Sequence record: PZ179883.1
Length of the DNA stretch: 64,000 bases
Direction: 5' to 3' (one strand)
Source of the DNA: a phage
In this document: one piece after another, positions 1 to 64,000 of the stretch
How the letters are laid out: each line of letters starts with the position of its first letter
How positions within the stretch are numbered: the stretch's first letter is position 1
The notes under the pieces: generated by a model
Told to the model about the DNA's origin: nothing
The model's database searches: none
The model's input: the letters and a program-made list of their open reading frames with translations, nothing else
Translations under genes and position numbers: made by a program

Positions 1-2
1 CG

Positions 3-662
3 GGAGAGCGTGTTCCATATAATGGTGAATACGCTCTTATCCGTGGTAATATTTCCGGTGGTGCATGGGTAGACTGGCGAGATCGTCCGGCTGGATTGTT
101 GGTAGACTGTCAGGACTCACGAAATCAAGCATATAACATTTGGAAAGCTACTCATTGGGGCGAACAGCACCTTGCGGCGATGGGTGTTCATGCTGGCGGT
201 GGTAATCCTCATGTTGTATTGCATGTGGGTGGGAATGATTATGCATTTGCATCTAACGGTGATTTTACTGCTGGTGCTGCTGTATATTGTAACGACGTTT
301 ATATTCGTTCTGACCGTCGTCTGAAAATTAATGTTGAAGACTACGAAGAAAATGCGGTGGATAAGGTAAATAAACTCAAAGTTAAAACCTATGATAAAGT
401 TAAATCTCTTTCTGACCGCGAAGTTATCGGCCATGAGATTGGTATTATCGCACAGGATTTGCAAGAAGTATTACCGGAAGCTGTTAGCACTTCTAGTGTC
501 GGATCTCAGGATAACCCAGAAGAAATTTTAACAATTTCAAACTCTGCTGTGAACGCGCTTTTAATTAAGGCCATTCAGGAAATGAGCGAAGAAATTAAAG
601 AATTGAAAACGCCTCTCTTTACTAAAATTGCTCGCAAAATTAGTAAATATTTTAAATTCTAA
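3..662 (+). CDS. 37: Long tail fibre distal subunit gp37, C-terminal fragment (5' end lies outside window)
   Basis: Frame is open from window start (ORF track starts at an internal TTG at 96); sits directly upstream of gene 38 and t as in T-even phages; C-terminal motif IGIIAQDLQEV resembles tail-fibre intramolecular chaperone domains. Confidence 0.8.
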   Translation, partial: GERVPYNGEYALIRGNISGGAWVDWRDRPAGLLVDCQDSRNQAYNIWKATHWGEQHLAAMGVHAGGGNPHVVLHVGGNDYAFASNGDFTAGAAVYCNDVYIRSDRRLKINVEDYEENAVDKVNKLKVKTYDKVKSLSDREVIGHEIGIIAQDLQEVLPEAVSTSSVGSQDNPEEILTISNSAVNALLIKAIQEMSEEIKELKTPLFTKIARKISKYFKF

Positions 663-668
663 CAACAA

Positions 669-683
669 GGGGGAAATGCCCCC
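669..683 (+). other. GC stem-loop (GGGGG-AAATG-CCCCC) between genes 37 and 38
   Basis: Perfect 5-bp G/C stem seen directly after the gene 37 stop; followed only by TTT and then the gene 38 SD, so more likely a stability/attenuation element than a full terminator. Confidence 0.4.
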
Positions 684-698
684 TTTGGAGTATAAATT

Positions 699-1481
699 AT
701 GGCAGTAGTTGGAGTTCCTGGCTGGATTGGAAGTTCAGCCGTAAATGAAACGGGCCAGCGCTGGATGAGTCAAGCAGCTGGTCAATTAAGATTGGGTGTT
801 CCTTGCTGGATGAGTCAATTTGCAGGTCGCTCAAGAGAAATTATTCATACACTTGGAGCAGACCATAACTTCAACGGTCAATGGTTCCGAGATAGGTGTT
901 TTGAGGCAGGTAGTACACCTATAGTGTTTAATATCACTGGAGATTTAGTATCATATTCTAAAGATGTTCCTTTATTCTTCATGTACGGAGATACACCGAA
1001 TGAATATGTTCAACTGAATATACACGGTGTAACGATGTATGGCCGTGGCGGGAATGGCGGTAGCAATAGTCCTGGCTCAGCTGGGGGTCATTGTATTCAA
1101 AATGATATTGGTGGGAGACTAAGAATTAATAATGGCGGAGCTATTGCTGGCGGCGGTGGCGGCGGCGGTGGCGGATATTATTCTCCTTTTTCACAAATGA
1201 GATTGACCTTTGGCGGTGGCGGCGGTCGTCCGTTTGGCGCTCCGGGCGGATCTATTGATATGCAATCAGGAGCAACTGCTGGTACTATTTCTGCGCCAGG
1301 CGCAGGGTCTGTGAACGGTATCTATAACGGCGGGTCTGGTGGTGAAGTTGGATCCGCAGGGGGTAGATGTAATATTCGTGGTCAAGGATATGAATACGAT
1401 GGCGGTGCTGCTGGTTATGCCGTCATAGGGTCTACACCGACATGGCAAAACGTTGGAGCAATATATGGTCCAAGAGTATAA
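699..1481 (+). CDS. 38: gp38 receptor-recognising tail-fibre adhesin, T2/T6 type (260 aa) with glycine-rich motifs
   Basis: SD GGAG 9 nt upstream of ATG; several poly-Gly tracts ([23 protein letters not shown]) separated by variable segments; position between 37 and t. Confidence 0.85.
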
Positions 1482-1512
1482 TTTTGAATAAATATCCTTA
1501 AAAGGAGGGTCT

Positions 1513-2169
1513 ATGGCAGCACCTAGAATATCATTTTCGCCCTCTGATATTCTGTTGGGTGTTCTAGATCGCTTGTTCAAAGATAACGCTACCGGGAATG
1601 TTCTTGCTTCCCGGGTAGCTGTCGTAATTCTTTTATTTATGATGGCGATTGTTTGGTATAGGGGAGATAGTTTCTTTGAGTACTATAAGCAATCAAAGTA
1701 TGAAACATACAGTGAAATTATTGAAAAGGAAAGAAATGCACGCTTTGAATCTGTCGCCCTGGAACAACTCCAGATAGTTCACATATCATCTGAGGCAGAC
1801 TTTAGTGCGGTGTATTCTTTCCGCCCTAAAAACTTAAACTATTTTGTTGATATTATAGCATATGAAGGAAAATTACCTTCAACAATAAGTGAAAAATCAC
1901 TTGGAGGATATCCTGTTGATAAAACTATGGATGAATATGCAGTTCATTTAAATGGACGTCATTATTATTCCGACTCAAAATTTGCTTTTTTACCAACTAA
2001 AAAGCCTACTCCCGAAATAAATTACATGTACAGTTGTCCATATTTCAATTTGGATAATATCTATGCTGGAACAATAACCATGTACTGGTATAGAAATGAT
2101 CATATAAGTAATGACCGCCTTGAATCAATATGTGCTCAGGCGGCCAGAATATTAGGAAGGGCTAAATAA
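1513..2169 (+). CDS. t: Holin T (218 aa)
   Basis: SD AAGGAGG; protein near-identical to recalled T4 holin T (MAAPRISFSPSDIL...), N-terminal TM segment, 218 aa. Confidence 0.95.
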   Translation: MAAPRISFSPSDILLGVLDRLFKDNATGNVLASRVAVVILLFMMAIVWYRGDSFFEYYKQSKYETYSEIIEKERNARFESVALEQLQIVHISSEADFSAVYSFRPKNLNYFVDIIAYEGKLPSTISEKSLGGYPVDKTMDEYAVHLNGRHYYSDSKFAFLPTKKPTPEINYMYSCPYFNLDNIYAGTITMYWYRNDHISNDRLESICAQAARILGRAK

Positions 2170-2442
2170 TTATTTGTTCGTATACATCTCTAGATATCGA
2201 TATACACCCTCAAAACCCTCGTTGAATTCGTCGATGAGGGTTTTCTTATCTTCTTGAGTTAATTCAGAAACAATTTTGCGGAATGAATTCTGATTTAACT
2301 TTCTACCTTCATGTGTTACTCCAATCTCATTCAGAAATGCAATAAAATTAGCACGATTTTCAACAATATCTTCTCTGGAAAATTTAATCAAAATAGACGC
2401 AACAGTAATAATTTCACGAACTGTATCAATGTTTTTATTCAT
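2170..2442 (-). CDS. asiA: Anti-sigma70 factor AsiA (90 aa)
   Basis: Translation MNKNIDTVREIITVASILIKFSREDIVENRANF... matches recalled T4 AsiA; stop codon abuts the t stop codon. Confidence 0.95.
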   Translation of the reverse strand: MNKNIDTVREIITVASILIKFSREDIVENRANFIAFLNEIGVTHEGRKLNQNSFRKIVSELTQEDKKTLIDEFNEGFEGVYRYLEMYTNK

Positions 2443-2454
2443 TAACTATACCAC

Positions 2455-2607
2455 TCAATTAGTTGACTTTACTATAATATCATCAGACGCTTGATTTGTA
2501 AACTGGTCTGTGTTATTTTCTTCAAAAATTTTTTCTACGAATTCTTTGAACGACTCACGTTCCTGAGCTACATTATGCTCGATTACCTTTTCAAGATTAT
2601 GACTCAT
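2455..2607 (-). CDS. Small acidic hypothetical protein (50 aa), not in ORF track
   Basis: ATG overlaps arn stop (ATGA); ORF MSHNLEKVIEHNVAQERESFKEF... found by manual translation; contains the asiA promoter, so uncertain. Confidence 0.3.
   Translation of the reverse strand: MSHNLEKVIEHNVAQERESFKEFVEKIFEENNTDQFTNQASDDIIVKSTN
2470..2505 (-). promoter_or_regulatory. T4-type early promoter upstream of asiA
   Basis: On - strand: GTTTAC, ~18 bp spacer, TGATATTAT extended -10; about 30 nt upstream of the asiA ATG. Confidence 0.55.
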
Positions 2608-2882
2608 TCGAAATAATCTTCAATTTCGTAATCATGGACGTAAATCATTATAGTTTTTAATACATCATCAATACTTTTTCCTGGAGCTGGAATTACGTAA
2701 AAATATCCTGCTTTTGAGAGGTCTTTATAAGTTCCAACCAAGAAATCATTATTCTCAAGATGTAGTTCTTCAACTAATTCATTAACAATTGAGTGGTATA
2801 AATTTGGTAGAAACTTATATAGCTTTTCTAGAATATCAATTTTGATTGTGTATTGAACCACGGACTGAGAATCAATAATCAT
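2604..2882 (-). CDS. arn: Arn, anti-restriction nuclease (McrBC inhibitor), 92 aa
   Basis: 92 aa acidic protein at the T4 arn position between asiA and motA; size matches T4 Arn; sequence identity not verified. Confidence 0.65.
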   Translation of the reverse strand: MIIDSQSVVQYTIKIDILEKLYKFLPNLYHSIVNELVEELHLENNDFLVGTYKDLSKAGYFYVIPAPGKSIDDVLKTIMIYVHDYEIEDYFE

Positions 2883-2965
2883 AGACCTTCCCCTTATGTT
2901 TCTGTTTGCGATTAGATTCTTTAAACGCTTTCTTCTTATCCTTATGAACAGAAGCTTTATTAAAA

Positions 2966-3184
2966 TTATGCTTTGCGACTAAATTGTTCATAGTGCTGAA
3001 TCACCTCTCTTAAACATTTGCATGTGAATGAAAACTTTTTAGCTACACCACATTCAAATATATGTTCTCTTAAATCACGTGTATCAGTATATCCCATCTC
3101 AACAATAAAATGCCGTATTAGATTTTTATCTTTATCATTGAGAGAGTTAAAATAATCGGATTTTGAATTAATTTCCCTGGCCAA
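2966..3184 (-). CDS. Hypothetical protein (72 aa), arn.x region
   Basis: ORF in the co-directional arn-motA block; overlaps next ORF. Confidence 0.5.
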   Translation of the reverse strand: MAREINSKSDYFNSLNDKDKNLIRHFIVEMGYTDTRDLREHIFECGVAKKFSFTCKCLREVIQHYEQFSRKA

Positions 3185-3464
3185 ATTGAATCACCTTCAG
3201 TTGACGTTTTAGTTCTTTTATCATTTCTTCGTTCATCGCAATATAAAGATCGCGTAAAGCAAGTTTTAGCATTCCATTTACTGGATAACTAAATGGGCAT
3301 ACATAATCTTTTCCTACGAGCTTTTTAGTGAATTCCATATCACAGAACTGAAATGCCGGTTCATTTGTATAAATTCCCCAATTAGTTGACATCATTTTAT
3401 TGGCATATTCCAACGCCTGGATTTGATTCTTAATTCCATCAATTTGAAACTTTTTAATATTCAT
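3168..3464 (-). CDS. Hypothetical protein (98 aa)
   Basis: Tightly packed ORF, stop abuts start of downstream ORF. Confidence 0.5.
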   Translation of the reverse strand: MNIKKFQIDGIKNQIQALEYANKMMSTNWGIYTNEPAFQFCDMEFTKKLVGKDYVCPFSYPVNGMLKLALRDLYIAMNEEMIKELKRQLKVIQFGQGN

Positions 3465-3931
3465 TAGTAAAGGTCCTCAGAGTAAAGTTCTTTTTCACTA
3501 CCACCACGTTCAATACGCACTTGTCCAGCGTAAGTTGCAATAATCATTGCTTCTTCACGTGTCCAGTAATTGCTATACTGGTCAATAAATCCTTGGTCTT
3601 CACCACAAACATGGTCTGATACAAGTTTATCACTTACCTGGTCAAGAACTTCAGCCATATCTTTAGAATAATGACGAGCACCAGGAATAACCAGAGTCCC
3701 ACCATCTTTTAACTTAAAGCGGTTGGCTGCACACACAATTCGACGTTGATATTTTTCATTATTGTTCCAATGAGCTACTTGCCAACAGATTTCAGGAACC
3801 TCTTCTAAAACATCCTCTTCCGTATATTCGGTGTAGTCGCCATAGGCCTGTAATTTAGCTGCTAGACTTTCTGGAGTTTCACGTAATAAAGCCAGGTCTA
3901 ATAATTCAAGACGCTCTTTGAAGGTTTTCAT
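3464..3931 (-). CDS. Hypothetical protein (155 aa)
   Basis: ORF with ATGA coupling to neighbours; no recognisable motif. Confidence 0.55.
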
Positions 3932-4083
3932 TTGGTTTCCTCAACACTTTTAATTTTTATAGCTTGTTTAGAACTTTCAAAGCATTGACAATATACTCTT
4001 ACCGCATCAAACTGGTTGGCCGCTTTAAGATGGACTACACCTTCGCCGTTATAAAATTCTACGACAATTTTAAATGTTTTCAT
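3928..4083 (-). CDS. Small hypothetical protein (51 aa), not in ORF track
   Basis: Manual translation [51 protein letters not shown]; ATGA overlaps at both ends. Confidence 0.35.
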
Positions 4084-4409
4084 TTAAACCATCCTTTAAT
4101 ACGTTGCCATAAAGTTTTCTGTTGAGCTTTGTTAACACCAATTGAGCGAATAACTGGTTGAGATTCATGGAATTCTTTATAATCAGCAAGGTAAATTTCG
4201 TAAGCTGAATCCATAAAGGAACTTATAGCTGCCATGAAATTATTGCGAATACCTACTGGAGCATCTTTACTTTCACGAATAATCATGTATTTGCCAGTCT
4301 TAATCTTTACAATAGTTCCAAGATAAGCCCCATGGTACCAGATGTCCCACCCCTCCTGAGTGGGTTCTGCACAACGACGAAGTTCATTGACAATTTCTAA
4401 CTTGTTCAT
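4080..4409 (-). CDS. Hypothetical protein (109 aa)
   Basis: ORF between motA and arn block. Confidence 0.55.
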   Translation of the reverse strand: MNKLEIVNELRRCAEPTQEGWDIWYHGAYLGTIVKIKTGKYMIIRESKDAPVGIRNNFMAAISSFMDSAYEIYLADYKEFHESQPVIRSIGVNKAQQKTLWQRIKGWFK

Positions 4410-4419
4410 TATTTATTCC

Positions 4420-5055
4420 TCACAGTTCAGATGCTACAGTGATTACAGCTTCAATGTTTTCTGCCGAGCGTTTAATGTCAAGATACACATTACCGTTTTT
4501 AGCGATTTTACATGACATTCCGATGTCAGTAAATTTCTGAATATGATGTTCCATCATTTTGTATCCAAAAATTCGCATATTTCCATTGTTGTTAATTTCA
4601 AAATTACGAATTCCGTGAGTGCGTTTTTCTAAAATAGCGAGATAGTTACTGCGGTAAGTTTCAACCTTTTTAAGAACAAATCCATTTTCATCTAAAAGTT
4701 TTAACATGAAGTCTTTATCTTCTTCCATATCAGAAGTAATTTCGCGAGCTTTACGAGTTGCTCGTTTTTTCAGCAGTTCCGGAGCGTTTTCCTGTGCGTA
4801 TAAAGTTGCTGCATTTGAAATAATATCCTGAGCTTCACCAGTAATGATTAATCCATCACCAGATTTCTCCACCAGGCCTTTTTTAATCAATACCCCAATA
4901 TTACTATTAACTACTGCATTACCTAAATCTGGATGCGCCTCACGAACTTCTGCAGCTGTAATGAAATCTTTCTTAGCAATGGTAATTAAAATCGCAGCAG
5001 TTTTTTCATTCAGAATATCGTTAGAAGCTTTGATGATGTAAGTTACTTTAGACAT
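4420..5055 (-). CDS. motA: MotA, middle-transcription activator (211 aa)
   Basis: Translation MSKVTYIIKASNDILNEKTAAILITIAKKDF... matches recalled T4 MotA, 211 aa. Confidence 0.95.
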   Translation of the reverse strand: MSKVTYIIKASNDILNEKTAAILITIAKKDFITAAEVREAHPDLGNAVVNSNIGVLIKKGLVEKSGDGLIITGEAQDIISNAATLYAQENAPELLKKRATRKAREITSDMEEDKDFMLKLLDENGFVLKKVETYRSNYLAILEKRTHGIRNFEINNNGNMRIFGYKMMEHHIQKFTDIGMSCKIAKNGNVYLDIKRSAENIEAVITVASEL

Positions 5056-5087
5056 TTTAATCTCCGTTTCAGTTCATTTATTTGATA

Positions 5088-5125
5088 GGTCTATAATATC
5101 ATGTTTAAAGCAGAAGTAAACACTT
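5088..5125 (-). promoter_or_regulatory. T4-type early promoter upstream of motA
   Basis: GTTTAC, spacer, TGATATTAT on - strand, about 35 nt upstream of the motA ATG. Confidence 0.5.
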
Positions 5126-5160
5126 TTTTGCACTCTTTTTCAAGAGCTCTAATAAAGTAC

Positions 5161-5388
5161 TTACTTAATGTTCAGATTACGAACTTCGATTTCGTCTTCA
5201 TGGGCAAAATCAAACTGTTTGAATTCTGTGTCACCTTTAAATTTAAAAATCATTGTGAAGAAAGTCAGAACACCAGGTTTTTCTTCACGAACTCCACAGA
5301 TATCATATTCAATACCATCTACAACCAGTTTGTTAGCAGTCAGAGCATTTTTAGCTTTAACGATTTCGTTTTCGATTTTAAATTTCAT
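5161..5388 (-). CDS. Hypothetical protein (75 aa), motA.1 position
   Basis: ORF immediately downstream of an early promoter. Confidence 0.6.
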   Translation of the reverse strand: MKFKIENEIVKAKNALTANKLVVDGIEYDICGVREEKPGVLTFFTMIFKFKGDTEFKQFDFAHEDEIEVRNLNIK

Positions 5389-5434
5389 TTTTTGTATCTC
5401 CGGGTTGTTTGTTTCAGTTCATTTAGTTGATAGT

Positions 5435-5490
5435 TGTATAGTACCACAGTATGCTTTGGTTGTAAACCGTTTTGTGAAAAAATTTTAAAA
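5435..5490 (-). promoter_or_regulatory. T4-type early promoter with A/T-rich UP element
   Basis: GTTTAC (rc of 5462-5467), TGGTACTAT extended -10 (rc of 5439-5447), A/T tract upstream. Confidence 0.6.
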
Positions 5491-5518
5491 TAAAAAAAGG
5501 GAGAGCCGAGGCTCTCCC
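5491..5518 (-). terminator. Rho-independent terminator
   Basis: Stem GGGAGAGCC / GGCTCTCCC with 3-nt loop, followed on - strand by a U-run (A-run on + at 5491-5498). Confidence 0.7.
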
Positions 5519-5523
5519 TAAAA

Positions 5524-5673
5524 TTACTGCATGACTGTGATAACTGTCATGATAACGCGTTGAATTCCGAACGCAAGAAGACCTCCTGCTACGGCTGGAA
5601 CAACACCTAAACCCGCCAGTAAAATGCTACCAGATACTAATGCCGCGCTTGTAATACCTATGAATGGACTCAT
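5524..5673 (-). CDS. Small hydrophobic membrane protein (49 aa), not in ORF track
   Basis: ATG overlaps gene 52 stop (ATGA); translation MSPFIGITSAALVSGSILLAGLGVVPAVAGGLLAFGIQRVIMTVITVMQ. Confidence 0.4.
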   Translation of the reverse strand: MSPFIGITSAALVSGSILLAGLGVVPAVAGGLLAFGIQRVIMTVITVMQ

Positions 5674-6998
5674 TTGATTTCCTCTAAATCTTTAGTGTAT
5701 TCTGTAACTACATCAGTAGTTTTCCAATATTCGTTTTCTTCTTTTTTGGCTTTAGCTTCTTCAGCAAGTTTCTTTGCTTCGTCGGAAGTCATATGAAAAA
5801 TGTTCATTCCAACTAGTTTATCAACATAAGAAGAATACATATCAATTTTAGAAAGTTCTTCGGTCAGTTCTTTGCGAGTTTTACCTTGTACAACAATTTC
5901 ACCTGAAATTACTTTCTTAATGAAATGTGCCTTGGCAAAAGCTAAACGAAATGCTGATTCAGTTTCTTTGATTTTGTTATCAATTCGTTTTTGGACATAA
6001 GTTTTACGAACTTCAACGAAGTCTTTGATTAAATTAACTACATTATCGTAAACTTGCAGCTTTCCTTTCTCATTAATGACGGTAATATTCTGGGAACGAC
6101 GCTCAATCAACCCGAAGTCTTTCATAATTTTTGCATGGCGTTCTTCTTCATTATCGCTCAAAGAGTATTCTTTTCGGAATTTAACTTTGAAGCCAAAGCC
6201 ATGCTCACCACAAGCATCATCCCATGTAATGAAGCCTTTATCTTCAAGCGGGTCTAAGATTTTACTCACATAAGTTTCACGATCATACTTATATGGAATC
6301 TCAGTGATATGCATTTGAGTTCGTGAAGTAAACTTATATGTTCCACGAATTTCATATTGCCCATCAATTTCAACGACTTCACCACGAAATTCTGGGAATT
6401 CTACCTTCGGTTTAGTTACTTTCTTTCCTTGAAGAGCTTGCAGTACAGCTTTCTTGACAGAAGAAACACTATGAGGAAGAATGTAAGTTGCATAACCAGT
6501 TGCAATACCGGAAACGCCATTAAGAAGAACAGTAGGAATAATAGGCAAATAGAAAGCAGGCGGAATGTGTTCTTTATCTTGATGTACTGGAGCATATTCA
6601 GTATCTTTATATACGTTATAGAAATTTTTACTTACACGAGCAAAAATATAACGACTTGCTGCTGCCTTTTGGACAGTACGAGAACCAAAGTTTCCTTGAC
6701 CGTCTAACAGAGGAAAGTTATTATTCCAAGTGTTAGCCATCAAAGCACCTGCGTCTTGTGCAGAGTTTTCACCATGATGATATCCAAGGTCCGCTACACC
6801 GCCTGCGATAGAAGCGAGTTTGTGAAACTTATCTTTATTTCCTCGTGCCAAATCAAGAGCTCGAGCAATAACAAATCGTTGAACTGGCTTAAATCCGTCA
6901 ATCATATTTGGAATGGCACGATTTTCAACCGTGTACATAGCATAAGCCAATGCTTCATTATCAATGATACTTTTTAAATCACGATTATTCAGTTGCAT
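5670..6998 (-). CDS. 52: DNA topoisomerase II medium subunit gp52 (GyrA-like), 442 aa
   Basis: 442 aa; translation matches recalled T4 gp52; position between motA and ndd. Confidence 0.95.
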   Translation of the reverse strand: MQLNNRDLKSIIDNEALAYAMYTVENRAIPNMIDGFKPVQRFVIARALDLARGNKDKFHKLASIAGGVADLGYHHGENSAQDAGALMANTWNNNFPLLDGQGNFGSRTVQKAAASRYIFARVSKNFYNVYKDTEYAPVHQDKEHIPPAFYLPIIPTVLLNGVSGIATGYATYILPHSVSSVKKAVLQALQGKKVTKPKVEFPEFRGEVVEIDGQYEIRGTYKFTSRTQMHITEIPYKYDRETYVSKILDPLEDKGFITWDDACGEHGFGFKVKFRKEYSLSDNEEERHAKIMKDFGLIERRSQNITVINEKGKLQVYDNVVNLIKDFVEVRKTYVQKRIDNKIKETESAFRLAFAKAHFIKKVISGEIVVQGKTRKELTEELSKIDMYSSYVDKLVGMNIFHMTSDEAKKLAEEAKAKKEENEYWKTTDVVTEYTKDLEEIK

Positions 6999-7002
6999 AA
7001 AT

Positions 7003-7143
7003 TTACCATACTAGTGAATGTAGTGCCATAATAACATCAGAAATGAAAAGCACGACTTGAATTAATCCGAACATTATTCCGTAATATAATGCTATCAATA
7101 AAATAGCAAGGGCTAATGAATAGCCCAAGATTTTCTTAATCAT
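7003..7143 (-). CDS. Small hydrophobic protein (46 aa), 52.1-like, not in ORF track
   Basis: Manual translation MIKKILGYSLALAILLIALYYGIMFGLIQVVLFISDVIMALHSLVW; start overlaps upstream small ORF. Confidence 0.35.
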   Translation of the reverse strand: MIKKILGYSLALAILLIALYYGIMFGLIQVVLFISDVIMALHSLVW

Positions 7144-7294
7144 TAGTAGATAACAACACAAATGTTAAATATGCACACATACCCTGAGCTAAAGCTTGCG
7201 AAAACACACTGCTGGCATCAATACAGATAGTTAAAACACATGCTACTATCCAACAAATAAATGAAATAACTCCTAATAATTTTGCGATATTCAT
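7136..7294 (-). CDS. Small membrane protein (52 aa), candidate Ac (acridine sensitivity) homologue
   Basis: Manual translation MNIAKLLGVISFICWIVACVLTICIDASSVFSQALAQGMCAYLTFVLLSTND; size and position match T4 ac; identity not verified. Confidence 0.35.
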   Translation of the reverse strand: MNIAKLLGVISFICWIVACVLTICIDASSVFSQALAQGMCAYLTFVLLSTND

Positions 7295-7301
7295 ATTTTC
7301 C

Positions 7302-7382
7302 TCACTGGCGTCCGAAGACGCCTTTAGTTTTAAGATTATTACGATAGAACTGCATCACGTGTTCGTTGTGGAAATTACTCAT
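7302..7382 (-). CDS. stp: Stp peptide (26 aa), activator of host PrrC anticodon nuclease
   Basis: Manual translation [26 protein letters not shown] matches recalled T4 Stp exactly; ATG overlaps ndd stop (TAATG). Confidence 0.85.
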
Positions 7383-7840
7383 TAATATGCCTGCAAAACG
7401 AATTTAAAATTATCAGCCAACATACGGTTCATTTCTTCAAGTGTTTGATACTCAGAATGATGATTACGAGTAAACGCTAAAGCTAACTGTCCTTTTCCAA
7501 ATCCCGTCGTCAAAGGTTTCATCTTAGAAGCAGGCAGATAAAATACTGTGTATGGAACATTGTTATTTGCAATAGTACGTGCAAGCTGAGACCGACGTTG
7601 ACGAATATGACTTAGAACTGCACTGAATCCTTGCTTAGAACGCTGATTACCTACATAAAATCGTGCAGACACGCATGGATTACTAAATGGACGACCATCT
7701 AATTTACTCACTAAAAAGTAAAATCCAGGTTTAGATAAAAAGTCTTTATGCGGAGTTCCCAAAAACCATTCACCGTTCTTGATTGTACCAATAACGGTAG
7801 CGCCCGCATTATTCAGATCAGTAGCAGTCATATATTTCAT
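7382..7840 (-). CDS. ndd: Ndd, host nucleoid disruption protein (152 aa)
   Basis: Translation [34 protein letters not shown]... matches recalled T4 Ndd; ORF-track start at 7888 rejected, ATG at 7840 has SD GAGGAAA. Confidence 0.9.
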
Positions 7841-7900
7841 ATTAATTTCCTCTAAATTATTTTCTACTCCAAGGCCGCATGAATACACGCAGCCATTAAA

Positions 7901-8116
7901 TTAATCGTCGCAGTCGACGCTCAATTCCCAAAACTCTTCTACGATATAAGTTTCAGTATCATTTTCAATACAGAAACGTTCATTACTGTTATTTGCTAAA
8001 GTAGCATTAACTGTCGGTTTCTCGCTAGTGCTCTTAAGAGGTGAAATACGAATTAACTGATCACCATTATCTAAACAAAAAATTTCACCAACTTTTACAT
8101 CTTTAAAGATTTTCAT
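7901..8116 (-). CDS. Hypothetical protein (71 aa), ndd.x region
   Basis: ORF in co-directional block. Confidence 0.5.
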   Translation of the reverse strand: MKIFKDVKVGEIFCLDNGDQLIRISPLKSTSEKPTVNATLANNSNERFCIENDTETYIVEEFWELSVDCDD

Positions 8117-8231
8117 AATTCACCTCAAGGAGTATAAAATCCAAACGCAGTTGTTGACCATCCCATCCAATATGGGAAATTTGCGCCAATGTAAAACATA
8201 AGAATATAAAACCAACCGCTCAGCAAATTCA

Positions 8232-8450
8232 TCATTTTACACCATTCCAAATTGTTTCAACCACGGATTTTAAACCATTTTGATGAATGTCCATTCCAAC
8301 TACCGCCATCAAATAGATTCCAACTACAACTGAACCTAAGGCAAAAATCAGCATGAAAATGAATAAAGCCGGAAAAATATTATCGAAAAACCATTCAATA
8401 AATGTAAAAGCACTGCGTTTACGCTTCATATTTTCCTCACATAAATCCAA
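8232..8450 (-). CDS. Hypothetical membrane protein (72 aa)
   Basis: Hydrophobic core FPALFIFMLIFALGSVVVGIYLMAVV. Confidence 0.5.
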   Translation of the reverse strand: MDLCEENMKRKRSAFTFIEWFFDNIFPALFIFMLIFALGSVVVGIYLMAVVGMDIHQNGLKSVVETIWNGVK

Positions 8451-8550
8451 AGTAAGCGTTTAATACATCAATCATTAAAACGATTGGGAATATACTCAAA
8501 ACTACTAGTATTATAACTACATTCCATATAGCTTTAACAATCTTTTTCAT
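8437..8550 (-). CDS. Small membrane protein (37 aa)
   Basis: ORF-track ORF 8437..8685 trimmed to the ATG at 8550 because the upstream part is the promoter; MKKIVKAIWNVVIILVVLSIFPIVLMIDVLNAYFGFM. Confidence 0.35.
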   Translation of the reverse strand: MKKIVKAIWNVVIILVVLSIFPIVLMIDVLNAYFGFM

Positions 8551-8574
8551 TTTCTGTTCCTCCGTAGTTGATAG

Positions 8575-8630
8575 GGTAATAGTACCACGGAAGAACAGTC
8601 TTGTAAACAACTTTTTTAAAAATATTCGTA
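8575..8630 (-). promoter_or_regulatory. T4-type early promoter
   Basis: GTTTAC (rc 8603-8608), ~18 bp spacer, TGGTACTAT (rc 8577-8589). Confidence 0.55.
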
Positions 8631-8793
8631 ATAAATGTGAATACCAACTACTACCGCTGAAACCTGTGCAACCCACCACGCACAAGCAATAAGTACAGAA
8701 TTCAAAATTTTCATAATAACCTCATTACAAAAGTAAATGTTAAACAAATTAATGGAATACTAATTAACCAAACAAAACACCACCATAGTGAAC

Positions 8794-9057
8794 TCATAGT
8801 TCAATCTCAGCGATTTTCATTTCATTACTATTAATAGCCGCTTTAAGACTATCTGAAAGAATTACATTCCAGTGGTCATTCATATGACCATTAACTAAGC
8901 GTGTAATTTCTTCGGGAGTTGAAAAATAAGGCGTATCAGACTCCCAATGCGATAATCCTAAGCGAGTATAAATCATGCCTTCATCATCGCTAGAATATTC
9001 AACTGACACAAACTCATCAGTTATTTTATGTTTAGCGTAATAAAATTTAAATTTCAT
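8794..9057 (-). CDS. Hypothetical protein (87 aa)
   Basis: ORF-track ORF trimmed to the ATG at 9057 downstream of the promoter; starts MKFKFYYAKHK. Confidence 0.5.
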   Translation of the reverse strand: MKFKFYYAKHKITDEFVSVEYSSDDEGMIYTRLGLSHWESDTPYFSTPEEITRLVNGHMNDHWNVILSDSLKAAINSNEMKIAEIEL

Positions 9058-9087
9058 TTTACTCTCCAAATCCGTATCAGTTGATAG

Positions 9088-9140
9088 TTGTATAGTACCA
9101 CGGTCCTTGTGGTATGTAAACCGTTTTGTGAAAATTTTTA
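9088..9140 (-). promoter_or_regulatory. T4-type early promoter
   Basis: GTTTAC (rc 9116-9121) and TGGTACTAT (rc 9091-9101); leader near-identical to the copy at 37281-37350. Confidence 0.6.
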
Positions 9141-9695
9141 AATGGAAAGATACCATCCGTTGTAGTTGCTTTTTCTTACAACCTTACGAAGGTCTTCTCT
9201 GTCACCGATGAACTTCGGAGTGTACTGGATGACACCTGGATGAATTTCTTTAGTGTTGAATATAATTATACAGTCAGCGACTTGATGATTTAGAATGGGC
9301 CCTAGATTTATTCCAGAACCATATGGATACTCTCCGCTGCATCCTGTTGTCACCGAAATCCAACGTGAGTCAGTTTGATGTGTCTTAACTTCTACACGAA
9401 GCCCGCAGTATCTTGGATGCGCCAATACATCCCATGCATATGTGTACGGATCATCGACATCTTCTTGACCTTTGTTAACATACCCGCTCAGCCAATCTGC
9501 TACAAAAAACTCTGCGTACACAGCGATACGGCATCTTTCGATAACTTCTGCCTTATCCTGATTTGGGTTTTGTTTTAAAGAGTATCTTGCAGTATCAACA
9601 ATTTTGACCTTCATTTCACTAGTCAAGTCACTGTTCGATAGGGTAAATGTCGGAATCTGAAATAGTCTCTGTAACCCCGGATTCGTTTTCTGCAT
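9138..9695 (-). CDS. denB: DenB, endonuclease IV (185 aa)
   Basis: 185 aa ORF at the T4 denB position between rIIB and ndd; size matches; identity not verified. Confidence 0.7.
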   Translation of the reverse strand: MQKTNPGLQRLFQIPTFTLSNSDLTSEMKVKIVDTARYSLKQNPNQDKAEVIERCRIAVYAEFFVADWLSGYVNKGQEDVDDPYTYAWDVLAHPRYCGLRVEVKTHQTDSRWISVTTGCSGEYPYGSGINLGPILNHQVADCIIIFNTKEIHPGVIQYTPKFIGDREDLRKVVRKSNYNGWYLSI

Positions 9696-9756
9696 TTAAA
9701 CTTTCCTTTTATGTCTGAATCACTGGTATTCATATAATAAATCATAATTTCTCTTA

Positions 9757-9782
9757 AAACAAAAGGGCCGAAGCCCTTATTT
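9757..9782 (-). terminator. Tetraloop hairpin / probable terminator
   Basis: GGGC-CGAA-GCCC flanked by A-run and T-run (potentially bidirectional). Confidence 0.5.
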
Positions 9783-9976
9783 TATTTGAATTGTGCAATT
9801 CTTTTCTCTAGACATTCAGCATAAGATTTCATTGAGATAAACTGCGAAAGTAACAGTTCTTGCTCAACTGCATTAACTGTTAGAAACTTTGCGCTTTCTA
9901 AAAATTTGCTCAGTGCATTAATTTTGAGCATTAATTGATCGTATTCTTCTTTTACTCGTGCTTGATAACCTAACAT
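9782..9976 (-). CDS. Hypothetical protein (64 aa)
   Basis: ORF with SD GAGGAA between rIIB and denB. Confidence 0.5.
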   Translation of the reverse strand: MLGYQARVKEEYDQLMLKINALSKFLESAKFLTVNAVEQELLLSQFISMKSYAECLEKRIAQFK

Positions 9977-9992
9977 AATTTTCCTCAGTTAA

Positions 9993-10004
9993 GGGCCGAA
10001 GCCC
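9993..10004 (-). other. Intercistronic tetraloop hairpin GGGC-CGAA-GCCC
   Basis: Immediately 3' of the rIIB stop; no U-run, so likely an mRNA processing/stability element. Confidence 0.4.
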
Positions 10005-10943
10005 TTATTTAAATTGTTCAGTAACGTCTTCAACTACTTCGTATTGGCAGGTACGCATTTTAGCGTCGTTGTAATCAATCGGAATTGATACTACATCACG
10101 CGGATGCACTTTAACTTTTACAACTCGACTGGTTGAACTACCAAAGTGACGAATATAAGATTTAGAACACACATGCAGACCACGAGAACAAGTTTGTGTA
10201 TCATCGTCATTTACACGAGTACGTGGCATTTTAACTACTTTACCAGGACTGTTATCAAAAGTATTTGAATGACAGTCAAAGTAATTACTGCGAACTACTT
10301 TCCAAGCATAGAAGTAACCATCTTCTGTAATTTCAATATCGTTTGCTACCAAGAAATCAAAGAGTCGAGATACCGCTTTTTGGCTTGGGTTTTCCAACAG
10401 ATTTTCCAAGAACGGAAAATAGAATTCAAAGTTTTCGCCTTTTTCCATCGAGTCAAGAATACGATCAACCAAACCAGATCGCAATTCAATATTTTGATAG
10501 AACAAGCTTCCACCTTCAATTCGAACATCGCCGGAAATATATTTTTCAACAGCGCGACGAACATTAATTTTTTGTGCCGCTTCTTCCAACTTATCCGCTA
10601 CAAGCAGATTAAGAATTTCCTGGAAGTTTGAATGAGTATTAGGAGTTGCGTTATAAGTTACACCGTCAACAGTAATTGAAATGAATTTTTTAGATGCATT
10701 CCAAATAATGTCAGATTTAGCAACTGGAGCAATAACTACATCGCTATTAACTTTAACTGTAATATCACCGCTAATAGTAACTTTAGAGCGTTTAGCTTCT
10801 TCAGCATTTTTCAAAACACGACGGATTGTGTCAACCGATACACCTTGCCAATCAGCCAATTCCTGTTGGGTGTAATTACCACTTGAATACAGCTTAACAA
10901 TTTCAGCTTGTTCGTTTTTGGTCAGGCATTTAATATTGTACAT
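10005..10943 (-). CDS. rIIB: rIIB (312 aa)
   Basis: Translation MYNIKCLTKNEQAEIVKLYSSGNYTQQELADW... matches recalled T4 rIIB; 312 aa; directly downstream of rIIA. Confidence 0.95.
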   Translation of the reverse strand: MYNIKCLTKNEQAEIVKLYSSGNYTQQELADWQGVSVDTIRRVLKNAEEAKRSKVTISGDITVKVNSDVVIAPVAKSDIIWNASKKFISITVDGVTYNATPNTHSNFQEILNLLVADKLEEAAQKINVRRAVEKYISGDVRIEGGSLFYQNIELRSGLVDRILDSMEKGENFEFYFPFLENLLENPSQKAVSRLFDFLVANDIEITEDGYFYAWKVVRSNYFDCHSNTFDNSPGKVVKMPRTRVNDDDTQTCSRGLHVCSKSYIRHFGSSTSRVVKVKVHPRDVVSIPIDYNDAKMRTCQYEVVEDVTEQFK

Positions 10944-10954
10944 AATTTTCCTTA

Positions 10955-13132
10955 TTAGGCCGCAAGGGCCTTCATAGTTTTAGCGATTTGAGAAACTTCA
11001 TCATCACTTAAAGAGTTGCGATAACCGATGAAGTCGGAAACAATACGGAATTTCTTGGTAAACTCAGCAACCATTTTATCACTGTTTTTTGAAGCATTAT
11101 TTGATAATACATCAAAAAGATTAGTTACTGTCCAGATGTCATGACCGATGGTATCTTTTCCACCGTTGAAATATACACCCTGTAATGAACTAACCATATT
11201 AGCGAGTCGTGTATATTCTTCAGAAACTTCATCTACACTGAAGTACTTCATCATAAAATCTAGTTCAGGATACTTGATAATTTTATCAATATATCGTTTA
11301 GCTGAACTTGAATAACCTACATACTTATCATAATCTACATCATCAAAAGCATCTACATATAAATCACGCAGAGTTTCAAAAATACATTGGCACTGACCAA
11401 GTTCTTTTACCTTTTTCTGTAAAAGCGGACGAATAACATAAAATTCATTAATGCCAATAAGATTAGCTATACGAATCAAAATATTCGTAGATGGATGACA
11501 AAGCGATGTAGTACCATCCATAGAGAAAATATCAGAACGATGCATGTATGCTACATAACCAGTAATTTCATCTGCTTCTGATGTGAGCGTAAACAGTTCC
11601 TCTTTTTCCCAGCGCCCGTCTTTAATTTCAAACTTAAATGCAGTAGCAGTTTTAGGACGAGAAGCTGTACTTTTTACTGCCTTTGGAATATAACTTTTAA
11701 CTAAAGCCTCAATTTCTGACAAATAATGAATGTTAACTTCATCACTTTCAAACATCGCCATAATATCAGGGAGTAAATCAATTTGTGATTCTACTTCCGG
11801 ATTAATAAACAGAAGGCGTTCGTTGTGATGAATATTCAAAGTGTTATTAAATTCATTATCATCTAACGCACGTGCTAATCCACGGACAATATTAACACGA
11901 TTTTTAATATTATCAATAACGATATTAATTTTTGTTGTATTAATACCAAACAGACGATAACTTGATGCAACGGCTGAAGTTTCATGGCTTTGCTTAATGC
12001 GCTTCAGTCGAGGGTCAAGATTTACTTCATACACAACTCCTGCATTGCATAACTTACTATCAGGTTCAAACATACTCTGCATCTTCTTATATGACAGATT
12101 TTTAGTCGTGAATTTGACTGAATTGCTAATCATATAATCTCGAGCAGAATATCCCATCTTCATCAATTCACGGTATGTATGACGAGGAGATGTAGATTCT
12201 TTAAATCGTTTTACATCTTCATTAAATGCCTTCTCACTGAGCTCTTTAACACGCTCAATAATATTTTTACGAGTACGATCATCTAGTGAAAGAGCCTCGC
12301 GAGATGGAGCAATATCAAGTGAACCCATTGGAAACTTAATGTAATTCACTTCATTGCGAATGCTTAGCCAGTTACGGTCTCTAATAACACCATCGATAGG
12401 ATAAACAATACCGCCATAGATAGCATATAATCCACCACGATCAGGCCAGTATCTTTCTGGATTTACACCGTAATAGTCATCAAAATCCGGAAAATAATCA
12501 ATTTCGCGGTCAAGACCATTAATGATAGCCAAATCTTTGAATGGTCGCATGATATAAGAAACTTCATAAGCAAAGTTTCTAAAGTCTTTTTCTTCAACTG
12601 GAACTACGATTTCAATACCAGTTTTATCATCTGGACCCATTTCTTTTACGAATGTAGGTTTAATCTGTGGACCATCACCATCCATGTAAGCTACATAACC
12701 ACGAATTTCACCTTTATGATACGAAGTAATACTAAATGTATCAGTATAACTAAACGGAGATTTAGAACCTAAACCAAACCCGCCAATAAAGTCATTAGAT
12801 TCAGCCTTAGATGAACTGAAGTATGAATTATATAACCCAGGAGAATTATCATCACCCTGAATATCAAAATCACTCATACCCGGACCAAAATCTCGACAAA
12901 CAAATCGCGGATCTAATCGTCCTGGAACTTGTATGATAAATTTTTCAGGATTTCCATTAAGTGCATGGGCATCAATCATATTAGTAATTAATTCACGGAC
13001 TACTGCACGAATCTTGTTTGTATACAAATCAGATGACAGAATTTTAAATACTTTAGGAGATGCTGTGATGCTAAATGCTTTTGATTTAGAACCATTGCCA
13101 AGAATTGTTTCTTTTTCAGTGGTGATAATCAT
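10955..13132 (-). CDS. rIIA: rIIA (725 aa)
   Basis: 725 aa; N-terminal GHKL/Bergerat ATPase-like motifs ([15 protein letters not shown]); matches recalled T4 rIIA. Confidence 0.95.
10959..10973 (-). other. Hairpin AGGCC-GCAAG-GGCCT inside the last codons of rIIA
   Basis: Palindrome encoding the rIIA C-terminus KALAA, 12 nt upstream of the rIIB ATG. Confidence 0.35.
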
Positions 13133-13142
13133 AATTTCCTCA

Positions 13143-13346
13143 TTAATTCATATTACGCTTAATAACTTCAGCAACTTCTAGTAATTCATCTTTAGTTGCA
13201 GTGTCGGATTGAATTTTATCTCTAATATCTTTAAAGCGGTTTTTAAATTCTTCGGCTTCTCCCATATCGAAAAAGCGTTGAATGATTCTATATTCTCGAT
13301 GAACTGCTTTATCAAAAAGTTCTAAATTTACTTTATATGATTTCAT
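13143..13346 (-). CDS. Hypothetical protein (67 aa), rIIA.1 position
   Basis: Small ORF between 39 and rIIA. Confidence 0.6.
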
Positions 13347-13400
13347 TTCAATATCCTCATTTGCCCAATTAATTATACCACATCCTTGTGGTAAAGTAAA

Positions 13401-15218
13401 CTACTGGCTCATCCATTCTTTACGAAGGTCAGCATTATCTCCCATGAGCATTTCAAAAAGCTCTTTCCAGTTCTCAGGAAGTTTAACAACATCATATACT
13501 GGATTTTGAATCATCTCACGATATTCAGATTTTTCCAAAGAGCCAAGTCCTTTAATATAACGGATGCTATGTTTAGGTAGAGCATCTTTAGCACTCTCAT
13601 ATTCAGCGACTGTATAAAACCATTCTTGTTTTTTACCAATCTGTGCGATGATTACAGGAGTTTTGACAAAGCGAATTCGTCCTTGCTCAAACAGTTCTGG
13701 CCAATTACTAAAAAATCCAAGCAGAGAAGGATAAATGCTTCCTAGACCATCATGGTCAGCATCAGTCATAATAGCAATATTATGATAATTCAAGTTTTCA
13801 GCTTTTTCACCGAGAACTAATCCAGTGATTGCGCAAATATCAAACAGTTCTTTGTTTTTAAGCATGTCAGCATATGACATACCCCAACTGTTGAGAACTT
13901 TACCACGTAATGGATAACCACCATGAAGTTCTTTATCACGAACATCAATAAGATATCCGATAGCAGAATCACCCTCAGTCAAGAAAAGAGTAGTGTCAGC
14001 ATCTTTACCGCAAAGATTCGCTTTAATATGTTTATGAACCTTAGCTTTAGAAGCCTTTTTAGCTGCTTTAGTTTCTGCTGCTTTTTCTGCCGCTAATTTA
14101 CGAGCCAAAGCAGCTTCAATAATTGGCATTAAAATTGCTTCATTATTTAGAATAGCACGTGAAATCTTTTTAGCATCAAGTTGAATATGACTACGGATTT
14201 CACCAAATGGAGAAGTCAAACGCTCTTTAGTTTGAGAATCAAATCGCATGTTTTTCATATCACGGACAAACATAACGATAGTCAAACATTCTTTAACGCG
14301 TGCTTTAGTCACATCAATTTTGAACTTACGTTTGATTTGTGGAATAAGGTCTTCACAAATATCATCCATAACACAGTCAATGTGATGGCCACCATTCTTA
14401 GTGTGAATGTTATTCACATAAGTTAATTGACGAAAACCATCCGGTGAACGACCAACCGCAATAGAGCAATTTTCTTGTTCTTGAACGATAGCATGCTCAT
14501 CATATTGGCGTGCATATTTCTTAAAATTGCCCTGAACCTTTTTACCATTAAAGGTAAATTGAATATCAGGATAAACTACTGCAAGTGTCTGGAGACGATC
14601 TAGTGTAATGTCAAGATAAACTTGGGACAGCTCATTAGTTTCAAATGACATAAAATCAGGAATGAAAGTAACACGAGTTCCTTTCCATTTTCCTGGAATA
14701 GTTTCCCATGATTTATTTTCCATGCCATTTGAACAACGAACTACAATATTATTTTGACCATCACCAGTTTCACCGACAAACATCACAGAAAAAATGTTTG
14801 TCAAACTAGAACCAACACCATTCATACCGCCAGTGACGCGTTCTTTATCATCACCAAAGTTACCGCCTGCTTTTGGAATAGTCCAGGCAGCAACAGGACC
14901 AGGAATTTCTTCACCAGTAGGTGTTTTAACCATCGCCTGTGGAATACCGCGACCGTTATCTTCAACTGTTACTTGATTGTTTTTAATAGTAACATTAATT
15001 TTATTTGCGAATTTAAACTTAGTACGAATACCTTCATCTACTGAGTTATCGATAATTTCATCAATAAGCTTAACAAGACCAGGTACATACTGAACACTTT
15101 CCCATTTACCAAACAGAAAGCGCTCATGCATTTCATTAGCGGAAGAGCCAATGTACATGCCGCTACGCTTTTTGATATGTTCAATATCGCTCAGAATTTT
15201 AATTTCATTCTTAATCAT
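13401..15218 (-). CDS. 39: DNA topoisomerase II large subunit gp39, uninterrupted (605 aa)
   Basis: Translation MIKNEIKILSDIEHIKKRSGMYIGS... with GyrB-like ATPase and toprim regions; start set to the ATG at 15218 (ORF track begins at GTG 15221). Confidence 0.95.
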   Translation of the reverse strand: MIKNEIKILSDIEHIKKRSGMYIGSSANEMHERFLFGKWESVQYVPGLVKLIDEIIDNSVDEGIRTKFKFANKINVTIKNNQVTVEDNGRGIPQAMVKTPTGEEIPGPVAAWTIPKAGGNFGDDKERVTGGMNGVGSSLTNIFSVMFVGETGDGQNNIVVRCSNGMENKSWETIPGKWKGTRVTFIPDFMSFETNELSQVYLDITLDRLQTLAVVYPDIQFTFNGKKVQGNFKKYARQYDEHAIVQEQENCSIAVGRSPDGFRQLTYVNNIHTKNGGHHIDCVMDDICEDLIPQIKRKFKIDVTKARVKECLTIVMFVRDMKNMRFDSQTKERLTSPFGEIRSHIQLDAKKISRAILNNEAILMPIIEAALARKLAAEKAAETKAAKKASKAKVHKHIKANLCGKDADTTLFLTEGDSAIGYLIDVRDKELHGGYPLRGKVLNSWGMSYADMLKNKELFDICAITGLVLGEKAENLNYHNIAIMTDADHDGLGSIYPSLLGFFSNWPELFEQGRIRFVKTPVIIAQIGKKQEWFYTVAEYESAKDALPKHSIRYIKGLGSLEKSEYREMIQNPVYDVVKLPENWKELFEMLMGDNADLRKEWMSQ

Positions 15219-15270
15219 CACTTATCCTCGTTTGGTTTCGGGAATATTATACTCCGGTAATCATAAAGCT

Positions 15271-15288
15271 AAAGGCCCGAAGGCCTTT
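15271..15288 (-). other. Tetraloop hairpin AAAGGCC-CGAA-GGCCTTT
   Basis: Perfect 7-bp stem with CGAA loop between the lipoprotein ORF and gene 39. Confidence 0.4.
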
Positions 15289-15557
15289 TATTTAAAACGA
15301 ATAGTTGAATCCTTAAAGAACAGCCCAGAACATACTGTTCCTTCTACTTTCTGCCCAGTAGGTCCAATAGCACGAAATCCAGTATGTTGGAAATCATTTT
15401 CAGAACAACCGAACCAGTTATATCCAGTGATTTCAATATTAGTAAAACCGCTTGAAGACAAAACTTTGGTTGCATTATCAGCATCAGTACATCCTACTAA
15501 AGACACTGCTAATACTAATGCCGCGATAGAACGATTAATATATTTCATAATTTTCAC
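15288..15557 (-). CDS. Putative lipoprotein (89 aa)
   Basis: Signal peptide with lipobox LVGC (…AALVLAVSLVGCTD). Confidence 0.55.
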   Translation of the reverse strand: MKIMKYINRSIAALVLAVSLVGCTDADNATKVLSSSGFTNIEITGYNWFGCSENDFQHTGFRAIGPTGQKVEGTVCSGLFFKDSTIRFK

Positions 15558-15925
15558 TTAAATTTAATGGCTTGAAGAAGACTAATAATTCTCAAGCGAC
15601 TTCCTTCATCTTTAACTGTAAAAGAAAGAGGGTCACCAGATTTCATAGTGATAGTGCATTCAAAAGCAAAACCTTCGGGAACTTCTTCGAAGAAGTCAAA
15701 TTCTTCATCATAAATTAGAACATTACTCTGAAAACTGTGAAGAATTTTTCCGTCATTTCCAGATGCTGTACTAATCATTGTAACATTATTACCTTTCATA
15801 TCTTCAACGATAAATTCGCTTGTAGATATTACAGCATTAATAGAACCATTCCTATAAATAGCAGAAAATAGATATTTCTTTTCTTCACCTTCGCGAATGC
15901 GATATTTCTTACCGATTTTAAACAT
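15554..15925 (-). CDS. Hypothetical protein (123 aa)
   Basis: ORF in 39-motB interval. Confidence 0.55.
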   Translation of the reverse strand: MFKIGKKYRIREGEEKKYLFSAIYRNGSINAVISTSEFIVEDMKGNNVTMISTASGNDGKILHSFQSNVLIYDEEFDFFEEVPEGFAFECTITMKSGDPLSFTVKDEGSRLRIISLLQAIKFK

Positions 15926-15927
15926 AA

Positions 15928-16104
15928 TTACCCTTTAAGTAAGTCGTAAAATCCGCCATTCACATGCTTAGGGGCAGAGACTAACCGAATAGCAATCCGA
16001 TGACAATCAGGACATACATCAGTATCTCTTTCAGAAATTTTCTTGATTTTTTCGTATTCTTTTGCGCAGTCTTTTGATTGACATTTATAATCATAAAGCG
16101 GCAT
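15928..16104 (-). CDS. Small zinc-ribbon protein (58 aa), not in ORF track
   Basis: Manual translation MPLYDYKCQSKDCAKEYEKIKKISERDTDVCPDCHRIAIRLVSAPK...; CxxC-x17-CxxC. Confidence 0.4.
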   Translation of the reverse strand: MPLYDYKCQSKDCAKEYEKIKKISERDTDVCPDCHRIAIRLVSAPKHVNGGFYDLLKG

Positions 16105-16106
16105 AA

Positions 16107-16520
16107 TTATTCCTTAAAGTGAGCTTTCAACATCTGATACAAGGACCATGCCTGTTCATCATTTTCAATAGTAACTTTCATTACAGGGAATTTAGATTGA
16201 TCAGTTATCGGTGCAGATTCTTCCTGCTCTTCAGCTGCCTGGTATGGATTTTCAACTTCATTAAAGAATTCAGCTTCATTCGATGAAAGCCAAATAAAAT
16301 CTTCATCCAAAATATCTTTACCAGAAGATAGTACTAAATTTCCAGCAAATGACATAATTTTAATAGGACGCCCAAGAGCATCCACATCTAAAATTTTAAA
16401 AGGATGCATACCTAAACGGCGTGCATAGATTCCGTTATCAGTATGGTCTTTAATAAAATTTTCTTGAGCTTGTTTATTTTTAAATTGATACCATTTATTA
16501 ACTTCAAATTTAATAGCCAT
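16107..16520 (-). CDS. Hypothetical protein (137 aa), goF position
   Basis: Position and size roughly match T4 goF; identity not verified. Confidence 0.5.
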
Positions 16521-16735
16521 TAATAAATTTCCTTCCAGTAAGTTGTACCATCTTCAGTGATTTCACGAAATACACCGTAAATTGGTTGTTTATCCCCAAC
16601 CTTTTCATACACATAAACCGAAGTCAAGTGAGTAAACTTAGCAGTGTGTTCCTTTTGAACTACTACCAAATCTGGATCGAATAACACATCTTCAAATTCG
16701 TCATTAGTGCAGTTCTGAACAATTTTACGTTTCAT
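16520..16735 (-). CDS. Hypothetical protein (71 aa), cef position
   Basis: Size equals T4 Cef (71 aa); identity not verified. Confidence 0.5.
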
Positions 16736-16849
16736 TACAATTTCCTCGTTAATTGAACATTGGAGCGATGCGTTTCAGAAGAGTAGCAGCACCTTTGGCA
16801 AATTTTCCATTTTATTCTCCAAATTATTTTCTATATCAGTAGTTGATAT

Positions 16850-16905
16850 TGATATAGTACCATAATCAACTACTGATGTATATAGTTTTATGAAAAAATT
16901 TTAAA
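16850..16905 (-). promoter_or_regulatory. Early-promoter-like element with variant -35
   Basis: TGGTACTATATC -10 region with conserved leader, but -35 reads ATATAC rather than GTTTAC. Confidence 0.4.
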
Positions 16906-16907
16906 CT

Positions 16908-17399
16908 TTATGCATAGCGAGCTTTGCTGTAGTGTTTAATCCAACTTTCAGGAATGACTTTGTATGTTCCTAAAAATACCGCGTTGTATAACTTAACGCC
17001 ATCTTCTACCCATTGATCAGTAATGTATGCACACATAGCGCGAGTACGCCGAGGAAGTGGTTGTCCACCTTCGATAAATTCAAACTCATAAGGAGCAATG
17101 AACTTGATAGCTCGACCGAGTTTCCACTTAAAGTCTACACCTACATGCGAAGTATCAATCGTTTCAATTCCTTTAGCGGGAACAGCTTTCAAAAACGCAG
17201 ATTCAAGAAATTTCGCGCGAACATAACCAAACTGAGGTTTAGACTTTCCATCTTTAGGAATGATACGCACTTTTACTTCAGAATCTTCATCTTTAACGCC
17301 GTGTTTAAGCTGAATGCTTACAATTTCGACCAATTTTCCTGCTGCTTTAGAACGGGATTTATCAGATACACGAGCAATTTCACCAATATTAATAATCAT
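16908..17399 (-). CDS. motB: MotB (163 aa)
   Basis: 163 aa at the T4 motB position; shares the motif TDQW(V/I)EDGV with the next ORF. Confidence 0.65.
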   Translation of the reverse strand: MIINIGEIARVSDKSRSKAAGKLVEIVSIQLKHGVKDEDSEVKVRIIPKDGKSKPQFGYVRAKFLESAFLKAVPAKGIETIDTSHVGVDFKWKLGRAIKFIAPYEFEFIEGGQPLPRRTRAMCAYITDQWVEDGVKLYNAVFLGTYKVIPESWIKHYSKARYA

Positions 17400-17442
17400 A
17401 GTTATCTCTCACTTGTTAAAAAGATTTTATACTCCACAGGAC

Positions 17443-17475
17443 CATTATACTCTGGTCCCAAGAGTTTGTAAACTA
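17443..17475 (-). promoter_or_regulatory. T4-type early promoter upstream of motB
   Basis: GTTTAC (rc 17468-17473) and a perfect TATAAT (rc of 17445-17450). Confidence 0.6.
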
Positions 17476-18021
17476 TTAATTCAAAATAGCTACCACCGCA
17501 CTACGAGGTACTACACTAAAATCTCCTGCATGGACAACGTTCAGAAGCTCAACACCATCTTCAATCCACTGGTCTGTTACCCAACCACAGATAGGATTAT
17601 CAAAAGGACGACGGATAGACACAGCAGCACACAACAGGTCTGTAGGGTCTTGTTCTTCAACTTCTTGGAACAGGATGAACTCATCTTCATAAACCAGGTT
17701 TTTCTTTATTTTGTTATTATCTAACCGGCGACCGTGGATGACGTAAGATTTGTCAAACCACTCACTTTTGGCAAATTCTTCAACAATAAATTCGCCTTCG
17801 CCAAAAACATCAGTCAGAGTTTTATGACCAGAAATCAAGGCATTAGTTTTAATTTTAGGTTCAACCAGTTTGTAGGTTTTGCCGATTTCAATAGCGGTAG
17901 TCATAGTAGGTTCCTTAATTTCCAGTGGTTTAACAGGGCATACATAAGTGCTTACAACATCAAAATCAATCAGTTTAGCTACCGGATTTGGTGTGTATTC
18001 AGGATTATAATTAAATTTCAT
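17476..18021 (-). CDS. Hypothetical protein (181 aa), paralogue of the MotB C-terminal domain
   Basis: Motif CGWVTDQWIEDGVELLNVVH parallels MotB CAYITDQWVEDGVKLYNAVF. Confidence 0.6.
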   Translation of the reverse strand: MKFNYNPEYTPNPVAKLIDFDVVSTYVCPVKPLEIKEPTMTTAIEIGKTYKLVEPKIKTNALISGHKTLTDVFGEGEFIVEEFAKSEWFDKSYVIHGRRLDNNKIKKNLVYEDEFILFQEVEEQDPTDLLCAAVSIRRPFDNPICGWVTDQWIEDGVELLNVVHAGDFSVVPRSAVVAILN

Positions 18022-18023
18022 AA

Positions 18024-18524
18024 TTATCTCATTTCAATAAAATCTACGAGTTCAGCATGGGATTTACGGAACATTACTTGGTGCCCGCCAATGATAACTT
18101 CATCTTCAGGAACTTCGTATACAGCGAGATAAAATCCTTTAGAAGATAATTCTTCCCGCTCTTCTCGTGTGAACCATCTCATCATATCATATTCACTAGC
18201 GAAAGCAAAATGATAAAGAGCTATAAACCATCCTGGAATATGATATTCTACTCCAACATAATCTTTCTTGAACTTAGTATTAATTACTATATTAGCGTTT
18301 TTAACTAATAGTTTATCTTCGTGTGGTAAAGGAATTCTTTTATTATTATCGCTATGATGCATAAAATTAGGTCTGTCATAACCTACGTGTAATAACCACT
18401 CTTCGCTCCATGAATCTATTATACTCCTGTACGGCGTTATTTGAACACAAAGATTTCGACGTATTGTTATAGCATCTTCATAATTAAGAATACTAAAAGA
18501 TGATTCAACACGATAAATTTTCAT
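18024..18524 (-). CDS. Hypothetical protein (166 aa)
   Basis: ORF-track start at 18563 falls in the promoter -10; ATG at 18524 has SD GAGGATAA. Confidence 0.55.
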   Translation of the reverse strand: MKIYRVESSFSILNYEDAITIRRNLCVQITPYRSIIDSWSEEWLLHVGYDRPNFMHHSDNNKRIPLPHEDKLLVKNANIVINTKFKKDYVGVEYHIPGWFIALYHFAFASEYDMMRWFTREEREELSSKGFYLAVYEVPEDEVIIGGHQVMFRKSHAELVDFIEMR

Positions 18525-18547
18525 TTTATTATCCTCAGTAGCTATGG

Positions 18548-18585
18548 TGTTATAATACCACAACTAACCGAGGAAGTAAACAACT
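18548..18585 (-). promoter_or_regulatory. T4-type early promoter
   Basis: GTTTAC (rc 18576-18581) and TGGTATTAT (rc 18550-18560). Confidence 0.5.
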
Positions 18586-18587
18586 TT

Positions 18588-19271
18588 TTATCGTTTTGTT
18601 GGAAGAGATAGAGGATCGCACTCTTCTTCTGACGGAGCATCTTCAAGACCCATAGCATATCGCAAAGCATACTTCATCATCAGGATGTCTTTCGCACAGT
18701 CATGAATAGAATCATGCGCAACGAATCCATCTAAAGTTCCTTTTGGAAGAGGACACGTGGTCATATCACGAACAAGCAGAAGTGCTTCAATTCTGGTACG
18801 AATATCACGCTGATTCCAGAATTTACATGGTTCTAACTTAAATGTGTCAAGTTCATTCTCAGAAACACCATTAAGACGTTGAATATCACGAATGAGATCG
18901 ACTAAAATTGGAAAATCAAACGACATTCCACGGCACCAGCCTTGAGATTTCCAAGGATCGATATTATGTGCATTGATGTAATCATTAAATTTCGCAATAC
19001 CGTCGATAGTGCTTACATCTTCATCGGACGGTGCAATATTTTTTCGAGCTTCAGGAGACTGATTTTTCCACCATTCGATAGTGCTTTTAGTAAAAAGACG
19101 ATGTCCTTTTTGGCTTTTTAAATCAAATTTGATTTTAATGCCGCGTGAAACTAATTCATCAAATGTTTCAACTACTTCTGGGTTAGGGTCAAAAGCAATT
19201 ACAGCTAAATCAATAACAGCTGCTTTTTCACCACTTCCCATTGTTTCAAAATCTATAATAAAATCAAACAT
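18588..19271 (-). CDS. dexA: Exonuclease A DexA (227 aa)
   Basis: 227 aa; N-terminal DEDD-like exonuclease motif (FIIDFETMG); matches T4 DexA size and position. Confidence 0.9.
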   Translation of the reverse strand: MFDFIIDFETMGSGEKAAVIDLAVIAFDPNPEVVETFDELVSRGIKIKFDLKSQKGHRLFTKSTIEWWKNQSPEARKNIAPSDEDVSTIDGIAKFNDYINAHNIDPWKSQGWCRGMSFDFPILVDLIRDIQRLNGVSENELDTFKLEPCKFWNQRDIRTRIEALLLVRDMTTCPLPKGTLDGFVAHDSIHDCAKDILMMKYALRYAMGLEDAPSEEECDPLSLPTKR

Positions 19272-19513
19272 TAAATTTTCCTTGCTAAATCGCGAATTTG
19301 ACCTACAGTATAATCTTGAATATAAACTTTATTAATAGGTTCATCAATAAATTTTGCCATAGATTCAATATCTTTTTGTATTTCTTCAAGACTGTATACT
19401 ATCTTTAAAGCTTTTTCGCGAATAGTAATATTTTCAGGACCCTGATTTTCTTCAATGACAGTTTTAACATTTGTCATAAGAGATTTAAACTGGTACCAAC
19501 TCAATTCAATCAT
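19271..19513 (-). CDS. Hypothetical protein (80 aa)
   Basis: Shares C-terminal motif LEEI..D....I.DY.VG.I with the adjacent 86-aa ORF. Confidence 0.5.
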   Translation of the reverse strand: MIELSWYQFKSLMTNVKTVIEENQGPENITIREKALKIVYSLEEIQKDIESMAKFIDEPINKVYIQDYTVGQIRDLARKI

Positions 19514-19766
19514 TAATAATCGCCTTATAAAGATAGCTAATTTCGCCTAAAATATAATCATTGATTGTAACAGTTTTCACTTCACCACAAAAGAATTCTA
19601 ACGCAATTAAATCTCGTTCAATTTCTTCTAATTGAAGCCTCAACTTACTAGATTCTATTTTTACAGTTTCACGATTTTTGCTATAAGCAATTTCATAAAT
19701 TTCGCTTACTTTATCTTGAAGAAGATAAAACTGATCTTTAGTTATTTCCACGAATAGCTTCCTCAA
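19506..19766 (-). CDS. Hypothetical protein (86 aa), paralogue of the 80-aa ORF
   Basis: LEEIERDLIALEFF…INDYILGEISYL aligns with the neighbouring ORF. Confidence 0.5.
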   Translation of the reverse strand: MRKLFVEITKDQFYLLQDKVSEIYEIAYSKNRETVKIESSKLRLQLEEIERDLIALEFFCGEVKTVTINDYILGEISYLYKAIIND

Positions 19767-19772
19767 ATTTAA

Positions 19773-21092
19773 TCATACATAAAACACATCATAACGACCA
19801 CGGGTAACACCAACATAAAGAAGTTGTTGAGCCAATTCAGCATCTGCATAATGAATACAAGGCGTATAAATGAAAGCACGGTCTACAGACATACCTTGAG
19901 CTTTATGGAATGTTGATGCAGGAAGTGCTTTCACTTTACTAAACTGTGATTTAGCATCCCAAAAATCACTCCATGGAGCTTTTCCGCCTTTGTTCCAATT
20001 TTTATAAGTTTCTGCCGTTTTACCTAAAAATAGGTTAAACTTATATAACTCTTCATCAGATGAAATTATTTTAATCTTTTCACGATAATATTCATCATCG
20101 CCGTAAGTTTCTACTGTTAAATCCCAATGACGAATTAGATATTCTCCAGGAACGCCACGAGCTTTAACAAATGTTGATGTATACTCTGCTTCTATAATAC
20201 GAACTAATTGTCCGTTATTAAAAATAATTTCTGACACAGGCTTTCCATCAATTTTATATGTTTTAATTAATGGTTCCTGCATTACAATAATTTCACCGAC
20301 AATAAAATCTTTATCAGTTTCAAAAATCTTTTTACGAATAATGCTATTTAACTTATCAACAGATTTATTCGTAAATGCCATTACACGATTTTCAAACAAA
20401 TCATCTAGTGATTTGACGATTGAAAAATAATTTACCATAAAATCGCGTAAAGCGGTATCACCAGTAAATCCACGTACTCCATGCCCGTCAACAATTTTAT
20501 CATAAATCCACTTACCGTTGCGAACATCAGTAGCTACATCAATAATAGGAGCATTACTGCGTTTAACTTCAGTGAGTTCACACTGATAAAAATCTTTGTG
20601 CGTAAAGAATGGACTGATATAAGCAGTGTTTTCTCCTGGGTCAACAGGTCTAATTTGCTTATTATCGCCTATTCCAATTATAGTACACCACGGCGGGATA
20701 GTTGAAAGCAGAATTTTAAATAGCTTTCTATCGTACATTGACACTTCGTCGCAGATTAATACTCTACATTTGGCTAAATCCGGTACTTCTTTTTGTTCAA
20801 AAAGAACGTTTTCTTCGTATGTTACTGGGTTAATTTTGAGAATACTGTGAATAGTACTCGCTTCTTTCCCTGATAGTTTTGAAAGAATCTTTTTAGCTGC
20901 GTGTGTAGGAGCTGCTAAAATAATTCCAGTTTCGCCTGTAGATATTAAAGCTTCAATGATGAACTTAGTAAGAGTAGTCTTACCAGTACCAGCAGGTCCA
21001 TTAATAGTTACATGATGTTTCTTTTCTTTGATAGCCCTCATAACAATGTTAAAGGCATTTTTCTGGCCTTCGGTCAAATCATCAAATGTCAT
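19773..21092 (-). CDS. dda: Dda DNA helicase (439 aa)
   Basis: Translation MTFDDLTEGQKNAFNIVM… with Walker A GPAGTGKT; 439 aa as in T4 Dda. Confidence 0.95.
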   Translation of the reverse strand: MTFDDLTEGQKNAFNIVMRAIKEKKHHVTINGPAGTGKTTLTKFIIEALISTGETGIILAAPTHAAKKILSKLSGKEASTIHSILKINPVTYEENVLFEQKEVPDLAKCRVLICDEVSMYDRKLFKILLSTIPPWCTIIGIGDNKQIRPVDPGENTAYISPFFTHKDFYQCELTEVKRSNAPIIDVATDVRNGKWIYDKIVDGHGVRGFTGDTALRDFMVNYFSIVKSLDDLFENRVMAFTNKSVDKLNSIIRKKIFETDKDFIVGEIIVMQEPLIKTYKIDGKPVSEIIFNNGQLVRIIEAEYTSTFVKARGVPGEYLIRHWDLTVETYGDDEYYREKIKIISSDEELYKFNLFLGKTAETYKNWNKGGKAPWSDFWDAKSQFSKVKALPASTFHKAQGMSVDRAFIYTPCIHYADAELAQQLLYVGVTRGRYDVFYV

Positions 21093-21400
21093 CGTAAATT
21101 CCCTGCAATTGGTATACTAACAATACGCCCAGTATCTAAAATTCGCCGATATAATCTTTGTGTGTCTACATCAGGCTTAACATGTTTAACTTCTATTTTA
21201 TTAAACCAAAACTTGCGTGGAGTCTCAACTAATCTCGGAATTCCCATACCTAAAGCTAGTTGATACTGCTCTTTAAGAGTTGTAAATACTTTATCAGCAA
21301 TCTCCCTTTCAAAAAATACAGCAGGGCGATGTTCATCAAGAGGAACAGGCACCGCAAATCCATCTTTATCTCTATACACTATCGCATATACATAAAACAT
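21089..21400 (-). CDS. Hypothetical protein (103 aa), dda.1 position
   Basis: ATGA-coupled to dda. Confidence 0.55.
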   Translation of the reverse strand: MFYVYAIVYRDKDGFAVPVPLDEHRPAVFFEREIADKVFTTLKEQYQLALGMGIPRLVETPRKFWFNKIEVKHVKPDVDTQRLYRRILDTGRIVSIPIAGNLR

Positions 21401-21401
21401 A

Positions 21402-22148
21402 TTATCCTCGGATAAGTTTAAAAATTGAACAATTTAGCGGGTATCCTCTTTTCAGTTTAAGTTTATCAATAAAAGACAAGTTTTGATACCGCTCTATACC
21501 TTGAATAATTTTATCACACATATCATATTGCATTTCTGCTTCTGACAGCTTTTTCACAGTTTTCCAATCCGAGCCTTTAAGAAGAACGTTCAATTTAACA
21601 ACTTCAGCACCTTCTGCTATACGAGAACCATCAATACGAGCTTTAAGTGCTATAATCGTTAGCTTAACGTCAGAAGTTTGTTTTGATTTAGAAAGCTGAG
21701 AAATGTGCTCAATTCGGTTTTCGCGTTTTTTCTGTATAGCTTTAATTTGATTATAAGTCTTTTTGATTTTAGCCCATTTCTTTTCATCTAAATTTAGTTT
21801 ATGAACTTTTTTCGCAGATGAACGACCAATTCGCAAAGCAAATAAATCACGCTTTTCAATCAACTCTTCTAAAGTATAATCAGAACGAAATGTATTATAC
21901 TTTTTCTTTACTGCAATAACATTCCCTTTAATGTATCCAACGTTATTATCAAAACGTTCTAACGATAATTTCTCTCCTTCAATACGATTATCAAAAGGTT
22001 CTCCTGAGTAAGCGCAAACTTTCTGATCTAAAATGTTCTTAATGTAATTGAAGTCTAAGTTAAAATCTTTAGAACGTCTTTTAGCTGATGCCTGAGTGTG
22101 CTCTAGACGACGTGTAATTTTACGAATTTGATTTTTAGACAGTTTCAT
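21402..22148 (-). CDS. Basic, coiled-coil-rich protein (248 aa), candidate Srd
   Basis: Position between dda.1 and modA and size are consistent with T4 srd; identity not verified. Confidence 0.5.
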   Translation of the reverse strand: MKLSKNQIRKITRRLEHTQASAKRRSKDFNLDFNYIKNILDQKVCAYSGEPFDNRIEGEKLSLERFDNNVGYIKGNVIAVKKKYNTFRSDYTLEELIEKRDLFALRIGRSSAKKVHKLNLDEKKWAKIKKTYNQIKAIQKKRENRIEHISQLSKSKQTSDVKLTIIALKARIDGSRIAEGAEVVKLNVLLKGSDWKTVKKLSEAEMQYDMCDKIIQGIERYQNLSFIDKLKLKRGYPLNCSIFKLIRG

Positions 22149-22174
22149 ATTTTTCTCACGGACGGGTTAACTAC

Positions 22175-22210
22175 TTATACTATAACATTTTTACTTCAGC
22201 TTGTAAACAA
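22175..22210 (-). promoter_or_regulatory. T4-type early promoter
   Basis: GTTTAC (rc 22203-22208) and TGTTATAGT extended -10. Confidence 0.5.
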
Positions 22211-22264
22211 CTTTATGAAAAATGCTTTAAAACTTTCATGGTATAATGAATCTAAGTCCTTCCA

Positions 22265-22867
22265 TTATAGATTAAATCCTTCAAAATCAAGAGTATAGAT
22301 AGTGTATGTTGAATACTTTTTATACTCGTATCTATCCGCAATTCTAAATACACTTCCAGCTGGTATCATTACTTCTTGTTCATCTGAAACTAATTCCATA
22401 TTACGATAACGATGGCTATCTGGAAACTTAAAACTCGGACTATATTCTTTACAACGTAGAGCTTTTATAGCATACTCCTGGAAATTAAATACCATAGGAG
22501 CTTTGAATTCAAAAATAACTTGTGTGTTGTATTCTAATCCAGAAGCAAAATGTAGAGCTATATTTTTATCATATGAAGCTGATACTACTTTATCAAATGT
22601 AATAATATCAATTCCTTGATTTAACACTTGCTTAGTCTCAACTGGAACACCTCTCCAAAGAGGTTTATCGTTTGGAACCAAACGAGATTTGATTATTTCA
22701 TTTAACCAAGAGTGGTCGTCTGGCTTATTAGTAATACAATGAATTAAAAGTTCAATTTCGGATAAATTAAATCCTTCAGAAAGTAATTCTTCACGAATAG
22801 AAGCACGCACCGATGCATCCATTGATTTGATTTTAAAATCTTTTAATTGCATTGCTGAATATTTCAT
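22265..22867 (-). CDS. modA: ADP-ribosyltransferase ModA (200 aa)
   Basis: R-S-EXE signature seen (LWRG…SASYD…EQEVMIP); 200 aa as T4 ModA; ModA/ModB assignment rests on size and order. Confidence 0.7.
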   Translation of the reverse strand: MKYSAMQLKDFKIKSMDASVRASIREELLSEGFNLSEIELLIHCITNKPDDHSWLNEIIKSRLVPNDKPLWRGVPVETKQVLNQGIDIITFDKVVSASYDKNIALHFASGLEYNTQVIFEFKAPMVFNFQEYAIKALRCKEYSPSFKFPDSHRYRNMELVSDEQEVMIPAGSVFRIADRYEYKKYSTYTIYTLDFEGFNL

Positions 22868-23499
22868 TCAACTACCTCAATATCATACACTTTAAATGTT
22901 CCAAATGAATCGTGTAATTTTTCTTTTGAAATAGAAGTTATTTTATACTTTCCAATTGGAATCATCCATTCTTGTTCACGCACAATCATCATTAAGTTAT
23001 CAGTACGTTCTGAATCTAATCCATCAGTATCTTCATATGTATACTTAAACTCAGTGTTAGGAGAAGAAAGTATAATATCGCTGATATGGTCAGAGTAATT
23101 AAAAGCTTTATCAGTTTTTAAGCGAAATATTATTTCAGTGGAATATTCAACATAAGAAAAACCACATGCTGTGTGCAAACTAGTAGTAAATGAATCTACT
23201 CTGTTCGTTGAAAACACTTCTCCAACTTGTAAATCTTTAATGAGTTCTTTTGTCGATTTTGATATACCACGATATAACTGATAAGGTGATTCAGTTAAAT
23301 GCTTTTTAATGATTTTATTCAACTGCCGATGAAGAGCTTCATTCTTTTTGGCTTCCATACATTGCCAAAGAACTGACTGCTCAAAGTCAGTAAATTTTTC
23401 ACAGACTTTTTTATACATATCATATTGAAAATCGACACTTTCAGCTTTTATAGATAACTGTTCAACATCTGCGAGATTAATAATCATGATAGCCTCCAT
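22864..23499 (-). CDS. modB: ADP-ribosyltransferase ModB (211 aa)
   Basis: R-S-EXE signature seen (LYRG…FSTNR…EQEWMIP); ATGA-coupled to modA. Confidence 0.7.
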   Translation of the reverse strand: MEAIMIINLADVEQLSIKAESVDFQYDMYKKVCEKFTDFEQSVLWQCMEAKKNEALHRQLNKIIKKHLTESPYQLYRGISKSTKELIKDLQVGEVFSTNRVDSFTTSLHTACGFSYVEYSTEIIFRLKTDKAFNYSDHISDIILSSPNTEFKYTYEDTDGLDSERTDNLMMIVREQEWMIPIGKYKITSISKEKLHDSFGTFKVYDIEVVE

Positions 23500-23509
23500 A
23501 TACTTCAGA

Positions 23510-23545
23510 AGCTATCATATCATTGTTAGGAAGGAAAGTAAACAA
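23510..23545 (-). promoter_or_regulatory. T4-type early promoter
   Basis: GTTTAC (rc 23538-23543) and TGATATGAT. Confidence 0.5.
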
Positions 23546-23554
23546 CTTTTTGAA

Positions 23555-23737
23555 TTATTTTGCCCAGGGAGCCCAGGGCGGAGGGTCAAGATGGTATGAA
23601 GCTAGTTCTTCTAGAAGAGCATCTGGGGCTTCAATTCCATAATTCTGTAATACTATACGGTACTCTTTCTTATAATCACTAGAATCATTCTGGTTATTCG
23701 TAGAATGATTATCTTCTAACATCTCAAATAAATCCAT
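23555..23737 (-). CDS. Hypothetical protein (60 aa)
   Basis: Small acidic ORF. Confidence 0.4.
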   Translation of the reverse strand: MDLFEMLEDNHSTNNQNDSSDYKKEYRIVLQNYGIEAPDALLEELASYHLDPPPWAPWAK

Positions 23738-23745
23738 ATTAATTC

Positions 23746-24216
23746 CTAGCGATAAAAACCAAATTGACGATTAGCTTCAATAATCTTTCTTTCTTCTTCG
23801 GACATTCTCCAGCGTAGTCCAACGTCAAAATGAGCCCAGACCATCTTAACAAATGCATTTATATCTTTAATATCTTCAATAATGAATGTTTTACTTTTCG
23901 AAGGTTGACTCGCTAATTTAACTTTATCATCTTCAAACAGGTCAAAAAGACCATATTCATGAGCTCTTTTATAGCCTTTAATAGTTAAAGCTTCAGAAGA
24001 AGAAAATGGTGAATCAGTATTCTGCAAAATATCTTCAGTATGTTTTATAATTAGAATAACATTTTCTGGATATTTTCTTTCTTTTATATCTTTAATTAAA
24101 ATATCCGGATTTTCTGCTAAAGGAATAATTAATGAGCACTCTTTATCAAGTGTATTTACTGATTTACCTTCTTTAGACATAAATTTTATTGAATAATGTT
24201 TTGCTACTTCAATCAT
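23746..24216 (-). CDS. Hypothetical protein (156 aa)
   Basis: ORF in the soc-modB interval (mrh/srh region of T4). Confidence 0.55.
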
Positions 24217-24373
24217 GTGATTTCCTCTTGCCTACTAACGGGCCGTCAGGAATTTTGTTTTCCTGGATATATTTCTCATTTTCTTCCATCATTTTACTAC
24301 CGATTTTAAGAAGCAAATCCAATGCTTCATTTGCTTTAGCCTTGGCCTCTTCTAGCGTCATATCTCTGTTCAT
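24209..24373 (-). CDS. Small hypothetical protein (54 aa), not in ORF track
   Basis: Manual translation [54 protein letters not shown]; overlaps both neighbours. Confidence 0.3.
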
Positions 24374-24573
24374 GATTTATCCCCATAGATGTCTCTCATC
24401 AATTTAAGTACTGAGCGTTCTAATTTCTTTTCTTTCTCAGCACTAATCATTGATTTCATCCATTCTTCCGATTCGTTCTGCATTTCTTTATTTGCTTGTT
24501 CAACCCAACCATCATCAATGTACATTGAGTTTGGTCTATTGAACCATTCAAACATTTTCTTCAGAACTTTCAT
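24370..24573 (-). CDS. Hypothetical protein (67 aa)
   Basis: ORF. Confidence 0.5.
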
Positions 24574-25045
24574 TTGTTTTACCTAAAACGACAGTAGAAG
24601 CATCGTCAAATTCATGAATTTTTAGCAAATTTGGATGTAAACTATTCCATACAGAAGAAATAAAATATGATAAAGCGTCTTCACTCGCAATTATAAATTT
24701 ATTTCCTTTATCTATTTTCCAACTATATAATGAATCGTACGAATAGAAAGATAAAGGTTTATCATTATATTGTTCTGCGCTAACATTAATGTATTCGGAT
24801 TTAGTAAATGCTTCAATTGCTCTAAATGGAATATTTGGTACAGTTTCAATAATTCCGATCTTTTTAAGTTTTATTTCAGCATCTTCTGGAACTGGCATTG
24901 AAACGAAATTTTCTACGAGATACATTGGGTCACAATAACCCTTATCAATCATTACTGCTACGGTAATTGGAACATCTTTAGCAAATGACATGCTATTACT
25001 GCTAATATACATTTCAAACAAAATCGCTTCCATAATTTTCCTCAA
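24548..25045 (-). CDS. Hypothetical protein (165 aa)
   Basis: ORF. Confidence 0.55.
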
Positions 25046-25380
25046 TCACAAGATGTAGATGAACAGCTAGAATCACAAGAACTTCCACATGAATCGCCCG
25101 TCCACACATGAACAGGAACATTAGTATCATATGAATCAGAACTAGACTGTGTATTCTGCGTATTAGATGATGTAGGTGTTGACCAACGCCAAGGATTTTT
25201 ATAATATTCCTGGGCTTCTTCATAAGTCATAGTAACTGCTTCTACTGTTCCATCTCCCATATAAACATATTCAACTACAGTTAAAGGAAGGTAGTCATTT
25301 GAAATAGGAACTACACCTTCTCCGGGAGTTGTAGAGAAAAAATCCGTAAAGAAACTTTTAAACCAATTAAAGATAAACAT
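25042..25380 (-). CDS. Cys/Ser-rich small protein with N-terminal hydrophobic segment (112 aa)
   Basis: ORF-track ORF trimmed to the ATG at 25380 (TAATG coupling to upstream ORF); C-terminus [18 protein letters not shown]. Confidence 0.5.
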
Positions 25381-25592
25381 TACAAAAAGCCTCTTTGAAA
25401 TTCGACTCTTTGAAATCCACCCCAATCAGTGTATCGCATTTCAGCATTGAACTCGACTGAACCATCTGCATGCATCATGAATGAATGCGTGACGATATCA
25501 CAATCCCAGCTTTTCATACCCCATTTATCAGAGATAGCTTTATCAAGAACCTTCTGGAGGTCTTCATTTGGTTTAATCCAGCGATTTAACAT
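25380..25592 (-). CDS. Hypothetical protein (70 aa)
   Basis: ORF immediately downstream of an early promoter. Confidence 0.5.
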   Translation of the reverse strand: MLNRWIKPNEDLQKVLDKAISDKWGMKSWDCDIVTHSFMMHADGSVEFNAEMRYTDWGGFQRVEFQRGFL

Positions 25593-25614
25593 AGTGCTCT
25601 CCTCTATAAGATAA

Positions 25615-25650
25615 TTTTATTATACCATACTCATTTTGGAAAGTAAACCG
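25615..25650 (-). promoter_or_regulatory. T4-type early promoter
   Basis: GTTTAC (rc 25643-25648) and a perfect TGGTATAAT (rc 25617-25627). Confidence 0.6.
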
Positions 25651-25662
25651 GTAAAATGAAAA

Positions 25663-25684
25663 AAGGACTCCCGAAGGAGTCCTT
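25663..25684 (-). terminator. Rho-independent terminator downstream of soc
   Basis: Stem AAGGACTCC / GGAGTCCTT with CGAA loop, then U-run on - strand. Confidence 0.65.
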
Positions 25685-25688
25685 GAAT

Positions 25689-25934
25689 TTATTCACCAGT
25701 TACTTTCCACAAATCTTCGTTTGCAGTAATCCATTCAGTACGTTGATTTTCTTCATATACTGTAGAATATGCTGCTTTTTCTGAAGGGAATATCTGATAA
25801 TGAGCGCCAGAAATTTTGTGAACGTCAGAATAAAGAGGGAAAGCTACAGAAATTTCCTTTCCTTCAATTTTCTTATTTCCATCTAATTTTTGCTCAAATG
25901 TTTTAATATTAACATAACCGCGAGTACTAGCCAT
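25689..25934 (-). CDS. soc: Small outer capsid protein Soc (81 aa)
   Basis: Translation MASTRGYVNIKTFEQKLDGNKKIEGKEISVAFPLYSD… matches recalled T4 Soc. Confidence 0.95.
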   Translation of the reverse strand: MASTRGYVNIKTFEQKLDGNKKIEGKEISVAFPLYSDVHKISGAHYQIFPSEKAAYSTVYEENQRTEWITANEDLWKVTGE

Positions 25935-25963
25935 GTAATTCTCCTTTATTTAAATTACATGAC

Positions 25964-25971
25964 TATTTATA
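25964..25971 (-). promoter_or_regulatory. T4 late promoter TATAAATA upstream of soc
   Basis: Exact TATAAATA on - strand about 30 nt upstream of the soc ATG. Confidence 0.6.
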
Positions 25972-26155
25972 ATAAATTCTTGCGGAACGTTAAAATACCC
26001 AATTTTAGTTAATATAACAACATCACCGTTAATAATTACCGGAGAATAATCGGCTGGAGCATTAAACTTCCAATGAGCTCTAATATTATATCCATCAGAA
26101 CCAAATGCTCAACTAGCCGGTCTCCCGGCTTTTTGCCATGCATAAAAATCAAATT

Positions 26156-26356
26156 TCATTTTGAATGCTCTATAATTAATTTTAAGGCTTCTTCATGCAC
26201 CTTACCTAATTGTATATGTCCAGTTTTAATTGTGTAAGCTTTGTGGAGCTGATTAGATAGGAGCTCGTATGTGAGCTCCTTGTCATAATTTTTAAATAGC
26301 TGGTCAATACGTTTCTTGTGGGCTTTCTTAAGTTGACGTTTATTTAAACGAGCCAT
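26156..26356 (-). CDS. Hypothetical basic protein (66 aa)
   Basis: ORF between 56 and soc. Confidence 0.5.
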   Translation of the reverse strand: MARLNKRQLKKAHKKRIDQLFKNYDKELTYELLSNQLHKAYTIKTGHIQLGKVHEEALKLIIEHSK

Positions 26357-26889
26357 TAATAACCTCGGTCTTGACGAGCGAAGTTTTCAGCATTTTTCAG
26401 ATAATAAAGTTTAAAGATTTCTTCAGCCGTAAGACCGAGACCTTGGAACATGTTCAGAACGAAATGAAGAATATCAATCATTTCGAATTTAATTTCCAAC
26501 TGGTCTTGTGGAGACAAATCAGTAATCAGAGTTTCACGACGTTCACCATGCTGCGACTTCCAAGGCTTCCATACAGCAGATGCATCTTTTTCACCATTGC
26601 TCATACCACCAAGAGAAGTCAGAAGTTCACGGAATTCATCATCAATGTAATCTTTCTGATTACGCAGCCAATCAACAACTTCACCCGCAGTAGCCAAATC
26701 ATCAGGATGACGGTTATATTCAGGTTTATCTTTAGCTAAACGAACCTGTAGAGATTTCTGCATATCAAGCATAACCTGCAGCGGGTCTTTTTCATCACCG
26801 AGAATATCCCAGTATTCATTTTGAGCTTTATCAGCGCCTTCGATCAGTTGACTACATTCGTTAAAGTAAGCCATTATTTTTCCTTTCAA
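26356..26889 (-). CDS. 56: dCTPase/dUTPase gp56 (MazG-like NTP pyrophosphatase), 177 aa
   Basis: Position between dam and soc and size match T4 gene 56; identity not verified. Confidence 0.75.
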   Translation of the reverse strand: MKGKIMAYFNECSQLIEGADKAQNEYWDILGDEKDPLQVMLDMQKSLQVRLAKDKPEYNRHPDDLATAGEVVDWLRNQKDYIDDEFRELLTSLGGMSNGEKDASAVWKPWKSQHGERRETLITDLSPQDQLEIKFEMIDILHFVLNMFQGLGLTAEEIFKLYYLKNAENFARQDRGY

Positions 26890-26934
26890 TTCATTAATAA
26901 GTTAAATAATTATATCATTTGAGTATGTAAGCAA

Positions 26935-28274
<1,340 letters not shown>

Positions 28275-28296
28275 TATATCATCCTCAGCAATTTAT

Positions 28297-28330
28297 TTTA
28301 TAATACCATAACAAGCTGAGAAAGTAAACA
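28297..28330 (-). promoter_or_regulatory. T4-type early promoter upstream of the 186-aa ORF and dam
   Basis: GTTTAC (rc 28324-28329) and TGGTATTAT (rc 28299-28309). Confidence 0.55.
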
Positions 28331-28373
28331 AATTTATGAAATTTGTGATAAATATTAATTTAAAGGAGGACAT

Positions 28374-28574
28374 ATGGCACAAAAATTAATGGCACTTGTT
28401 AATGCCATCAAAGGTAATAAGAAACGTATAGCTTTTACTATTTCTGCTATGGTAGGAATTTTACTCTGGAACTTTATTTTATCACCAATTGCAATTGCGC
28501 ATGGTGTTAATATTCCAGTAGTTACTCTTGATACATTCGTAGATCTAGCATTTGCTTTAGTTGGGTTAATTTAA
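28374..28574 (+). CDS. Small membrane protein (66 aa) on the opposite strand
   Basis: Strong SD AAAGGAGGA 5 nt before ATG; predicted TM helix (AMVGILLWNFILSPIAIA); stop overlaps the 3' end of gene 61. Confidence 0.5.
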   Translation: MAQKLMALVNAIKGNKKRIAFTISAMVGILLWNFILSPIAIAHGVNIPVVTLDTFVDLAFALVGLI

Positions 28575-29599
28575 ATCTTGGCATATTTAGATAACCGCAT
28601 TTTAGCCATCAACCCTTGGGCAATATTATTTTTCATATATTCCATAATTTGTTCAGGGGTTGCACCTTCCTTTCTAATCATATCATTAACATCTTTTGAT
28701 TTCCAGGGAGATTTATCCCAAAACATAACCCTTTCTCCTGCATCAACTAATTTAGTCATTCGCTTGATAGTGTCAGGGTGACGAGGTTCATTATCTAAAA
28801 CCCACACTCGTCTATCTTTAAATGGAACAACTTCTAGGTCTAATTGACCACCCGTAATAGCTATACCATTTTCAATAAAAAGTGAATCTATAGGTCCTTC
28901 TAGAACATATACATCGCCATCTTTAACTCGTTCGACTCCATATATTTTTGTTGCCTCAGGATAAGCTTTAATGGTGATATATTTTTGAGGAGCATCTTTC
29001 TTTAATGCACGTCCTTGAAAAGACTCAGCTTTTCCATTAGCATTATAAATTGGAATAACAAGACGAGGCTCAGAAATTTCCTTTTTGTATGTTCCCGGTG
29101 CTATGCTATTAACTAATTTAGGCCATTCAGTTGTAAACCAAAGATATTTCCATTTATCCTTTGGAATACAACGAGCTTTTACGTATTTTATAATTGGATG
29201 GTCTTCCGCCAGTTTATCTAATCTAACACATGACGGAAGAGATTTAATTATTTTCTTCTCAGGATGTTTAGGAAGTTCTTTAGGTTTTTCTACTGGACGA
29301 CTTTTACCTTTTTCTTTTCTTATTTCAAAGATATACTCACGATATAAATCAGGTTCAAACTCCTTTAAATATATTCCTATTGGTGCATGATAGTTACAGT
29401 TATAACAATGAATATTTCCTTCATTATTATCACCATAATACCATCCACGAGCTTTATTCTGGTCGGTTTTTGAATCTCCACAAACAGGGCATCTAAACCG
29501 CAATTTAAAAGTTGAACTATTATTTACTTGTGTGAATTTAGGTAAATGAGCTAATGCACGATACGCAAACTCATTATCAATCCAAGGTATTGATGACAT
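28571..29599 (-). CDS. 61: DNA primase gp61 (342 aa)
   Basis: N-terminal zinc ribbon CPVCGDS…CYNC and toprim region; 342 aa as T4 gp61. Confidence 0.95.
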   Translation of the reverse strand: MSSIPWIDNEFAYRALAHLPKFTQVNNSSTFKLRFRCPVCGDSKTDQNKARGWYYGDNNEGNIHCYNCNYHAPIGIYLKEFEPDLYREYIFEIRKEKGKSRPVEKPKELPKHPEKKIIKSLPSCVRLDKLAEDHPIIKYVKARCIPKDKWKYLWFTTEWPKLVNSIAPGTYKKEISEPRLVIPIYNANGKAESFQGRALKKDAPQKYITIKAYPEATKIYGVERVKDGDVYVLEGPIDSLFIENGIAITGGQLDLEVVPFKDRRVWVLDNEPRHPDTIKRMTKLVDAGERVMFWDKSPWKSKDVNDMIRKEGATPEQIMEYMKNNIAQGLMAKMRLSKYAKI

Positions 29600-29765
29600 T
29601 TTTACTCTTCTTTTTCTTTAGATTCCTCTTTTTCTTTTTAGGAATCTGTTCAGGACCTTTATTTACTACAGCACCTGATGTTGTTCCAGTAGAGATATTT
29701 TCAGGATTACCACCTGAATCTCCAGCAACCATATCTTCTTTAATAAATTCTTTATATGTTTTCAT
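29577..29765 (-). CDS. Hypothetical lysine-rich protein (62 aa), 61.1 position
   Basis: ORF overlapping the gene 61 start by 23 nt. Confidence 0.45.
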   Translation of the reverse strand: MKTYKEFIKEDMVAGDSGGNPENISTGTTSGAVVNKGPEQIPKKKKRNLKKKKSKNVINTLD

Positions 29766-29766
29766 A

Positions 29767-30123
29767 TTAACCTCTATTCATAAAAGCATTAAAAATTTGG
29801 TCATCAATAGATGGAATAGCAACCTTTTCGGCATCATTTAGCAAATCATTAATTTCATCAGATAGCATAACACATGTGCCTTTATTTCCTGTAATTGTTA
29901 CTGCACAATTACGAACGTTTTCTTTATCAAATTTTAGGTTAATATTTTCGTAGTGAAAATCCTTTAATGCCGAGTATATCTTTAAAATGAAATTGTCTTT
30001 TACTACAATAAACCCAACTTCACTATTAAAACGTGGTTCATGGAAACTGTAATAAACCTTTTCATCTATGAAATCGTATGAAATTTTTTCCATTTTTAAA
30101 TATGAAAATTCAGAACTATACAT
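29767..30123 (-). CDS. Hypothetical protein (118 aa), 61.2 position
   Basis: ORF. Confidence 0.55.
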   Translation of the reverse strand: MYSSEFSYLKMEKISYDFIDEKVYYSFHEPRFNSEVGFIVVKDNFILKIYSALKDFHYENINLKFDKENVRNCAVTITGNKGTCVMLSDEINDLLNDAEKVAIPSIDDQIFNAFMNRG

Positions 30124-30135
30124 ATTAACCTCTAA

Positions 30136-30429
30136 TTACTCACCTACCACTTCAGCGATGATATTTTTATTATTAAAGTTTTTATCGCAATACAGAACAT
30201 AATTATACTGCATTACACCACCAGACTTAAGCTGTTTTTGCACTTCAGCTTTCATTTCGGGGCGATCGCGCTCAACGATATTCATAATATCTGCTTCAAT
30301 TTGAGTTTCAACTTCAGTCTGATCTGCGGTCATAGACCATTCACATAAATCTTTATCATATCCTGCCATAGCAGGCTGAGCAGCACAAGAAGACAAAGTA
30401 AAAATTGTAGCAAAAATAAATTTTTTCAT
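30136..30429 (-). CDS. sp: Spackle periplasmic protein Sp (97 aa)
   Basis: Signal peptide MKKFIFATIFTLSSCAAQPAMA; 97 aa; position 61.3 as in T4. Confidence 0.75.
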   Translation of the reverse strand: MKKFIFATIFTLSSCAAQPAMAGYDKDLCEWSMTADQTEVETQIEADIMNIVERDRPEMKAEVQKQLKSGGVMQYNYVLYCDKNFNNKNIIAEVVGE

Positions 30430-30454
30430 GATAATCTCCTCAGTAGTTTATGTT

Positions 30455-30490
30455 TATATAGTATCTCAATTTCCAACAAAAGTAAACAGC
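30455..30490 (-). promoter_or_regulatory. T4-type early promoter upstream of sp
   Basis: GTTTAC (rc 30482-30487) and a TACTAT -10 region. Confidence 0.5.
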
Positions 30491-30747
30491 TATTTTAAAA
30501 CTTCTGCATAATCACATGTTACAAACTGTTTCTCTAACTTGACGATTTTACGAAAATACCTTTTACACTGACGAATCTGCCTCTTCGTAGGACGTACAGC
30601 AAACTTAATAAATTCCACTCGACCAAATGGAGGACTTTCTTCTGCTGGAATATCTAGCACCAATTCCCACGTATCTGCAATAAGTGCTTTGAATTGAGTA
30701 TTTTTCCTGACGTTATACGGAGTAGGTTTAAATAAAACAATATGCAT
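30490..30747 (-). CDS. Hypothetical protein (85 aa), 61.4 position
   Basis: ORF. Confidence 0.5.
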   Translation of the reverse strand: MHIVLFKPTPYNVRKNTQFKALIADTWELVLDIPAEESPPFGRVEFIKFAVRPTKRQIRQCKRYFRKIVKLEKQFVTCDYAEVLK

Positions 30748-30748
30748 A

Positions 30749-30931
30749 TTATCCTCGGCAATCTACTTCACATACTTTCTTGTCATCAATGAAAGCTTTA
30801 ACTAATGCTTTATTAACTTCAGCATATTGAGTAGTAGCCCATTGAACGTCATCTTTCATCATTGTGGTTTCTTTAGTAAACATGCTTTCATTCTTAAACC
30901 ACCCCATAAAAACTACCTTTACCAATTCCAT
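30749..30931 (-). CDS. dmd: Dmd, antitoxin against host RnlA/LsoA (60 aa)
   Basis: Translation MELVKVVFMGWFKNESMFTKE… matches recalled T4 Dmd (61.5); directly downstream of gene 41. Confidence 0.85.
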   Translation of the reverse strand: MELVKVVFMGWFKNESMFTKETTMMKDDVQWATTQYAEVNKALVKAFIDDKKVCEVDCRG

Positions 30932-30957
30932 AACAATCTCCTCATTTAACCAACAAG

Positions 30958-30992
30958 ACTACTATACCATAGTCTTGTCAGCTTGTAAACTA
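30958..30992 (-). promoter_or_regulatory. T4-type early promoter upstream of dmd
   Basis: GTTTAC (rc 30985-30990) and TGGTATAGT. Confidence 0.55.
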
Positions 30993-32417
30993 AAATTTTA
31001 ATTCATTTGCCAAAGCATCTAACTGAGCTCGAGTGGATTCATTTCTTTGATAGCGATTCTGCTCAGCTTGTATCTGTTGTGAACCTGCTACCTCACTCAC
31101 TTCAGTTGGAGTAGAATCTTGTTCAATTTCTACCCATTTCTGATTTCCTTTTTGAACACCCATCAAAAACTTATTCCATTTATTCTTATCACCATATCGT
31201 GATTTGATTTGCTTAATAAGTTGTTGTTCAGCAGCTGCTAACTCCTCGGTTTCAATGACCGCAAGCATAAAATCAGCTGTTGCTGGAAGACCGGCAGATT
31301 CTGCAATATCGCTCATGTTAACATCAGAAGAATCCCAAGCTTGTTTACCAACCTGTGCTGCAGTCCAAAGAACAGTTTCGGTTTCAACAGCAAGAGCACG
31401 TAATTCCTCTGCAATGGCTTTAACAGTTGTGTAACTATTTTCTGAGTAAACTCTAATGCGGCAAGATTTACAAATACCCAGATAGTCGACAATAATGATT
31501 GTTGGAACAAAATTCTTCTTGAGCTTTAATTCGTTTAAAAGCGATCGAAATGTATTAGCATCTGCTCCACCAGTAGGATACTGTTTAACTATTAAACGAC
31601 CGAGAGTAGATTTCTCGCGCCATTTTTCCATTTTTCCTTTATACTCAGCGTAAGAAATATGCCCGTCATCAATGTCATCAAGAGAAACATCAAGCATATT
31701 AGCATCAATACGCTTAGCACAGACTTCTTCTGCCATTTCCATGGAAATGTAAAGAACGTTATGACCAAGCTGTAAATAATCTGCTGCTAATGAACAAAGT
31801 CCTAATGATTTACCAACGTTAACACCAGCCATTAAAACGTTCAGTGTTCCAGTTTCAGCTCCGCCTTTAGTAATTTTATTTAGAATTTTGAGTTTAAATG
31901 GAACCTTACGGGCTTTATTCATATAAGATAGCCAACGTGCTTCATAGTCATCCATCCAATCATGACCAACGTAACTATCAAATGAAATTGATAATGCTTG
32001 GCGCATGATGTCAGGAATAGCACCTACATCTGGCATTTTCTTATTTCGTTTTTCCGGAGGAAGCTCAGCATTAGTTTGAATTTCGATTATTTTAGACGTA
32101 GCATTAAACATCGCCCTTTGCTGAACATATTTTTCTGTTTCTTTTACTAACCAACTGTGGTCTTCTGGAGAATCGGCTAGTTTTGAAATAAGTGTTTTTA
32201 CACCAGAATATTCTGTTTCAGTAAATGAACTATTTTCTAATGCAACATTTAACGCATTAATAGATGGAACGCTATGGTACTCATTAACATGAGATTTGAT
32301 TAATTTGAATGTATTTTTAGCTGGACCACTTTCAAAATATTCTGAATCCATATATGGCCAAACTTTTGAAAAATAAGCTTGATCAAATATGAGATGAGAA
32401 AGAATAATTTCTACCAC
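30990..32417 (-). CDS. 41: Replicative DNA helicase gp41 (DnaB family), 475 aa
   Basis: Translation MVEIILSHLIFDQAYF…; Walker A GVNVGKS; 475 aa. Confidence 0.95.
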   Translation of the reverse strand: MVEIILSHLIFDQAYFSKVWPYMDSEYFESGPAKNTFKLIKSHVNEYHSVPSINALNVALENSSFTETEYSGVKTLISKLADSPEDHSWLVKETEKYVQQRAMFNATSKIIEIQTNAELPPEKRNKKMPDVGAIPDIMRQALSISFDSYVGHDWMDDYEARWLSYMNKARKVPFKLKILNKITKGGAETGTLNVLMAGVNVGKSLGLCSLAADYLQLGHNVLYISMEMAEEVCAKRIDANMLDVSLDDIDDGHISYAEYKGKMEKWREKSTLGRLIVKQYPTGGADANTFRSLLNELKLKKNFVPTIIIVDYLGICKSCRIRVYSENSYTTVKAIAEELRALAVETETVLWTAAQVGKQAWDSSDVNMSDIAESAGLPATADFMLAVIETEELAAAEQQLIKQIKSRYGDKNKWNKFLMGVQKGNQKWVEIEQDSTPTEVSEVAGSQQIQAEQNRYQRNESTRAQLDALANELKF

Positions 32418-32426
32418 ACTTACTCC

Positions 32427-32789
32427 TTAAAAGAATTTAAATTTTTTCTTTGACCTTTTATTAAATGCATCTTGTAGTTGCATTGTAATACATTTTTCTA
32501 CATGAGGAGCTAACTCAGCTTTTCTTTCTTGGTCAAGAACAGCAAAGTCCATTACGACTTTTCCATCAACCCAATCTAATTTTGTCACATACACAATGTG
32601 TGTAGAACCATCTTCTAGTTTAATGACAATCTCCTGGATAACATTTTCCATGGCAGATTTAATTATCTTAAGAGATTCATTAAAAAGACGTTCTTTTCTT
32701 TCTTCTTCCCCCTCCGAAGAGGGGGATTCGTCAATAATTTCTAGATCTAAATCTAAATCATCTTTATTCATTAAATTCTTCCATATCAC
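32427..32789 (-). CDS. 40: gp40 head-assembly membrane protein (120 aa)
   Basis: Position between uvsX and 41 as in T4; start overlaps uvsX 3' end. Confidence 0.7.
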   Translation of the reverse strand: MIWKNLMNKDDLDLDLEIIDESPSSEGEEERKERLFNESLKIIKSAMENVIQEIVIKLEDGSTHIVYVTKLDWVDGKVVMDFAVLDQERKAELAPHVEKCITMQLQDAFNKRSKKKFKFF

Positions 32790-33945
32790 TTAACTGATCT
32801 AGGTCAGTTTCTAAATCAGCAGCTGATTTACTTTTACTTTCTGGGGATTTAAATTTTTCAACCTTTGAGTTAATTAATTCATCAACTTCAGCTTCAACAA
32901 TTTCATTACTATCAATAGCGCCTAATTGATAAGCACGTTTAATAGCATCCCGGAATGGTTGATGCTTAAATAAAGGACCCCAAAATGTAGTGCAATTGGT
33001 ATCTTTTGCACGCCAAGATTTTTCTTCGCGAATCATCTCGCCGGTTTCTTCATCAAGAAATTCACGAGCATACCAGCCATTTTTAGGTTTTACTACAAAT
33101 CCTAATTCAAGGGCCATATCTAATAATCCAGAATAAGGATCGATGCCACCATCAAATTTAACATCAATAAAGAATTTACTTTTTTCTTTGACGGTACGAG
33201 ATTTTTCTACATTTAGAACAAATTGATACCCCTGAAGATCAGAACCATCTTTAATCTGACGTTTACCGATAATGAATACAGTATCAGCCGAATACATTAC
33301 GCCTGTACCACCTGTCATCACGGTTTTACTAAACATTTCAATTGTTTCAATTGTATGGTTAACCGCAACACACGGAATGTTTTTAATACTAAAATAAGGA
33401 GTAACAATACGGAATAATGACTTCAGTGATTTAGCACGAGTCATATCTGCCACAGATTTTTCATTCAAGGCATCTTCCGTTTCTTTCTTAGAAGCCATAT
33501 TACCAATTGAGTCGATGAATACAATAACTTTTTCACCGCGCTCAATAGCTTCAAGCTGATTCACCATATCAATTTTCAGCTGTTCAACTGACTGGATTGG
33601 TGTATGAATTACTCGTTCCGGGTCAACTCCCATGGATCGCAAATAAGCTGGAGTGATACCAAATTCGCTATCATAAAATAGACAAACCGCATCAGGATAT
33701 TTGTTCAAATATGCCGCAACCATAGTCAAAGACATATTTGATTTAAAGTGTTTAGAAGGACCTGCGAAAATAGTTAAACCAGACTGCATACCGCCATCAA
33801 TCGCACCGGAAATAGCGATATTAAGCATTGGGATTTTTGTACGGATTACATCCTTTTCATTAAAGAACTTAGATGTAGTCAGTTCAGCAGTCATTTTAGA
33901 AGTGGAAGCTTTAATCAAACGGGATTTTAAATCTGCAATAGACAT
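32764..33945 (-). CDS. uvsX: UvsX recombinase (RecA-like), 393 aa
   Basis: Walker A GPSKHFKS; RecA fold motifs; matches recalled T4 UvsX. Confidence 0.95.
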   Translation of the reverse strand: MSIADLKSRLIKASTSKMTAELTTSKFFNEKDVIRTKIPMLNIAISGAIDGGMQSGLTIFAGPSKHFKSNMSLTMVAAYLNKYPDAVCLFYDSEFGITPAYLRSMGVDPERVIHTPIQSVEQLKIDMVNQLEAIERGEKVIVFIDSIGNMASKKETEDALNEKSVADMTRAKSLKSLFRIVTPYFSIKNIPCVAVNHTIETIEMFSKTVMTGGTGVMYSADTVFIIGKRQIKDGSDLQGYQFVLNVEKSRTVKEKSKFFIDVKFDGGIDPYSGLLDMALELGFVVKPKNGWYAREFLDEETGEMIREEKSWRAKDTNCTTFWGPLFKHQPFRDAIKRAYQLGAIDSNEIVEAEVDELINSKVEKFKSPESKSKSAADLETDLDQLSDMEEFNE

Positions 33946-34022
33946 TCATTTTTTCCATAGGCATCATTATATTTTCCTCACTGGTTAAAGATAGAATAAT
34001 TATAACACAATAAATTTAGGCA

Positions 34023-34865
34023 TTAATCAACTGCTATTGGATGAATAGCATTAAACTTATGAAATGCTTCTGATTTTTCTTTACGCGAAACACACATGCG
34101 AAGAACCTTTAATGGCTCGTCTTCTTCACCCAACGATTTTCGTTTTTCAATATTCGATGTTTTCCAACGAGCTTGCTCTGGAAACTCTCTATTGATTTGC
34201 TCAAGCGCTCTATTATGTTTAGAATTACTACGAATTGAACTACATCCACCGGGAGCGTGTGATTTTCCAGATACAACTAGATATTTGAACAAGGCCAAAT
34301 GCGGATAACCTTGATTAATTAAATTGAGAAATGCATACATATCTTCGCATAAATCAATTTTTCCATACCCAATTTGTTCTGTCGTAAGTTTTCCGAGGTC
34401 ATACCATGTATTCGTGAATCCATATGAGTTTTCACGATAATTACCCCAAGATGAAGTAATTTTAAAAATTGGTAGACGAGCATGACCGTGATAATACCCG
34501 CAATCCATGGCATCTTCAACATATTGAATCAATTCATAGAACTGTTCACGAGTTAATTGATTAATTTTATCTACACGCCGTTTATCGTCTCTCTTTCGTA
34601 TTGAACTCATACGAATAGTAGTATCATCATCAATCATCCAGATTCGTTGACCTGCATACATATCAGTAATTGCTTTACGAGTACCAGCAATTCCATTAAC
34701 ATCATCAGGAATAGTTATAATTTTAGCTCTAGACCCATAAGCGTCATAATAAGCTTTTTCTTCGTGTTTACGTACTACAATATGAGGTTCATAATCAGTT
34801 GGAAACATATCAAGGGCAGAAACTGCCCCTACACGCTGATAACTTGGAATTACGAATTGAATCAT
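34023..34865 (-). CDS. Glycosyltransferase (280 aa), candidate T2/T6-type beta-glucosyl-HMC-alpha-glucosyltransferase
   Basis: Occupies the T4 bgt locus between uvsX and 42 but is not T4 beta-gt (351 aa); DxD-like motif IWMIDDDTTI. Confidence 0.55.
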   Translation of the reverse strand: MIQFVIPSYQRVGAVSALDMFPTDYEPHIVVRKHEEKAYYDAYGSRAKIITIPDDVNGIAGTRKAITDMYAGQRIWMIDDDTTIRMSSIRKRDDKRRVDKINQLTREQFYELIQYVEDAMDCGYYHGHARLPIFKITSSWGNYRENSYGFTNTWYDLGKLTTEQIGYGKIDLCEDMYAFLNLINQGYPHLALFKYLVVSGKSHAPGGCSSIRSNSKHNRALEQINREFPEQARWKTSNIEKRKSLGEEDEPLKVLRMCVSRKEKSEAFHKFNAIHPIAVD

Positions 34866-35503
34866 TTAAGTGCCTTACATTTGTCAAAATGGTATCTTGT
34901 CATATTTGGCCCACGTCCTTTTAGTCCGCAATGCGGACATATTTTTTCTATCAAATTATGAGGTTTTCCTTTACGATTTTTAGACATCGTTTCTTTAATT
35001 ATTTTAGCTTTTTCTACGCCAAAAATTTCTTCATAAGTTTTACCAGAATTTTCCTTGGCTCGATTTATAATTCCATATGCCTGCTCATTTTTACCATACA
35101 TTGGATTACCTTCGCCTTTCATTCTTTTAGAATGATCAGGACGCTTGATTCCACGAAAGGCATTTCCGCACTTATATCTTTCTTCTGGAGATAGTTTTTT
35201 ACCGTACATTCCATTTAATTTGCCTGGAAAACTTCCTCCCCATGCTTCATTCTTTAAATTATATGAATCCGGACAATTAGCAGCATCTAAACAAGTTAAA
35301 ATAATTTCTTCAACCTGTCTAAACATTGGTCCTTCATATAATATTTCTTTATTAAAGGATTTTATTCCATATTTCTTTTTAGCATGTTGCCAAACTACAC
35401 CCGAACCATCATAATTCGGGTTGTGACCATCATGACTTCCTATATACCACTTTTTAGTTTTAGGATGTTTATACTTATAAACATGTGGCACATTTACTTC
35501 CAT
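34862..35503 (-). CDS. GIY-YIG homing endonuclease, Seg-like (213 aa)
   Basis: N-terminal GIY-YIG motif (HVYKYKHPKTKKWYIGSHDG) and NUMOD3-like repeats (GKK…PEER, SKRMKGEGNPMYGK); ATGA overlaps with both neighbours. Confidence 0.7.
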   Translation of the reverse strand: MEVNVPHVYKYKHPKTKKWYIGSHDGHNPNYDGSGVVWQHAKKKYGIKSFNKEILYEGPMFRQVEEIILTCLDAANCPDSYNLKNEAWGGSFPGKLNGMYGKKLSPEERYKCGNAFRGIKRPDHSKRMKGEGNPMYGKNEQAYGIINRAKENSGKTYEEIFGVEKAKIIKETMSKNRKGKPHNLIEKICPHCGLKGRGPNMTRYHFDKCKALK

Positions 35504-36234
35504 TTTCCAGTATAATCCTTTTTAGCAATATGAGTCTCACCGGTGTTCCACCAATGGTCAACTAAATAAAACTGATTTTCGTACACATGAAGACTTCCAA
35601 CGTTCCATATAATAGAACCTGCTTTATATTGCCGCGATGGGTCGCCTGCATTCAAATCAGATACTAATTTATCTAGTACGTATTTTTGCCAAGCATAATC
35701 ATTACGATAGCCTGCCCAGCAATCATTGCTTCTCATGCTAACAACCGCATTGACTTTCTTATCACGAATCAGGTACTGTACTGTATTCGTACACATGAAA
35801 TCTGACATACCATCTTTATTGTAGTCAAACTGCATAGATGGACGAGTATAAATCATGATACCACGTCGAGAATCAGGATTTTGACCAAGTTCAGCTAAAC
35901 ACATATCATACTGGGCATAGTTATCTTCTGACCAGATGGCCCAACCATAATTCGAGTTAATTTCGCCTTTAGAAGATGCTACCTGCTGCCAAATCTTTGG
36001 TGTTTCACCTGGAATATCTTTAACAAACAAACTTTGAGACTTATACCATTCAAGTTCACGCTGAATGTATTCATCATTAAGAGCGCCAAAAATAAACGGT
36101 TCATCTGCTACAAATGATGCGCCAATAATTTCAATAGTTTTAACGCCAGTTTTATCAACTACGAAATCTTTTTCTTTTAATGCAAGCCCCAAATGAAGAC
36201 GGATTTCTTCAACTGTCATAGAGTCACTAATCAT
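35494..36234 (-). CDS. 42: dCMP hydroxymethylase gp42 (246 aa)
   Basis: Thymidylate-synthase-like fold motifs; 246 aa; matches recalled T4 gp42. Confidence 0.95.
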   Translation of the reverse strand: MISDSMTVEEIRLHLGLALKEKDFVVDKTGVKTIEIIGASFVADEPFIFGALNDEYIQRELEWYKSQSLFVKDIPGETPKIWQQVASSKGEINSNYGWAIWSEDNYAQYDMCLAELGQNPDSRRGIMIYTRPSMQFDYNKDGMSDFMCTNTVQYLIRDKKVNAVVSMRSNDCWAGYRNDYAWQKYVLDKLVSDLNAGDPSRQYKAGSIIWNVGSLHVYENQFYLVDHWWNTGETHIAKKDYTGKWK

Positions 36235-36387
36235 TTAAACCTCAATTGATACATTCATATTTAACTTGTAACAGTAATAAACCCCAACCTAAAATAATAG
36301 TTGGAATCATAAGAGGAACCGTTACACTATAGTATATACTTATTATAATCATCAAGATTAAAAGCAACACTGCTATAATTTTGCTTT

Positions 36388-36639
36388 TCATTCCTTCTCT
36401 CTGATGATAATTACTTGATTTGGCTGTGCAGACTTTTTAGTTTCACCAGCAATTGACCAAATAAATGTAATAAACCAACCAATGATTGACCAGTTAAACA
36501 GTAAAGATGTAAAAAAGATTCCTACTGTCGATTTTGACCCACGCATCAAGGCAATGAACCAAGGAAGCATGTATATAATAATAGCCAACACACCTGAAAC
36601 TAAAACCATAAAAATTGAACCTGCTACTAAAGTTTCCAT
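36388..36639 (-). CDS. imm: Immunity (superinfection exclusion) protein Imm (83 aa)
   Basis: 83 aa two-TM membrane protein at the T4 imm position. Confidence 0.85.
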   Translation of the reverse strand: METLVAGSIFMVLVSGVLAIIIYMLPWFIALMRGSKSTVGIFFTSLLFNWSIIGWFITFIWSIAGETKKSAQPNQVIIIREKE

Positions 36640-36646
36640 GTTTTCC

Positions 36647-37027
36647 TCACTTAGTCAAATTTTTTACGCATGAATTATAAGAATTTACTACATACTCAAT
36701 CGGAGCATTTTTACCAGTACGCCATTGATAATTATTAGCCCAATTAGCCCAAAGTTCGGCACAGTAACTTTCAATTTTTTCTTCACGTGTAATCACATCT
36801 GAATTACGATATGCTTGAGCAGATTCATCTGGACGAATAGCTTCGTCAAAATTCGCCTGCATTTGTTCTACTGTCTGTTTTGGAGCTTCTTTATAACACT
36901 TAACATTAGGATTATAAAATTTGCTTGAACAGTTTACAATTTTTCGTACATCAGACTGATTTACTACTGGTCCTTGAGCTACACAGCCAGTAAGACCCAA
37001 TGCAATAACCAAAATAGCGATTTTCAT
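36647..37027 (-). CDS. Putative lipoprotein (126 aa), imm.1 position
   Basis: Signal peptide with lipobox LTGC. Confidence 0.55.
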   Translation of the reverse strand: MKIAILVIALGLTGCVAQGPVVNQSDVRKIVNCSSKFYNPNVKCYKEAPKQTVEQMQANFDEAIRPDESAQAYRNSDVITREEKIESYCAELWANWANNYQWRTGKNAPIEYVVNSYNSCVKNLTK

Positions 37028-37037
37028 AATAATTTCC

Positions 37038-37274
37038 TCAAATACAAGTAGTAATTACTCCAGTAGTGCTTACACAGGTATTACCTAATTGAACACCCAG
37101 CGTTCCATTAGTATTCATATGAAGATTATCATCAATTTTTGTTGATACTTTACCATTCATGCGAATAACAGTATTAGATTCAATCACATTCTGAGTGTCA
37201 TTTTCAATATCAATAAATGGAACAGCTGCTAATGCAACTAAACACGCTGCTAAACAACCATAAACAATTTTCAT
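37038..37274 (-). CDS. Small secreted/membrane protein (78 aa)
   Basis: ORF-track ORF trimmed to the ATG at 37274 downstream of the promoter; signal-like MKIVYGCLAACLVALAAVPF. Confidence 0.5.
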   Translation of the reverse strand: MKIVYGCLAACLVALAAVPFIDIENDTQNVIESNTVIRMNGKVSTKIDDNLHMNTNGTLGVQLGNTCVSTTGVITTCI

Positions 37275-37305
37275 TTTATTCTCCAAATCCGTATCAGTTG
37301 ATAAT

Positions 37306-37340
37306 TGTATAGTACCACGGAAGAACAGGGATGTAAACCA
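37306..37340 (-). promoter_or_regulatory. T4-type early promoter
   Basis: GTTTAC (rc 37333-37338) and TGGTACTAT; about 70-bp near-identical copy of the element at 9063-9130. Confidence 0.6.
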
Positions 37341-37420
37341 TTTTGTGAAAAAATTTTTAATGAATTCCAGAGGTCCAGAATCATCTATTTTTCCTAAGTA
37401 TAGATTTATATTACTTGTAT

Positions 37421-37442
37421 GAAAAAGGGACCCGGAGGTCCC
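37421..37442 (-). terminator. Rho-independent terminator downstream of gene 43
   Basis: GGGACC-CGGA-GGTCCC followed by U5 on - strand. Confidence 0.6.
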
Positions 37443-37455
37443 TAGATTTATTCTA

Positions 37456-40152
37456 TCAGCCAAACAGGAAGTCTAACGAAGCTTTTTCCTCATAGTCCAT
37501 ACCCGCCGATTCACACATACCCGCAAGCGGTTTAACAAACGATTTTTGGAACAAAGTTGAGTAGTCAATCCAAGACAGTACATCAGAACGAATTTCTTTT
37601 GGAAGTTCCGTACCCGATGGCCAAGCAATGCACTTGTCACCAAATGGATTTCCCTCACGTAATGGAAGAACCATTACCTTATTTCCATCCAAAATTGGAG
37701 CTACACCTAAACCGCTAACAGCTCGACGATAAGTTAGCACCCCACGAATGTGGAACGGGCATTTAAATCCTGGCCAACCTTTATCGTCATATTTCGCTAT
37801 ATCGTTCGCAGTTTTTACTTCAGCAATAACTTTATAGTCAAGTTGACGATATTCTTTCTCAAAGTTCTTATAGTATTCTTGGACAGACTCTTCACCTTCC
37901 TGAAGAATGCGACGAATACTTTCTTCGAGAGCTTCTTGTACTGCTTTTGGTGTTGAACTCTGCTGAGTTTCCATACCCATGATTTTTAGATGTGGTTCAG
38001 CAAATCGTTTATCTTCCATATCATAAACGTTCAGAGCATAACGTTTTTTCGCTTTCCAAAATCCACCAACACCCTTTGAACCAAGCGGAGGACAAGAAAT
38101 AGCTTCACGGTCCATATGCATCAGATGCTCGCGGTTATTCATATAATCACATAACTCACGATATGCAACATCAATCATAGGTTCCATCTTTTTCTTACCA
38201 AACTGATTCATGAATTCAACTAAATCATTTTGTTCTTTAAAGCGATCAAGACCTACTTTTTCAATAACTTTATCTACACAAACATATACCGAATCAGTAT
38301 CACCCGCTGCGATGAAATCTTCGCCATTAGTTCCACACACCTTATTCAAGTATTCATTAATTTTACGAGCAATCCACTGAATACCAACTTGACCAAAAAT
38401 TGTGATAGCAGTAGCATTTCGCAAATCATAATAACGGAAATGAATATTACCAAGAGCACCATAAAGACTGTTGATAAGAATTTTACGGTTTAGCTGATTT
38501 GTGTTAGCAAGAGTAGCTGCTTTTTCACATTCTTCAATCAGACTATTAAGAACAGATTCGGTGTAATTCGATAATTCATTTAAGAAATCATCATTGAACT
38601 TAACATATCGTTCAACTTCTGGTTTAGTTGAACAAGACCCTGCACCTTTCATAATAATCTTTTTAATAGCTTCGGCATTCATTTCTTCGGCGAACATTTT
38701 CTTTTTCCAATCTTTACGCTGGAAAAATACTTTAGCGATTTCCTTTGGAATGATACCTTCTTGGTGCTTATCATACATCCATCCATTCGGAGAGCAAGAA
38801 TATTCATCACTTGGCTTAGGAGCTGTTCCTGCGATGTATTCATGAATTGGATGAACTTTGAACTGACCACGAATAGTTTCAGGACTAATGTTAACCTGAC
38901 GAATAATGCTAGGATACAGAGACGTCAAGTCAAAACTCATAATGTATCGACGGGCAATCGCTTTAGGTTCAAACACAAATGCACCTGGAAAACTTTGTTT
39001 AACGTGCGAACCTTGTTGAGGAATAACCTTGTGTTCACCTTTCAATGAGTTAAAAATAATAGCATCCCAAGTTTTAATAGGACTCATTACACCAGAAAAA
39101 GGCATTTTAGCGTAATAAGACATACTTAAAACTAGATCGATAAACCCACGAATTTTATCAATTGCTTGAACTGATTCTACGTCAATGATGTTATAACTAA
39201 TGTATCGTTGATGATTAGTCTCACGAAGTTTATTAATAGGACCGTCGTATGGTAATTTACCTTTTTTGGTTTCATGTTGAGCAACTGATTCCAAAGAGAA
39301 TGATGGCAAATTAGTAAATGCGAATTTTTTGTACAAATCTAAATAATCAAGAATAGATACGCCATCAATAGAATAAATTTCTTTGCTACCGTACATATTT
39401 TGAATTAGTTTAGATTTTACTCGACCGATTGGGGAGAAGCGTTTCATACTGCGTTCGCCCAGAACCATTTTAACGCGATTCATGATATACGGAACGTCAA
39501 ATCCCTCAATATTCCAACCGGTAAAAATAGCAGGTCGTTTCTGTTCCCAGAGATTAATATATTCCATGAGCATATCACGCTCATTATCAAATGGCATATA
39601 AATTACTCGGTCAAGAATTTCTTGAGGAACTTCATCACCACCTTCACAGTCAAGCTTAGCAGCTAACTTTGCATCCCATTTTGATACTGAACCGTACATT
39701 GAATTCAAAAGGTCGAAAACATAAAAACGATCATCAATTGAATCGTAATGAGTGATAGCATCAATTTCATATTCAGCTTTCATTGGGTCAGGAAATTTAT
39801 CACCAGTAACCTCAATGTCACAGTTAGCTACACGAACAAATTTTCGGTCATAAACAATTTCTGAACCATACGTATCACTGATATAAGCGAGTTTAAAATC
39901 GTTCATACCGAGAGCTTCGAGACCGATGTCTTCCATTCGCTTCATCCAATCTCGAGCATCTTTCATTGATGGAAATTTTTGAGGAGCGCAGTTTTTACCG
40001 TAGATGTCTTTGTATTTTGACTCTTCCTTACAATGCCTAAACATAGTTGGAAGATATTCTACTTCACGAGTACGTTCCTTTCCGTTTTCATCAATATAAC
40101 GTTCAACAATATTATTTCCGACTGTTTCGATAGAGATATAAAATTCTTTCAT
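37456..40152 (-). CDS. 43: DNA polymerase gp43 (family B), 898 aa
   Basis: Translation MKEFYISIETVGNNIVERYIDENGKERTREV…; exonuclease and pol motifs (YGDTDS); 898 aa as T4. Confidence 0.97.
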   Translation of the reverse strand: MKEFYISIETVGNNIVERYIDENGKERTREVEYLPTMFRHCKEESKYKDIYGKNCAPQKFPSMKDARDWMKRMEDIGLEALGMNDFKLAYISDTYGSEIVYDRKFVRVANCDIEVTGDKFPDPMKAEYEIDAITHYDSIDDRFYVFDLLNSMYGSVSKWDAKLAAKLDCEGGDEVPQEILDRVIYMPFDNERDMLMEYINLWEQKRPAIFTGWNIEGFDVPYIMNRVKMVLGERSMKRFSPIGRVKSKLIQNMYGSKEIYSIDGVSILDYLDLYKKFAFTNLPSFSLESVAQHETKKGKLPYDGPINKLRETNHQRYISYNIIDVESVQAIDKIRGFIDLVLSMSYYAKMPFSGVMSPIKTWDAIIFNSLKGEHKVIPQQGSHVKQSFPGAFVFEPKAIARRYIMSFDLTSLYPSIIRQVNISPETIRGQFKVHPIHEYIAGTAPKPSDEYSCSPNGWMYDKHQEGIIPKEIAKVFFQRKDWKKKMFAEEMNAEAIKKIIMKGAGSCSTKPEVERYVKFNDDFLNELSNYTESVLNSLIEECEKAATLANTNQLNRKILINSLYGALGNIHFRYYDLRNATAITIFGQVGIQWIARKINEYLNKVCGTNGEDFIAAGDTDSVYVCVDKVIEKVGLDRFKEQNDLVEFMNQFGKKKMEPMIDVAYRELCDYMNNREHLMHMDREAISCPPLGSKGVGGFWKAKKRYALNVYDMEDKRFAEPHLKIMGMETQQSSTPKAVQEALEESIRRILQEGEESVQEYYKNFEKEYRQLDYKVIAEVKTANDIAKYDDKGWPGFKCPFHIRGVLTYRRAVSGLGVAPILDGNKVMVLPLREGNPFGDKCIAWPSGTELPKEIRSDVLSWIDYSTLFQKSFVKPLAGMCESAGMDYEEKASLDFLFG

Positions 40153-40195
40153 AGATATTCCTTAGTTTATAGCCCGAGTTATTAGGCTCTTGATA
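40153..40195 (-). promoter_or_regulatory. Candidate gp43 translational operator (hairpin plus SD region)
   Basis: Short hairpin AGCC-UAAUAACUCG-GGCU just 5' of the SD AAGGAA on the mRNA; architecture resembles the T4 gene 43 autoregulatory site. Confidence 0.4.
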
Positions 40196-40213
40196 TATTA
40201 TACTCCAAATAAG

Positions 40214-40226
40214 GGGCCGAAGCCCC
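40214..40226 (-). other. Tetraloop hairpin GGGGC-CGAA-GCCCC between regA and 43
   Basis: Perfect 5-bp G/C stem with CGAA loop. Confidence 0.45.
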
Positions 40227-40230
40227 TTGC

Positions 40231-40599
40231 TTAATTACCAATCGTATATTTGGGAACGAGTTTCCATTCATGTTTTTGTTTAAAAGAAATAACTCGGAAG
40301 TTATTAGTTAAATCTTTCATAAAAGTTCTTTGACCAGGAACGATTTCAATCAGTCCCCAATCTTCTAACAGCCATGCAATCGAATCACGACGAACTTCAT
40401 CTTCTTCTGTCATTTCAACTTGACGGCCATCCATACGAAGCATTTCTTTAAAATGAACGATATAGTATAGTCCTTTTTTCTGGAGAATATGACAGGATTG
40501 ATACAGAACTTTATCTTTATTATTAGCAATTCCCATGCGAGTCAAGGTTTCTTTAACTTTCAGAAAATCTTCAGGTTTTTTAAGAGTAATTTCAATCAT
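40231..40599 (-). CDS. regA: Translational repressor RegA (122 aa)
   Basis: Translation MIEITLKKPEDFLKVKETLTRMGIANNKDKVLYQSCHILQKKGLYYIVHFKEM… matches recalled T4 RegA. Confidence 0.95.
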   Translation of the reverse strand: MIEITLKKPEDFLKVKETLTRMGIANNKDKVLYQSCHILQKKGLYYIVHFKEMLRMDGRQVEMTEEDEVRRDSIAWLLEDWGLIEIVPGQRTFMKDLTNNFRVISFKQKHEWKLVPKYTIGN

Positions 40600-40600
40600 T

Positions 40601-41164
40601 TTACCATTCCAATGCTAGTTTTTTGAGTTGTTTCTGTTCTTTTACGTTCTTAGTCACTTCTTTCAAAAAATCATCCGTGACTAAACCTTTTAGTTCTTTT
40701 AATACTAAAGGAAGTTTTCCATTTTTAGTAAGAATTGATTTATAGTTAATTGCATCATTTGTATTAACTTGATACCGCTTAGCAAGTAACTTAATAATCA
40801 ATACTTCAGTAGAATCTTCAACCAGTTTTGCCCATTTACCATATCTTTTACCCCGAGGAACAGCAGCCATCAGATAATTAAAATGGGCTTCATCGCTTAA
40901 ACCTGATCCAATTAAATTCATAGCATATACAGCTGGCATGCACTCAGGAAATTGTGATAATGCATTCTCAACCATGTATTTTGAATAATCTTTTTGAGCA
41001 ATAGAGCATTTAGTTTTATTATTGATAGCCCCAATTATTTCAAAAAACTCATTTTCAGCTTTTTCTTTAAAAGAATCAGCAGCAGATTGGACAGCTGTCC
41101 AATCTTTTGAATACCAAGCAACTTGATGCTCGTTTAATTGAATATCATCTTCAAATAAGCTCAT
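40601..41164 (-). CDS. 62: Clamp-loader subunit gp62 (187 aa)
   Basis: 187 aa; position between 44 and regA. Confidence 0.9.
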
Positions 41165-41165
41165 A

Positions 41166-42140
41166 TCACTTCCACTGCATTTCGCATGCCAATTGAATGA
41201 AAAGATATGCTAAATGTAATTCAGTATTAGCCGCAATTCCATGATACTGGTTATTTTCACCAACAATTTCATACATACGAATAATACTTTGCGGAGTTAC
41301 GCGTGTATAAATTTCTTCGGCAAGTTTACCTACGAACCACGAATAATCAGCTGCATATTTTGGTGCTAAAGCTCTGAGCTGTTTAACATCTTTATTTTTG
41401 AGAGATTCAAGAACATCATCAATAGCACCACGATCGTTAGTAACCAGTGATAAAATACCAGCATCCAAAACACCTTTAGATGAATAACTATCGAGCTCAC
41501 CAATAGTTTTACGAAAATCAGGAAAATTCTTTTTAACCAAAGCTGCTACAACTTTCATATCAGCTATAGCAATTCCTTCATGCTTACAGATTTCAGTCAA
41601 TCGACGAATCATCTGCTTCATCATTTCAATTTTATCTTCATCGGTCGGTTGACCGAATGTAATAACTCGGCAGCGTGACTGAAGAGGTTTAATAATACCA
41701 TCAATATTGTTAGCAGTAATAATAATACTACAGTTTGAACTATAAGCTTCCATAAAGGAACGAAGATGTCGCTGAGACTCTGCTAGCCCTGAGCGGTCAA
41801 ATTCATCAATAACAATTACTTTTTGACGACCATCAAATGAAGCTGCACTAGCAAAATTAGTCAAAGGACCGCGAACGAAATCAATTTTACAATCTGACCC
41901 ATTCACAAACATCATATCAGCATTTACATCATGACACAATGCTTTCGCTACGGTTGTTTTACCTGTTCCTGGAGAAGGAGAATGAAGAATAATATGTGGA
42001 ATTTTACCTTTACTTGTAATAGATTTAAAGGTTTCTTTATCAAAGGCGGGAAGAATACATTCATCGATAGTAGATGGACGATATTTCTGTTCAAGAATGT
42101 GTTCTTTTTCATTTACAGTAATCATAATTTCCTCATTCAA
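41166..42140 (-). CDS. 44: Clamp-loader ATPase gp44 (AAA+), 324 aa
   Basis: Walker [10 protein letters not shown], Walker [12 protein letters not shown]-like motif. Confidence 0.95.
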
Positions 42141-42157
42141 GTTTTAGTGTAAATTAT

Positions 42158-42175
42158 AAAGGGCCGAAGCCCTTT
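42158..42175 (-). other. Tetraloop hairpin AAAGGGC-CGAA-GCCCTTT between 45 and 44
   Basis: Perfect stem with CGAA loop. Confidence 0.45.
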
Positions 42176-42176
42176 A

Positions 42177-42863
42177 TTAAAAGTCGTGGGTAGAATCAGC
42201 TTCAAGAGCTACTACATAATTCGCATGTTCACCTTCAAATTTAGCAGCGCCTTGTTTACCTTTTGCCCAGAGAAGAAGTTTATAATTTCCTGGTTGCATT
42301 TTCATATTTGCCATATTGATAATGAAATTAAATGTATTTTCACCATCATAATCACCAAGAGTCAAAGAATATTTAACACGGGTCAAAGCAGAATCTTCTA
42401 CTTTGTTAAAACCGTTAATTACAATTTTACCTTCTTTTACTGTGATAGCAATTGTATCAATCTGCAGACCGCGAGATACACGCAACAGCTGTTGAAGGTC
42501 TTCAGCTTTAATTTCAGTAACAACAGATGCTACCGGGAATGGAATTGGTTTATTAGGAGCAACTACTGTACTCGGATCGGCTGCTGGCCAAAAAATTGTT
42601 GAACGGGCATCAGCAATTTTAATATTACCATCTTCTGACTGGGAAATTTCTGCATCATCATTAACGAGAGACAGAATACCAAGAAAACCGTTCAAATCGT
42701 AAATCGCTACATCAAAATCAATAGTGTCAGAAATATTTGCTTCCGCATAAGTTGTACCATTAACCGCGCGAGTCATAATAAATTGACCGGATTTAAGCAT
42801 AATACCAGAGTTAATAGTAGCGAAATTTTTAAGCAGAGCAGTAGTATCTTTAGACAGTTTCAT
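42177..42863 (-). CDS. 45: Sliding clamp gp45 (228 aa)
   Basis: Translation MKLSKDTTALLKNFATINSGIMLKSGQFIMTRAVNGTTYAEANISDTIDFDVAIYDLNGFLGILSLV… matches recalled T4 gp45. Confidence 0.95.
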   Translation of the reverse strand: MKLSKDTTALLKNFATINSGIMLKSGQFIMTRAVNGTTYAEANISDTIDFDVAIYDLNGFLGILSLVNDDAEISQSEDGNIKIADARSTIFWPAADPSTVVAPNKPIPFPVASVVTEIKAEDLQQLLRVSRGLQIDTIAITVKEGKIVINGFNKVEDSALTRVKYSLTLGDYDGENTFNFIINMANMKMQPGNYKLLLWAKGKQGAAKFEGEHANYVVALEADSTHDF

Positions 42864-42919
42864 GTAATTTCCTTCAATTCAAAATGAGATTTAATTTTAT
42901 AACTAATTTAATAAAGCAA

Positions 42920-43309
42920 TTAACGATTAAAATCAGCAGCAATTGTTTCCGCAACAATTTGAGCAGCAACAATTAGACGTTCATCTGCATTACCGCAATA
43001 ATCATCTTCAAGGCGTTCACCGCATGAAGTCATAATAAATTTAGCACCAGCATTTAGAGATTCTGTCGTATGTTTGCGCATTAGTTCAATCCATTTATCA
43101 CTCACTTCACGATCGATAGCTTCATAATACGCATGACGAGCAGGTGCAGATTTAATTTTATTCTGAATAACTTCCATTGCGTTATCAGAAAGAGACAAAA
43201 CCCATGCTCGACGAATTTTATTTTGGTTTTGCGGATTTGATTCAGAACGCACGTGTTTTGGCTGAATATCTTTTACATCAACAGTATAATTCACAGTAAT
43301 TTTAGTCAT
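42920..43309 (-). CDS. rpbA: RNA-polymerase-binding protein RpbA (129 aa)
   Basis: 129 aa at the T4 rpbA position. Confidence 0.8.
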
Positions 43310-43318
43310 AATACACCT

Positions 43319-43507
43319 TTAGTCATAATAATCAGTAACAGTCCAAGCTTCATTCCTGTTGGACATTATTTTCGTATATTCTGATTTAAATGCATTCTTA
43401 AGCATAGATTCAGTAACTATATGCTCTTCATTAGAAAAATTATTTCTCAGAATATATCGTTTTATTTCAGGAATAGTTAATAAATGCTGTCCAGTTGAAT
43501 ATTCCAT
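43319..43507 (-). CDS. Hypothetical protein (62 aa), 45.2 position
   Basis: ORF. Confidence 0.6.
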   Translation of the reverse strand: MEYSTGQHLLTIPEIKRYILRNNFSNEEHIVTESMLKNAFKSEYTKIMSNRNEAWTVTDYYD

Positions 43508-43562
43508 GTTTTTCCTCCATAGAGATTATACTCTAATAAATTAAAGCATAATCTCTTATAAA

Positions 43563-45245
43563 TTAAACCATTACAGTAAATCGACCAACTTTCTTCATTT
43601 GAAGATGCTGACCATATTCTTGCGGGTCATGGTCTTTATGCGAAATTATAAAAACATTAGTGTTTTTCATTGAATTTATAATATTAGCTACACCTTTAAT
43701 ACCTTCGGCATCAAATGACCCATCAAACACTTCATCAAGAATTAATGTACTAATACTAACACCAGATACGATAGAAGCAATATCACGCCAAGTAAATAAA
43801 AGAGCAATATCAATTCGTGCCTTTTCACCTTCACTAAATGAAGCATAACTAAAATCTTCACGACCACGGGATTTAATTGTCTCATTAAATTCTTCATCTA
43901 ATGTAAACACATAATCCGCTTCCATTATTTTAAGATAATGGTTAATCTGCTTATTAAATAATGGAATGTACTTTTTAATAATAGCACCTTTAATACCAGA
44001 ATCTTTGAGCATATCAGTCAAAATTCCTCGGTGGTATTTTTCCATTACTAAATTAGTTTTTGTCTTAACAATTTTATCAAGTTCTTCTTGAAGCAATGCT
44101 ATTTCATCAGCATGGTCAATAAACTCGGATGATGCTTTTTCTATAGCTGCTTTAACTTTTTTAGCTTTATCTACTGTCGTGATTAGAGATTGCTTTTTAT
44201 TGCGAATATCATTTGCCAACGACTGCTGGGTTTTAATATTATCTCGGTATTCATCAACAAGAACTTTTAAATTATCACGATGTGTTGAAAGCTGTTCAAA
44301 CGAATGCGTACATTCAGAAACTTTATCTTTAATTTTAGAAACAACTTTATCACCGGAACTTAATTGTGACAAGCAGGTTGGACATAATCCACCTTCGTGA
44401 TACATATTAATGACTTTATTATACGAGTCAATTTTTGATTTAATTAAAACTGCTTCTTGACCGATTTTATTAAATGCATCAGTCGGGTCTTCATCTAAAA
44501 CAATATTAACTAATCTTTCATTAGCTTCTTCTATTTCCGATTTTAGCGTTCTAGCTTCTTTTGCCAAATCATCATACATATTTTGAAGACGAGTAAGGTT
44601 GTCACCCGTTAATTTTTTCTGGCGTTCAACGTTATCATTATATATTTTAATTTGTTGGATAATACTATCTTTTTTAACGTCAAGCACTTGGTTTTGTGAA
44701 TTTAATTCACGTATTAGTGCTTTATTAAGCTTATCCATTTCAGCTAATGTTCCTACCTCAAGCAGGTCTTCCACAAGCTTTCTTCGCGCAGGGGTCGACA
44801 AACCCATGAAAGGGGTATACCCTGCTGTACCAAGGACAACAATCTGCTTGAAACTGGCATATGACATTCCGATAAGCTGTTCAAATTCTGCTTGGAAATC
44901 TTTACTGCTGGCAGATTCATTAAGACGTGTACCGTTAACGGTGATTTCGAAAACGTTTGGTTTTTGTCCTCTTTTGATATAGTACTTTTTCTCATCATAT
45001 TCCATCCACAGTTCAACTAAAAGTTCTTTCTTATTTGTGCTGTTTATTAATTGGCCTTTCTTTACATCACGAAATGGCTTGCCAAAAAGCCCAAATGTGA
45101 TGGCTTCTAACATAGTAGACTTACCACCGCCATTTCGTCCAGTAATAAGAGTTTTTTGAACCTTATCTAATTGAATGTCAATAGGATTTCCACCTACTGA
45201 CATTATATTTTGATACCTAACTCGGTTTAGTTTAAAATTCTTCAC
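43563..45245 (-). CDS. 46: Recombination nuclease subunit gp46 (Rad50/SbcC-like ATPase), 560 aa
   Basis: Walker A GRNGGGKST, central coiled coil with CPTC zinc hook, signature/Walker B LILDEVFD. Confidence 0.95.
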   Translation of the reverse strand: MKNFKLNRVRYQNIMSVGGNPIDIQLDKVQKTLITGRNGGGKSTMLEAITFGLFGKPFRDVKKGQLINSTNKKELLVELWMEYDEKKYYIKRGQKPNVFEITVNGTRLNESASSKDFQAEFEQLIGMSYASFKQIVVLGTAGYTPFMGLSTPARRKLVEDLLEVGTLAEMDKLNKALIRELNSQNQVLDVKKDSIIQQIKIYNDNVERQKKLTGDNLTRLQNMYDDLAKEARTLKSEIEEANERLVNIVLDEDPTDAFNKIGQEAVLIKSKIDSYNKVINMYHEGGLCPTCLSQLSSGDKVVSKIKDKVSECTHSFEQLSTHRDNLKVLVDEYRDNIKTQQSLANDIRNKKQSLITTVDKAKKVKAAIEKASSEFIDHADEIALLQEELDKIVKTKTNLVMEKYHRGILTDMLKDSGIKGAIIKKYIPLFNKQINHYLKIMEADYVFTLDEEFNETIKSRGREDFSYASFSEGEKARIDIALLFTWRDIASIVSGVSISTLILDEVFDGSFDAEGIKGVANIINSMKNTNVFIISHKDHDPQEYGQHLQMKKVGRFTVMV

Positions 45246-45505
45246 AAAAGATTCCTTTTAATGTATCTTTTAGACCATTCTATCATATCATCATAATCTA
45301 AAAAGTATTCATCAAATTCAGCCATGCAAACAACGCCTTGTGCTGTTTTTGATGTAATATAAATTATTCCAACATATCTAGAATCTTCTTCGGTATAATC
45401 AATGTTTGCTATGAATTCATCATTAATGTCAAATGTCGAAAACTTCACAGTATGCATCCTTAATACAAGATACGGCCATATCTCGCAATGATTTAGGTGT
45501 GTCAT
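45242..45505 (-). CDS. Hypothetical protein (87 aa), 46.1 position
   Basis: ATGA-coupled to gene 46. Confidence 0.55.
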   Translation of the reverse strand: MTHLNHCEIWPYLVLRMHTVKFSTFDINDEFIANIDYTEEDSRYVGIIYITSKTAQGVVCMAEFDEYFLDYDDMIEWSKRYIKRNLL

Positions 45506-45692
45506 TATCTAAAATGTTGAAGTTAAAAGATACAGCCCAGTCAGTGCAGACCGTAACCTTTTTAATACAATTATCTTCAACCTTTAGCGGTTCAAACCAA
45601 TATTCAATAATTTCTTTATGCCCAATATCATCTTTTACTTCGCATTCAAAATGCTGACTCATCATAACATTTTTAAATTCATCAAAAGTCAT
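45429..45692 (-). CDS. Hypothetical protein (87 aa), 46.2 position
   Basis: Overlaps neighbour; start may be downstream. Confidence 0.5.
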   Translation of the reverse strand: MTFDEFKNVMMSQHFECEVKDDIGHKEIIEYWFEPLKVEDNCIKKVTVCTDWAVSFNFNILDNDTPKSLRDMAVSCIKDAYCEVFDI

Positions 45693-46708
45693 TGTGTTGC
45701 CTCTACATATAACTGATTTGCATATTGAATAAGTGCTTCGCGATCAGAATCAGTGATGTCTGGAATTGCATTAATGTATTCTTCCATCAACGTCTGAAGA
45801 GATTGAACTTCCACTTCTTCGTTATCATCTGATTCGACAGAGTTATCAATCTTTGACACAACTCGTAATGAATGCACAACTTTTTCTAGTTCAGATTCGA
45901 ACTTCGTTAGATTTTTGTCTACCTCAGTTACTATAACACGTACTGATAGATTTGTAAAATCTTTATAGTCAATTTTTCCCTTAAATGGATATTGAATTCG
46001 ACGATGCCAGGTAGTGTTGTTTGGAATAAATTCCATTCGTTCTGTTTCTGTATCAAACATCCAGAATCCACGAGGGTCATTCTCGTCACCTGCAGTTAGT
46101 GTCCATGGTGTCCCAATATATCTGACGTTAGCAGCCTCAGAGATAGTATGGAAGTGACCAGACCACACCTCTTTATAAGTCTTAAGGAAATCAGGTTCAA
46201 GACCGTGAGATTTCATTCCTTTATAAAAATAAAATCCATTCAGCTCCCAGTGACCGACACAAAAAGAAGCAGATGAAGTTTTGATGTGTTCAAGAATTTC
46301 ACCAGTATTTTCTTCACACATCCAAGGAATTAAATCAATCAAGCATCCGTCAAAATCTACTGTAGTAGGCTTATCATATACTTTAACATTAGGATATTTA
46401 GCCAAAAGCTCAGTAGAAGCATTTGGATGCATTACATTTTTATAGTGGAGATCGTGATTTCCTACAATAGTATGTAATGTGATTCCAACGTCATCAAGCA
46501 TTTGAACTATTTCACGAGCAAACTCCATAGTTTTATGCGTGATTGCTTTTCGCACATCAAAAATATCACCATATTGAATCCATGTAGTAATTCCATTTTT
46601 CTTAGAATATTCTATCGCTTGTTTAATTCCATCAATTTGAATACCGCGAATCCATTCATCATCAGCTTTAACGCCTAAATGCCAATCACCTAAATTTAAA
46701 ATTTTCAT
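45689..46708 (-). CDS. 47: Recombination nuclease subunit gp47 (Mre11/SbcD-like), 339 aa
   Basis: Calcineurin-like phosphoesterase motifs (LGDWHLG, GNHD, GHWE); 339 aa. Confidence 0.95.
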   Translation of the reverse strand: MKILNLGDWHLGVKADDEWIRGIQIDGIKQAIEYSKKNGITTWIQYGDIFDVRKAITHKTMEFAREIVQMLDDVGITLHTIVGNHDLHYKNVMHPNASTELLAKYPNVKVYDKPTTVDFDGCLIDLIPWMCEENTGEILEHIKTSSASFCVGHWELNGFYFYKGMKSHGLEPDFLKTYKEVWSGHFHTISEAANVRYIGTPWTLTAGDENDPRGFWMFDTETERMEFIPNNTTWHRRIQYPFKGKIDYKDFTNLSVRVIVTEVDKNLTKFESELEKVVHSLRVVSKIDNSVESDDNEEVEVQSLQTLMEEYINAIPDITDSDREALIQYANQLYVEATQ

Positions 46709-46845
46709 ATATCAAGAACCGTCGTTGAAATGCAAAATAAAATTATTGAAATAAATCCATCTGGAGTACTAAAGAACCCAATCCAACACGCTCTGGTGAA
46801 CAAATAAAACGCTAGAAAAAGTATCACATATCCAAGAAATATCAT
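46705..46845 (-). CDS. Small membrane protein (46 aa), 47.1 position, not in ORF track
   Basis: Manual translation MIFLGYVILFLAFYLFTRACWIGFFSTPDGFISIILFCISTTVLDI; ATGA overlap with the gene 47 start. Confidence 0.35.
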   Translation of the reverse strand: MIFLGYVILFLAFYLFTRACWIGFFSTPDGFISIILFCISTTVLDI

Positions 46846-46868
46846 TATATCAAACTCCGTATAAAGCT

Positions 46869-46886
46869 AAAGGGCCGAAGCCCTTT
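46869..46886 (-). other. Tetraloop hairpin AAAGGGC-CGAA-GCCCTTT at the 3' end of alpha-gt
   Basis: Perfect stem with CGAA loop overlapping the agt stop. Confidence 0.45.
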
Positions 46887-48087
46887 ATTTTGTAATAATG
46901 TCAAACTGTTCTTTAAAGCAGAAGCTTGAATCTTGGTGCTGATACAAAAATTCATAAGCTTTTTCACGTTCGCGGTCATAAAGAGCTCGGTCAGATGACA
47001 GTTCTTTAATACGTTCAAATGTTGATTCCATGTCATTTTCATCAAACCAAACGATACCGCTATCATGAGAAATTAATGGAGTATTATCAACACGGAATTT
47101 TAAATTTTCGCCCGTAGATTTCCAAAATACCGGAATTGTTCCACATGCACCAAGCTCGAGATGAGTGTATTCTAAAGAACGCTGTAGATATTTTTTGTCC
47201 AACTTACTCAGCTGATAACCAAATCCGGATTTACTCATGCGTTCAAGCATTTCGCTATTTACATAACGGTCAAGAATTTGCGTTGGCAAATTAGGAGCAA
47301 TTTTAATTTGGTCTACTTGATGAAGACGATAATACTCGTATGGAATTCCTTTTTCTTTAATAGGAATGAACGCTGGAGAACGTTCCAGACCTTCCATAAT
47401 AGTACTTAGTCCTGCAGGTTTAAGATGTTTTTCATGAAAATCAAACATCTGATAAAAGCCTTTCCATGTAGTCGTACGACCAATCCAACGGTTGATATTC
47501 ATGTTAATTTCAGAAACATCTTTCCAGTAGGTTGACCGAACCTTCGCAATATCCATAGGAGGCTGAAAGTTATATACGGTCGGCGCTTCTTCAATATCAT
47601 CAAACAGAGAAACTGTTTCTGGATACCATTCTTTCATCAAAACTTTATTAAAGTCACCATTATCAGAATGGCTAAAAATAACATCAGCTCGACGAACAGT
47701 TTCTTCTAATCCCAAATTTCGGCGCAAAGAAAGAGAAGAATGGTCATGTTGATAAACTACAACACGAACCGAAGGTTTAATGTTATCAATAATTTTTTTA
47801 TAGTTATTAATAGTGTCTTCTTCAACCGAAGTAGCAGGAACTGAATTGATAATTAGAATATCACAATCATTTACCAGCTTAAGTGTTTTATCGTATTCTT
47901 TTGCCAATAAAACCGGAATTGAAAATGATTTATAATCATGCGCACAATTACGAGTAAATGATTTATCTTTAGCATAAACCAAAGTTACTTCATGACCATT
48001 TTTAATAAACCAATCACGCTGCTCAAGAGAAAATTTAGTTACACCGCAACCTTCAAGACCTCGAGCCATAAAAATACATACTTTCAT
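46885..48087 (-). CDS. agt: DNA alpha-glucosyltransferase (400 aa)
   Basis: Translation MKVCIFMARGLEGCGVTKFSLEQRDWFIKNGHEVTLVYAKDKSFTR… matches recalled T4 alpha-gt; 400 aa. Confidence 0.92.
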   Translation of the reverse strand: MKVCIFMARGLEGCGVTKFSLEQRDWFIKNGHEVTLVYAKDKSFTRNCAHDYKSFSIPVLLAKEYDKTLKLVNDCDILIINSVPATSVEEDTINNYKKIIDNIKPSVRVVVYQHDHSSLSLRRNLGLEETVRRADVIFSHSDNGDFNKVLMKEWYPETVSLFDDIEEAPTVYNFQPPMDIAKVRSTYWKDVSEINMNINRWIGRTTTWKGFYQMFDFHEKHLKPAGLSTIMEGLERSPAFIPIKEKGIPYEYYRLHQVDQIKIAPNLPTQILDRYVNSEMLERMSKSGFGYQLSKLDKKYLQRSLEYTHLELGACGTIPVFWKSTGENLKFRVDNTPLISHDSGIVWFDENDMESTFERIKELSSDRALYDREREKAYEFLYQHQDSSFCFKEQFDIITK

Positions 48088-48140
48088 TTAATATCCTCTT
48101 TGTTTTGGTTTATTTTACCAAAAATTTATAAAGCAATATA

Positions 48141-48154
48141 GGAGCCGAAGCTCC
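48141..48154 (-). other. Tetraloop hairpin GGAGC-CGAA-GCTCC
   Basis: Perfect 5-bp stem with CGAA loop. Confidence 0.4.
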
Positions 48155-48327
48155 TATCCACATAATACGCCATACAGAGGCTCGTTAGAACTTTTAAATT
48201 TTATGCGCTTATATTTTATAGTTCCTTCTGCTTTAGCTTTATCATGAGACTCTTTAAAGCGTCTCATCATTTCCTCTTTAGAGGAACGAATTTTATTATA
48301 ATCTATTTCAGAAGTCTGGGTGTTCAT
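48154..48327 (-). CDS. Small hypothetical protein (57 aa), not in ORF track
   Basis: Manual translation MNTQTSEIDYNKIRSSKEEMMRRFKESHDKAKAEGTIKYKRIKFKSSNEPLYGVLCG. Confidence 0.3.
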   Translation of the reverse strand: MNTQTSEIDYNKIRSSKEEMMRRFKESHDKAKAEGTIKYKRIKFKSSNEPLYGVLCG

Positions 48328-48330
48328 CTT

Positions 48331-48537
48331 TCATAGTTGCCACCATTTTTTGACTTGATAGGAATCAACCCACACTTTCATATTAGGGTCTGCTCTTACA
48401 ATAGGAGGATTAACTTCTTTAATTGAACTATCATGGTATTCTTTTTCAGAAATTTTCACACAAAGATGACCATTTAAAGATTCAGTAAATCCTGCATTAA
48501 TTTTAAGACGCTTGAATTTTACGTGTGTAAGCATCAA
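48331..48537 (-). CDS. Hypothetical protein (68 aa)
   Basis: ORF. Confidence 0.5.
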   Translation of the reverse strand: MMLTHVKFKRLKINAGFTESLNGHLCVKISEKEYHDSSIKEVNPPIVRADPNMKVWVDSYQVKKWWQL

Positions 48538-48820
48538 TCATATCCTCAATCTGCGATCTAGTAGTCTTCCAAAGAATACTGATGAGTTCATCGTTATATG
48601 GCTGTTTCAGAATATCCCGACTTTTCTTGATAGCATATTCGTATTGAGCAAAATTATTGTTTTCAGCTGCGATCTGAGCGTGCTTATAAAGACGATTCAG
48701 TTCGCGTTTGTTTTTAGACAATAACTTATTTGCTTTTCTTTCTGCTTCAAGACGGTTCTTTTCTTCAATAGAAGAAATAAGCTTTTCCACTTCATCATTA
48801 ATTTCGGGTTTATCAGTCAT
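48503..48820 (-). CDS. Hypothetical coiled-coil protein (105 aa)
   Basis: ORF. Confidence 0.5.
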   Translation of the reverse strand: MTDKPEINDEVEKLISSIEEKNRLEAERKANKLLSKNKRELNRLYKHAQIAAENNNFAQYEYAIKKSRDILKQPYNDELISILWKTTRSQIEDMIDAYTRKIQAS

Positions 48821-48821
48821 A

Positions 48822-49040
48822 TTATTTCTCTAATATAAAATAAAAATCATCATCTGTTAAATGATACCGATAGTTTAATTCTACACCATTAGATTTAAAA
48901 GCGGTATCATACGGATTTTCTGGGTCAATATCAATGTCAAGAGCTAAAACTTCCCTGAGATACATTTTAAGTAAATAGGGAATAGCTTCAACTTCAGGTA
49001 TTTCTTCCAAGAATCCGGAGAGGTTAATCGTTAGCCTCAT
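48822..49040 (-). CDS. Hypothetical protein (72 aa)
   Basis: ORF. Confidence 0.5.
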
Positions 49041-49581
49041 ATAAAAAATCCAAACTAGGAGAATCGTCTACAACACTTTTCTTTTCAGCCCCCGGTGTTC
49101 TATAGGTTGATTCTTCGTAATGCGTCATTTTATCGTAGATGTCTTGAATAAAAGTTTCATCTACTAACGCAACCATATCGTCGTCACGACTGTCATAGAC
49201 ATTGTGAACGAAGTAACTATATTTCTTTGCAACTTCCTTACGTTCTTTTTTAATACGTTGGACGAATGCATTAAAACAAGCTTGAGTTATATATGCATGC
49301 GGGTTTTTATATTTCGTTTCATCAAAATTATGAAGCCCCTTAATAGAAGCTTCTATACCATCTGCAATCATTTCTTGTTTCCAGGATTGGGTGTATCCTG
49401 AAAAGTTGAAACGTTTAGATAAGCCTTCTGCAATAAGCATAATGGCTAATCCGATGGTATCATTCTGACGAACTACTTTATTTGGGTCTTTATTATTTGC
49501 TAATTCTGTTTTCCAATCAATAATAGCTTGTAAAAGCTCTTTATTGTTTACGTAATTATATTTAGGCTTAGTTTCTGACAT
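49024..49581 (-). CDS. 55: Late-transcription sigma factor gp55 (185 aa)
   Basis: Translation [32 protein letters not shown]… matches recalled T4 gp55; start set to the ATG at 49581 (ORF track begins at an upstream GTG). Confidence 0.95.
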
Positions 49582-49659
49582 TTTCACCTCTTAGCTCAAT
49601 TCATAGATCTATTATATCATAATATTTGAAGATCTATCTTAAAGCATAGAGGATATCAG

Positions 49660-49929
49660 TTATCTAAGTAAACAGTATGCTTGGAACACTTTCTCCATCA
49701 TCTTTTTAAATTCATGAATATCTATGTAATGACTAGTTAAATCAGCATGATATAAAAAGTCTAAAAACTTTTCATGTGTGCTAACATATTCACTTTCATT
49801 TAATTCAGAAACATGGCTTTCCCAATATCCAACACCAGTCTTATTTGGGAAAAATGAAATTTTCATATATTGGTCAACATAGAAAATTCCATAATTTTCA
49901 ATAGTAATAGAAATATTAATAAATTTCAT
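49660..49929 (-). CDS. Hypothetical protein (89 aa)
   Basis: ORF in the 55-nrdH interval. Confidence 0.5.
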   Translation of the reverse strand: MKFINISITIENYGIFYVDQYMKISFFPNKTGVGYWESHVSELNESEYVSTHEKFLDFLYHADLTSHYIDIHEFKKMMEKVFQAYCLLR

Positions 49930-50141
49930 ACATTCATCAACTTAGCCGCTTCAAGAGCTGCATCTAGTGAATCAAATTGGTCAACGTATTCAATCAATTC
50001 GCCATAATTAGCGTATAACCACCATTGGCTAAATTCATACTCAAGGATGAATCCATTTCCTTCAATTTGAGTTAAACCAATGCCATTTGTATTTACTTCA
50101 TATCCAGCAAGACGCAAATCGTTAATAAGAGCTTCGTTCAT
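49926..50141 (-). CDS. Hypothetical protein (71 aa)
   Basis: ATGA-coupled ORF. Confidence 0.5.
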   Translation of the reverse strand: MNEALINDLRLAGYEVNTNGIGLTQIEGNGFILEYEFSQWWLYANYGELIEYVDQFDSLDAALEAAKLMNV

Positions 50142-50143
50142 AA

Positions 50144-50470
50144 TTATACCTTAGTAATTTTCAGGTCTGCAAATTTTTTCTTACGTTGATTTTTCATGCG
50201 ACGAATAGTTTTATCGGAAATTTCATGCTTTTGATAAGCTTTAGATTCTACACCAAAAGCTTTAACATCAAATTCTGACAAGATATATTGAACCAACAAT
50301 TCACGGACAGTATTGCGTCCAATCTTCTGATCATTCTGTTTCATCGTCTGATGAAGCTCTTTTTCCCATTTATCCAAAATTTGAGGAGTTACAATATCGC
50401 CTTTTTCTAGCAAAGAAACTACTTTATCATATGCGTAAGAATTGATGGCGTTTTTAATTTGAATAGTCAT
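50144..50470 (-). CDS. Hypothetical protein (108 aa)
   Basis: ORF. Confidence 0.55.
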   Translation of the reverse strand: MTIQIKNAINSYAYDKVVSLLEKGDIVTPQILDKWEKELHQTMKQNDQKIGRNTVRELLVQYILSEFDVKAFGVESKAYQKHEISDKTIRRMKNQRKKKFADLKITKV

Positions 50471-50506
50471 ACATTATCCTCAATTACGTTAAAATTTTAT
50501 TATCCA

Positions 50507-50523
50507 AAAAGGGCCGAAGCCCT
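50507..50523 (-). terminator. Tetraloop hairpin / probable terminator
   Basis: GGGC-CGAA-GCCC preceded on + by an A-run (U-run on - strand). Confidence 0.5.
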
Positions 50524-50723
50524 TAGCTAAACTTTTTGGCACCCTTCCAGCCTTCGTACATCATTGCGACTGACAATGACAAAGCTCCTTCACATGCTGC
50601 ATACTTATTATTCCAGAACCAATTTAGAAAAACTTCATCCTCAATACCATTGTGTTTCATGTTCTGGAAAAATTTGGCGCGTTCTTCAGCAATTCGCTGC
50701 GATAATTTAGATTCAGGATTCAT
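50523..50723 (-). CDS. Hypothetical protein (66 aa)
   Basis: ORF. Confidence 0.5.
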   Translation of the reverse strand: MNPESKLSQRIAEERAKFFQNMKHNGIEDEVFLNWFWNNKYAACEGALSLSVAMMYEGWKGAKKFS

Positions 50724-50939
50724 TTAAATTTCCCAATTACCATTTTCATCAATAAATTTAATCCAGTCATTTACTGACCACTTAGTTGTATCGCCTTTTG
50801 GAGTAGCATTTAAAGTATATAGCCCTTGCTTAAAAAGCATTCGTTTGATATTCATATTTTCCTCAGCTGTAACGATAGCACTCGTTTGATTTACGTTTAG
50901 CAACTCGTTGAGAAATATTATAATCAAAATCATCATCAA
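50724..50939 (-). CDS. Hypothetical protein (71 aa; start uncertain)
   Basis: ORF; the internal ATG at 50855 would avoid overlap with the upstream ORF. Confidence 0.45.
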   Translation of the reverse strand: MMMILIIIFLNELLNVNQTSAIVTAEENMNIKRMLFKQGLYTLNATPKGDTTKWSVNDWIKFIDENGNWEI

Positions 50940-51201
50940 TGTAAACTGATTTTTTCAACTTTCTTACTTCACTACGCAATTGACGATTTAGCTCATCTTT
51001 AACTTCTGAATCAATGCCTTTCATTCTACGCCATTTATCTGAGCGAAAAATGTTTTCAACCATATCTTTATGACTTACACCATCAGGAGCTTTACGCTTT
51101 CCGAAATAGTCATAATCACGAACTTTCAAGTCTTTACGACGATACGTTTTACCCATGGAGTTTAATTTCCTTAGCAACTGAACTAAATACAGCACGATCA
51201 C
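50863..51201 (-). CDS. Hypothetical basic protein (112 aa; start uncertain)
   Basis: ORF; Arg/Lys-rich. Confidence 0.5.
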   Translation of the reverse strand: MIVLYLVQLLRKLNSMGKTYRRKDLKVRDYDYFGKRKAPDGVSHKDMVENIFRSDKWRRMKGIDSEVKDELNRQLRSEVRKLKKSVYIDDDFDYNISQRVAKRKSNECYRYS

Positions 51202-51331
51202 AAATCATCTGTTTATGTAACTTGAGTATAAGATAATAAACTTCAAAACCGTTTACATAAGTAACACGAACAACATTACCATTAATAAAATAATATTGTC
51301 CCTTTTTAATCTCTTTATCAACCACAACCAT
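51149..51331 (-). CDS. Hypothetical protein (60 aa)
   Basis: ORF immediately downstream of an early promoter. Confidence 0.5.
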   Translation of the reverse strand: MVVVDKEIKKGQYYFINGNVVRVTYVNGFEVYYLILKLHKQMICDRAVFSSVAKEIKLHG

Positions 51332-51356
51332 ATCAAATCCTCAAAGGCAATTCATA

Positions 51357-51393
51357 TGTTAATAATACCACAGTTTGAACTTGTTGTAAACAA
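51357..51393 (-). promoter_or_regulatory. T4-type early promoter
   Basis: GTTTAC (rc 51386-51391) and TGGTATTAT. Confidence 0.55.
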
Positions 51394-51471
51394 CTTTGTG
51401 AAAATTATTTTAGGGAATGATAAGAAGTGAATGATAGTTAGAATGGTAATATACAGAATGTGAGAAAGAAA

Positions 51472-51486
51472 GGCCCAGAGGGCCCA
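51472..51486 (-). terminator. Hairpin / probable terminator downstream of nrdH
   Basis: GGCCC-AGAG-GGGCC with preceding A-rich tract on +. Confidence 0.5.
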
Positions 51487-51488
51487 TC

Positions 51489-51797
51489 TTAGTCTTCTAT
51501 GATATCTCTATCATATCCAAGTGAAATGAGAGTTTCTTTGAAATGTTTAATGTTCTTTTGTCTAGAATCATTAATGAAAATGACTGGATAACGAATGTTA
51601 AGAGATGTGAATCCAGCGCGTTTAGCAAGAGATACAATCAGTGGACGATCATACTCAATCTTACCGTTATTTGTAAGAACTTTATAGAAAGTAAAAGGAG
51701 CATTGAGCTCCTTTAGAAGTTTTGTAACTGATTGACATCCAGGACAACGACCTACTTCATCTGGAATTCCATAGACTTCAATCTTATTTTGTTTCAC
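51489..51797 (-). CDS. nrdH: Glutaredoxin-like protein NrdH (102 aa)
   Basis: Redox-active CPGC motif; position between nrdG and 55. Confidence 0.7.
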   Translation of the reverse strand: MKQNKIEVYGIPDEVGRCPGCQSVTKLLKELNAPFTFYKVLTNNGKIEYDRPLIVSLAKRAGFTSLNIRYPVIFINDSRQKNIKHFKETLISLGYDRDIIED

Positions 51798-51799
51798 AA

Positions 51800-52036
51800 C
51801 TATTCCTTACTGAGAGCAGCATTCAGCTTATTAGTAATTTTATCCAGACGCTCATTGAACTCACTAGAAGATAGTCCTTTTTCTGGAGAAATCAAACTAA
51901 TCACGAAAAATATAGCAATAAAAGGAATAAGGAAAATAGCTCCAACTGCCATAAACAAAAAGAATGTTACGGTTGTAAGAAAATCAGCTAAACCTTTACG
52001 AAATTTATACATATTTACCCTTAATTGATTAACCAA
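51800..52036 (-). CDS. Small membrane protein (78 aa)
   Basis: Two hydrophobic segments (TVTFFLFMAVGAIFLIPFIAIFFVISL). Confidence 0.5.
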   Translation of the reverse strand: MVNQLRVNMYKFRKGLADFLTTVTFFLFMAVGAIFLIPFIAIFFVISLISPEKGLSSSEFNERLDKITNKLNAALSKE

Positions 52037-52126
52037 GCATTGATAAGCACTAAACTATATTGCGAATAAAATTCTGGACCAAAATGAAAAATCATATCAT
52101 TTATAGTGTCCATAATATAATTCAAT

Positions 52127-52597
52127 TTAATCATGTTTCCACACCCCATCGGTATTTGACCAAAGTCGCTGATTATCTGATCCTCGCCACAGCTTTTTGG
52201 TCGGAAGATTTTTCTCATACTTCCCATCAATAATAACATCAACATATTTAAGCATTTCTAGTTGTTTAATATCTTCAAATTTATATCCTGTCCACAACCA
52301 AATGCTTTTATTGGGATAAAGATTTTTTACTGTTTGAACAATGCAATGAACAACATCTCGGTTATCAGGATAGAGAGGGTCTCCTCCAGTTATAGTTAAT
52401 CCTTCTATATAATCATTATTCAAACATTCAATTAATTGTTCTAGTGTTTCACCAGTGAATGGAACGCCATTTCTAGCATTCCATGTTGATTTATTATAAC
52501 AACCTTCGCATTTATGCAAACAACCTGTAACGAAAAGAACGACCCTGCATCCAGGGCCATTCACAAAATCGCAGGGATAAAATCTATCGTAATTCAT
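52127..52597 (-). CDS. nrdG: Anaerobic ribonucleotide reductase activase NrdG (radical SAM), 156 aa
   Basis: CxxxCxxC cluster motif GCLHKCEGC; ATGA-coupled to nrdD. Confidence 0.9.
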   Translation of the reverse strand: MNYDRFYPCDFVNGPGCRVVLFVTGCLHKCEGCYNKSTWNARNGVPFTGETLEQLIECLNNDYIEGLTITGGDPLYPDNRDVVHCIVQTVKNLYPNKSIWLWTGYKFEDIKQLEMLKYVDVIIDGKYEKNLPTKKLWRGSDNQRLWSNTDGVWKHD

Positions 52598-54411
52598 TGG
52601 TGTTTAACCCTATGCATGATTTCTTTATTTTTGCCAAGATTAAATCCACGTTCATTCGGATTTCCCAAATAACCACAAGTTCTTCTTATTGTGTTCATCT
52701 TTTTAGGATCAGTTTCTCCACAAATAGAACAAACAAATCCGTTTTCAGTAGGAGTCATTTCATGGGTACTTCCACATGTAAAACATTTATCTACTGGCAT
52801 ATTAACACCAAAATAATCTAAATGTTGTGCAGCATAATCCCATACAGCCTCAAGACCCTTTAGGTTATTTTTCATATCAGGAAGTTCAACATAAGAAATG
52901 TGACCACCTGTCGCAATGAAATGATATGGGGCTTCGCGAGAAATCTTTTCAAATGGAGTAATATTTTCTTCTACTGAAACGTGGAAACTGTTAGTATACC
53001 AGCCTTTATCGGTAACATCTTTTACACTTCCATATTTTTCGGTATCAAGTTTACAGAAGCGATAGCACAGGTTTTCAGCAGGAGTAGAATACAAACTAAA
53101 AGCAAATCCAGTTCTTTCAGTCCACTGCTTAAGACGAGCATTCATTTTAGTTAAAATTTCTTGTCCAATATCACGACCGACAAGAATATTCAATTCGTGA
53201 ATACCGATGTATCCTAGGGACACTGAACTTCTACCGTTTTTAAATAACTCAATTATATCGTCATCAGGTTTAAGACGAACCCCGAATGCACCTTCTTGGT
53301 AAAGAATAGGAGCAACAGTCGCTTTAACTCCTTTTAAGGAACTAATTCTACACATCAATGCTTCAAAACATAAATCCATTCGTTCATTGAACAATTCAGT
53401 AAATTTCTGTTCATTGAACTGTGTTCCAATATAAGAATCTAACGCAATACGAGGAAGATTCAGTGTTACAACGCCAAGATTATTACGTCCATCAAGAATT
53501 TCATTACCAGTCGAATCTTTCCATACACTTAAGAAACTGCGGCAACCCATTGGAGAAACAGGAATAGATGAACCTGTGATAGCTTTATTGTTCTTAGCCG
53601 AAATGATGTCAGGATACATTCTTTTACTTGCACACTCTAGAGCAAGCTGCTTAATATCATAGTTCGGATCGTCTTTATAAAGATTAACACCTTCTTCAAC
53701 GAACATAACAAGCTTAGGGAAAATAGGAGTTATCCCATCACGACCAAGACCTTTAATACGATTTTTCAGAATTGCTTTCTGAATCATTCGTTCAGTCCAG
53801 TCAGTTCCCGTACCAAATGTAATTGTTACAAAAGGCGTTTGTCCGTTTGAACTAAAGAGAGTGTTTACTTCATATTCATAAGCTTGAAATGCATCGTATA
53901 CGTCTTTTTCTGTTTTAGATTGAGCATAATTCAACGCATCAGCGATTTGCCATTTTTCTGCATCCTCAATATGTTTTGCATAGGTGCGTTTAACATAAGG
54001 AGAAAGTACTTTATCTACATTCGCAAAAGTCGTTCCGCCGTATTGATGGGAAGCAACCTGTGCAGTAATTTGTGCCATAATTGCAGTAGCAACGCCAATT
54101 GATTTAGGAGTTTCAATCTGTGCATTACCGAGCTTAAACCCGTTCTCAAGCATTCCTTTTAAATCTACTAAACAGCAATTAGTAAATGGAAGAGCAGGGG
54201 AATAATCAATATCATGGAAATGAATAATTCCGCTTTCATGCGCTTTCATAATAAAAGACGGGACCATATTTTTGGCAATGTGTTTAGACACAATACCAGC
54301 CATAAGGTCCCGTTGAGTTGGAAAAACACGAGAATCTTTATTAGCATTCTCGTTTAAAAGGTCTTTATTAGTTTTATGAATCAATCCTTCAATTTCTTTT
54401 TCAATTGTCAT
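52594..54411 (-). CDS. nrdD: Anaerobic ribonucleoside-triphosphate reductase NrdD, intronless (605 aa)
   Basis: C-terminal glycyl-radical motif RRTCGYLG and CxxC zinc site; continuous 605-aa reading frame. Confidence 0.95.
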   Translation of the reverse strand: MTIEKEIEGLIHKTNKDLLNENANKDSRVFPTQRDLMAGIVSKHIAKNMVPSFIMKAHESGIIHFHDIDYSPALPFTNCCLVDLKGMLENGFKLGNAQIETPKSIGVATAIMAQITAQVASHQYGGTTFANVDKVLSPYVKRTYAKHIEDAEKWQIADALNYAQSKTEKDVYDAFQAYEYEVNTLFSSNGQTPFVTITFGTGTDWTERMIQKAILKNRIKGLGRDGITPIFPKLVMFVEEGVNLYKDDPNYDIKQLALECASKRMYPDIISAKNNKAITGSSIPVSPMGCRSFLSVWKDSTGNEILDGRNNLGVVTLNLPRIALDSYIGTQFNEQKFTELFNERMDLCFEALMCRISSLKGVKATVAPILYQEGAFGVRLKPDDDIIELFKNGRSSVSLGYIGIHELNILVGRDIGQEILTKMNARLKQWTERTGFAFSLYSTPAENLCYRFCKLDTEKYGSVKDVTDKGWYTNSFHVSVEENITPFEKISREAPYHFIATGGHISYVELPDMKNNLKGLEAVWDYAAQHLDYFGVNMPVDKCFTCGSTHEMTPTENGFVCSICGETDPKKMNTIRRTCGYLGNPNERGFNLGKNKEIMHRVKHQ

Positions 54412-54881
54412 TTTAAACTCTTTCTAAGCTGCTTCTTAAATGAAGCTATTAACTGTGTTTTGGTGTCAGATTCATTATATTCAAATCCTCTTTGAAGCAT
54501 CTCGGCCATCATTTCCTCTTTTCCTAAACGAGAAAATTCCTTTGATTTATCTCCAACAAAGTTAGGGTGAATATTGTTTTGGGTGTAATCGGATTTTAAA
54601 TAAGTAAGTAAATTTTCTAACCATTCAAGATAATCAACACCTTGTCCCTTTAAGCCAGAACGATTAAATTTATGTTTCATTTGACCTTCTGCGGCATTGC
54701 AGAGATTACAAAGCAATCCACGTACCTTTCCTGCTTTTGGTCCATTTAATTCATGGTCATGATCAAGATGATTAGCTTGAACATCAGGATTTAGTTCTCG
54801 TTGGCAAATTAAACATTTACCGTTTTGTGCATCATAAAATTTCTGTTTTTCTTCTTTATATAATTTGCCAGTCAATAACAT
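54408..54881 (-). CDS. 49: Endonuclease VII gp49, Holliday junction resolvase (157 aa)
   Basis: Zinc-site CLICQ…CNLCN and catalytic HLDHDH; 157 aa as in T4. Confidence 0.92.
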   Translation of the reverse strand: MLLTGKLYKEEKQKFYDAQNGKCLICQRELNPDVQANHLDHDHELNGPKAGKVRGLLCNLCNAAEGQMKHKFNRSGLKGQGVDYLEWLENLLTYLKSDYTQNNIHPNFVGDKSKEFSRLGKEEMMAEMLQRGFEYNESDTKTQLIASFKKQLRKSLK

Positions 54882-54923
54882 AATAAAACCCTTACCTTAA
54901 ATAGATAAGGGTATTTATTATTT

Positions 54924-55100
54924 TTAAGTATTGTAAAACATTCGATGCAATCGTTTATACTGTCGAATCATCTTTTTAGTAGGACGAGAATAGGTTCCTA
55001 CGCAAGTGGTCATATGAGGGTCCGTAGAATGTCCTTTAATAAAAAGTTTCCAAACCTTACCGCCATTTAACTTTTCAGTATAAACCAATTCGGTTTTCAT
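54924..55100 (-). CDS. Small ORF (58 aa) whose C-terminus duplicates the pin-like gene
   Basis: Manual translation MKTELVYTEKLNGGKVWKLFIKGHSTDPHMTTCVGTYSRPTKKMIRQYKRLHRMFYNT; last 16 aa nearly identical to the 167-aa ORF. Confidence 0.35.
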   Translation of the reverse strand: MKTELVYTEKLNGGKVWKLFIKGHSTDPHMTTCVGTYSRPTKKMIRQYKRLHRMFYNT

Positions 55101-55136
55101 TAAAATGTCCTGTCAGAAAAAGAATTTTGAGTTTTT

Positions 55137-55640
55137 TCAAGTATTATAAAACATTTGATGCAATCGCTTATATTGCCGAATCTTTTGGTCAGAAAAAGAA
55201 ATTTGAGTTTCAAGCCATTCAATGTACTCTGCGGCAGCTTGCATCAGGTTACCTTCATAGCCATCGTTATTTTCTTGCGCAGCTAATTTAGCTAATGCGT
55301 ATGAAATACGTTCACCTTGAAAAGAGGCTTCAGGCTTCTGAACATCTTGGCTAGTTCTCTCTACAACTTCTTCAATTTCGCCATTTTCGACTGATTCAGT
55401 ATTCCACAAGCACCAATACGTAATTGGCTTATCGTAGATGTTAATAATCTTTCCGTCGGAAAGTTCAATTTCAATAATTCCAGTATCAGGTTCTATATCA
55501 TCTTCACATTCTTTTGCAAGTTCACGAACTTTAAAGACAGTACCTGCACTAAGTTCCGGCCAGTAATTACACAGCCCTATATCAACACGATTAATTCTAA
55601 ACCACTTATCTACTGTAATCATGTCCCATCTCCATATCAA
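55137..55640 (-). CDS. Hypothetical protein (167 aa), candidate Pin (protease inhibitor) by position
   Basis: Position upstream of gene 49 as T4 pin; identity not verified. Confidence 0.5.
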   Translation of the reverse strand: MIWRWDMITVDKWFRINRVDIGLCNYWPELSAGTVFKVRELAKECEDDIEPDTGIIEIELSDGKIINIYDKPITYWCLWNTESVENGEIEEVVERTSQDVQKPEASFQGERISYALAKLAAQENNDGYEGNLMQAAAEYIEWLETQISFSDQKIRQYKRLHQMFYNT

Positions 55641-55744
55641 TTAAGTCATTTATCGTTGGTTCATTATATACTGTTTCTTCATCAGTGTAAACCGGTTCTT
55701 CCGGCTCTGGCTCTACAGTTTCCCATCTAGCCGCCCACCAAGGT

Positions 55745-55954
55745 TTAACCCCGAAGCTTATTAAGTTCTTCATAATCAATCCAGGATTCTAATCCTGATG
55801 GCAAATCAGATTCAATTTCCCAAAGAAGTTCTTCAATTTTCTGAAGACGATCTAATTCTTCGGCTGGAATAGTAACCATTGACGGAGTTCTTGATACACT
55901 AATATCGTAAATCATATTTACCCCAGTTTGACCATGCAATCGCCATATTTCCAT
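55745..55954 (-). CDS. Hypothetical protein (69 aa)
   Basis: ORF. Confidence 0.5.
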   Translation of the reverse strand: MEIWRLHGQTGVNMIYDISVSRTPSMVTIPAEELDRLQKIEELLWEIESDLPSGLESWIDYEELNKLRG

Positions 55955-56133
55955 TTAGAAATAGACTTTTCACCATTAGAATAATAAACTTCGAGTTTAG
56001 CACGATTATTTTTAATTTGAATAACCTTGGCTGTCATCAAAGTTCCATACCCGTAATAAACTGCGACTTCATCACCTACATATACCGCGCTTCCGCGGTA
56101 GTCATGGATATAATCAGTTCCTTCGAGCATCAT
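55918..56133 (-). CDS. Hypothetical protein (71 aa)
   Basis: ORF; KOW/SH3-like small beta protein by composition. Confidence 0.5.
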   Translation of the reverse strand: MMLEGTDYIHDYRGSAVYVGDEVAVYYGYGTLMTAKVIQIKNNRAKLEVYYSNGEKSISKWKYGDCMVKLG

Positions 56134-56393
56134 TTAAAATATTCTCGCAGTTGGTCAAATCCACCAATATGACTTCCATCAGGAGCAAATACCTGGGGCA
56201 TTGTCAAGCCGATTTGAGTATCACGACCTAGTTTAGTCAGAAGCTCAGCAATTTTCTCATCATCAAAAACACCTTTTTCCGGCATAATGTTGATAAATTC
56301 AAACGGCTGTTTCTTCACGGTCAAAAGACGTTTTGCATTATCGCAATACACACATTTATGAATGTTGCTATCATAACCATATACTTTAAACAT
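56130..56393 (-). CDS. nrdC: Thioredoxin/glutaredoxin NrdC (87 aa)
   Basis: Redox motif CVYC; 87 aa as T4 NrdC. Confidence 0.85.
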   Translation of the reverse strand: MFKVYGYDSNIHKCVYCDNAKRLLTVKKQPFEFINIMPEKGVFDDEKIAELLTKLGRDTQIGLTMPQVFAPDGSHIGGFDQLREYFK

Positions 56394-56394
56394 A

Positions 56395-56685
56395 TTATTC
56401 CTTAATTCCTAGTACTTGTTTAAAAATCTCGTCATAATCAAGACTTTGGCCCGTTTGTTCTTTATGTTTGTATATAATATCACTTACTTCTGATAGCATA
56501 TTTTTATATGAACGAGTTAAAGCAGATTTAAGCACGCTATATCTATCAGGAAATTTACCATGTTCATTATAATAAGCTATTGCTAATTCACGGACTGCCT
56601 TTTCAGCAGTCTCCATATATTCTTTACGCTTGGTCATTTTCTTCTCGGTTAAATCGGTGTTTGCAATGACGACATTTATATTCAA
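56395..56685 (-). CDS. Hypothetical protein (96 aa; start uncertain)
   Basis: ORF overlapping upstream ORF. Confidence 0.5.
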
Positions 56686-56941
56686 GCTCTGGTTTACGCC
56701 AGTTAATCAATTGGACCTGTTCAGTACCACATTTTGGGCAGTTCGGAACATTCTTAGAAGCCCTTTCGCGGCGTTCAACCATAACCATAATGGCATCCCA
56801 AGCAGGAGGTTTAAAGTCTAGATCGTCACAGCCATGAATCTTTCCACGCATTTCTAAATCGTCTTCTTCACCAGCCATAATAATTTTAATTAGACTGGAA
56901 TTACTTGAAGCTGCAATATCTTCTAATAAGCGCTTTTTCAT
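56624..56941 (-). CDS. Zinc-ribbon protein (105 aa)
   Basis: CPKCG…CRHC motif at C-terminus. Confidence 0.5.
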
Positions 56942-57867
56942 TTCAATACCTCAATAGCATTACGTAAACCATTTGCTTTGGCGGTTAAAGCCTTAAGAAC
57001 TTTAGTATGCTCTTCAATCTGTTTTTCAACTTCAATTAAGCGTGTATTAAGATATTCGCGTTCTTCACTCAGGTTATCAATCTTTTCTACTTTAGGTTCT
57101 TTTACAACTGGCTTATATGTATTAGGGTTCTTCAGTTTAATTAGAATGCGTGAACTGTACAGCATTGAACCATTATCTTCGGTTTCGTCATACATTTCCA
57201 CTACGTCCATCATCTCCACCATCGTGCAGAGTTTATAAGACAACGAACGAATAGTTTTGTTGTGCTTATTAATTTCTCTAGCTGTCATGGTGCCGAGATT
57301 ACGTGAGTAATAATAAGGAACCTGGATATTAATTAATACTGATGAACCACCTGGCTTGTGTGTTACTTCATCAGCAATAACCCAGTCCTTAACATGAACT
57401 GTATTTGTACGGTCATCGCCCGCGGTAAATAGTTTACGAGCATGCTTAAAAAGCATATTCACTTGGTCATTGAATTGACAAGCGAATTTATCAGCAAATT
57501 TAGTTTCAGGAATGGTAGATAACCAATCAGCCAAATGGGTCTTTTTAACATCGTTAACAATAGTAAATTCAACCAAATCGGTTATAGATGTCGCAGATTT
57601 AATGAAGCTCGGCTTCATAAAGTTTTTAATGTTATCACTAGCTACAGTAGAAGATAACAGACGAGAACGTTTAAACCATTGAAGCAAATTGCCTAACGAA
57701 TGAGAATAAGCGTTTTGAGTATCTTTACAGATATGATTTTCCTGGCTAACATATTGAAGGAAATCACGAAGAATATTATTAATTACTGCTCTGTGCCCGA
57801 TCTGATAATTACGATGTTTAGTAATAAGACTGTCAAAATAATCAATATAATGTTTACGAGTTTTCAT
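56938..57867 (-). CDS. Hypothetical protein (309 aa), member 1 of a four-gene paralogous array with C-terminal coiled coil
   Basis: Shares (L/M)F(K/R)…A(R/S)(K/R)L motif and a C-terminal heptad-repeat tail with the next three ORFs. Confidence 0.6.
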   Translation of the reverse strand: MKTRKHYIDYFDSLITKHRNYQIGHRAVINNILRDFLQYVSQENHICKDTQNAYSHSLGNLLQWFKRSRLLSSTVASDNIKNFMKPSFIKSATSITDLVEFTIVNDVKKTHLADWLSTIPETKFADKFACQFNDQVNMLFKHARKLFTAGDDRTNTVHVKDWVIADEVTHKPGGSSVLINIQVPYYYSRNLGTMTAREINKHNKTIRSLSYKLCTMVEMMDVVEMYDETEDNGSMLYSSRILIKLKNPNTYKPVVKEPKVEKIDNLSEEREYLNTRLIEVEKQIEEHTKVLKALTAKANGLRNAIEVLK

Positions 57868-57919
57868 GTTCTTCTCACTTAGTTAATGATTTATACTCCG
57901 AGCCATCCTTGGCTTTAAA

Positions 57920-58921
57920 TTACTTAATTAACTGTAAAGCTTGTTCAAGACGATCCAGGCGATTAACAGATTCTTCCCAAATCCTTTTAGCCTGTTCATA
58001 TTCTTTCTGCGCTTTATTAGAAATTTCTAGAGCTTCTTTATAAGCTTTTTCTAATGCAATAACTTCTGGACGAATTTCTACCGATTCAGGTGAATCATCA
58101 AGATTATCCATTAGTTCCTCAAGGGTAGTTTCTTCTTTAGGAGTATTCACAATTTCTTCGCATTTTTGTTGGTAAATTTCTTTATCAGTAGGTGAGTACG
58201 CACACTTTACTTCACGAAGACTAACTACAATTTTGTATCCTTCCCAACCGCACACATTCTTAAAAGGATAAGTATGAATATTTTCGACTGTTTCCATACA
58301 AAGTAGTGCAGTCTCTAATTGACGAGTTATATCACTAGCAATTGAGAAAAATTTATTAATGTTCTTTTGATTAGCTTCTGGTGTAAAAAATTCATAATTC
58401 ACAAAAATAGCTGCTTTATTTTTATCAAGCTCATATTCTTTTATGATAATCATATCAGAAGCCCAAGGATGAATTTGACGATAATCACCATAGCATAATT
58501 TAGAAGCTGATTTTAGAATTTGCTTTTTGAAAAGTCTGAAATTACTAATCCAACGACGAGTAAAAATATTCTCAGGGTCTTCTTTATTATTAAGATGATA
58601 AGAATTAACATCACCGAACCAATTATATCCTACTACATCTTTGGTTCGTTTAATTTCTTTCCCAAAATTACCAAGAATATCCTGATTAACTAAATATGAA
58701 AGAAGACGAGAACCTTTAAAGGTTTCCTTAATATCACCTTTATCTTCGCGACTAGAAATTTTATGAACTTCATGAATAAATTTGCTGGAAGAAACAATGC
58801 TTACATCAATATTATTGAGCCATTGATTGATAATGGAAATCACGCTATTCTGACTAGACACAGGTTTAACTTTATCATCAATAACGCTGTTGAATGATTT
58901 GATATATTCATTACGAGTCAT
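57920..58921 (-). CDS. Hypothetical protein (333 aa), paralogous array member 2
   Basis: Motif LFKKQILKSASKL; C-terminal coiled coil. Confidence 0.6.
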   Translation of the reverse strand: MTRNEYIKSFNSVIDDKVKPVSSQNSVISIINQWLNNIDVSIVSSSKFIHEVHKISSREDKGDIKETFKGSRLLSYLVNQDILGNFGKEIKRTKDVVGYNWFGDVNSYHLNNKEDPENIFTRRWISNFRLFKKQILKSASKLCYGDYRQIHPWASDMIIIKEYELDKNKAAIFVNYEFFTPEANQKNINKFFSIASDITRQLETALLCMETVENIHTYPFKNVCGWEGYKIVVSLREVKCAYSPTDKEIYQQKCEEIVNTPKEETTLEELMDNLDDSPESVEIRPEVIALEKAYKEALEISNKAQKEYEQAKRIWEESVNRLDRLEQALQLIK

Positions 58922-58978
58922 ATTAATCTCCTCAGTAGAAAGTAAGAATATTATACCACATCCCTGTGGTAAAGTAAA

Positions 58979-60001
58979 CTAGTTCAGTGCATTTAGTGCA
59001 TTGTTCAGTTTAGAACGTTGCTTCGTGAGATTTTTGACTTTTTCTTGAGCTTTTTCTAGCATCTTTTCAGCTTCTAGCACTTCATTAGTTGCTTTAACGA
59101 GTTCATCATCTACTGCCTTGATAGACTTCTCAATCGCATCTGCATGCCATTTTTCAACAGGTTTAAGACTCGGATTTTCAATAGGAAGAAAATTCACTTT
59201 ATTGAATTTCCATGCATCTTTATTACCTGAACTATACATCCAAAATTTAGGATCGTTTGATGAGTAATTGGATAAATTTAAGTTATCTTGCACTTCCTGC
59301 TTTTTCTCTTGTGTGACTTCGTCCTTTCTCAAAAAATCGTATTTAAATGAAACGATCATATCAAGTTCATATGTTGTTGTATGTTCCCAATTTCGCTCAA
59401 AACGAGGTAAAATCTTAGATTGAACAGCAGCAACAACATCCATATACTTAAATGCTTCTGTTAACTGCGATTTAAGGCATTCACAAATTGAAAGAGAATT
59501 TTTTGTATTAGGTTTAAAGCTAATTCGTGCAGTTCTATTATTTTCTTTTAATGGTCTTACTTCCATCTGAAGAGTATAACCATCAAATTTCAGATTCTTT
59601 AAGTTAATATCAGAACCTTTTAATCGACTAGCCGTCGACAAAATTTGCTTTAATTGTCTACGGAACAGAGCAATAAATCTCCATTCAATACGATAATGAT
59701 TTGGATTGAAAAATCCAGATGATAAATCGACCTTACTTTGACCAACGCCTTGAACAAATAGAGGATTTTTATAATCAATAGTTTTACAGAAATCGGTGAG
59801 CTGTTCACGAGCAGTCATTTGTGTAATATACCCTGCTTTACTAAAATTACGCACCCATTCACTGCTATTCGTATACTTAAAGTGATGAATAACACGATTA
59901 ACTTTATCAGGGTCTAAATTATTTTCACACAAAAATGTCATAACATCACGAGTATAGCTGGCATTACGAACCATATCTTCAATTTGAGAACGAGTTTTCA
60001 T
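58979..60001 (-). CDS. Hypothetical protein (340 aa), paralogous array member 3
   Basis: Motif LFRRQLKQILSTASRL; C-terminal coiled coil. Confidence 0.6.
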   Translation of the reverse strand: MKTRSQIEDMVRNASYTRDVMTFLCENNLDPDKVNRVIHHFKYTNSSEWVRNFSKAGYITQMTAREQLTDFCKTIDYKNPLFVQGVGQSKVDLSSGFFNPNHYRIEWRFIALFRRQLKQILSTASRLKGSDINLKNLKFDGYTLQMEVRPLKENNRTARISFKPNTKNSLSICECLKSQLTEAFKYMDVVAAVQSKILPRFERNWEHTTTYELDMIVSFKYDFLRKDEVTQEKKQEVQDNLNLSNYSSNDPKFWMYSSGNKDAWKFNKVNFLPIENPSLKPVEKWHADAIEKSIKAVDDELVKATNEVLEAEKMLEKAQEKVKNLTKQRSKLNNALNALN

Positions 60002-60009
60002 GGTGTTCC

Positions 60010-60897
60010 TTAAGATTTAAGTAAATCAACGATTTTAATTAATTTTTCACGCTCAGATTTAGCTTTACTACTCAATCCAGATAGTCTGAAAATTTCATCA
60101 TCATATTGCTGAATAGAAATATTTAGCTCTTCAATCTGCTTATTAAAATAAGCAATTTGTTCAGAATGTTTTTCATTACTGCGAACTGGTACAGGTTTTG
60201 TAGGTAATTTAGTTGAACTGGATTCATCTGGGCGATAAATTAAAATACAACTTGAACCGATAGGGCATTTTGCACCAGATGAATATTCTAATGTTCCAGC
60301 TTCTTTTAAAACTTCAAAAGCTAAACAGAGATGATGCCCCATATTAACATAATCTGTAGAGCGAGCTCTGATGTAATAATCATCTCCACGAGTACTAAAT
60401 TTAAAGCATTTAAGGTCTTCTGTATTATTGGTCTTAAAAATCATTTGTTTATCTAGACCTTTAGCTAATCGAGCGCCTAATGCTAATAATCGTCGTTGAT
60501 TTTCCCACAAATCCGCTATCATTTGGTCAAATGATAATTTCGGCATTAGTCGACCATAAAGGTCATATCCTTTATTATAATTGCGAAGGATTTCACTCGC
60601 ATTAATACGAGACAACGCTCCAATTTTATTAAGGGCTTTCATGATGCGATTAGATAAACCCATTCCAGATCCGTTTGTTCGTTGCAAATGTTTATCTAAT
60701 CCAAACCCAATATCAACTTTAAATTTATCTAAAATTTCAGCATGAACATCTCTGTCAATAACATTCAAATCCAAAGTTGGGTTAAATCTATGAAAAAATT
60801 TATCTGGCTCTCCACGACGAAGTACAGTCCATTCATTTAATTTTTTATTAACTAAAGATTTAATTACTGCATTGACATTATTAATTACTACTGACAT
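60010..60897 (-). CDS. Hypothetical protein (295 aa), paralogous array member 4
   Basis: Motif ENQRRLLALGARLAKGL; C-terminal coiled coil. Confidence 0.6.
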   Translation of the reverse strand: MSVVINNVNAVIKSLVNKKLNEWTVLRRGEPDKFFHRFNPTLDLNVIDRDVHAEILDKFKVDIGFGLDKHLQRTNGSGMGLSNRIMKALNKIGALSRINASEILRNYNKGYDLYGRLMPKLSFDQMIADLWENQRRLLALGARLAKGLDKQMIFKTNNTEDLKCFKFSTRGDDYYIRARSTDYVNMGHHLCLAFEVLKEAGTLEYSSGAKCPIGSSCILIYRPDESSSTKLPTKPVPVRSNEKHSEQIAYFNKQIEELNISIQQYDDEIFRLSGLSSKAKSEREKLIKIVDLLKS

Positions 60898-60908
60898 ATT
60901 TTTCTCAC

Positions 60909-61313
60909 TTAATTTTCAATTTTACTAAATACACAGAATATGATGGAAAAGACTATATAAGCACCGCATACAGATTGAACTAATACCATTCCAAAGAACC
61001 AAACAATATTATCAAACAATGTCTGTTTTACGTCGAAAGGACGTAAACTTACAGTAATATTATCACCTTTTTCTATTGAAGAATACATCTCTGGGGAAAT
61101 ATATTCACTAAATCTATAACCGTCTTTGAGTTCATATACAGCAATAAACGATAAACTAGACCCCTTTCCTTGAGTTCCTGTAATAGTATTAACTACAGTA
61201 ACATCATAATCTTTATAATGCATATAATCATTAATAGCATAATAACCATATGCAACTACTACACATAAACAACATATCAATAAATTCAATCTTTTAATTA
61301 TCAACTGTTTCAT
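60909..61313 (-). CDS. Membrane protein (134 aa)
   Basis: N-terminal and C-terminal TM segments (LLICCLCVVVAYGYYAI; IVWFFGMVLVQSVCGAYIVFSIIFCVF). Confidence 0.55.
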   Translation of the reverse strand: MKQLIIKRLNLLICCLCVVVAYGYYAINDYMHYKDYDVTVVNTITGTQGKGSSLSFIAVYELKDGYRFSEYISPEMYSSIEKGDNITVSLRPFDVKQTLFDNIVWFFGMVLVQSVCGAYIVFSIIFCVFSKIEN

Positions 61314-61368
61314 AATAATCTCAATTAAAAGGGCTTAGAACCATTATACCATCCTTGGTATAAAGCGG

Positions 61369-61896
61369 TTATGCGAGTACCGTCTTTAACCGTTCTTCAA
61401 ACTTCCGAAGAGTATTTTGGCGTTCAGCTCTTTGCTTTTTGTAAGTTTCAATACGCTCTGAAATGAGAGAGTATCGTTCATTTACTGATTCTTTCATAAA
61501 ATCAGGAATTTCACGAGAAGCTTTAATCTCGTCAAATTTATCAATAACAGCTTGCTCTTCAGCAATTAAGTTATCATACATTAAAATATCTTTCTTGATG
61601 AACTCAATATCTTCTTGAGTTACACGAGACATTTTAGATGCTTTATCCTTTTTGTACTGTTCGTTAGTATCACGAGACCAGTGTAATGTACGATTTTTAT
61701 TCGTATTCTTGTAAATTTCTACAATACCGATCTCATCAATAATAACGATCCAATTCCAACGGGATTTGTAAATTTGTCCTCCATCAACAGTGATTTCACC
61801 TCCGATTGAGATGTCGTTAAAGAACTTGCTTTGCGCTTCAGATTTAAATTTGCCATCGTTGTAATTTACCAAGTTGAAAATATCTTTAGCGTTCAT
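61369..61896 (-). CDS. Hypothetical protein (175 aa)
   Basis: ORF directly downstream of an early promoter. Confidence 0.55.
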   Translation of the reverse strand: MNAKDIFNLVNYNDGKFKSEAQSKFFNDISIGGEITVDGGQIYKSRWNWIVIIDEIGIVEIYKNTNKNRTLHWSRDTNEQYKKDKASKMSRVTQEDIEFIKKDILMYDNLIAEEQAVIDKFDEIKASREIPDFMKESVNERYSLISERIETYKKQRAERQNTLRKFEERLKTVLA

Positions 61897-61921
61897 TTTC
61901 TGTTCCTCCGTAGTTGATAGT

Positions 61922-61956
61922 TGTATAGTACCACAGAGGAACAGTCTTGTAAACCA
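61922..61956 (-). promoter_or_regulatory. T4-type early promoter
   Basis: GTTTAC (rc 61949-61954) and TGGTACTAT; leader near-identical to the copy at 8556-8610. Confidence 0.6.
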
Positions 61957-62271
61957 CTAAAAGAAACTTCTTTCACAATTTTTTCCACTGAACCATGCGC
62001 TTACTGCTTTCTTAGTCTCAGGAGCAGTGTTATCCATAAACCATTCAAAGGCAGCCTTTTTATGATTCTGGAGGGCTTCTCGGGCTTTAATCTGCTCACG
62101 GTCTATTAACACTAACATATGAGCCTTTCTTGTCACCATGGGCTTCTTATGATTTTTTGAATACTCCCAGTCATTTGTCCATCGCATTGTCGTTGCGAAT
62201 TGAAATACAGCTTCTTTAATCTTAGTTTCGTAAATTTCACGAGCCTTTGAGTATAACATCATTACCTCCAT
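61957..62271 (-). CDS. Hypothetical protein (104 aa)
   Basis: ORF whose 3' end overlaps the promoter. Confidence 0.5.
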   Translation of the reverse strand: MEVMMLYSKAREIYETKIKEAVFQFATTMRWTNDWEYSKNHKKPMVTRKAHMLVLIDREQIKAREALQNHKKAAFEWFMDNTAPETKKAVSAWFSGKNCERSFF

Positions 62272-62361
62272 TCACCAGTTTAATTCTAGTCATCTTTTTG
62301 ATGGCAGTCCATATAATCTATTTCTGAACTGCCTTTTTGTCTTAGAAGGCCTCTTATGAAT

Positions 62362-63348
62362 TTATTTCAGAAGAGTAACCTCAGCGATTTCTTGCCAACC
62401 GTTTTTGTCGGTCATAATAAAGTCAGCAAGATAAAGAGCAGTACGCAGTGAAACATTGCGTAAACGATTAACATTGACTTTCATCCATGATAATGCTTTA
62501 TAAGTTTCTTCATCAGAAAGACCGCGCTTTTGCATCATGTCAGTTGAAAGAATAACATCTTCAACCCTGACCATAATTTCTTCATTAGTGTGAACACCCA
62601 AATCCAAATAAACTGAGCGGGACACCAATGCTTGTAAGTGTGGGGCAAGTTTAGTACCACGGTCTAATTCGCGGTCAATGTCAACGTTTGTGATAAAAAC
62701 AATCGTTCCTTTAAATTCAAACTCACGGTCAATGCCTTTTTCTTCTAAGTAAGAAGATGCAGTGCTCCAGCAGACTTTACGGGTCTCTCCAGTGTCCAGA
62801 GCAGCTTTTAGAAGATTAAGAATGTCCATATCAGAGAAAACATCCACATCATCAATCAAAAGGACGGAATTCTCTTCACGATTATTCCAAAGCTGTTCAT
62901 AAAGACCAATACCAGAGATTTTACCATTAATGCTTTTATATTCAATGTATCCATTATCATTTGCTTTATTTAAAGCTTTATCTAAAGAATACGTTTTACC
63001 AATACCTGCTGCGCCAGAGATAATTAATGAACGAATATTTCCATTAATAATACCGTTCGTCATCATTCCCATAACATTAAATCTTTTATTAATGCGGGTT
63101 TTCATATCTTCATATGATTCTTTAACTTCTTCAACTTTTACACCATCATATGAAATATCTGATTTGTAAACCCAAACACCGCGACGTTTACCGTCAATTT
63201 CAACAAAAACTTTACCATCTCCTTGTGCATCTACCGGAGCATTATCTGGGAACCATTCACCTAAGAGCTCAAAAGTTCCAGAGATTTCTTTACCGAAGTA
63301 GATACCCTTATTGATAGTTACAGTTTTCATTTTATTCTCCAATTTCAC
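62362..63348 (-). CDS. P-loop NTPase, AAA-like (328 aa)
   Basis: Walker A GAAGIGKT, Walker B LLIDDVD, sensor-like IVFITN. Confidence 0.65.
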   Translation of the reverse strand: MKLENKMKTVTINKGIYFGKEISGTFELLGEWFPDNAPVDAQGDGKVFVEIDGKRRGVWVYKSDISYDGVKVEEVKESYEDMKTRINKRFNVMGMMTNGIINGNIRSLIISGAAGIGKTYSLDKALNKANDNGYIEYKSINGKISGIGLYEQLWNNREENSVLLIDDVDVFSDMDILNLLKAALDTGETRKVCWSTASSYLEEKGIDREFEFKGTIVFITNVDIDRELDRGTKLAPHLQALVSRSVYLDLGVHTNEEIMVRVEDVILSTDMMQKRGLSDEETYKALSWMKVNVNRLRNVSLRTALYLADFIMTDKNGWQEIAEVTLLK

Positions 63349-63363
63349 ATTTGTTTTGATAGG

Positions 63364-63398
63364 GTAATAGTATCACACTACTACCCTGCTGTAAACAA
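63364..63398 (-). promoter_or_regulatory. T4-type early promoter upstream of the ATPase gene
   Basis: GTTTAC (rc 63391-63396) and TGATACTAT. Confidence 0.55.
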
Positions 63399-63399
63399 T

Positions 63400-63663
63400 T
63401 TATTTTAATGTTTGCCAAATTTTTACTGCTTCGCGACGAGATACTTCTACAGCTCCAAGTTCTACAGCTTTTTGGCGTCGCCGAGCGTGTAAGTCATAAT
63501 GTTTAATGCGTTTATCTTGAAACCAAGAACGTTTCATTCCTATTGCTTCTGCCATTTCGTGAAGCTCTTCAATATCTCCATCAGTGAACATATGACAATT
63601 TTTAGTTGGATGACCGCGAAGTTTCCATCCATGATTCATTAAAACATCTACGTAAACTGTCAT
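63400..63663 (-). CDS. Hypothetical protein (87 aa)
   Basis: ORF. Confidence 0.5.
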   Translation of the reverse strand: MTVYVDVLMNHGWKLRGHPTKNCHMFTDGDIEELHEMAEAIGMKRSWFQDKRIKHYDLHARRRQKAVELGAVEVSRREAVKIWQTLK

Positions 63664-63809
63664 TGATTCTTCTCCAAATAAGTTTCGATAATTTTCTGAG
63701 CGAGATAAACTGCATTATCTTCAGTTGCATCTTCTAAGAAACTTTCAAAACACTCTGAAATTTCTTCTGTGTCAATCAACTTTTTTACTTCAATTGGTGT
63801 AATTTTCAT
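63660..63809 (-). CDS. Small acidic protein (49 aa)
   Basis: ORF-track ORF trimmed to the ATG at 63809 downstream of the promoter. Confidence 0.4.
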   Translation of the reverse strand: MKITPIEVKKLIDTEEISECFESFLEDATEDNAVYLAQKIIETYLEKNQ

Positions 63810-63845
63810 TTTGTTTTTCCGTTTAAGTGTTTGTTTTGATAGTTG

Positions 63846-63878
63846 TATAGTACCATAAAGCTTTATGCTTGTAAACAA
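63846..63878 (-). promoter_or_regulatory. T4-type early promoter
   Basis: GTTTAC (rc 63871-63876) and TGGTACTAT. Confidence 0.6.
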
Positions 63879-63906
63879 TTTTGTGAAAAATTTTTGAAAT
63901 AAAAAA

Positions 63907-63924
63907 GGGAGCCCGAAGGCTCCC
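63907..63924 (-). terminator. Rho-independent terminator
   Basis: GGGAGCC-CGAA-GGCTCCC preceded on + by A6 (U-run on - strand). Confidence 0.65.
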
Positions 63925-64000
63925 TATCATTTATAATAACTTCGGTGGTTTTCAAGATAAACCCTCTCAAGGAAGTCATCCCAAAAACCCATGTCTACTT

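Follow-up and report, generated by a model that had tools for sequence, protein, structure and literature searches.

In phage record PZ179883.1, of which we analysed a stretch of 64,000 nucleotides (the window), an open reading frame named gene 38 lies between gene 37, for the distal subunit of the long tail fibre, and the holin gene t. The question that this locus raises is whether the product is a receptor-recognising adhesin of the T2 family, as the initial annotation had proposed, or an assembly chaperone like the gp38 of T4 and, if it is an adhesin, which receptor it would recognise. We conclude that positions 699-1481 encode gp38, the tail-fibre tip adhesin of a Tequatrovirus (T-even phage), of the T2/T6/S16 family, and that this protein very probably belongs to the T6-like allele class binding Tsx, a nucleoside channel in the outer membrane of E. 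coli. The family, the domain and motif layout, the synteny and the near-identity of the hypervariable segments to those of Tsx-dependent phages were computed here.

Gene 38 and its neighbours

The genes at this end of the window are the following:

3..662, + strand: 3' part of gene 37, for the distal subunit of the long tail fibre, with its 5' part beyond the start of the window (open frame, TAA at 660-662)
699..1481, + strand: gene 38, T2-family receptor-recognising adhesin (open reading frame, Pfam and PDB matches)
1513..2169, + strand: gene t, holin, the downstream neighbour (Pfam Phage_holin_T, 2.9e-116)

In the list of open reading frames, the frame at 699-1481 on the + strand is translated into 260 amino acids plus a stop codon, in agreement with the length given in the initial annotation. 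The gene is located directly downstream of gp37 and upstream of the holin gene t. Relatives annotate the counterpart of the frame at 3..662 as gp37, and the last ~118 codons of gp37 include an intramolecular chaperone domain (Pfam Peptidase_S74, 'chaperone of endosialidase', 1.9e-15, nt 309-485). The order g37-g38-t is also found in T6, T2 and ECO07P4, and T4 likewise has a gene 38 between g37 and t.

A short G/C hairpin, GGGG(G)-loop-CCCCC, is visible in the sequence at 670..683 in the spacer between g37 and g38, and a scan for terminator-like structures reported this stem on the minus strand only. The hairpin is followed by a ribosome-binding site, GGAG, at 687-690. In promoter and terminator scans around g38, no signal relevant to this gene exceeded the level expected from shuffled sequence, and neither tRNA genes nor Rfam matches were detected in the 64 kb window.

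The protein matches two Pfam families, for each of which the curated cut-off is 25 bits: GP38 (PF05268) with 2e-71 and 240.7 bits, covering profile positions 1-218 of 218, and Gp38_N (PF21721) with 1.2e-20 and 73.7 bits over aa 1-42. Among proteins of known structure, the receptor-binding domain of PP01 gp38 (PDB 9V85; PMC12892980) is matched over aa 38-260 at 1.3e-79, and S16 gp38 (PDB 6F45, chain D) over aa 5-257 at 4.8e-50. Together with the g37-g38-t order, these matches bear out the proposal of a T2-type gp38 adhesin.

Two readings that deny gene 38 an adhesin function can be weighed at this point. A T4-type gp38 would be an assembly chaperone that is not part of the virion, and receptor binding would fall to gp37; what the window gene shares with it is the name and the place between g37 and t only. 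Similarity to this chaperone had been set down as a finding that would count against an adhesin; the comparison was run, and the best BLASTP alignment with T4 gp38 (NP_049864, 183 aa) extends over 12 residues at E=2.0, which amounts to no similarity and led us to reject this reading. Every strong match is to an adhesin family or an adhesin structure, and gp37 in the window has an S74 chaperone domain of its own, so that a T4-type chaperone is vanishingly improbable here. The other reading takes the frame for a chance glycine-rich low-complexity ORF, or for a decayed gene that has lost its function. Its coding DNA is indeed GC-rich and repetitive, and in the RefSeq relative HP3 the gene is annotated as truncated within a poly-Gly tract. 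Against this, the frame is intact over the full length of the family. An identical 260-aa protein is present in NCBI (PJZ22119.1, representing a 155-member cluster at 90% identity), the same protein occurs on at least five independent contigs, and nine records of phages have a gp38 with at least 99% identity. Furthermore, synonymous differences exceed non-synonymous ones by about 6-11 to 1. Compared with Bas35 gp38, 82 codons differ and 13 of these alter the amino acid (45 and six, respectively, across aa 115-260), and compared with ECO07P4 gp38 a single one of the 12 differing codons does so. These codon comparisons indicate that gene 38 is under purifying selection. The Pfam matches, the identical proteins elsewhere and the synonymous excess thus refute a chance or decayed frame, to which we give practically no credence.

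Domain and motif layout of gp38

In the scheme described for the gp38 family, five glycine-rich motifs (GRMs) separate four hypervariable segments (HVSs) (Trojet 2011, PMC3157838). We applied this scheme to an alignment of 15 proteins, comprising the window gp38 and those of T6, RB5, RB14, CM8, WilhelmHis/Bas35, FL44, PST, Ac3, M1, Ox2, AR1, T2, SV76 and ECO07P4. Segment limits were set by conservation in this alignment and are approximate within a residue or two:

699..836, + strand: attachment domain at the N-terminus, aa 1-46 (matched by Gp38_N at aa 1-42)
837..1040, + strand: N-terminal part of the central beta-helix domain, aa 47-114 (aligned to the beta-helix of 9V85 and 6F45)
1041..1058, + strand: GRM1, GRGGNG, aa 115-120 (6/6 identical in 14/14 references)
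1059..1082, + strand: HVS1, GSNSPGSA, aa 121-128 (counterpart of PP01 loop A)
1083..1133, + strand: conserved return into the beta-helix, aa 129-145 (15-17/17 in the references; 9/17 in T2 and SV76)
1134..1172, + strand: GRM2, aa 146-158 (10-13/13 identical in all references)
1173..1208, + strand: HVS2, aa 159-170 (counterpart of PP01 loop B)
1209..1235, + strand: GRM3, FGGGGGRPF, aa 171-179 (8-9/9 identical in all references)
1236..1328, + strand: HVS3, aa 180-210 (counterparts of PP01 loops C and D, with a short Gly-rich stretch between)
1329..1364, + strand: GRM4, aa 211-222 (11-12/12 in the T6-like set, 6-7/12 elsewhere)
1365..1397, + strand: HVS4, aa 223-233, including Y231 (counterpart of PP01 loop E)
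1398..1430, + strand: GRM5, aa 234-244 (10-11/11 in the T6-like set and M1; 4-8/11 in AR1, Ox2, T2 and SV76)
1431..1478, + strand: conserved C-terminal strand or strands closing the beta-helix (11-16/16 in all references)

The window gp38 therefore has the five GRMs and four HVSs in their fixed order, the GRMs being conserved in the 15 proteins and the HVSs differing by receptor class. In the attachment domain, Trp9, Trp22 and Trp37 align with the three tryptophans of S16 gp38 that dock it onto the gp37 trimer (PMC6851490), and two of the motifs that bear these tryptophans are encoded by a 32-nt internal repeat (760-791 and 805-836). The first part of the beta-helix domain, aa 47-114, is conserved among T6-like gp38 proteins. 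An exact 14-nt repeat, GGCGGTGGCGGCGG, is found in GRM2 (1152) and again in GRM3 (1212). The glycine content is 37% in aa 115-224 compared with 11% in aa 1-114, and the DNA coding for aa 115-224 has a GC content of 55% compared with 34.6% for the whole window. This glycine enrichment is not due to chance, since the same motifs are invariant across the 15 aligned gp38 proteins.

The initial annotation had described four glycine-rich motifs within 1041-1370. The four glycine strings that it quoted are all present, at aa 115-130, 146-161, 170-185 and 211-222 (nt 1041-1088, 1134-1181, 1206-1253 and 1329-1364), so that the motifs as such are real, but their number is an undercount compared with the five GRMs of the family scheme (PMC3157838) or the ten helices of the S16 structure (PMC6851490). 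The first quoted tract is not a single motif; it comprises GRM1, HVS1 (GSNSPGSA) and the next glycine stretch. The interval itself corresponds exactly to codons 115-224, but nine of the 11 residues of HVS4 and the whole of GRM5 lie beyond nt 1370, meaning that the host-range region as first delimited was truncated at its 3' end.

The polyglycine-II helices in the crystal structure of S16 gp38 number ten, and the distal loops five (PMC6851490). When the loops A-E of PP01 are transferred through the AR1 alignment, they fall on aa 121-125, 161-170, 184-190, 205-209 and 225-232 of the window protein. Loops C (184-190) and D (205-209) are thus both inside HVS3, which would supply two of the loops. 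A single-sequence AlphaFold2 model of the window gp38 had a mean pLDDT of 29 and a pTM of 0.18, too low for the model to be of use. It is from homology to 9V85 and 6F45 that we infer a polyglycine-II sandwich fold for this protein, and both the geometry of capping and the specificity for Tsx discussed below are proposed on comparable grounds.

One may propose how the adhesin works from two homologous templates of solved structure, the gp37-gp38 complex of S16 and the receptor-binding domain of PP01 gp38. According to this model, the gp37 trimer would fold with the aid of the S74 chaperone domain at its own C-terminus and later lose this domain by cleavage, and one gp38 monomer would then cap the trimer through its N-terminal helical domain, with Trp9, Trp22 and Trp37 inserting into three equivalent pockets of gp37. 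The GRMs, as polyglycine-II helices, would be packed together in a rigid sandwich projecting from the small beta-helix, and HVS1-4, displayed as five distal loops, would form the surface that touches the receptor at its extracellular loops. Once the long tail fibres have bound reversibly, the short fibres (gp12) would be able to bind the LPS core, committing the phage to infection.

Hypervariable segments and the predicted receptor

The initial annotation had placed receptor specificity in the segments between the glycine-rich motifs and had suggested typing them by alignment. Both ideas hold up: the segments vary across receptor classes, in agreement with published genetics (PMC3157838; bioRxiv 10.64898/2026.04.02.716166), and the alignment, when carried out, matched the HVS set of the window to that of Tsx-dependent phages. 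Use of Tsx has been reported for RB3, RB5, RB6, RB7, RB14, RB27 and T6 (PMC3157838) and for FL04, FL15, FL23 and FL44 (PMC12032242), and was confirmed by genetic complementation for Bas35 (PMC8594841). By RB-TnSeq, the primary receptor of CM8, JK23, Bas35, Bas36 and RB14 is Tsx and their secondary receptor is HepI (bioRxiv 10.64898/2026.04.02.716166).

HVS1 is identical (8/8) to that of T6, RB5, RB14, CM8, Bas35 and FL44, and also to that of M1 and Ac3, compared with 3/9 for T2, 2/8 for Ox2 and 1/10 for AR1. Since it is common to M1, which is OmpA-dependent, HVS1 alone does not discriminate, and this agrees with the report that exchange of gp38 from HVS2 onward turned CM8 from Tsx to OmpA (bioRxiv 10.64898/2026.04.02.716166). 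HVS2 matches RB5, RB14, CM8, Bas35 and FL44 at 12/12 positions and T6 at 11/12, as against 0/12 for T2 and AR1, 3/12 for Ox2 and 3/15 for M1. For HVS3 the counts are 30/31 with RB5, 29/31 with CM8, Bas35 and FL44, and 27/31 with T6; the other classes reach 5/32 (T2), 7/33 (Ox2 and AR1) and 14/33 (M1). HVS4 is identical at 10/11 positions to every typed Tsx binder, the sole difference being Y231, where these carry a serine, compared with 2/11 for T2 and M1, 0/13 for Ox2 and 3/11 for AR1.

Across aa 159-233, spanning HVS2 to HVS4, the identity is therefore 91-96% to T6, RB5, RB14, CM8, Bas35 and FL44, 87% to PST, 62% to Ac3 and 46% to M1, and it decreases to 29% for T2, 30% for Ox2 and 32% for AR1, with SV76 within 29-32%. 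The classes of T2 (FadL/OmpF), Ox2/M1 (OmpA) and AR1/PP01 (OmpC) were rejected on this basis, their HVS2-HVS4 being dissimilar to those of the window (29-46% for T2, Ox2, M1 and AR1). The label 'T2-type' is thus right as the name of the family, but the allele is T6-like (92% identical to T6 over the whole protein, and 29% to T2 across HVS2-HVS4). FL44 differs in its attachment domain (24/46 identical) and has the same HVS set and the same dependence on Tsx, which indicates that the HVS set tracks the receptor and not the genomic backbone. At the level of the protein, the 'hypervariable' domain is strongly conserved in the Tsx class, and its segments vary between receptor classes and not within one.

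A megablast search with nt 1041-1370 found 128 records with a coverage of 80% or more, and for the majority of these the identity is 87-98%. Lower-ranked records, of other receptor classes, match over the first ~134 nt only and stop at ~nt 1174, at GRM2, and this break is a mosaic breakpoint. Because HVS1-4 are near-identical to those of experimentally Tsx-dependent phages, we predict from the alignment that Tsx is the primary receptor. In part of the supplement of the receptor-prediction preprint (bioRxiv 10.64898/2026.04.02.716166), peptides of this gp38 were sought and gave no predictive k-mers.

An adhesin of the same family and fold might also have a shifted or broadened specificity, for instance through an added dependence on OmpA, or for a receptor of Yersinia or one specific variant of Tsx. 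Such a shift would come from residues of the allele's own: Y231 in HVS4, A194, A199 and A202 in HVS3, and S213 in GRM4. Y231 is the only loop residue absent from all the experimentally typed Tsx binders that we aligned, and it maps to the counterpart of loop E, whose Tyr230 in PP01 cross-links to OmpC (PMC12892980). One to three substitutions are documented to alter receptor use in the gp38 family: Q206L turned RB51/RB68 from OmpF to OmpW (bioRxiv 10.64898/2026.04.02.716166), and PST, which uses both Tsx and OmpA and infects Yersinia, differs from T6 by Q167R, M168I and G208I in T6 numbering (PMC3157838). Plating of T6-like adhesins on Yersinia at low frequency is also documented, and the phage collection has the Yersinia phage ZN18 as the nearest relative at the whole-genome level (98.1% over 20 kb). 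However, instead of the PST-type substitutions the window shows the residues of T6 and RB5, namely Q166, M167 and G207, and it has no insertion like the 18-aa duplication of HVS2 and GRM3 in the related Yersinia phage PYps47T; the gp38 match in ZN18 is ~51 nt longer than the window gene. In addition, A194, A199 and A202 are present in Tsx-dependent RB5 too, and HVS2 is fully identical to that of five Tsx binders. We therefore regard a shifted or broadened specificity as improbable, and recognition of Tsx by a T6-like allele as the preferred reading.

Within that Tsx class, one may still speculate on a role for Y231, which is shared with ECO07P4, UGKSEcP1/2, L14 and HP3.1. According to this speculation, which we consider a long shot, the change from serine to tyrosine at 231 on RB5-like loops might retune the adhesin and create a functionally distinct sub-allele. 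If so, the retuning could be directed, for example, toward the Tsx variant of a non-K-12 E. coli, of E. fergusonii or of Shigella, or could provide an additional receptor.

Comparison with known gp38 proteins

The identification of this gp38 is correct but ordinary and already known, since the exact protein is in NCBI and structures of the family, its modular genetics and sequence-based receptor predictors are published. Its value is practical only: a prediction of Tsx as receptor, combined with a secondary receptor in the LPS core that would be read by gp12 encoded elsewhere in the genome, may be of use in the design of phage cocktails and in foreseeing resistance by loss of tsx, and adds nothing conceptually new. 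At the nucleotide level, the nearest phage records are 98.1-98.5% identical over 20 kb, and among the contigs that have the identical protein the best match to the window is 98.4% over 4.5 kb (NJNO01000007.1).

The gp38 proteins of UGKSEcP1/2, ECO07P4/P5, LF73P3 and vB_SsoM_113 are 99.2-99.6% identical to that of the window and the gp38 of L14 is 98.8% identical, corresponding to one to three substitutions in each. UGKSEcP1/2 and L14 are the same as the window protein over aa 74-260, that is the whole receptor-binding domain including Y231, and their substitutions are all outside the specificity region; the single difference of ECO07P4, A199S, is in HVS3. A literature search found no receptor data for UGKSEcP1/2, L14, ECO07P4, vB_SsoM_113, YUEEL01, LF73P3 or OES_C-1, and the paper on LF73_P3 deals with defence systems only.

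Among typed phages, the closest are RB5, RB3, RB6, RB7, RB9 and RB10 (Tequatrovirus RB3; Tsx-dependent), whose gp38, like that of the window, has 260 aa and is 98.1% identical, with the same N-terminal attachment domain and the same g37-g38-t context. The changes from the window to RB5 are A14S, T73A, N210S, S213G and Y231S, of which only N210 and Y231 are in HVSs. CM8 (96.9%) and Bas35 (95.0%) are slightly more distant. The gp38 of T6, the archetypal Tsx adhesin, is 92% identical (241/261) and has the same layout of GRMs and HVSs; about half of its 20 differences, among them one residue inserted in T6, are in aa 52-114, and four are in HVS3.

Outside the Tsx class, the gp38 of PP01 (9V85, OmpC) and of S16 (6F45, Salmonella OmpC) belong to the same family with all GRMs conserved, and by homology the window protein would share their three-domain architecture, in which an attachment domain and a beta-helix are combined with a polyglycine-II sandwich that carries the distal loops. 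Their distal loops, in contrast, are unrelated to those of the window when compared through AR1, a close relative of PP01, and they recognise a different receptor. In the same way, the gp38 of T2 (FadL/OmpF) has the Pfam family, the motif order and the genomic position in common with the window gene, whereas its identity is 49% overall and 29% across HVS2-HVS4, and BLASTP aligns the first 147 residues only.

Tryptophan motifs of the attachment domain

The attachment domain of gp38 (the tail-fibre adhesin encoded at 699-1481, plus strand) occupies aa 1-46 and carries three tryptophans, Trp9, Trp22 and Trp37, that by homology dock onto the gp37 trimer. Two of the three Trp-bearing motifs, each of 11 aa, are encoded by a 32-nt imperfect direct repeat (760-791 and 805-836; 78% identity, 45 nt apart), which suggests that the pseudo-threefold docking module of gp38 originated by internal duplication. 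In the gp38 of Shigella phage CM8 (locus L010), the third conserved tryptophan is replaced by leucine (W37L in the window numbering). Despite this substitution in its gp38 record, CM8 is infective and experimentally Tsx-dependent. Therefore, either at least one of the three tryptophan anchors is dispensable, or the CM8 record is in error.

Anomalous database records of gp38

The RefSeq gp38 of Escherichia phage HP3 (NC_041919, protein P0009) is annotated at 187 aa, agreeing with the window protein as far as the poly-Gly run of the second glycine-rich motif (GRM2) and running out of frame beyond it. The loss of frame reflects either a sequencing error at the homopolymer or a real frameshift within the GGN repeat. 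The gp38 of HP3.1 is intact, at 260 aa.

A protein identical to the window gp38 (699-1478) was deposited in NCBI as 'receptor-recognizing protein [Bacillus cereus]' (PJZ22119.1). It is encoded on a 171.5-kb contig, NJNO01000007.1 (locus L017, GCA_002811445.1), whose synteny is that of a T-even phage: gp37, gp38, t, asiA, arn, motA. This looks like contamination or mislabelling, with a coliphage-type genome residing within a Bacillus assembly. The window is 98.4% identical to this contig over 4.5 kb, and the two are therefore not the same sequence.

Small reading frames

Approximately 250 nt of the window (3821-4070) have no counterpart in ECO07P4, a phage with a near-identical gp38, or in the metagenome contig L015, both of which align on each flank. 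This segment is a small indel carrying an ORF. The reading frames concerned, together with one opposite gene 38, are:

3464-3931, arn.3-like ORF, on one flank of the segment
3928-4083, minus strand, 51-aa ORF within or overlapping the segment
4080-4409, arn.4-like ORF, on the other flank
1266-1580, minus strand, 104-aa antisense ORF overlapping the 3' half of gene 38

For the antisense ORF, the simplest account is that it arises as a by-product of the GC-rich stretch of glycine codons.

Repeats around HVS2 and longer adhesins in Yersinia phages

Two copies of an exact 14-nt repeat, GGCGGTGGCGGCGG (1152-1165 and 1212-1225), flank the second hypervariable segment (HVS2), lying within the coding DNA of GRM2 and GRM3. 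The gp38 of Yersinia phage PYps47T (protein P0012) is of the same allele with an added 18-aa tandem duplication, and the duplicated unit is exactly the segment that this repeat bounds in the window gp38. Such a duplication would provide the PYps47T protein with an extra loop. The gp38 match in another Yersinia phage, ZN18, is likewise longer, by about 51 nt. The lengthening in both phages looks like the product of unequal exchange between the repeated glycine codons and may have a connection with growth on Yersinia.

Follow-up and report, generated by a model that had tools for sequence, protein, structure and literature searches.

The window analysed here is the whole stretch of 64,000 nucleotides (64 kb) of record PZ179883.1, and it is that of a Tequatrovirus. 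The 3.3-kb region around motB and motB.1 was 99.4% identical to Escherichia phages D5505, G29 and G4500, and the same region had matches in 610 phage records. The genes lie on the minus strand in the order dexA, motB.2 homologue, motB.1 (181 aa), motB (163 aa), cef, goF, which is also the T4 order (dexA-motB.2-motB.1-motB-cef-goF):

18588-19271, minus strand: dexA, gene-order neighbour
18024-18563, minus strand: motB.2 homologue, gene-order neighbour
17476..18021, minus strand: motB.1-equivalent coding sequence, 181 aa plus stop (ORF list; phrog_2333, E 2e-89)
16908..17399, minus strand: motB coding sequence, 163 aa plus stop (ORF list; Pfam PF17613; phrog_1671)
16520-16735, minus strand: cef, gene-order neighbour
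16107-16520, minus strand: goF, downstream, paralogue of the N-terminal barrel of MotB.1

The original prediction had named a 163-aa MotB and a 181-aa neighbour. According to the ORF list, the coordinates of both were right and both are on the minus strand. The neighbour, which had been left without a name, does exist and is MotB.1 in T4 nomenclature: the 181-aa ORF sits between motB.2 and motB, the position of motB.1 in T4. MotB matched Pfam PF17613 over its full length (327.3 bits, E 2e-98, profile positions 1-162), and homologues annotated as MotB were 89-97% identical. Both genes are found at the dexA-motB.2-...-cef early cluster location of T4-like phages. In some GenBank records, the 181-aa neighbour is named 'transcription regulator MotB domain-containing protein'.

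The gap between motB.1 and motB comprises 76 nt and contains one promoter-like feature:

17444..17472, minus strand: sigma-70 / T4-early-type promoter-like site TTTACA-17-TATAAT, 11/12 consensus positions

This site is oriented correctly for motB and was the best promoter-like match in 16500-18700; promoter-like sites overall were about as numerous there (8) as expected from shuffling (8.1). In the T4 gap, the promoter hexamers and the spacer are identical, with one substitution further downstream. T4 early promoters are described as excellent sigma-70 matches (PMC2988021), and the 11/12 match of the gap site fits this description. A published mapping of an early promoter or start site upstream of motB was not found in the accessible literature. 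An early promoter separating the two genes, as originally proposed, was thus recovered as a consensus match that faces motB and is kept in T4. At the level of the consensus, the gap would provide motB with a strong sigma-70-type promoter of its own.

Each of the two proteins could be divided into an N-terminal domain and a shared C-terminal domain, with an additional leader in MotB.1:

17917..17976, minus strand: leader motif KLIDFDVVSTYVCPVKPLEI, MotB.1 aa 16-35 (pLDDT <50, predicted disordered)
17656..17892, minus strand: MotB.1 N-terminal LSm/GoF-like barrel, aa 44-122 (phrog_622, BLASTP, AlphaFold2)
17485..17637, minus strand: shared C-terminal domain, MotB.1 aa 129-179 (hhalign range; AlphaFold2; Pfam match aa 140-176)
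17536..17592, minus strand: core block CGWVTDQWIEDGVELLNVV, MotB.1 aa 144-162 (motif scan, BLASTP)
17196..17399, minus strand: MotB N-terminal KOW/SH3-like barrel, aa 1-68 (AlphaFold2, VS..SRSK.AG motif)
16929..17123, minus strand: shared C-terminal domain, MotB aa 93-157 (hhalign range, AlphaFold2 strands)
16980..17036, minus strand: core block CAYITDQWVEDGVKLYNAV, MotB aa 122-140 (motif scan, BLASTP)

The core blocks CAYITDQWVEDGVKLYNAV of MotB and CGWVTDQWIEDGVELLNVV of MotB.1 were identical at 12 of 19 positions. After shuffling MotB.1 (300 shuffles), the best 19-mer identity had a mean of 6.6 and a maximum of 8. Pairwise BLASTP of the two proteins aligned 33 residues without gaps (16 identical, 23 positive, E 5e-11). 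A comparison of the MotB family (29 sequences, 38-97% identity) with the LSm-type MotB.1 family (13 sequences) by hhalign returned one match with 98.3% probability, an E value of 1.7e-14 and 51 columns. It pairs MotB 93-157 with MotB.1 129-179, where MotB.1 lacks 13 residues of a hairpin. Hence, the near-identical block predicted near both C-termini is real, but its extent was underestimated: the homologous region comprises 51-65 residues, not ~19. Since the homology spans 51 columns, the similarity is not confined to fewer than 10 residues without flanking conservation. The conserved core of the shared domain reads D-L-L, G-W/Y, TDQW-EDG-V-L-N-V and V-P. A motif scan of the 64-kb window found no third copy; the motif occurred in MotB and MotB.1 only.

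MotB.1 also matched the Pfam motB profile (34.6 bits), but only at positions 117-153 of 162. Both proteins exceeded the PF17613 gathering threshold of 25 bits, and MotB.1 matched the MotB PHROG (phrog_1671) with an E value of 1e-16. The Pfam model represents full-length MotB (KOW and C-terminal domain), of which MotB.1 matches a part, and therefore the shared domain has no Pfam model of its own. All MotB.1 homologues listed (at least 120) carry PF17613 in the precomputed annotation.

The placement of the hairpin by MAFFT, in pairwise and mixed-family alignments, gave inconsistent partner residues in MotB.1 and was rejected in favour of the hhalign register. The latter was accepted because bridging sequences and the AlphaFold2 strand maps agree with it. 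The bridging sequences P0243 and P0246 begin with a DPTDLL start of the MotB.1 type and continue with a PVEFEF hairpin of the MotB type. On these alignments, the C-terminal domains of MotB and MotB.1 are homologous.

The AlphaFold2 model of MotB (mean pLDDT 79) consisted of a barrel at aa 8-67, a disordered linker at 69-82 and the C-terminal domain. The model of MotB.1 (mean pLDDT 76.5) had a disordered leader at 1-41, a barrel with an inserted helix at 49-121 and the C-terminal domain. The C-terminal strands were predicted at 97-108, 117-132, 135-142, 145-150 and 154-157 in MotB (pLDDT per 10-residue block 77-94, mostly >84) and at 133-136, 144-154, 157-164, 167-172 and 176-180 in MotB.1 (pLDDT >90). 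With the hhalign offsets, the five strands of the two models coincided one for one. At an offset of +22, MotB 122-132, 135-142, 145-150 and 154-157 correspond to MotB.1 144-154, 157-164, 167-172 and 176-180. The structure prediction thus agreed with the proposed shared domain, with five strands in register in both proteins. The beta1-beta2 hairpin was longer in MotB than in MotB.1. Its tip is the sole part of MotB that differs markedly between the window phage and T4.

A Foldseek search of predicted viral structures (BFVD) with the MotB.1 model returned its own family, T4 P39415 and MotB of phage G9062, the last with an E value of 3e-7 over ~174 columns. Against the PDB, both models found two-barrel proteins: tandem Tudor (53BP1, UHRF1), Agenet (AGDP3), SAWADEE and Spt5 KOW. 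These matches were weak (best E 2e-3 to 4e-3, TM 0.2-0.4), though the probability was 0.95-1.0 for the top Tudor and Agenet matches, whose TM was 0.24-0.40. For MotB.1, eIF5A ranked 31-49 with weak E values of 3e-2 to 6e-2; it was absent among the best 50 PDB matches of MotB. Profile searches gave no meaningful sequence relatives among PDB chains for either family. A sub-threshold Pfam match of the cold-shock type (Rrp44_CSD1, E 0.076) fell in the N-terminal domain. Like archaeal/eukaryotic IF5A (SH3-like plus OB), the tandem KOW of Spt5 and the tandem Tudor of 53BP1 and UHRF1, both AlphaFold2 models contain two five-stranded barrels in tandem, but the matches between these proteins and the window models are weak (E at least 2e-3, TM 0.2-0.4, 8-15% identity). 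HHpred has assigned the MotB C-terminal domain to the OB-fold, of the cold-shock DNA-binding-like type, and has also pointed to aIF5A and Spt5 KOW for MotB (PMC7827196). From the models, the shared domain could be an OB-fold, as in the HHpred assignment, or an SH3/Tudor-like barrel.

The N-terminal domains were of different types. In MotB, strands were predicted at 8-11, 23-30, 41-46, 56-61 and 65-67, and the VS..SRSK.AG motif, which is conserved across the MotB family, was present. The KOW assignment of this domain was made by HHpred (PMC7827196). MotB.1 lacks the KOW-like barrel with VS..SRSK.AG. Its N-terminus has the five-stranded GoF-related sheet of the GoF/MotB.1/Frd.2 LSm-like family instead, with strands at 49-52, 77-85, 92-99, 105-111 and 118-121 and the inserted helix at 60-73 (AlphaFold2, pLDDT 78-88). 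It matched phrog_622, the GoF family, over aa 44-125 (E 3e-4) and the window ORF 15554-15925 in BLASTP (28% over 86 aa, E 5.6e-4). This agrees with Kim et al. 2025 (PMC12152347), who described the MotB.1 N-terminal domain as an LSm-like fold together with GoF and Frd.2; their work covers the N-terminal domain only. The leader motif of MotB.1 follows the pattern [IV]D.D[IV]..[ST][MT]Y...P, which in other members is located between the N-terminal and the shared C-terminal domain.

There was no profile-profile match between the N-terminal halves of MotB and MotB.1, as hhalign returned the C-terminal match only. MotB.1 is therefore a partial, domain-level member of PF17613, since its N-terminal domain is GoF-like and does not align to that of MotB. 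The two N-terminal halves had been called unrelated, and in sequence they are (hhalign, phrog_622). This is not necessarily true of the fold class, because both N-termini are small beta-barrels and the Foldseek match to G9062 MotB covers ~174 columns.

A profile search with the shared domain identified 28 representatives (50% identity clusters) among 1.84 billion proteins. This profile search of representatives replaced a search with the 60-aa C-terminal domain alone, which had given five candidates. Three matches lay in very long proteins (P0252, P0253 and P0255; E 2e-5 to 1e-4, each over several stretches) and were set aside as probable repeat or low-complexity matches. By tblastn, 773 of 50,697 phage records contained the MotB.1 domain and 772 contained MotB; without exception, these were T4-like enterobacterial phages.

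The shared domain occurred in five architectures: KOW barrel, linker motif and MotB.1-type C-terminal domain; LSm barrel and C-terminal domain, as in T4; leader motif, LSm and C-terminal domain, as in the window MotB.1; two LSm barrels and C-terminal domain; and forms with a further N-terminal domain in front. It was located in the dexA-cef slot at every phage locus inspected, with one to three tandem copies depending on the genus. In Klebsiella phage PWKp18 (Marfavirus) and in Edwardsiella phage PEi26 (Kanagawavirus), a single gene with KOW and a MotB.1-type C-terminal domain is flanked by dexA or motB.2 on one side and by cef on the other. RB69 carries three copies in a row, namely motB.1, motB and a second motB. 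Regarding the presence of both copies in T4 and relatives, T4 has both and the relatives have one to three.

The shared domain, the different N-termini and the proposed duplication are already known: they were published in 2021, and the annotation in Pfam, PHROG and GenBank reflects them. Patterson-West et al. 2021 (Viruses 13:84; PMC7827196, section 3.2) stated that the two proteins share a C-terminal domain, differ in their N-terminal domains and likely arose by duplication. The homologues were sorted into categories by N-terminal domain, and 40 other phages carry both genes (PMC7827196). The window has the same two genes in the same order as described there for T4. The difference is in MotB.1: the window protein comprises 181 aa with a 41-residue leader and a different N-terminal domain, and T4 MotB.1 is common to it only over the last ~75 residues. 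The window MotB.1 may correspond to 'Category 4' of that study. A tandem duplication at the same locus had been published earlier for RB69 (RB69ORF010c/motB; Nolan et al. 2006, PMC1524935). In RB69, the whole gene (KOW and C-terminal domain) was duplicated, whereas only the C-terminal domain is retained in the window.

The MotB.1 entry of the T4 reference (AF158101.6/NC_000866.4) comprises 119 aa and ends in ...WVTDQWIGRWR (UniProt P39415, 13.8 kDa). It is this short because of one extra G inside the shared motif (ATTGGAAGATGG versus ATTGAAGATGG); the next frame continues EDGVELLNVVHAGEYSVVPRSAVVAILN. Eleven other T4/T4T records among the matches listed all matched the 451-nt query over 450 nt, which fits a single missing base. 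The two that were aligned, MT984581 and KJ477684, both lack the extra G, and in MT984581 MotB.1 is annotated as a protein of 143 aa whose domain is complete. In the 119-aa form, the three final strands of the shared domain are missing. Judged by these records, it is an artefact or a peculiarity of the reference record.

Frame changes were also found in RB69. Its record has two of them in the shared domain, resulting in a 132-aa MotB.1 and the 29-aa ORF012c, which is the 'Category 3' peptide of PMC7827196. There is also an intact version of 164 aa (P0240). The two frame changes explain the 29-aa 'Category 3' peptide of RB69 as a frameshift remnant.

The age of the duplication was assessed from codon comparisons. 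Over the 33-codon block, the two window copies had a nucleotide identity of 57%, with 13 of 33 third positions identical (39%). The duplication is thus old because the synonymous sites between the copies are saturated. The C-terminal domain of MotB.1 in the window and in T4 differed at 20 synonymous and 9 non-synonymous codons of 60, with none in W147-G166. The excess of synonymous differences and the unchanged core point to purifying selection on this domain. Taken together, the codon comparisons show an old duplication whose two copies are both under selection.

We consider it very probable that motB and motB.1 are the product of an old tandem duplication in place, with the first barrel exchanged and the second one shared. 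The local duplication with domain shuffling that had been suggested from the sequence fits the adjacent and co-oriented genes and the relatives, which have tandem copies with varied N-termini in the same slot. In this reading, each protein would consist of two small beta-barrels and a flexible segment. The second barrel would be homologous, with five strands and ~51 residues in MotB.1 and ~65 in MotB, the size gap stemming from a first hairpin that is 13 residues longer in MotB. The first barrel would have been exchanged, being KOW/SH3-like in MotB and LSm-like (GoF/Frd.2 family) in MotB.1. Both genes would be early genes. The ancestor was likely one KOW-linker-CTD gene in the dexA-cef slot, a state that Marfavirus and Kanagawavirus phages still show. 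This gene would have been duplicated in place, after which one copy gained an LSm-type N-terminus. In this most economical history, the new N-terminus would be an LSm-like barrel of the GoF family; paralogues of this barrel, goF (16107-16520) and ORF 15554-15925, are just downstream. The direction of these events is likely as given, based on the ancestral architecture in few genomes and without a rooted tree.

Three other explanations of the shared block were weighed against the old tandem duplication. A chance or convergent similarity, in which two small proteins rich in beta strands share a short motif favoured by composition, would fit the packing of the strongest identity into ~19 residues. 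We give practically no credence to it: the E values were 5e-11 (BLASTP) and 1.7e-14 (hhalign), shuffling reached a maximum of 8 instead of the 12 observed, intermediate sequences exist and the predicted strand order is identical. The block could also be a recent gene-conversion or recombination patch between otherwise unrelated neighbours. In its favour, the two genes are neighbours with the same orientation, recombination is very active in T4-like phages, and phage BYEP01 (P0125) has a deletion that fuses motB.2 to the C-terminus of motB.1. However, recent conversion is ruled out by the 57% DNA identity of the block and the 13/33 third positions (39%). Moreover, the similarity, including the indel, spans the whole domain in hhalign, and each paralogue forms its own conserved lineage in hundreds of phages. 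Conversion is thus a very improbable origin.

A mobile C-terminal module that was fused separately to different N-termini is somewhat less implausible, but still improbable. Here, the adjacency of the two genes would reflect insertion into a permissive, hyperplastic region. The same C-terminal domain is found behind at least four N-terminal architectures, the short linker motif shifts its position relative to the LSm domain, and the dexA-39 region is non-essential and variable (PMC7827196). On the other hand, the domain was in the dexA-cef slot at all inspected loci, the family had no members outside T4-like phages (28 representatives), and RB69 has plain tandem copies of motB. The mobile module and the old tandem duplication differ in the order of events only.

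The two proteins differed strongly in charge. MotB has a net charge of +9 and a pI of 9.6, and both of its barrels are basic (+5 and +5). MotB.1 has a net charge of -10 and a pI of 4.8, with -6 in the C-terminal domain. According to PMC6070864 and PMC7827196, DNA binding by T4 MotB is tight and non-specific, and the protein co-purifies with H-NS/StpA and has a positive effect on fitness. The two basic barrels of MotB would jointly account for this DNA binding and for the reported H-NS-associated nucleoid remodelling. In MotB.1, the acidic shared barrel would be paired with an RNA-chaperone-like fold. The N-terminal barrels would then supply the specificity, for DNA in the case of KOW or possibly for RNA in the case of LSm. 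A structural or partner-binding scaffold would be the more likely role of the shared barrel, rather than a DNA-contacting surface, because the MotB.1 barrel is acidic and the invariant core TDQW-EDG is acidic or aromatic. This charge argument is weak, since members of the MotB family range from -7 to +4 in the net charge of their C-terminal domains.

Some of the results have modest practical value. With the domain boundaries (MotB 93-157, MotB.1 129-179) and the hairpin indel defined, the shared domain could be given its own model and clean constructs could be designed. Kim et al. 2025 (PMC12152347) cited a 13.8-kDa monomer, the 119-aa T4 reference form, had the genes synthesised and used NC_000866.4 coordinates for the phage constructs. 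Going by the cited mass and coordinates, their plasmid-expressed MotB.1 may be missing the three final strands of the shared domain. The 143-aa form is the one to use in functional work on MotB.1. Tentatively, and with considerable doubt that all parts hold together, the shared barrel might be a scaffold or partner-binding module specific to T4-like phages (e.g. for a nucleoid protein or self-association) and not a generic DNA-binding OB-fold, coupled to either KOW or LSm. If the 119-aa form was indeed used in the published heterologous tests, an activity of MotB.1 may have been missed.

The motB.1 gene of the T4 reference record (NC_000866.4; positions 2292–2651 of excerpt L002) contained one extra G within the TDQWIEDG motif compared with the window (17476–17640). 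The extra base cuts the protein to 119 aa, and this short form is UniProt entry P39415 (‘13.8 kDa’). A 451-nt query was matched over 450 nt by all other T4 and T4T records listed (11 of 11). Both aligned T4 records (MT984581 and KJ477684) lacked the extra G; in these, MotB.1 is 143 aa long and the shared C-terminal domain is complete. The 13.8-kDa form appears to be the one used by Kim et al. 2025 (PMC12152347).

RB69 motB.1 (AY303349.1; positions 2480–2680 of excerpt L006) was affected by two frame changes inside the shared domain. These led to a 132-aa MotB.1 and a separate 29-aa ORF012c; in PMC7827196 the latter is the ‘29-aa Category 3 peptide’. The homologue P0240 is an intact 164-aa counterpart. 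The frame changes are probably either a sequencing error in this old record or the mark of a pseudogene.

In phage BYEP01, a 43-aa ORF (P0125) joins the start of MotB.2 directly to the end of MotB.1: approximately the first 16 residues of MotB.2 (MKIYRVESSFSIL.YED) are followed by the last 27 of MotB.1 (EDGVELLNVV...). Such a fusion implies that a deletion from one short repeat (YED) to the other (IED) took out most of motB.2 and most of motB.1.

The MotB proteins of the window and of T4 were near-identical apart from the tip of the β1–β2 hairpin:

16983–17093, minus strand: variable hairpin segment, MotB aa 103–139 (YEFEFIEGGQPLPRRTRAMCA versus CEFNFIKDDGRVVYTRAMCG in T4)

This tip is precisely the segment missing from MotB.1, and thus represents a local hypervariable loop.

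Upstream of motB, the −10 hexamer of the promoter-like site is flanked by an inverted repeat:

17438–17459, minus strand: inverted repeat GGGACCA ... TGGTCC(T)

The T4 version is perfect (GGGACCA/TGGTCCC). In read-through motB.1 transcripts, the repeat would fold into a hairpin whose loop holds TATAAT. Another GAGTATAAA element lies 12 nt further on, and it is this second one that RB69 keeps.

The N-terminal domain of MotB.1 also matched phrog_622, the PHROG of GoF, and two further features of the early-gene cluster belong here:

15554–15925, minus strand: 123-aa ORF, a further LSm/GoF-like barrel paralogue (BLASTP to MotB.1)
16107–16520, minus strand: GoF, a phrog_622 member

The 123-aa ORF aligned to MotB.1 aa 45–123 with 28% identity over 86 aa (E=5.6e-4). 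Together with GoF and the MotB.1 N-terminal domain, this makes at least three barrel copies in the cluster.

In the representative search, three very long proteins (P0252, P0253 and P0255; 829–2607 aa) gave weak matches to the shared-domain profile in several stretches each (E=2e-5 to 1e-4). These may be repeat artefacts, or they may be distant cellular relatives of the barrel.

The disordered leader of MotB.1 carries a short motif:

17917–17976, minus strand: [IV]D.D[IV]..[ST][MT]Y...P.(K)P[LI], MotB.1 aa 16–35

In other family members, including P0239, P0240, P0246, PWKp18 and PEi26, the motif follows the N-terminal barrel and precedes the shared C-terminal domain, and MotBs with long linkers carry a related DGYVCESNDIRG insert. 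The leader motif may represent a short linear interaction motif, one that travels with the family.

Follow-up and report, generated by a model that had tools for sequence, protein, structure and literature searches.

The open reading frame at positions 25042 to 25380 (minus strand) of the phage DNA analysed here, a stretch of 64,000 nt that we call the window, is by its sequence the orthologue of mrh.1, an already catalogued early gene of phage T4, and it is a genuine protein-coding gene under purifying selection. We propose, with a probability of about 0.4 for the reading as a whole, that its product may be a cytoplasmic accessory protein of host takeover, with an N-terminal docking helix and a C-terminal arm that carries a pair of thiols. 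The gene itself is already known, so far only as a name, and roughly half of the T4 genes are still without a function. The signature found across the family, namely an amphipathic helix shared with the neighbouring Srh family and an invariant second-to-last cysteine on an acidic arm predicted to be disordered, supplies targets for point mutants of mrh.1.

Identity and conservation of mrh.1

Two family models match the Mrh.1 protein of the window end to end. The first is Pfam DUF7206 (PF23836; 98.9 bits against a gathering cut-off of 25.6, E=3.3e-28), whose alignment spans residues 3-112 of the protein and positions 1-107 of the 107 in the profile, and the second is phrog_2031 (E=1.5e-33). The protein carries every signature residue of the family (W6, K8, Y40, G42, D43, G44, E47, C111 and D112) and with them the three signature motifs, which are the N-terminal W-x-K helix, the Y-x-G-D-G hairpin and the C-terminal ...S-C-D. 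The T4 protein (NP_049642, UniProt P20706) and that of the window differ only by one inserted Thr and by T94A, and in both phages mrh.1 lies between mrh.2 and mrh; unlike in T4, segF is absent nearby in the window phage. The window phage is nearest to phages a51 and HP3, and not to T4 itself, the a51 DNA being 99.9% identical across a query of 801 bases.

The label 'mrh.1' is used in the annotations of T4, RB32, RB14 and RB51, 502 phage records match the gene at 80% identity or more, and further members are found in Mosigvirus-like, Karam-like, Klebsiella, Serratia and Cronobacter T-evens. Among 1.84 billion proteins we found only 28 cluster representatives, all of which share the same architecture. 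The dN/dS ratio of the whole gene was 0.18 and 0.17 in the two groups tested, with 0.17 and 0.04 for the tail and 0.05 over codons 1-60. The earlier note on this DNA took the frame for a real gene, and so it proves to be: over 500 phage genomes conserve it, and it is not a frame missing or disrupted in relatives; frameshifted copies occur in two sequenced phages. The same note knew of no T4 function for such a protein. This also holds for the protein now that it is identified as T4 Mrh.1, which is annotated as 'hypothetical protein', and a literature search under mrh.1, DUF7206, Y01I, P20706 and T4p027 found no functional study that characterises it.

Gene neighbourhood and translation signals

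The gene and its upstream signals are laid out as follows.

25042..25380, minus strand: mrh.1 coding sequence, 112 aa, TGA stop at 25042-25044; orthologue of T4 mrh.1 (T4p027, NP_049642)
25380..25592, minus strand: mrh.2, 70 aa, match to phrog_1873 (E=4e-31); its stop overlaps the mrh.1 start
25390..25395, minus strand: Shine-Dalgarno sequence AAGAGG of mrh.1, within the 3' end of mrh.2 and 9 nt upstream of the ATG, read from the sequence
25619..25647, minus strand: sigma-70-type (T4 early-type) promoter, TTTACT-17-TATAAT with an extended TG, 10/12 matches to the consensus
25663..25684, minus strand: intrinsic terminator hairpin, 9-bp stem with 5 G-C pairs, followed by a T run

The gene order dam-56-soc-mrh.2-mrh.1-mrh-srh of the window is the same in T4, in HP3 and in 24 related loci, and the synteny soc-(mrh.2)-mrh.1-srh/mrh is kept in all the T-even phages of enterobacteria that were examined. 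The terminator is placed after soc, just upstream of the early-type promoter, which heads the unit mrh.2-mrh.1-mrh-srh. In all the Tequatrovirus and RB69-like loci examined, mrh.2 lies immediately upstream of mrh.1, and Pfam PF26878 is recorded for its homologues in two of the related loci. The upstream frames in two loci of distant genera showed no significant homology to mrh.2 when compared with it. In distant relatives, an R-G-F-L-stop overlaps the mrh.1 ATG, an arrangement as in the window.

In the list of open reading frames of the window and its translation, mrh.1 encodes 112 aa from an ATG that overlaps the mrh.2 stop by one base (TAATG), and the gene is translationally coupled to mrh.2. 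The start and the length agree with the earlier description of a 112-residue protein read from a coupled ATG. A longer version of the frame, beginning at an upstream TTG (127 aa, 25425), was rejected, since in every relative the protein begins at the Met whose codon overlaps the mrh.2 stop, as it also does in the T4 annotation. At its other end, mrh.1 stops at a TGA that falls within the Shine-Dalgarno sequence (TGAGGAAA) serving the following gene, mrh.

Predicted architecture of the protein

The protein of the window, of 12.5 kDa and acidic (pI 4.05), can be divided into five parts.

25336..25380, minus strand: aromatic amphipathic N-terminal helix, residues 1-15 (helix 4-14 in AlphaFold2)
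25306..25326, minus strand: linear motif PGEGVVP, residues 19-25, after the helix; invariant in closer relatives
25198..25281, minus strand: predicted folded core, residues 34-61, a beta-hairpin then a short helix
25105..25197, minus strand: Ser/Thr/Gln-rich variable linker, residues 62-92, predicted disordered (pLDDT <50)
25045..25104, minus strand: acidic Ser-rich C-terminal arm, residues 93-112, with Cys 98, 102, 106 and 111, ending in Cys-Asp

AlphaFold2 models made from 8 and then from 27 sequences reached a mean pLDDT of 53 and 60, respectively, and only the hairpin and the helix that follows it are usable. These residues, 34-61, form the only confidently predicted fold in Mrh.1, with strands at 34-40 and 46-52 and a helix at 53-61 (pLDDT about 80-86), and they contain Y40, G42, G44 and E47, which are invariant in 27 members. 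Over residues 71-112 the pLDDT is below 50 in the model whose overall mean is 60. The Ser/Thr/Gln-rich linker before the tail is present as the earlier note described it; its length and sequence differ between genera, and in other genera, as in a few Tequatroviruses, a different and longer module stands at its position. A fold search against viral models returned nothing beyond members of the Mrh.1 family. The profile search of the PDB gave a single marginal match, to 6ojn_A 'Major capsid protein' (463 residues, E=8e-4), which is unrelated and was judged an artefact of low complexity.

The N-terminal helix and the location of the protein

The N-terminus follows the family motif M-[IF]-x-[WF]-[LI]-K-x-[LF]-F, in which W6 and K8 are conserved positions. 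Most relatives have just M-I-x-W-L-K-x-L-F, after which come charged residues and Pro-Gly; across 27 diverse members, P19 and P25 show a conservation of 90% or more.

This segment had been described as hydrophobic, and the tail had been placed in the periplasm, where it could bind metal or form disulfides. Hydrophobic it is, but the hydrophobic stretch is interrupted by K8 and D13, and the segment is an amphipathic helix and not a signal peptide or an anchor. A membrane-spanning segment was taken to be one of about 19 residues with a mean Kyte-Doolittle value of about 1.6 or more. The highest 19-residue mean is 0.84 in the window protein and 0.93 at most in the family, below what an integral membrane protein calls for. 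A Sec signal peptide, for its part, was taken to have a positive N-region, an unbroken hydrophobic core of about 8 residues or more, and a cleavage site of the small-x-small type. Within its first 25 residues the window protein has no hydrophobic run longer than 4, and none of 29 family members has one longer than 5; judged on these runs Mrh.1 has no such peptide. Both a signal peptide and a membrane-spanning segment were therefore ruled out on hydropathy.

Export of the protein, with an N-terminus that serves as signal peptide or membrane anchor and a tail that in the periplasm would bind metal or be linked by disulfides, would agree with the aromatic hydrophobic residues of the N-terminus, with the clustering of the four Cys and with the existence in T4 of exported early proteins of small size, Spackle among them (related loci contain Pfam T4_Spackle). 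However, apart from the hydropathy values and from K8 and D13, which split the hydrophobic stretch, the charged Pro-Gly-Glu-Gly motif of the relatives is preceded by only about 9 residues, there is neither a positive leader with a hydrophobic core nor a cleavage site of the Ala-x-Ala type, and the number of conserved Cys is only two. We regard export as very unlikely. Mrh.1 most likely stays in the cytoplasm, to judge from these sequence features, and periplasmic disulfides are unlikely because a cytoplasmic protein would keep its thiols reduced.

What, then, could the helix do? A membrane-targeting helix was defined as a helix at a protein end, 8-15 residues long, that combines a high hydrophobic moment with a net positive charge. 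Most family members have a hydrophobic moment of 0.5-0.8 and a HeliQuest D of 0.8-1.7; the window helix has a D of 0.83 over 11 residues and of 0.44 over 15, with a net charge of 0 to +1, and both its D and its charge are below those of classical membrane-targeting helices. The values of most of the family are similar to those of the helices of MinD, FtsA, MreB and SepF, and all of them are short terminal helices with an aromatic/aliphatic face and Lys on the opposite side. Members of the Mrh.1 family start with MIQWLKNFFK or MIKWLKSLF, to be compared with FLKRLF in MinD and KLKNFF in SepF. These proteins are nevertheless not homologous to Mrh.1, and the helix of the T4 clade is more aromatic and nearly uncharged. 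The Mrh.1 helix may bind the membrane, but it could equally dock onto a protein.

The N-terminal motif is common to Mrh.1 and the neighbouring Srh family (hhalign P=7e-4, 13 columns), the adjacency to srh/mrh is conserved in all genera examined, and annotations call mrh and srh modulators of sigma-32. Mrh.1 might on these grounds work with srh/mrh in the sigma-32 heat-shock circuit, its helix being a decoy or an inhibitor for a protein that handles sigma-32, such as the membrane protease FtsH or the chaperone DnaK. A precedent is CIII of phage lambda, a small early protein that inhibits FtsH through an amphipathic helix and is tied to sigma-32 stability. However, CIII and Mrh.1 are without sequence similarity, CIII has no Cys tail, and the link of Mrh.1 to sigma-32 comes solely from the gene neighbourhood. 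This is guilt by association, in early clusters of T-evens that mix unrelated functions; moreover, the 'decoy' role of Srh is itself a postulate of an annotation note, and the invariant C-terminal Cys-Asp would be left unexplained. We consider a role in the sigma-32 circuit improbable.

The C-terminal cysteine arm

The earlier note had seen five Cys in an 18-residue tail. The tail is indeed rich in Cys and Ser, but the Cys are four, at positions 98, 102, 106 and 111, and they are the only ones of the protein. Their spacing is C-x3-C-x3-C-x4-C, with a Ser before each, and if four residues were placed at random among the 112 positions, the probability of finding all of them in the last 15 would be C(15,4)/C(112,4) = 2.2e-4. 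Across the family, position -2 is Cys in 40/40 unique members and position -1 is Asp in 39/40, and none of the 40 has a Lys or an Arg in its last 30 residues. A second family-wide Cys is found at -8 to -13, that is 6-11 residues upstream of the first with a spacer of 5-10. These two are the only tail Cys conserved throughout, the four-Cys array being specific to the T4 clade, where the two additional Cys occupy sites that have Tyr in other clades. Such a Cys/Tyr exchange could mean that at these sites a moderately hydrophobic or nucleophilic side chain suffices and that the thiol is not needed. When the window was scanned, no other protein turned up that ends in Cys-Asp or carries the Mrh.1 N-terminal motif.

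The conservation of the last codons could have reflected overlapping translation signals. This was rejected, since synonymous changes occur in the codons of both terminal residues, Cys and Asp, and since what follows downstream is not the same from genus to genus.

The tail may bind a metal. Mrh.1 lacks the many conserved C-x-C or C-x-x-C motifs by which metallothioneins and zinc ribbons were recognised, a zinc ribbon having two CxxC pairs, and a Pfam scan found no metal-binding domain in it. A metal site formed jointly with Mrh.2 was also considered and rejected, as the sole Cys of Mrh.2 (WDCD) is not conserved in relatives. As for the geometry, a pair of Cys separated by anything from 5 to 10 residues makes a weak metal site for a monomer.

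The tail might instead be a disordered acidic docking peptide or a solubilising bristle, in which a C-terminal carboxylate motif is recognised and the Cys are chemically idle, binding no metal and taking no part in redox reactions. Its content of Ser, Asp, Gly and Tyr is typical of flexible binding segments, and the swap of Tyr and Cys between clades and the variable length of the spacer agree with such a role. However, the Cys at -2 is strictly invariant in the 40 members while every other tail position varies, which argues for a thiol. We find a thiol-independent peptide rather unlikely.

Conversely, the two conserved Cys could form a redox or sulfur-carrying 'swinging arm', taking and giving a persulfide or a reversible disulfide and so feeding on, or blocking, a host sulfur relay or an enzyme dependent on thioredoxin or glutaredoxin. 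The constant Cys at -2, its partner 6-11 residues upstream and the disordered Ser/Gly spacer between them would suit this. DsrC has a flexible C-terminus with a strictly conserved second-to-last Cys111 and a Cys100 eleven residues upstream (PMC3397948), and Mrh.1 has in common with DsrC/TusE the strictly conserved second-to-last Cys on a flexible arm. The resemblance is one of layout only: the arm of Mrh.1 is rich in Ser and Asp and ends in Asp, the protein is without a globular domain of the DsrC type, and an NCBIfam scan with E up to 1 gave no match to TusE/DsrC (TIGR03342). The ribonucleotide reductase R1 subunit NrdA likewise has an acidic flexible C-terminus with a Cys pair within about 10 residues of the end (...ADDCAACKL in T4), but the spacing and the flanks differ, and the NrdA tail serves its own enzyme whereas Mrh.1 has no catalytic domain. 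Sequence homology to DsrC/TusE is absent, as is any relationship of fold, the residues that flank the Cys are unlike those of DsrC/TusE and of R1, the additional Cys of the T4 clade replace Tyr, and there is no known partner. A carrier arm of this kind seems to us unlikely.

Finally, a conserved N-terminal part followed by a Ser/Cys-rich C-terminus has the overall shape of a RiPP precursor, with a leader and a core of the lanthipeptide or azole type, and residues 94-108 weakly match the core of TIGR04363, the model of the FxLD lanthipeptide precursors (E=0.034, the only match that NCBIfam gave). This match, at 14.2 bits against a cut-off of 30, is compositional. Furthermore, dehydratase, cyclase, YcaO and radical-SAM maturase genes are absent, by annotation and Pfam, from all neighbourhoods examined, the core would have two conserved Cys only, and 100-140 aa is long for such a precursor. 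We give a RiPP precursor almost no credence.

Proposed role

We return to the cytoplasmic accessory protein with a docking helix and a thiol-pair arm. The amphipathic N-terminal helix would dock Mrh.1 either by lying flat against the cytoplasmic membrane, on its inner side, or by fitting a hydrophobic groove in a partner protein. The small core of a beta-hairpin and a helix would probably fold only upon oligomerisation or upon binding of a partner, and the last 50 or so residues would form a disordered, acidic, Ser-rich arm. Its working end would be the thiol pair, made of the C-terminal Cys-Asp and of the Ser-Cys-Asp located 6-11 residues upstream, and the T4 clade would have doubled these thiols to four Cys. 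The arm might chelate a metal ion (Zn, Fe or Cu) or make another thiol-dependent contact with a host target, and it would act within early host takeover. The gene would be expected to give a slight gain in fitness and to be dispensable on laboratory E. coli.

A bolder version, which we offer as speculation and hold to be quite unlikely, is that a tethered arm of this sort represents a new kind of host-takeover effector, its helix holding it at the inner membrane or on a complex of the host while its invariant second-to-last Cys reaches into a host enzyme. Sulfur, a metal or reducing equivalents would there be stolen, blocked or delivered. The target might be the IscS-Tus relay that makes the 2-thiouridine of tRNA, or a thioredoxin-dependent enzyme. 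If this were true, the motif shared with Srh would mark a docking site common to several proteins of the early cluster.

Expression and fitness in published screens

The T4 mrh.1 transcript belongs to the early class, and the protein was not detected by mass spectrometry in the time course of the T4 proteome (PMC9697503, with the transcript class in its supplementary file 4). Detection would in any case be difficult, the tryptic peptides of Mrh.1 being 8, 53, 4 and 47 residues long. By transposon sequencing mrh.1 is non-essential, 31/31 of its TA sites having been hit (bioRxiv 10.1101/2025.11.20.689424). In the genome-wide CRISPRi-ART knock-down screen, it was classed as 'Semi-fit' with a fitness of 0.79 against a threshold of 0.7, a value that is not significant (P=0.069); its neighbours were classed as 'Not fit', and only five T4 genes of unknown function, mrh.1 included, are 'Semi-fit' (PMC11879866).

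Identity and organisation of mrh.1

The window is T4-type phage DNA, an 801-base query around mrh.1 sharing 99.9% identity with Escherichia phage a51 and 99.4% with phage HP3, and the gene is one already catalogued (T4 mrh.1, DUF7206) with no function assigned. Indeed, the same ORF is annotated as mrh.1, 'hypothetical protein', in T4, RB14, RB32, RB51 and ime09. Its product matches Pfam DUF7206 with 98.9 bits (cut-off 25.6) and also PHROG 2031, a family without assigned function; relative to the window protein, that of T4 shows just one additional Thr and T94A. The neighbourhood, all on the minus strand, reads dam, gene 56, a 66-aa ORF, soc, mrh.2, mrh.1, mrh, srh, modA.4, modA.3, modA.2, then modB/modA, and the elements closest to mrh.1 are the following.

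25684..25663, minus strand, terminator hairpin after soc
25647..25619, minus strand, strong sigma-70-type promoter (TTTACT-17-TATAAT) after the terminator hairpin
25380..25592, minus strand, mrh.2, 70 aa, directly upstream of mrh.1
25042..25380, minus strand, mrh.1, ATG-started ORF of 112 residues

The promoter heads the unit mrh.2-mrh.1-mrh-srh. The mrh.1 ATG overlaps the stop of the upstream 70-aa gene by one base (TAATG), its ribosome-binding site, AAGAGG, lies 9 nt 5' of the ATG, and its TGA stop is embedded in the ribosome-binding site of the next gene (TGAGGAAA). The translation gives a computed mass of 12.5 kDa and a pI of 4.05. The ORF agrees with its description in the earlier note apart from the cysteine count: the tail has four (Cys 98, 102, 106 and 111, all the cysteines of the protein), not five.

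Conservation of the gene and its locus

Of 50,697 phage records searched in translation, 502 contain Mrh.1, each at no less than 80% identity. Query coverage was at least 80% in 476 of the 502, and the low-complexity tail past residue 93 was unaligned in every listed match. Remoter members occur in RB69-like phages, Citrobacter phage CF1, Klebsiella and Enterobacter phages, and Serratia and Cronobacter T4-like phages. When 1.84 billion cluster representatives were searched exhaustively with a profile, only 28 matched at E < 1e-3, with one common architecture. Among the 24 related loci scanned for neighbours, mrh.1 lies downstream of gene 56 in all, downstream of soc in each of the 23 where soc was detected, and upstream of a detected srh and/or mrh in 19. 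In the Tequatrovirus and RB69-like groups mrh.2 directly precedes it with a stop/start overlap; in more distant genera a similar-sized ORF overlaps the mrh.1 start, and no homology of this ORF to mrh.2 was detectable. The ORF is a real gene, conserved in sequence and in locus, and the lack of conservation or disruption in relatives that the earlier note had allowed for is not what we find.

Four partial-coverage matches were fetched: two are intact, one of them with a GTG start, and two are frameshifted. The latter are the deposited genomes of BASEL phage TadeuszReichstein (Bas43, locus L029) and phage ERS-1 (L030), one split near codon 38 and the other near codon 59, by genuine mutation or sequencing error. 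The ERS-1 copy (P0006) continues into the frame of a 69-aa ORF (25014..25223, minus strand, other frame) that overlaps the mrh.1 linker and tail codons and shows no sign of being a gene of its own.

A constrained C-terminal thiol pair

Forty unique full-length members define the anatomy of the family: an N-terminal motif M-[IF]-x-[WF]-[LI]-K-x-[LF]-F, a second motif (K/T)-P-G-E-G-[VM]-[VI]-P, a third segment E-[YW]-[VI]-Y-[MV]-G-D-G-[MT]-[MV]-E-E-V, a linker variable in length and content, and a tail of Ser, Asp, Gly, Tyr and Cys. In many genera the linker carries the module A-G-N-V-G-x-G-A-L-P-L-N-S-K-K-L-K-E-H-L...D-T-T-P-I-V-V-A-A-A-V-S-S-W. A few Tequatroviruses have a 164-aa Mrh.1 (P0003 of Escherichia phage 235Ecol030PP; BFVD A0A449C3E1 of Yersinia phage fPS-90), and RB69-like members have, as their middle module, a homologue of the P0003 insert of ~50 residues (…AGNVGAGALPLNSKKLKEHLD…DTAPIITATAVSSW). 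This homology makes the linker, on sequence comparison, an exchangeable module, which T4 proper has lost and a few Tequatroviruses have kept.

The C-terminal residue is Asp in 39 of the 40 members and Asn in one, the second-to-last is Cys in all 40, and another Cys stands at -8 to -13 from the C-terminus, mostly in S-C-D-S; Lys and Arg are absent from the final 30 residues throughout (40/40). Four tail cysteines occur in the T4 clade only, where the two extra ones sit at positions that are Tyr in other clades (S-S-C-D-S versus S-S-Y-D-S). Since only two cysteines are kept family-wide, what is conserved is not the five-Cys array previously described but an invariant thiol pair, on a putatively flexible acidic arm ending Cys-Asp-COOH.

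Selection was estimated as Nei-Gojobori dN/dS. Seven Tequatroviruses gave 0.18 for the whole gene (first 60 codons 0.05, linker 0.29, last 20 codons 0.17), and in a set of eight RB69-like and related phages the values were 0.17 (whole gene) and 0.04 (last 20 codons). Overlapping signals were rejected as the cause of tail conservation: both synonymous codons are used for the terminal Cys and for the terminal Asp, TCN and AGY are both in use for Ser, and the DNA past the stop codon is not alike between genera. Taken together, these observations therefore indicate that the low-complexity tail is constrained at the protein level. An alternative reading of the same arm is a pure docking tail, devoid of thiol chemistry.

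Predicted structure and location

An AlphaFold2 model built from 27 sequences was of low confidence (mean pLDDT 60), with one helix at residues 4-14 and another at 53-61, the second preceded by a beta-hairpin made of 34-40 and 46-52 (hairpin and second helix: pLDDT about 80-86), and no structure from residue 62 on. A fold search against viral models returned family members only, and the sole PDB profile-search match was judged spurious.

The earlier note suggested that the tail could bind metal or form disulfides in the periplasm. However, by hydropathy and hydrophobic-run length, no family member has a signal peptide or membrane-spanning segment: the highest 19-residue mean Kyte-Doolittle value is 0.93, and purely hydrophobic runs within the first 25 residues do not exceed 5. 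Export is thus unsupported. The N-terminal motif is instead amphipathic, with a hydrophobic moment of 0.5-0.8 and a HeliQuest discriminant of 0.8-1.7 in most members, values overlapping those computed for the MinD, FtsA, MreB and SepF membrane-targeting helices; the helix of the window protein is more aromatic and almost uncharged.

In a profile-profile comparison, columns 1-13 of Mrh.1 align with the Srh family start M-K-P-L-S-W-L-K-D-W-L (P=7e-4, probability 26%), which suggests, without proving, a docking module common to both. The N-terminal motif may represent one shared module for docking or targeting. Action of Mrh.1 in the sigma-32 circuit, together with srh and mrh, is a rival explanation. 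In the window, hhalign places M..W-[LI]-K-x-hydrophobic-hydrophobic, then Pro-Gly, in srh (24370..24573, minus strand) and mrh.1 (25336..25380, minus strand). A similar 'NPLPWIK.W' motif occurs in other small soc-to-mod ORFs of distant T-evens (L025:2783-2998 and L019:2349-2774).

We propose that Mrh.1 is cytoplasmic, that its terminal helix would serve for docking, at the membrane's inner face or on a partner, that the hairpin core would fold upon binding or oligomerisation, and that the acidic arm would present the thiol pair. For the way the arm works we favour metal chelation, or else a different thiol-dependent contact with a host target. Our overall confidence in this explanation is about 0.4, nearly all the doubt lying in its mechanistic part. 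The closest analogues in layout are the flexible C-terminal arm of DsrC/TusE, with its strictly conserved second-to-last Cys (PMC3397948), and the dithiol tail of R1, the ribonucleotide reductase subunit (T4 NrdA ends ...DDCAACKL); family scans excluded homology to both. A redox or sulfur relay arm is a competing interpretation. A modified-peptide precursor, another rival, is hinted at solely by a lanthipeptide precursor model scoring 14 bits, but the cut-off is 30 and the neighbourhoods hold no maturase.

Expression and fitness

The gene mrh.1 is an early-transcribed, dispensable accessory gene, translationally coupled and selectively maintained. In a T4 transcriptome/proteome time course its RNA is classed as early (PMC9697503, supplementary file 4); Mrh.2, Mrh and Srh were detected as proteins and Mrh.1 was not, hence its lack of a protein class. 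With predicted tryptic peptides of 8, 53, 4 and 47 residues, this non-detection is weak evidence. CRISPRi-ART scored mrh.1 as 'Semi-fit' (fitness 0.79, threshold 0.7, K-S P=0.069), one of five such T4 genes named as of purely unknown function, and mrh.2, mrh, srh and soc as Not fit (PMC11879866). In a transposon-insertion sequencing study, 31 of 31 mrh.1 TA sites were hit, the gene was classed non-essential, and one conditional comparison showed no effect (bioRxiv 10.1101/2025.11.20.689424). Our literature search found no paper characterising the protein.

Neighbouring genes

Even in relatives with no more than about 55% overall identity, Mrh.2 has an invariant N-terminus (MLNRWIKPN) and C-terminal RGFL, and the segment HSFMM…VEFNAE…R is conserved; the ribosome-binding site of mrh.1 falls within the final mrh.2 codons. 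The homing-endonuclease gene segF, which T4 carries between soc and gene 56 (T4 15606-16280), is absent from the window; in its place (25935-26355) is the 66-aa ORF (26156..26356, minus strand), matching phrog_5782 'virion structural protein'. The 156-aa modA.3 homologue (23746..24216, minus strand) is paralogous to mrh (phrog_1234, E=8e-53), which gives the window cluster two Mrh-family genes; the related locus L004 has two PF24070 genes side by side. Finally, the modA.2 and modA.4 homologues of HP3 (L001, RefSeq NC_041919, features 1144-1326 and 1810-1974) carry the labels 'molybdenum ABC transporter' and 'periplasmic molybdenum-binding protein', which are implausible at a length of 54-60 aa and probably reflect an annotation-transfer error.

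What the first reader, a model, noticed from the sequence alone, without database searches (positions are those of the whole stretch)
28374..28574. Convergent small membrane-protein gene on the opposite strand, wedged between gene 61 and the early promoter
Almost every gene in the 2.2-64 kb stretch is on the - strand, yet this + strand ORF has a near-perfect SD (AAAGGAGGA, 5 nt spacing), an amphipathic N-terminus and a hydrophobic helix. Its stop overlaps the gene 61 stop. An imperfect late-promoter-like GATAAATA lies about 20 nt upstream. It may be a late-expressed membrane peptide (superinfection-exclusion-, lysis- or toxin-like) or an antisense regulator of gene 61 or the neighbouring operon.
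Basis: seen in the sequence. Interest (0 to 1): 0.45.

Follow-up and report, generated by a model that had tools for sequence, protein, structure and literature searches.

The report
Conserved late membrane-protein gene dam.1
The small opposite-strand ORF next to the primase gene is a real gene (dam.1), conserved across T4-like phages and almost certainly expressed late, that encodes a 66-residue inner-membrane protein of unknown function; it is catalogued in many phage genomes but missing from the reference T4 annotation.

Summary
A 66-codon + strand ORF lies at 28374..28574. AAAGGAGGA sits 3 nt before the ATG, and GATAAATA ends 19 nt before it. The stop overlaps the gene 61 stop in a 4-nt TTAA.

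It is a genuine gene. It matches phrog_2024 and is called dam.1 in phage T4T. It is intact but unannotated in reference T4. tblastn finds it in 693 phage records. Relatives lie in the same slot, convergent with the primase gene, in at least seven named Tevenvirinae genera. Synonymous sites are saturated between genera, and pN/pS is about 0.2.

ATAAATA lies 14-23 nt before the ATG in almost all lineages, although the surrounding DNA cannot be aligned. The motif is six-fold depleted in this window. A late, gp55-type promoter is therefore well supported in silico.

The product is predicted to be an N-in/C-out single-pass membrane protein. Its most conserved stretch, WNF..P.A..G..P, sits at the periplasmic end of the helix.

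Function is unknown. No holin, toxin or defence model matches. An antisense-RNA role is not supported, because synonymous sites evolve as fast as in gene 61.

Verdict: an already catalogued, uncharacterised gene of modest interest. The practical point is that T4 work using the reference annotation misses it.

The parts
28347..28354 (+). Late-promoter-like box GATAAATA (T4 late consensus TATAAATA, variant at position -13)
   Evidence: Sequence. ATAAATA occurs only 7 times in 64 kb against 40.6 expected. Other copies precede the late genes soc, t and 49. ATAAATA lies 14-23 nt before the ATG of the homologue in almost all lineages. Variant -13 promoters are accepted in T4 (PMC2988020).
28360..28373 (+). 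Inferred 14-nt 5' leader. The start near 28360 is inferred from the -13..-6 position of the box, not measured.
   Evidence: Inference from PMC2988020 and the sequence.
28362..28370 (+). Shine-Dalgarno AAAGGAGGA, 3 nt before the ATG
   Evidence: AAGGAGG-N2-8-ATG is found only here and at gene t in the window. GGAGG-type SDs are present in all homologues.
28374..28574 (+). CDS dam.1: 66-aa predicted single-pass inner-membrane protein (phrog_2024)
28571..28574 (.). TTAA shared by the convergent stop codons of dam.1 and gene 61
   Evidence: The same 4-nt overlap is seen in ST0, VR25, Potts1, CkP1 and KLB31. A metagenomic relative overlaps by 14 nt, and KP1 has an 18-nt gap instead.
28386..28411 (-). 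Terminator-like hairpin plus U-run on the gene 61 strand, lying inside codons 5-13 of dam.1
   Evidence: Folding gives -13.7 kcal/mol, z = -2.4. It is weaker in T4 and absent in Mosigvirus, Gaprivervirus and Potts1, so it is lineage-specific and does not explain why the ORF is conserved.
28300..28328 (-). Divergent sigma-70-like (early-type) promoter for the 186-aa ORF and dam operon
   Evidence: The equivalent site is annotated as a promoter in JB75. It is deleted in T4.
28571..29599 (-). Gene 61 DNA primase (convergent neighbour, context)
27714..28274 (-). 186-aa ORF with sub-threshold restriction-endonuclease-like matches, upstream of dam (variable neighbour, context)

Best explanation
The feature is dam.1, a genuine protein-coding gene of T-even-type phages. 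It is transcribed late from its own gp55-type promoter (GATAAATA) on the strand opposite the surrounding early genes, and translated from a very strong SD. The product is a 66-residue inner-membrane protein with three predicted parts. The first is a short basic amphipathic N-terminal helix in the cytoplasm. The second is one transmembrane helix (about residues 19-42). The third is a 24-residue acidic, hydrophobic tail in the periplasm. The invariant or near-invariant residues (W32, N33, P38, G44, P48) cluster at the periplasmic end of the helix and the first periplasmic residues. This suggests that the protein works by binding a membrane partner at that interface. My best guess for the process is control of the envelope late in infection (lysis timing, or protection of the envelope), but this last step is inference. 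Reading of the late transcript into gene 61 as antisense RNA is a probable by-product in this lineage, not the conserved function. Shown in silico: coding constraint, synteny, conservation of the promoter motif. Inferred: late transcription, membrane topology, partner binding. Confidence is about 0.9 for the coding gene and about 0.8 for late transcription and membrane location, which together give the 0.75 stated below. It is about 0.3 for the envelope/lysis role, which that figure does not cover.
For: Coding: full-length match to phrog_2024 (E = 1.6e-31). tblastn finds it in 693 phage records, 687 of them nearly full length. In-frame indel variants of 62-63 aa exist. dN/dS is 0.13-0.30 within Tequatrovirus. 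Between genera pS is 0.6-0.8 (saturated) against pN of about 0.33, and variable sites by codon position number 48/27/58. pN/pS is 0.22. Synteny: the gene is on the + strand and convergent with primase in Tequatrovirus, Mosigvirus, Gaprivervirus, Karamvirus, Jiaodavirus, Kanagawavirus, Klebsiella phage Potts1 and a metagenomic lineage, while the gene on its other side varies. T4 lost the neighbouring 186-aa gene and the early promoter in a 548-bp deletion that ends exactly at the promoter box and leaves dam.1 intact. Late promoter: ATAAATA lies 14-23 nt before the ATG in seven of eight lineages, within otherwise unalignable DNA. The motif is six-fold depleted in the window (7 vs 40.6), and other copies sit before soc, t and gene 49. 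The holin gene t has the same layout (AATAAATA, 19 nt, AAGGAGG). Nine of 50 listed T4 late promoters carry A at -13 and others carry single deviations (PMC2988020). Membrane protein: the AlphaFold model has pLDDT 78 with helices 2-12, 16-42 and 52-63. All family members have 4-6 K/R before the hydrophobic helix and 0-1 after it. Weak context hint for a lysis or envelope role: a chromosomal family member (phrog_2024, E = 2.5e-11) is the last gene of a 32-kb prophage-like element in E. coli yegD, about 1.5-2 kb from a lysozyme gene and a DUF2730 (Mu releasin family) gene.
Against: No transcript, ribosome footprint or peptide was available to me. The promoter box deviates from consensus at -13 (G), and the activity of variant late promoters in vivo is not established in general (PMC2988020). 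The Karamvirus homologue has TATTAAATA, not ATAAATA. There is no homology to any holin, antiholin, spanin, Imm/Sp, toxin or defence model, no solved structure, and no informative fold match. From my own knowledge, the classical T4 r (rapid-lysis) mutant hunts never mapped a locus here, which argues against a strong lysis phenotype. The prophage context could equally mean a moron or exclusion gene.
Confidence: 0.75

Rival explanations
1. The element works mainly as RNA. A late + strand transcript runs antisense into gene 61 (and 61.1 onward) to shut down primase expression late in infection, and the ORF is incidental or secondary.
For: No + strand terminator-like site lies after the ORF until about 31.6 kb. 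The stop codons overlap, so any read-through is antisense to gene 61. T4 is known to transcribe both strands at several sites at different times (PMC2988020). The convergent arrangement with gene 61 is conserved.
Against: Synonymous sites in the ORF evolve as fast as in gene 61 (mean pS 0.129 vs 0.128), so there is no extra RNA-level constraint. Across genera the nucleotides are saturated while the protein, the frame and the SD are kept. KP1 has an 18-nt gap holding a GC-rich hairpin between the two genes, so the overlap is not universal. An untranslated antisense RNA past the stop would be a typical Rho target (inference).
Confidence: 0.07
2. It is a holin, pinholin or membrane toxin, that is, a small lethal membrane-permeabilising protein. 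One UniRef entry labels a homologue 'Holin'.
For: It is small, predicted to be late-expressed and predicted to have one transmembrane helix. The label 'Holin' is attached to the OE5505 homologue. Its promoter and SD layout matches that of the holin gene t. A prophage homologue lies near a lysozyme gene that has no obvious holin nearby.
Against: No Pfam, NCBIfam or PHROG holin model matches. The C-terminus is hydrophobic and acidic, with 0-1 basic residues, not the charged cytoplasmic tail typical of holins. These phages already encode the holin T, which is in this window. The gene is not next to any lysis gene in Tevenvirinae. The 'Holin' label appears once among hundreds of 'hypothetical protein' annotations.
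Confidence: 0.1
3. It is a chance ORF in a non-coding spacer whose real content is the gene 61 terminator and the divergent promoters.
For: A terminator-like hairpin plus U-run for the gene 61 strand lies inside the ORF. The reference T4 annotation leaves this 309-bp interval empty. Antisense ORFs of similar length are common in the window.
Against: The ORF is intact in 687 of 693 records. The frame is kept at saturated synonymous divergence. Relatives at 22-55% identity occupy the same slot in at least seven genera. The hairpin is not conserved outside Tequatrovirus.
Confidence: 0.02
4. It is a late-made exclusion or anti-defence factor: a membrane protein that blocks superinfecting phage or a membrane-bound host abortive-infection system.
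For: The neighbouring genes include spackle and dmd, which act in exclusion and counter-defence. The family evolves fairly fast (pN/pS 0.22 against 0.03 for the 3' end of gene 61). It is duplicated in Gaprivervirus, with one copy decaying in some genomes. One member sits at the att-proximal end of a prophage-like element, where morons are usually found, and remains intact while the terminase and portal genes there are fragmented.
Against: There is no PADLOC or other match. From my own knowledge, the known T4 exclusion proteins Imm and Sp are made early, whereas this gene has only a late-type promoter. There is no experimental link.
Confidence: 0.15

Closest known systems
Dam.1 of phage T4T (HM137666, ADJ39749.1) / phrog_2024 / 'putative (trans)membrane protein' of phages 107 and JB75
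   Same: It is the same gene: 95% identical to the T4/T4T sequence, in the same position and orientation, with a full-length profile match.
   Different: Nothing differs in kind. None of these entries has an assigned function, and the reference T4 records NC_000866 and AF158101 do not annotate it at all.
T4 soc and gene 49: late-promoter-driven genes embedded in the early region
   Same: Each has its own (T/A)ATAAATA box 19-30 nt before an SD and ATG, inside a block of early genes.
   Different: soc and 49 are on the same strand as the early genes, whereas dam.1 is on the opposite strand and convergent with gene 61. soc is a capsid protein and gp49 a nuclease, not membrane proteins.
T4 holin T (gene t, in this window at 1513..2169)
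   Same: Both have a variant late box (AATAAATA or GATAAATA) exactly 19 nt before the ATG and the only two AAGGAGG-type SDs in the window. From my own knowledge, T is also an N-in single-pass membrane protein.
   Different: There is no sequence similarity. T is 218 aa with a large periplasmic domain, whereas Dam.1 has only about 24 periplasmic residues. No holin profile matches.
Small single-pass phage lysis regulators (T4 RI antiholin; Mu gp25 releasin, DUF2730)
   Same: They are small, membrane-anchored and act late on the lysis machinery. A Dam.1-family gene lies about 2 kb from a DUF2730 gene and a lysozyme gene in an E. coli prophage-like element.
   Different: There is no homology. The Mu releasin is N-out/C-in with a 73-aa cytoplasmic domain (PMC9239132), the opposite of the topology predicted here. 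No functional data exist for Dam.1.

Membership tests
phrog_2024 / Dam.1 family | Full-length profile match | tested here: met
   E = 1.6e-31 over residues 3-66 of 66. 95% identical to the T4/T4T Dam.1 sequence.
phrog_2024 / Dam.1 family | Conserved core WN[FYL]-x3-P-x5-G-x3-P at the end of the hydrophobic helix | tested here: met
   W32, N33, P38, G44 and P48 are invariant or at least 90% conserved in the alignments.
phrog_2024 / Dam.1 family | Position convergent with the primase gene 61 | tested here: met
T4 late (gp55/gp33/gp45-dependent) genes | TATAAATA box at -13..-6, with no -35 element | tested here: met
   GATAAATA matches in 7 of 8 positions, and the mismatch is at the most tolerant position, -13. 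The box is conserved in homologues, and Potts1 has a perfect TATAAATA.
T4 late (gp55/gp33/gp45-dependent) genes | Transcript appears after DNA replication starts and depends on genes 55 and 33 | not testable with these tools
   A T4 dRNA-seq TSS table exists (bioRxiv 10.1101/2024.04.04.588121), but it is not among the held supplements.
Holins | Match to a holin family model | tested here: not met
   No Pfam or NCBIfam hit at E <= 1. The only PHROG hit is to a family of unknown function.
Holins | Hydrophilic, highly charged C-terminal tail | tested here: not met
   The C-terminal 24 residues have mean hydropathy +1.5, no K/R and a net charge of -2.
Holins | Gene adjacent to endolysin or spanin genes | tested here: not met
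   In Tevenvirinae the flanking genes are the primase gene and dam, gene 56 or MazG-like genes. Only the E. coli prophage member is near a lysozyme gene.
Holins | Lethal membrane permeabilisation on expression | not testable with these tools
   This needs an expression experiment.
Type I toxin / antisense RNA pairs | Small hydrophobic toxin whose mRNA is controlled by an overlapping antisense RNA under sequence constraint | tested here: not met
   There is no excess synonymous constraint (pS 0.129 vs 0.128 in gene 61). An exhaustive search found only 16 representative clusters, all of 33-70 aa and none with a named family. Toxicity was not tested.
Anti-phage defence / counter-defence catalogues | Match to a PADLOC model | tested here: not met
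   No family at E <= 0.1.
T4 virion structural proteins with solved structures | Sequence present among PDB chains | tested here: not met
   A profile search of all PDB chains gave only a chance-level hit (YejA, E = 0.6).

The most novel reading that the evidence does not exclude
Dam.1 is an overlooked late membrane component of T-even envelope control. For example, it could be a partner of the holin T / antiholin system or of another inner-membrane complex. It would have escaped sixty years of T4 genetics and all recent omics and CRISPRi screens because it is absent from the reference annotation and yields almost no MS-friendly tryptic peptide. Its relatives in E. coli prophage-like elements would then act on the same target.
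Probability: 0.2. Interest if true: 0.65.

Novelty: already known. Interest (0 to 1): 0.3.

Why it matters
T4 is the reference organism for its family. Most transcriptomic, proteomic and knock-down studies use NC_000866, which leaves this 309-bp interval blank. A gene that is conserved in at least seven named genera, under purifying selection and probably well expressed late is therefore invisible in those data sets. It is one of very few genes in this early region read from the opposite strand. It encodes a membrane protein in a phage whose lysis timing, lysis inhibition and exclusion all happen at the inner membrane. Adding it to the T4 annotation and knocking it out is cheap and could reveal a new late membrane function. 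If nothing comes of that, it remains one more conserved hypothetical small protein.

Tried and rejected
1. Pfam, NCBIfam and PADLOC scans of the 66-aa protein gave no hit.
2. A PDB profile search gave only a chance hit.
3. A Foldseek search against BFVD returned only family members; everything else had E > 0.1.
4. Literature searches for 'dam.1', for T4 ribosome profiling or small ORFs, and for T4 TSS or antisense transcription found nothing about this gene. The Miller et al. 2003 T4 genome review is not held. The T4 dRNA-seq TSS table is not among the held supplements.
Viral-contig scans gave only 12 loci.
6. I rejected the idea that the ORF belongs to a mobile cassette together with the 186-aa gene. 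T4 and many relatives lack that gene but keep dam.1.
7. I rejected the idea that the - strand hairpin explains the conservation. It is confined to Tequatrovirus.
8. A 57-aa ORF overlapping the prophage homologue looked holin-like (charged tail). However, its hydrophobic part is interrupted by charged residues and its start is called inconsistently, so I did not use it.

Full report
**What is there.** The window is a T4-type (Tequatrovirus) genome. Around the finding the - strand carries gene 56 (26356..26889), dam (26935..27714), a 186-aa ORF (27714..28274) and the primase gene 61 (28571..29599). Between the last two, on the + strand, lies a 66-codon ORF at 28374..28574:

`MAQKLMALVNAIKGNKKRIAFTISAMVGILLWNFILSPIAIAHGVNIPVVTLDTFVDLAFALVGLI`

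AAAGGAGGA lies at 28362..28370, 3 nt before the ATG. GATAAATA lies at 28347..28354, ending 19 nt before the ATG. The stop codon shares the tetranucleotide TTAA (28571..28574) with the gene 61 stop. A sigma-70-like promoter for the 186-aa ORF points the other way at 28328..28300 (annotated as a promoter in phage JB75).

**Is it more than chance?** ORF length alone is not informative, because antisense ORFs of 60-120 aa are common in this AT-rich window. Two other signals are. AAGGAGG followed within 2-8 nt by ATG occurs only twice in 64 kb, here and at the holin gene t. ATAAATA occurs 7 times on both strands together, against 40.6 +/- 6.1 in shuffles, so the motif is strongly avoided. The other six copies include the boxes in front of soc (TATAAATA, 30 nt before the ATG), t (AATAAATA, 19 nt) and gene 49 (AATAAATA). 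From my own knowledge of the T4 literature, all three are late-transcribed genes.

**It is a real, conserved gene.**
- The protein matches phrog_2024 over its full length (E = 1.6e-31).
- tblastn finds it in 693 phage records, 687 of them nearly full length. About 500 are Tequatrovirus records at 89-100% identity and 190 are at 44-56% identity.
- Many records annotate it as a hypothetical or 'putative (trans)membrane' protein. In phage T4T it is named dam.1.
- Reference T4 (NC_000866, AF158101) carries it intact at 17738..17938, with 63 of 66 residues identical, but shows an empty 309-bp interval there.
- Profile searches extend the family to Mosigvirus, Gaprivervirus, Karamvirus, Jiaodavirus, Kanagawavirus, Klebsiella phage Potts1 and its relatives, and metagenomic lineages. 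All members are 57-70 aa.
- An exhaustive HMMER search of 1.84 billion representative proteins found only 16 clusters, none linked to a named family.

In every Tevenvirinae genome examined the gene is on the + strand and convergent with the primase gene, usually with the same 4-nt stop overlap. The gene on its other side varies: dam, the 186-aa ORF, gene 56 or a MazG-like gene.

**Coding constraint.**
- Within Tequatrovirus dN/dS is 0.13-0.30.
- Between genera synonymous sites are saturated (pS 0.6-0.8) while pN is about 0.33.
- Variable sites by codon position number 48/27/58.
- Length variants differ by whole codons.
Mean pS is 0.129 in the ORF and 0.128 in the last 130 codons of gene 61. 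pN is 0.028 against 0.003.

The protein is therefore under purifying selection, about seven-fold weaker than on the primase C-terminus, and there is no additional RNA-level constraint.

**Late promoter.** The DNA upstream of the gene cannot be aligned between genera. Even so, ATAAATA sits 14-23 nt before the ATG in Tequatrovirus (GATAAATA or AATAAATA), Mosigvirus (AATAAATA), Gaprivervirus (CATAAATA), Jiaodavirus, Kanagawavirus, Potts1 (perfect TATAAATA) and the metagenomic lineage. Only Karamvirus CkP1 differs (TATTAAATA). With about one ATAAATA per 18 kb of single strand in this window, repeated placement in a 30-nt interval is far beyond chance.

Geiduschek and Kassavetis (PMC2988020) list 50 T4 late promoters. 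Of these, 32 are perfect, nine carry A at -13 and others carry single deviations. They also note that late transcripts have either polarity. With the box at -13..-6, the start is inferred near 28360, giving a 14-nt leader.

T4 itself adds a natural experiment. A 548-bp deletion between two TTTGTGAT repeats (27794-27801 and 28342-28349) removed most of the 186-aa gene and the early promoter. It ends exactly at the promoter box and leaves the box, the SD and the ORF intact. In Gaprivervirus a second, divergent paralogue follows without its own box, so the two are probably co-transcribed. That copy has decayed in some genomes.

**The product.** AlphaFold with the family alignment gives pLDDT 78 and three helices at residues 2-12, 16-42 and 52-63.
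- The first helix is amphipathic.
- Residues 19-42 are hydrophobic (mean Kyte-Doolittle hydropathy 2.0).
- Every family member has 4-6 K/R before this helix and 0-1 after it.

By the positive-inside rule this predicts N-in/C-out. The best-conserved stretch is WN(F/Y/L)-x3-P-x5-G-x3-P, at the periplasmic end of the helix and the first periplasmic residues. I infer that this interface is the functional site, probably a binding site for a membrane partner.

**What it does is not known.** There is no match in Pfam, NCBIfam or PADLOC, no related PDB chain and no informative fold match. I found no paper on it. The single 'Holin' label (UniRef, phage OE5505) is not backed by any holin feature other than small size and one helix. 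The C-terminus is not charged, the gene is not next to lysis genes, and these phages have the holin T.

There is one new lead. A diverged branch of the family (YNY in place of WNF; phrog_2024 E = 2.5e-11) is the terminal gene of a prophage-like element of about 32 kb. The element carries a serine recombinase and is inserted in yegD in 25 of 5426 complete E. coli genomes. The family gene lies 1.5-2 kb from a T4-type lysozyme gene and a DUF2730 gene, the family of the Mu 'releasin'. This position fits either a lysis-associated role or a moron or exclusion role. It is a hint, not evidence.

**Antisense and terminator issues.** On the gene 61 strand a hairpin plus U-run (28411..28386, -13.7 kcal/mol, z = -2.4) lies inside codons 5-13 of the ORF and may terminate gene 61 transcripts. 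It is weaker in T4 and absent from other genera, so it is a lineage-specific overlay. On the + strand no terminator-like site follows the ORF for about 3 kb, so late transcripts may run antisense into gene 61 in this phage. The equal synonymous rates and the 18-nt gap with a GC-rich hairpin between the two genes in KP1 argue that this is not what selection maintains.

**Verdict.** The reading 'late-expressed membrane peptide' is supported in silico, and 'antisense regulator' is not. The gene is already catalogued (dam.1, phrog_2024) but uncharacterised, and it is missing from the reference T4 annotation. Interest is modest. The value lies in flagging a conserved late membrane gene that reference-based T4 studies overlook, and in a cheap, decisive set of experiments.

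Noticed in passing
window 27714..28274 (-): A 186-aa ORF sits directly upstream of dam, and its stop overlaps the dam start. It has sub-threshold matches to type II restriction endonucleases (Pfam DpnII E = 0.0045, BanI 0.0093; PADLOC REase_II 9e-5) and no PDB relative. A DpnII-like (GATC) nuclease next to the GATC methylase Dam would be a phage-borne R-M-like pair. About 146 of 504 related records cover the whole interval.
   Followed up: partly
window 27802..28349 vs T4 (L002 3127..3238): T4 lacks the 186-aa ORF and its early promoter because of a 548-bp deletion between two direct TTTGTGAT repeats (27794-27801 and 28342-28349). The junction falls inside the GAT of GATAAATA. T4 dam therefore has no promoter of its own in this interval.
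   Followed up: yes
whole window; 15853..15860 (+), 4410..4416 (-), 1634..1640 (-): ATAAATA is six-fold depleted (7 vs 40.6 expected). A perfect TATAAATA at 15853 (+) lies inside a - strand gene with no obvious + strand ORF after it, so it is a candidate antisense late promoter. The copies at 4410 (-) (overlapping an SD and start codon) and 1634 (-) (antisense within t) are unexplained.
   Followed up: partly
window 1487..1515 (+) and 28347..28376 (+): The holin gene t and dam.1 share an almost identical expression cassette: a variant NATAAATA box, 19 nt to the ATG, and the only two AAGGAGG-N-ATG sites in 64 kb.
   Followed up: partly
L004 1495..1901; L014/L015 1495..1901; L005, L018, L031: Gaprivervirus phages carry two tandem paralogues: a T4-like copy and a copy resembling those of Klebsiella phages. 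The second copy is truncated or has lost its start in several genomes, so this looks like recent gain and decay.
   Followed up: partly
L041 (E. coli EC28, NZ_CP049101.1 1879769..1911511); L037 8001..8213: A low-GC (32-36%) prophage-like element of about 32 kb is inserted in yegD. It has a serine recombinase, fragmented terminase and portal genes, GIY-YIG nuclease genes, a T4-type lysozyme gene, a DUF2730 (releasin-family) gene and a Dam.1-family gene as its last gene. It is present in 25 of 5426 complete E. coli genomes.
   Followed up: partly
window 28386..28411 (-): A terminator-like hairpin for the gene 61 transcript is embedded in the 5' coding part of dam.1. It is strong where the downstream operon has its own early promoter (this window) or where dam is absent, as in L010. 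It is weakened by one base change in T4, where dam lost its promoter and must be read through.
   Followed up: partly
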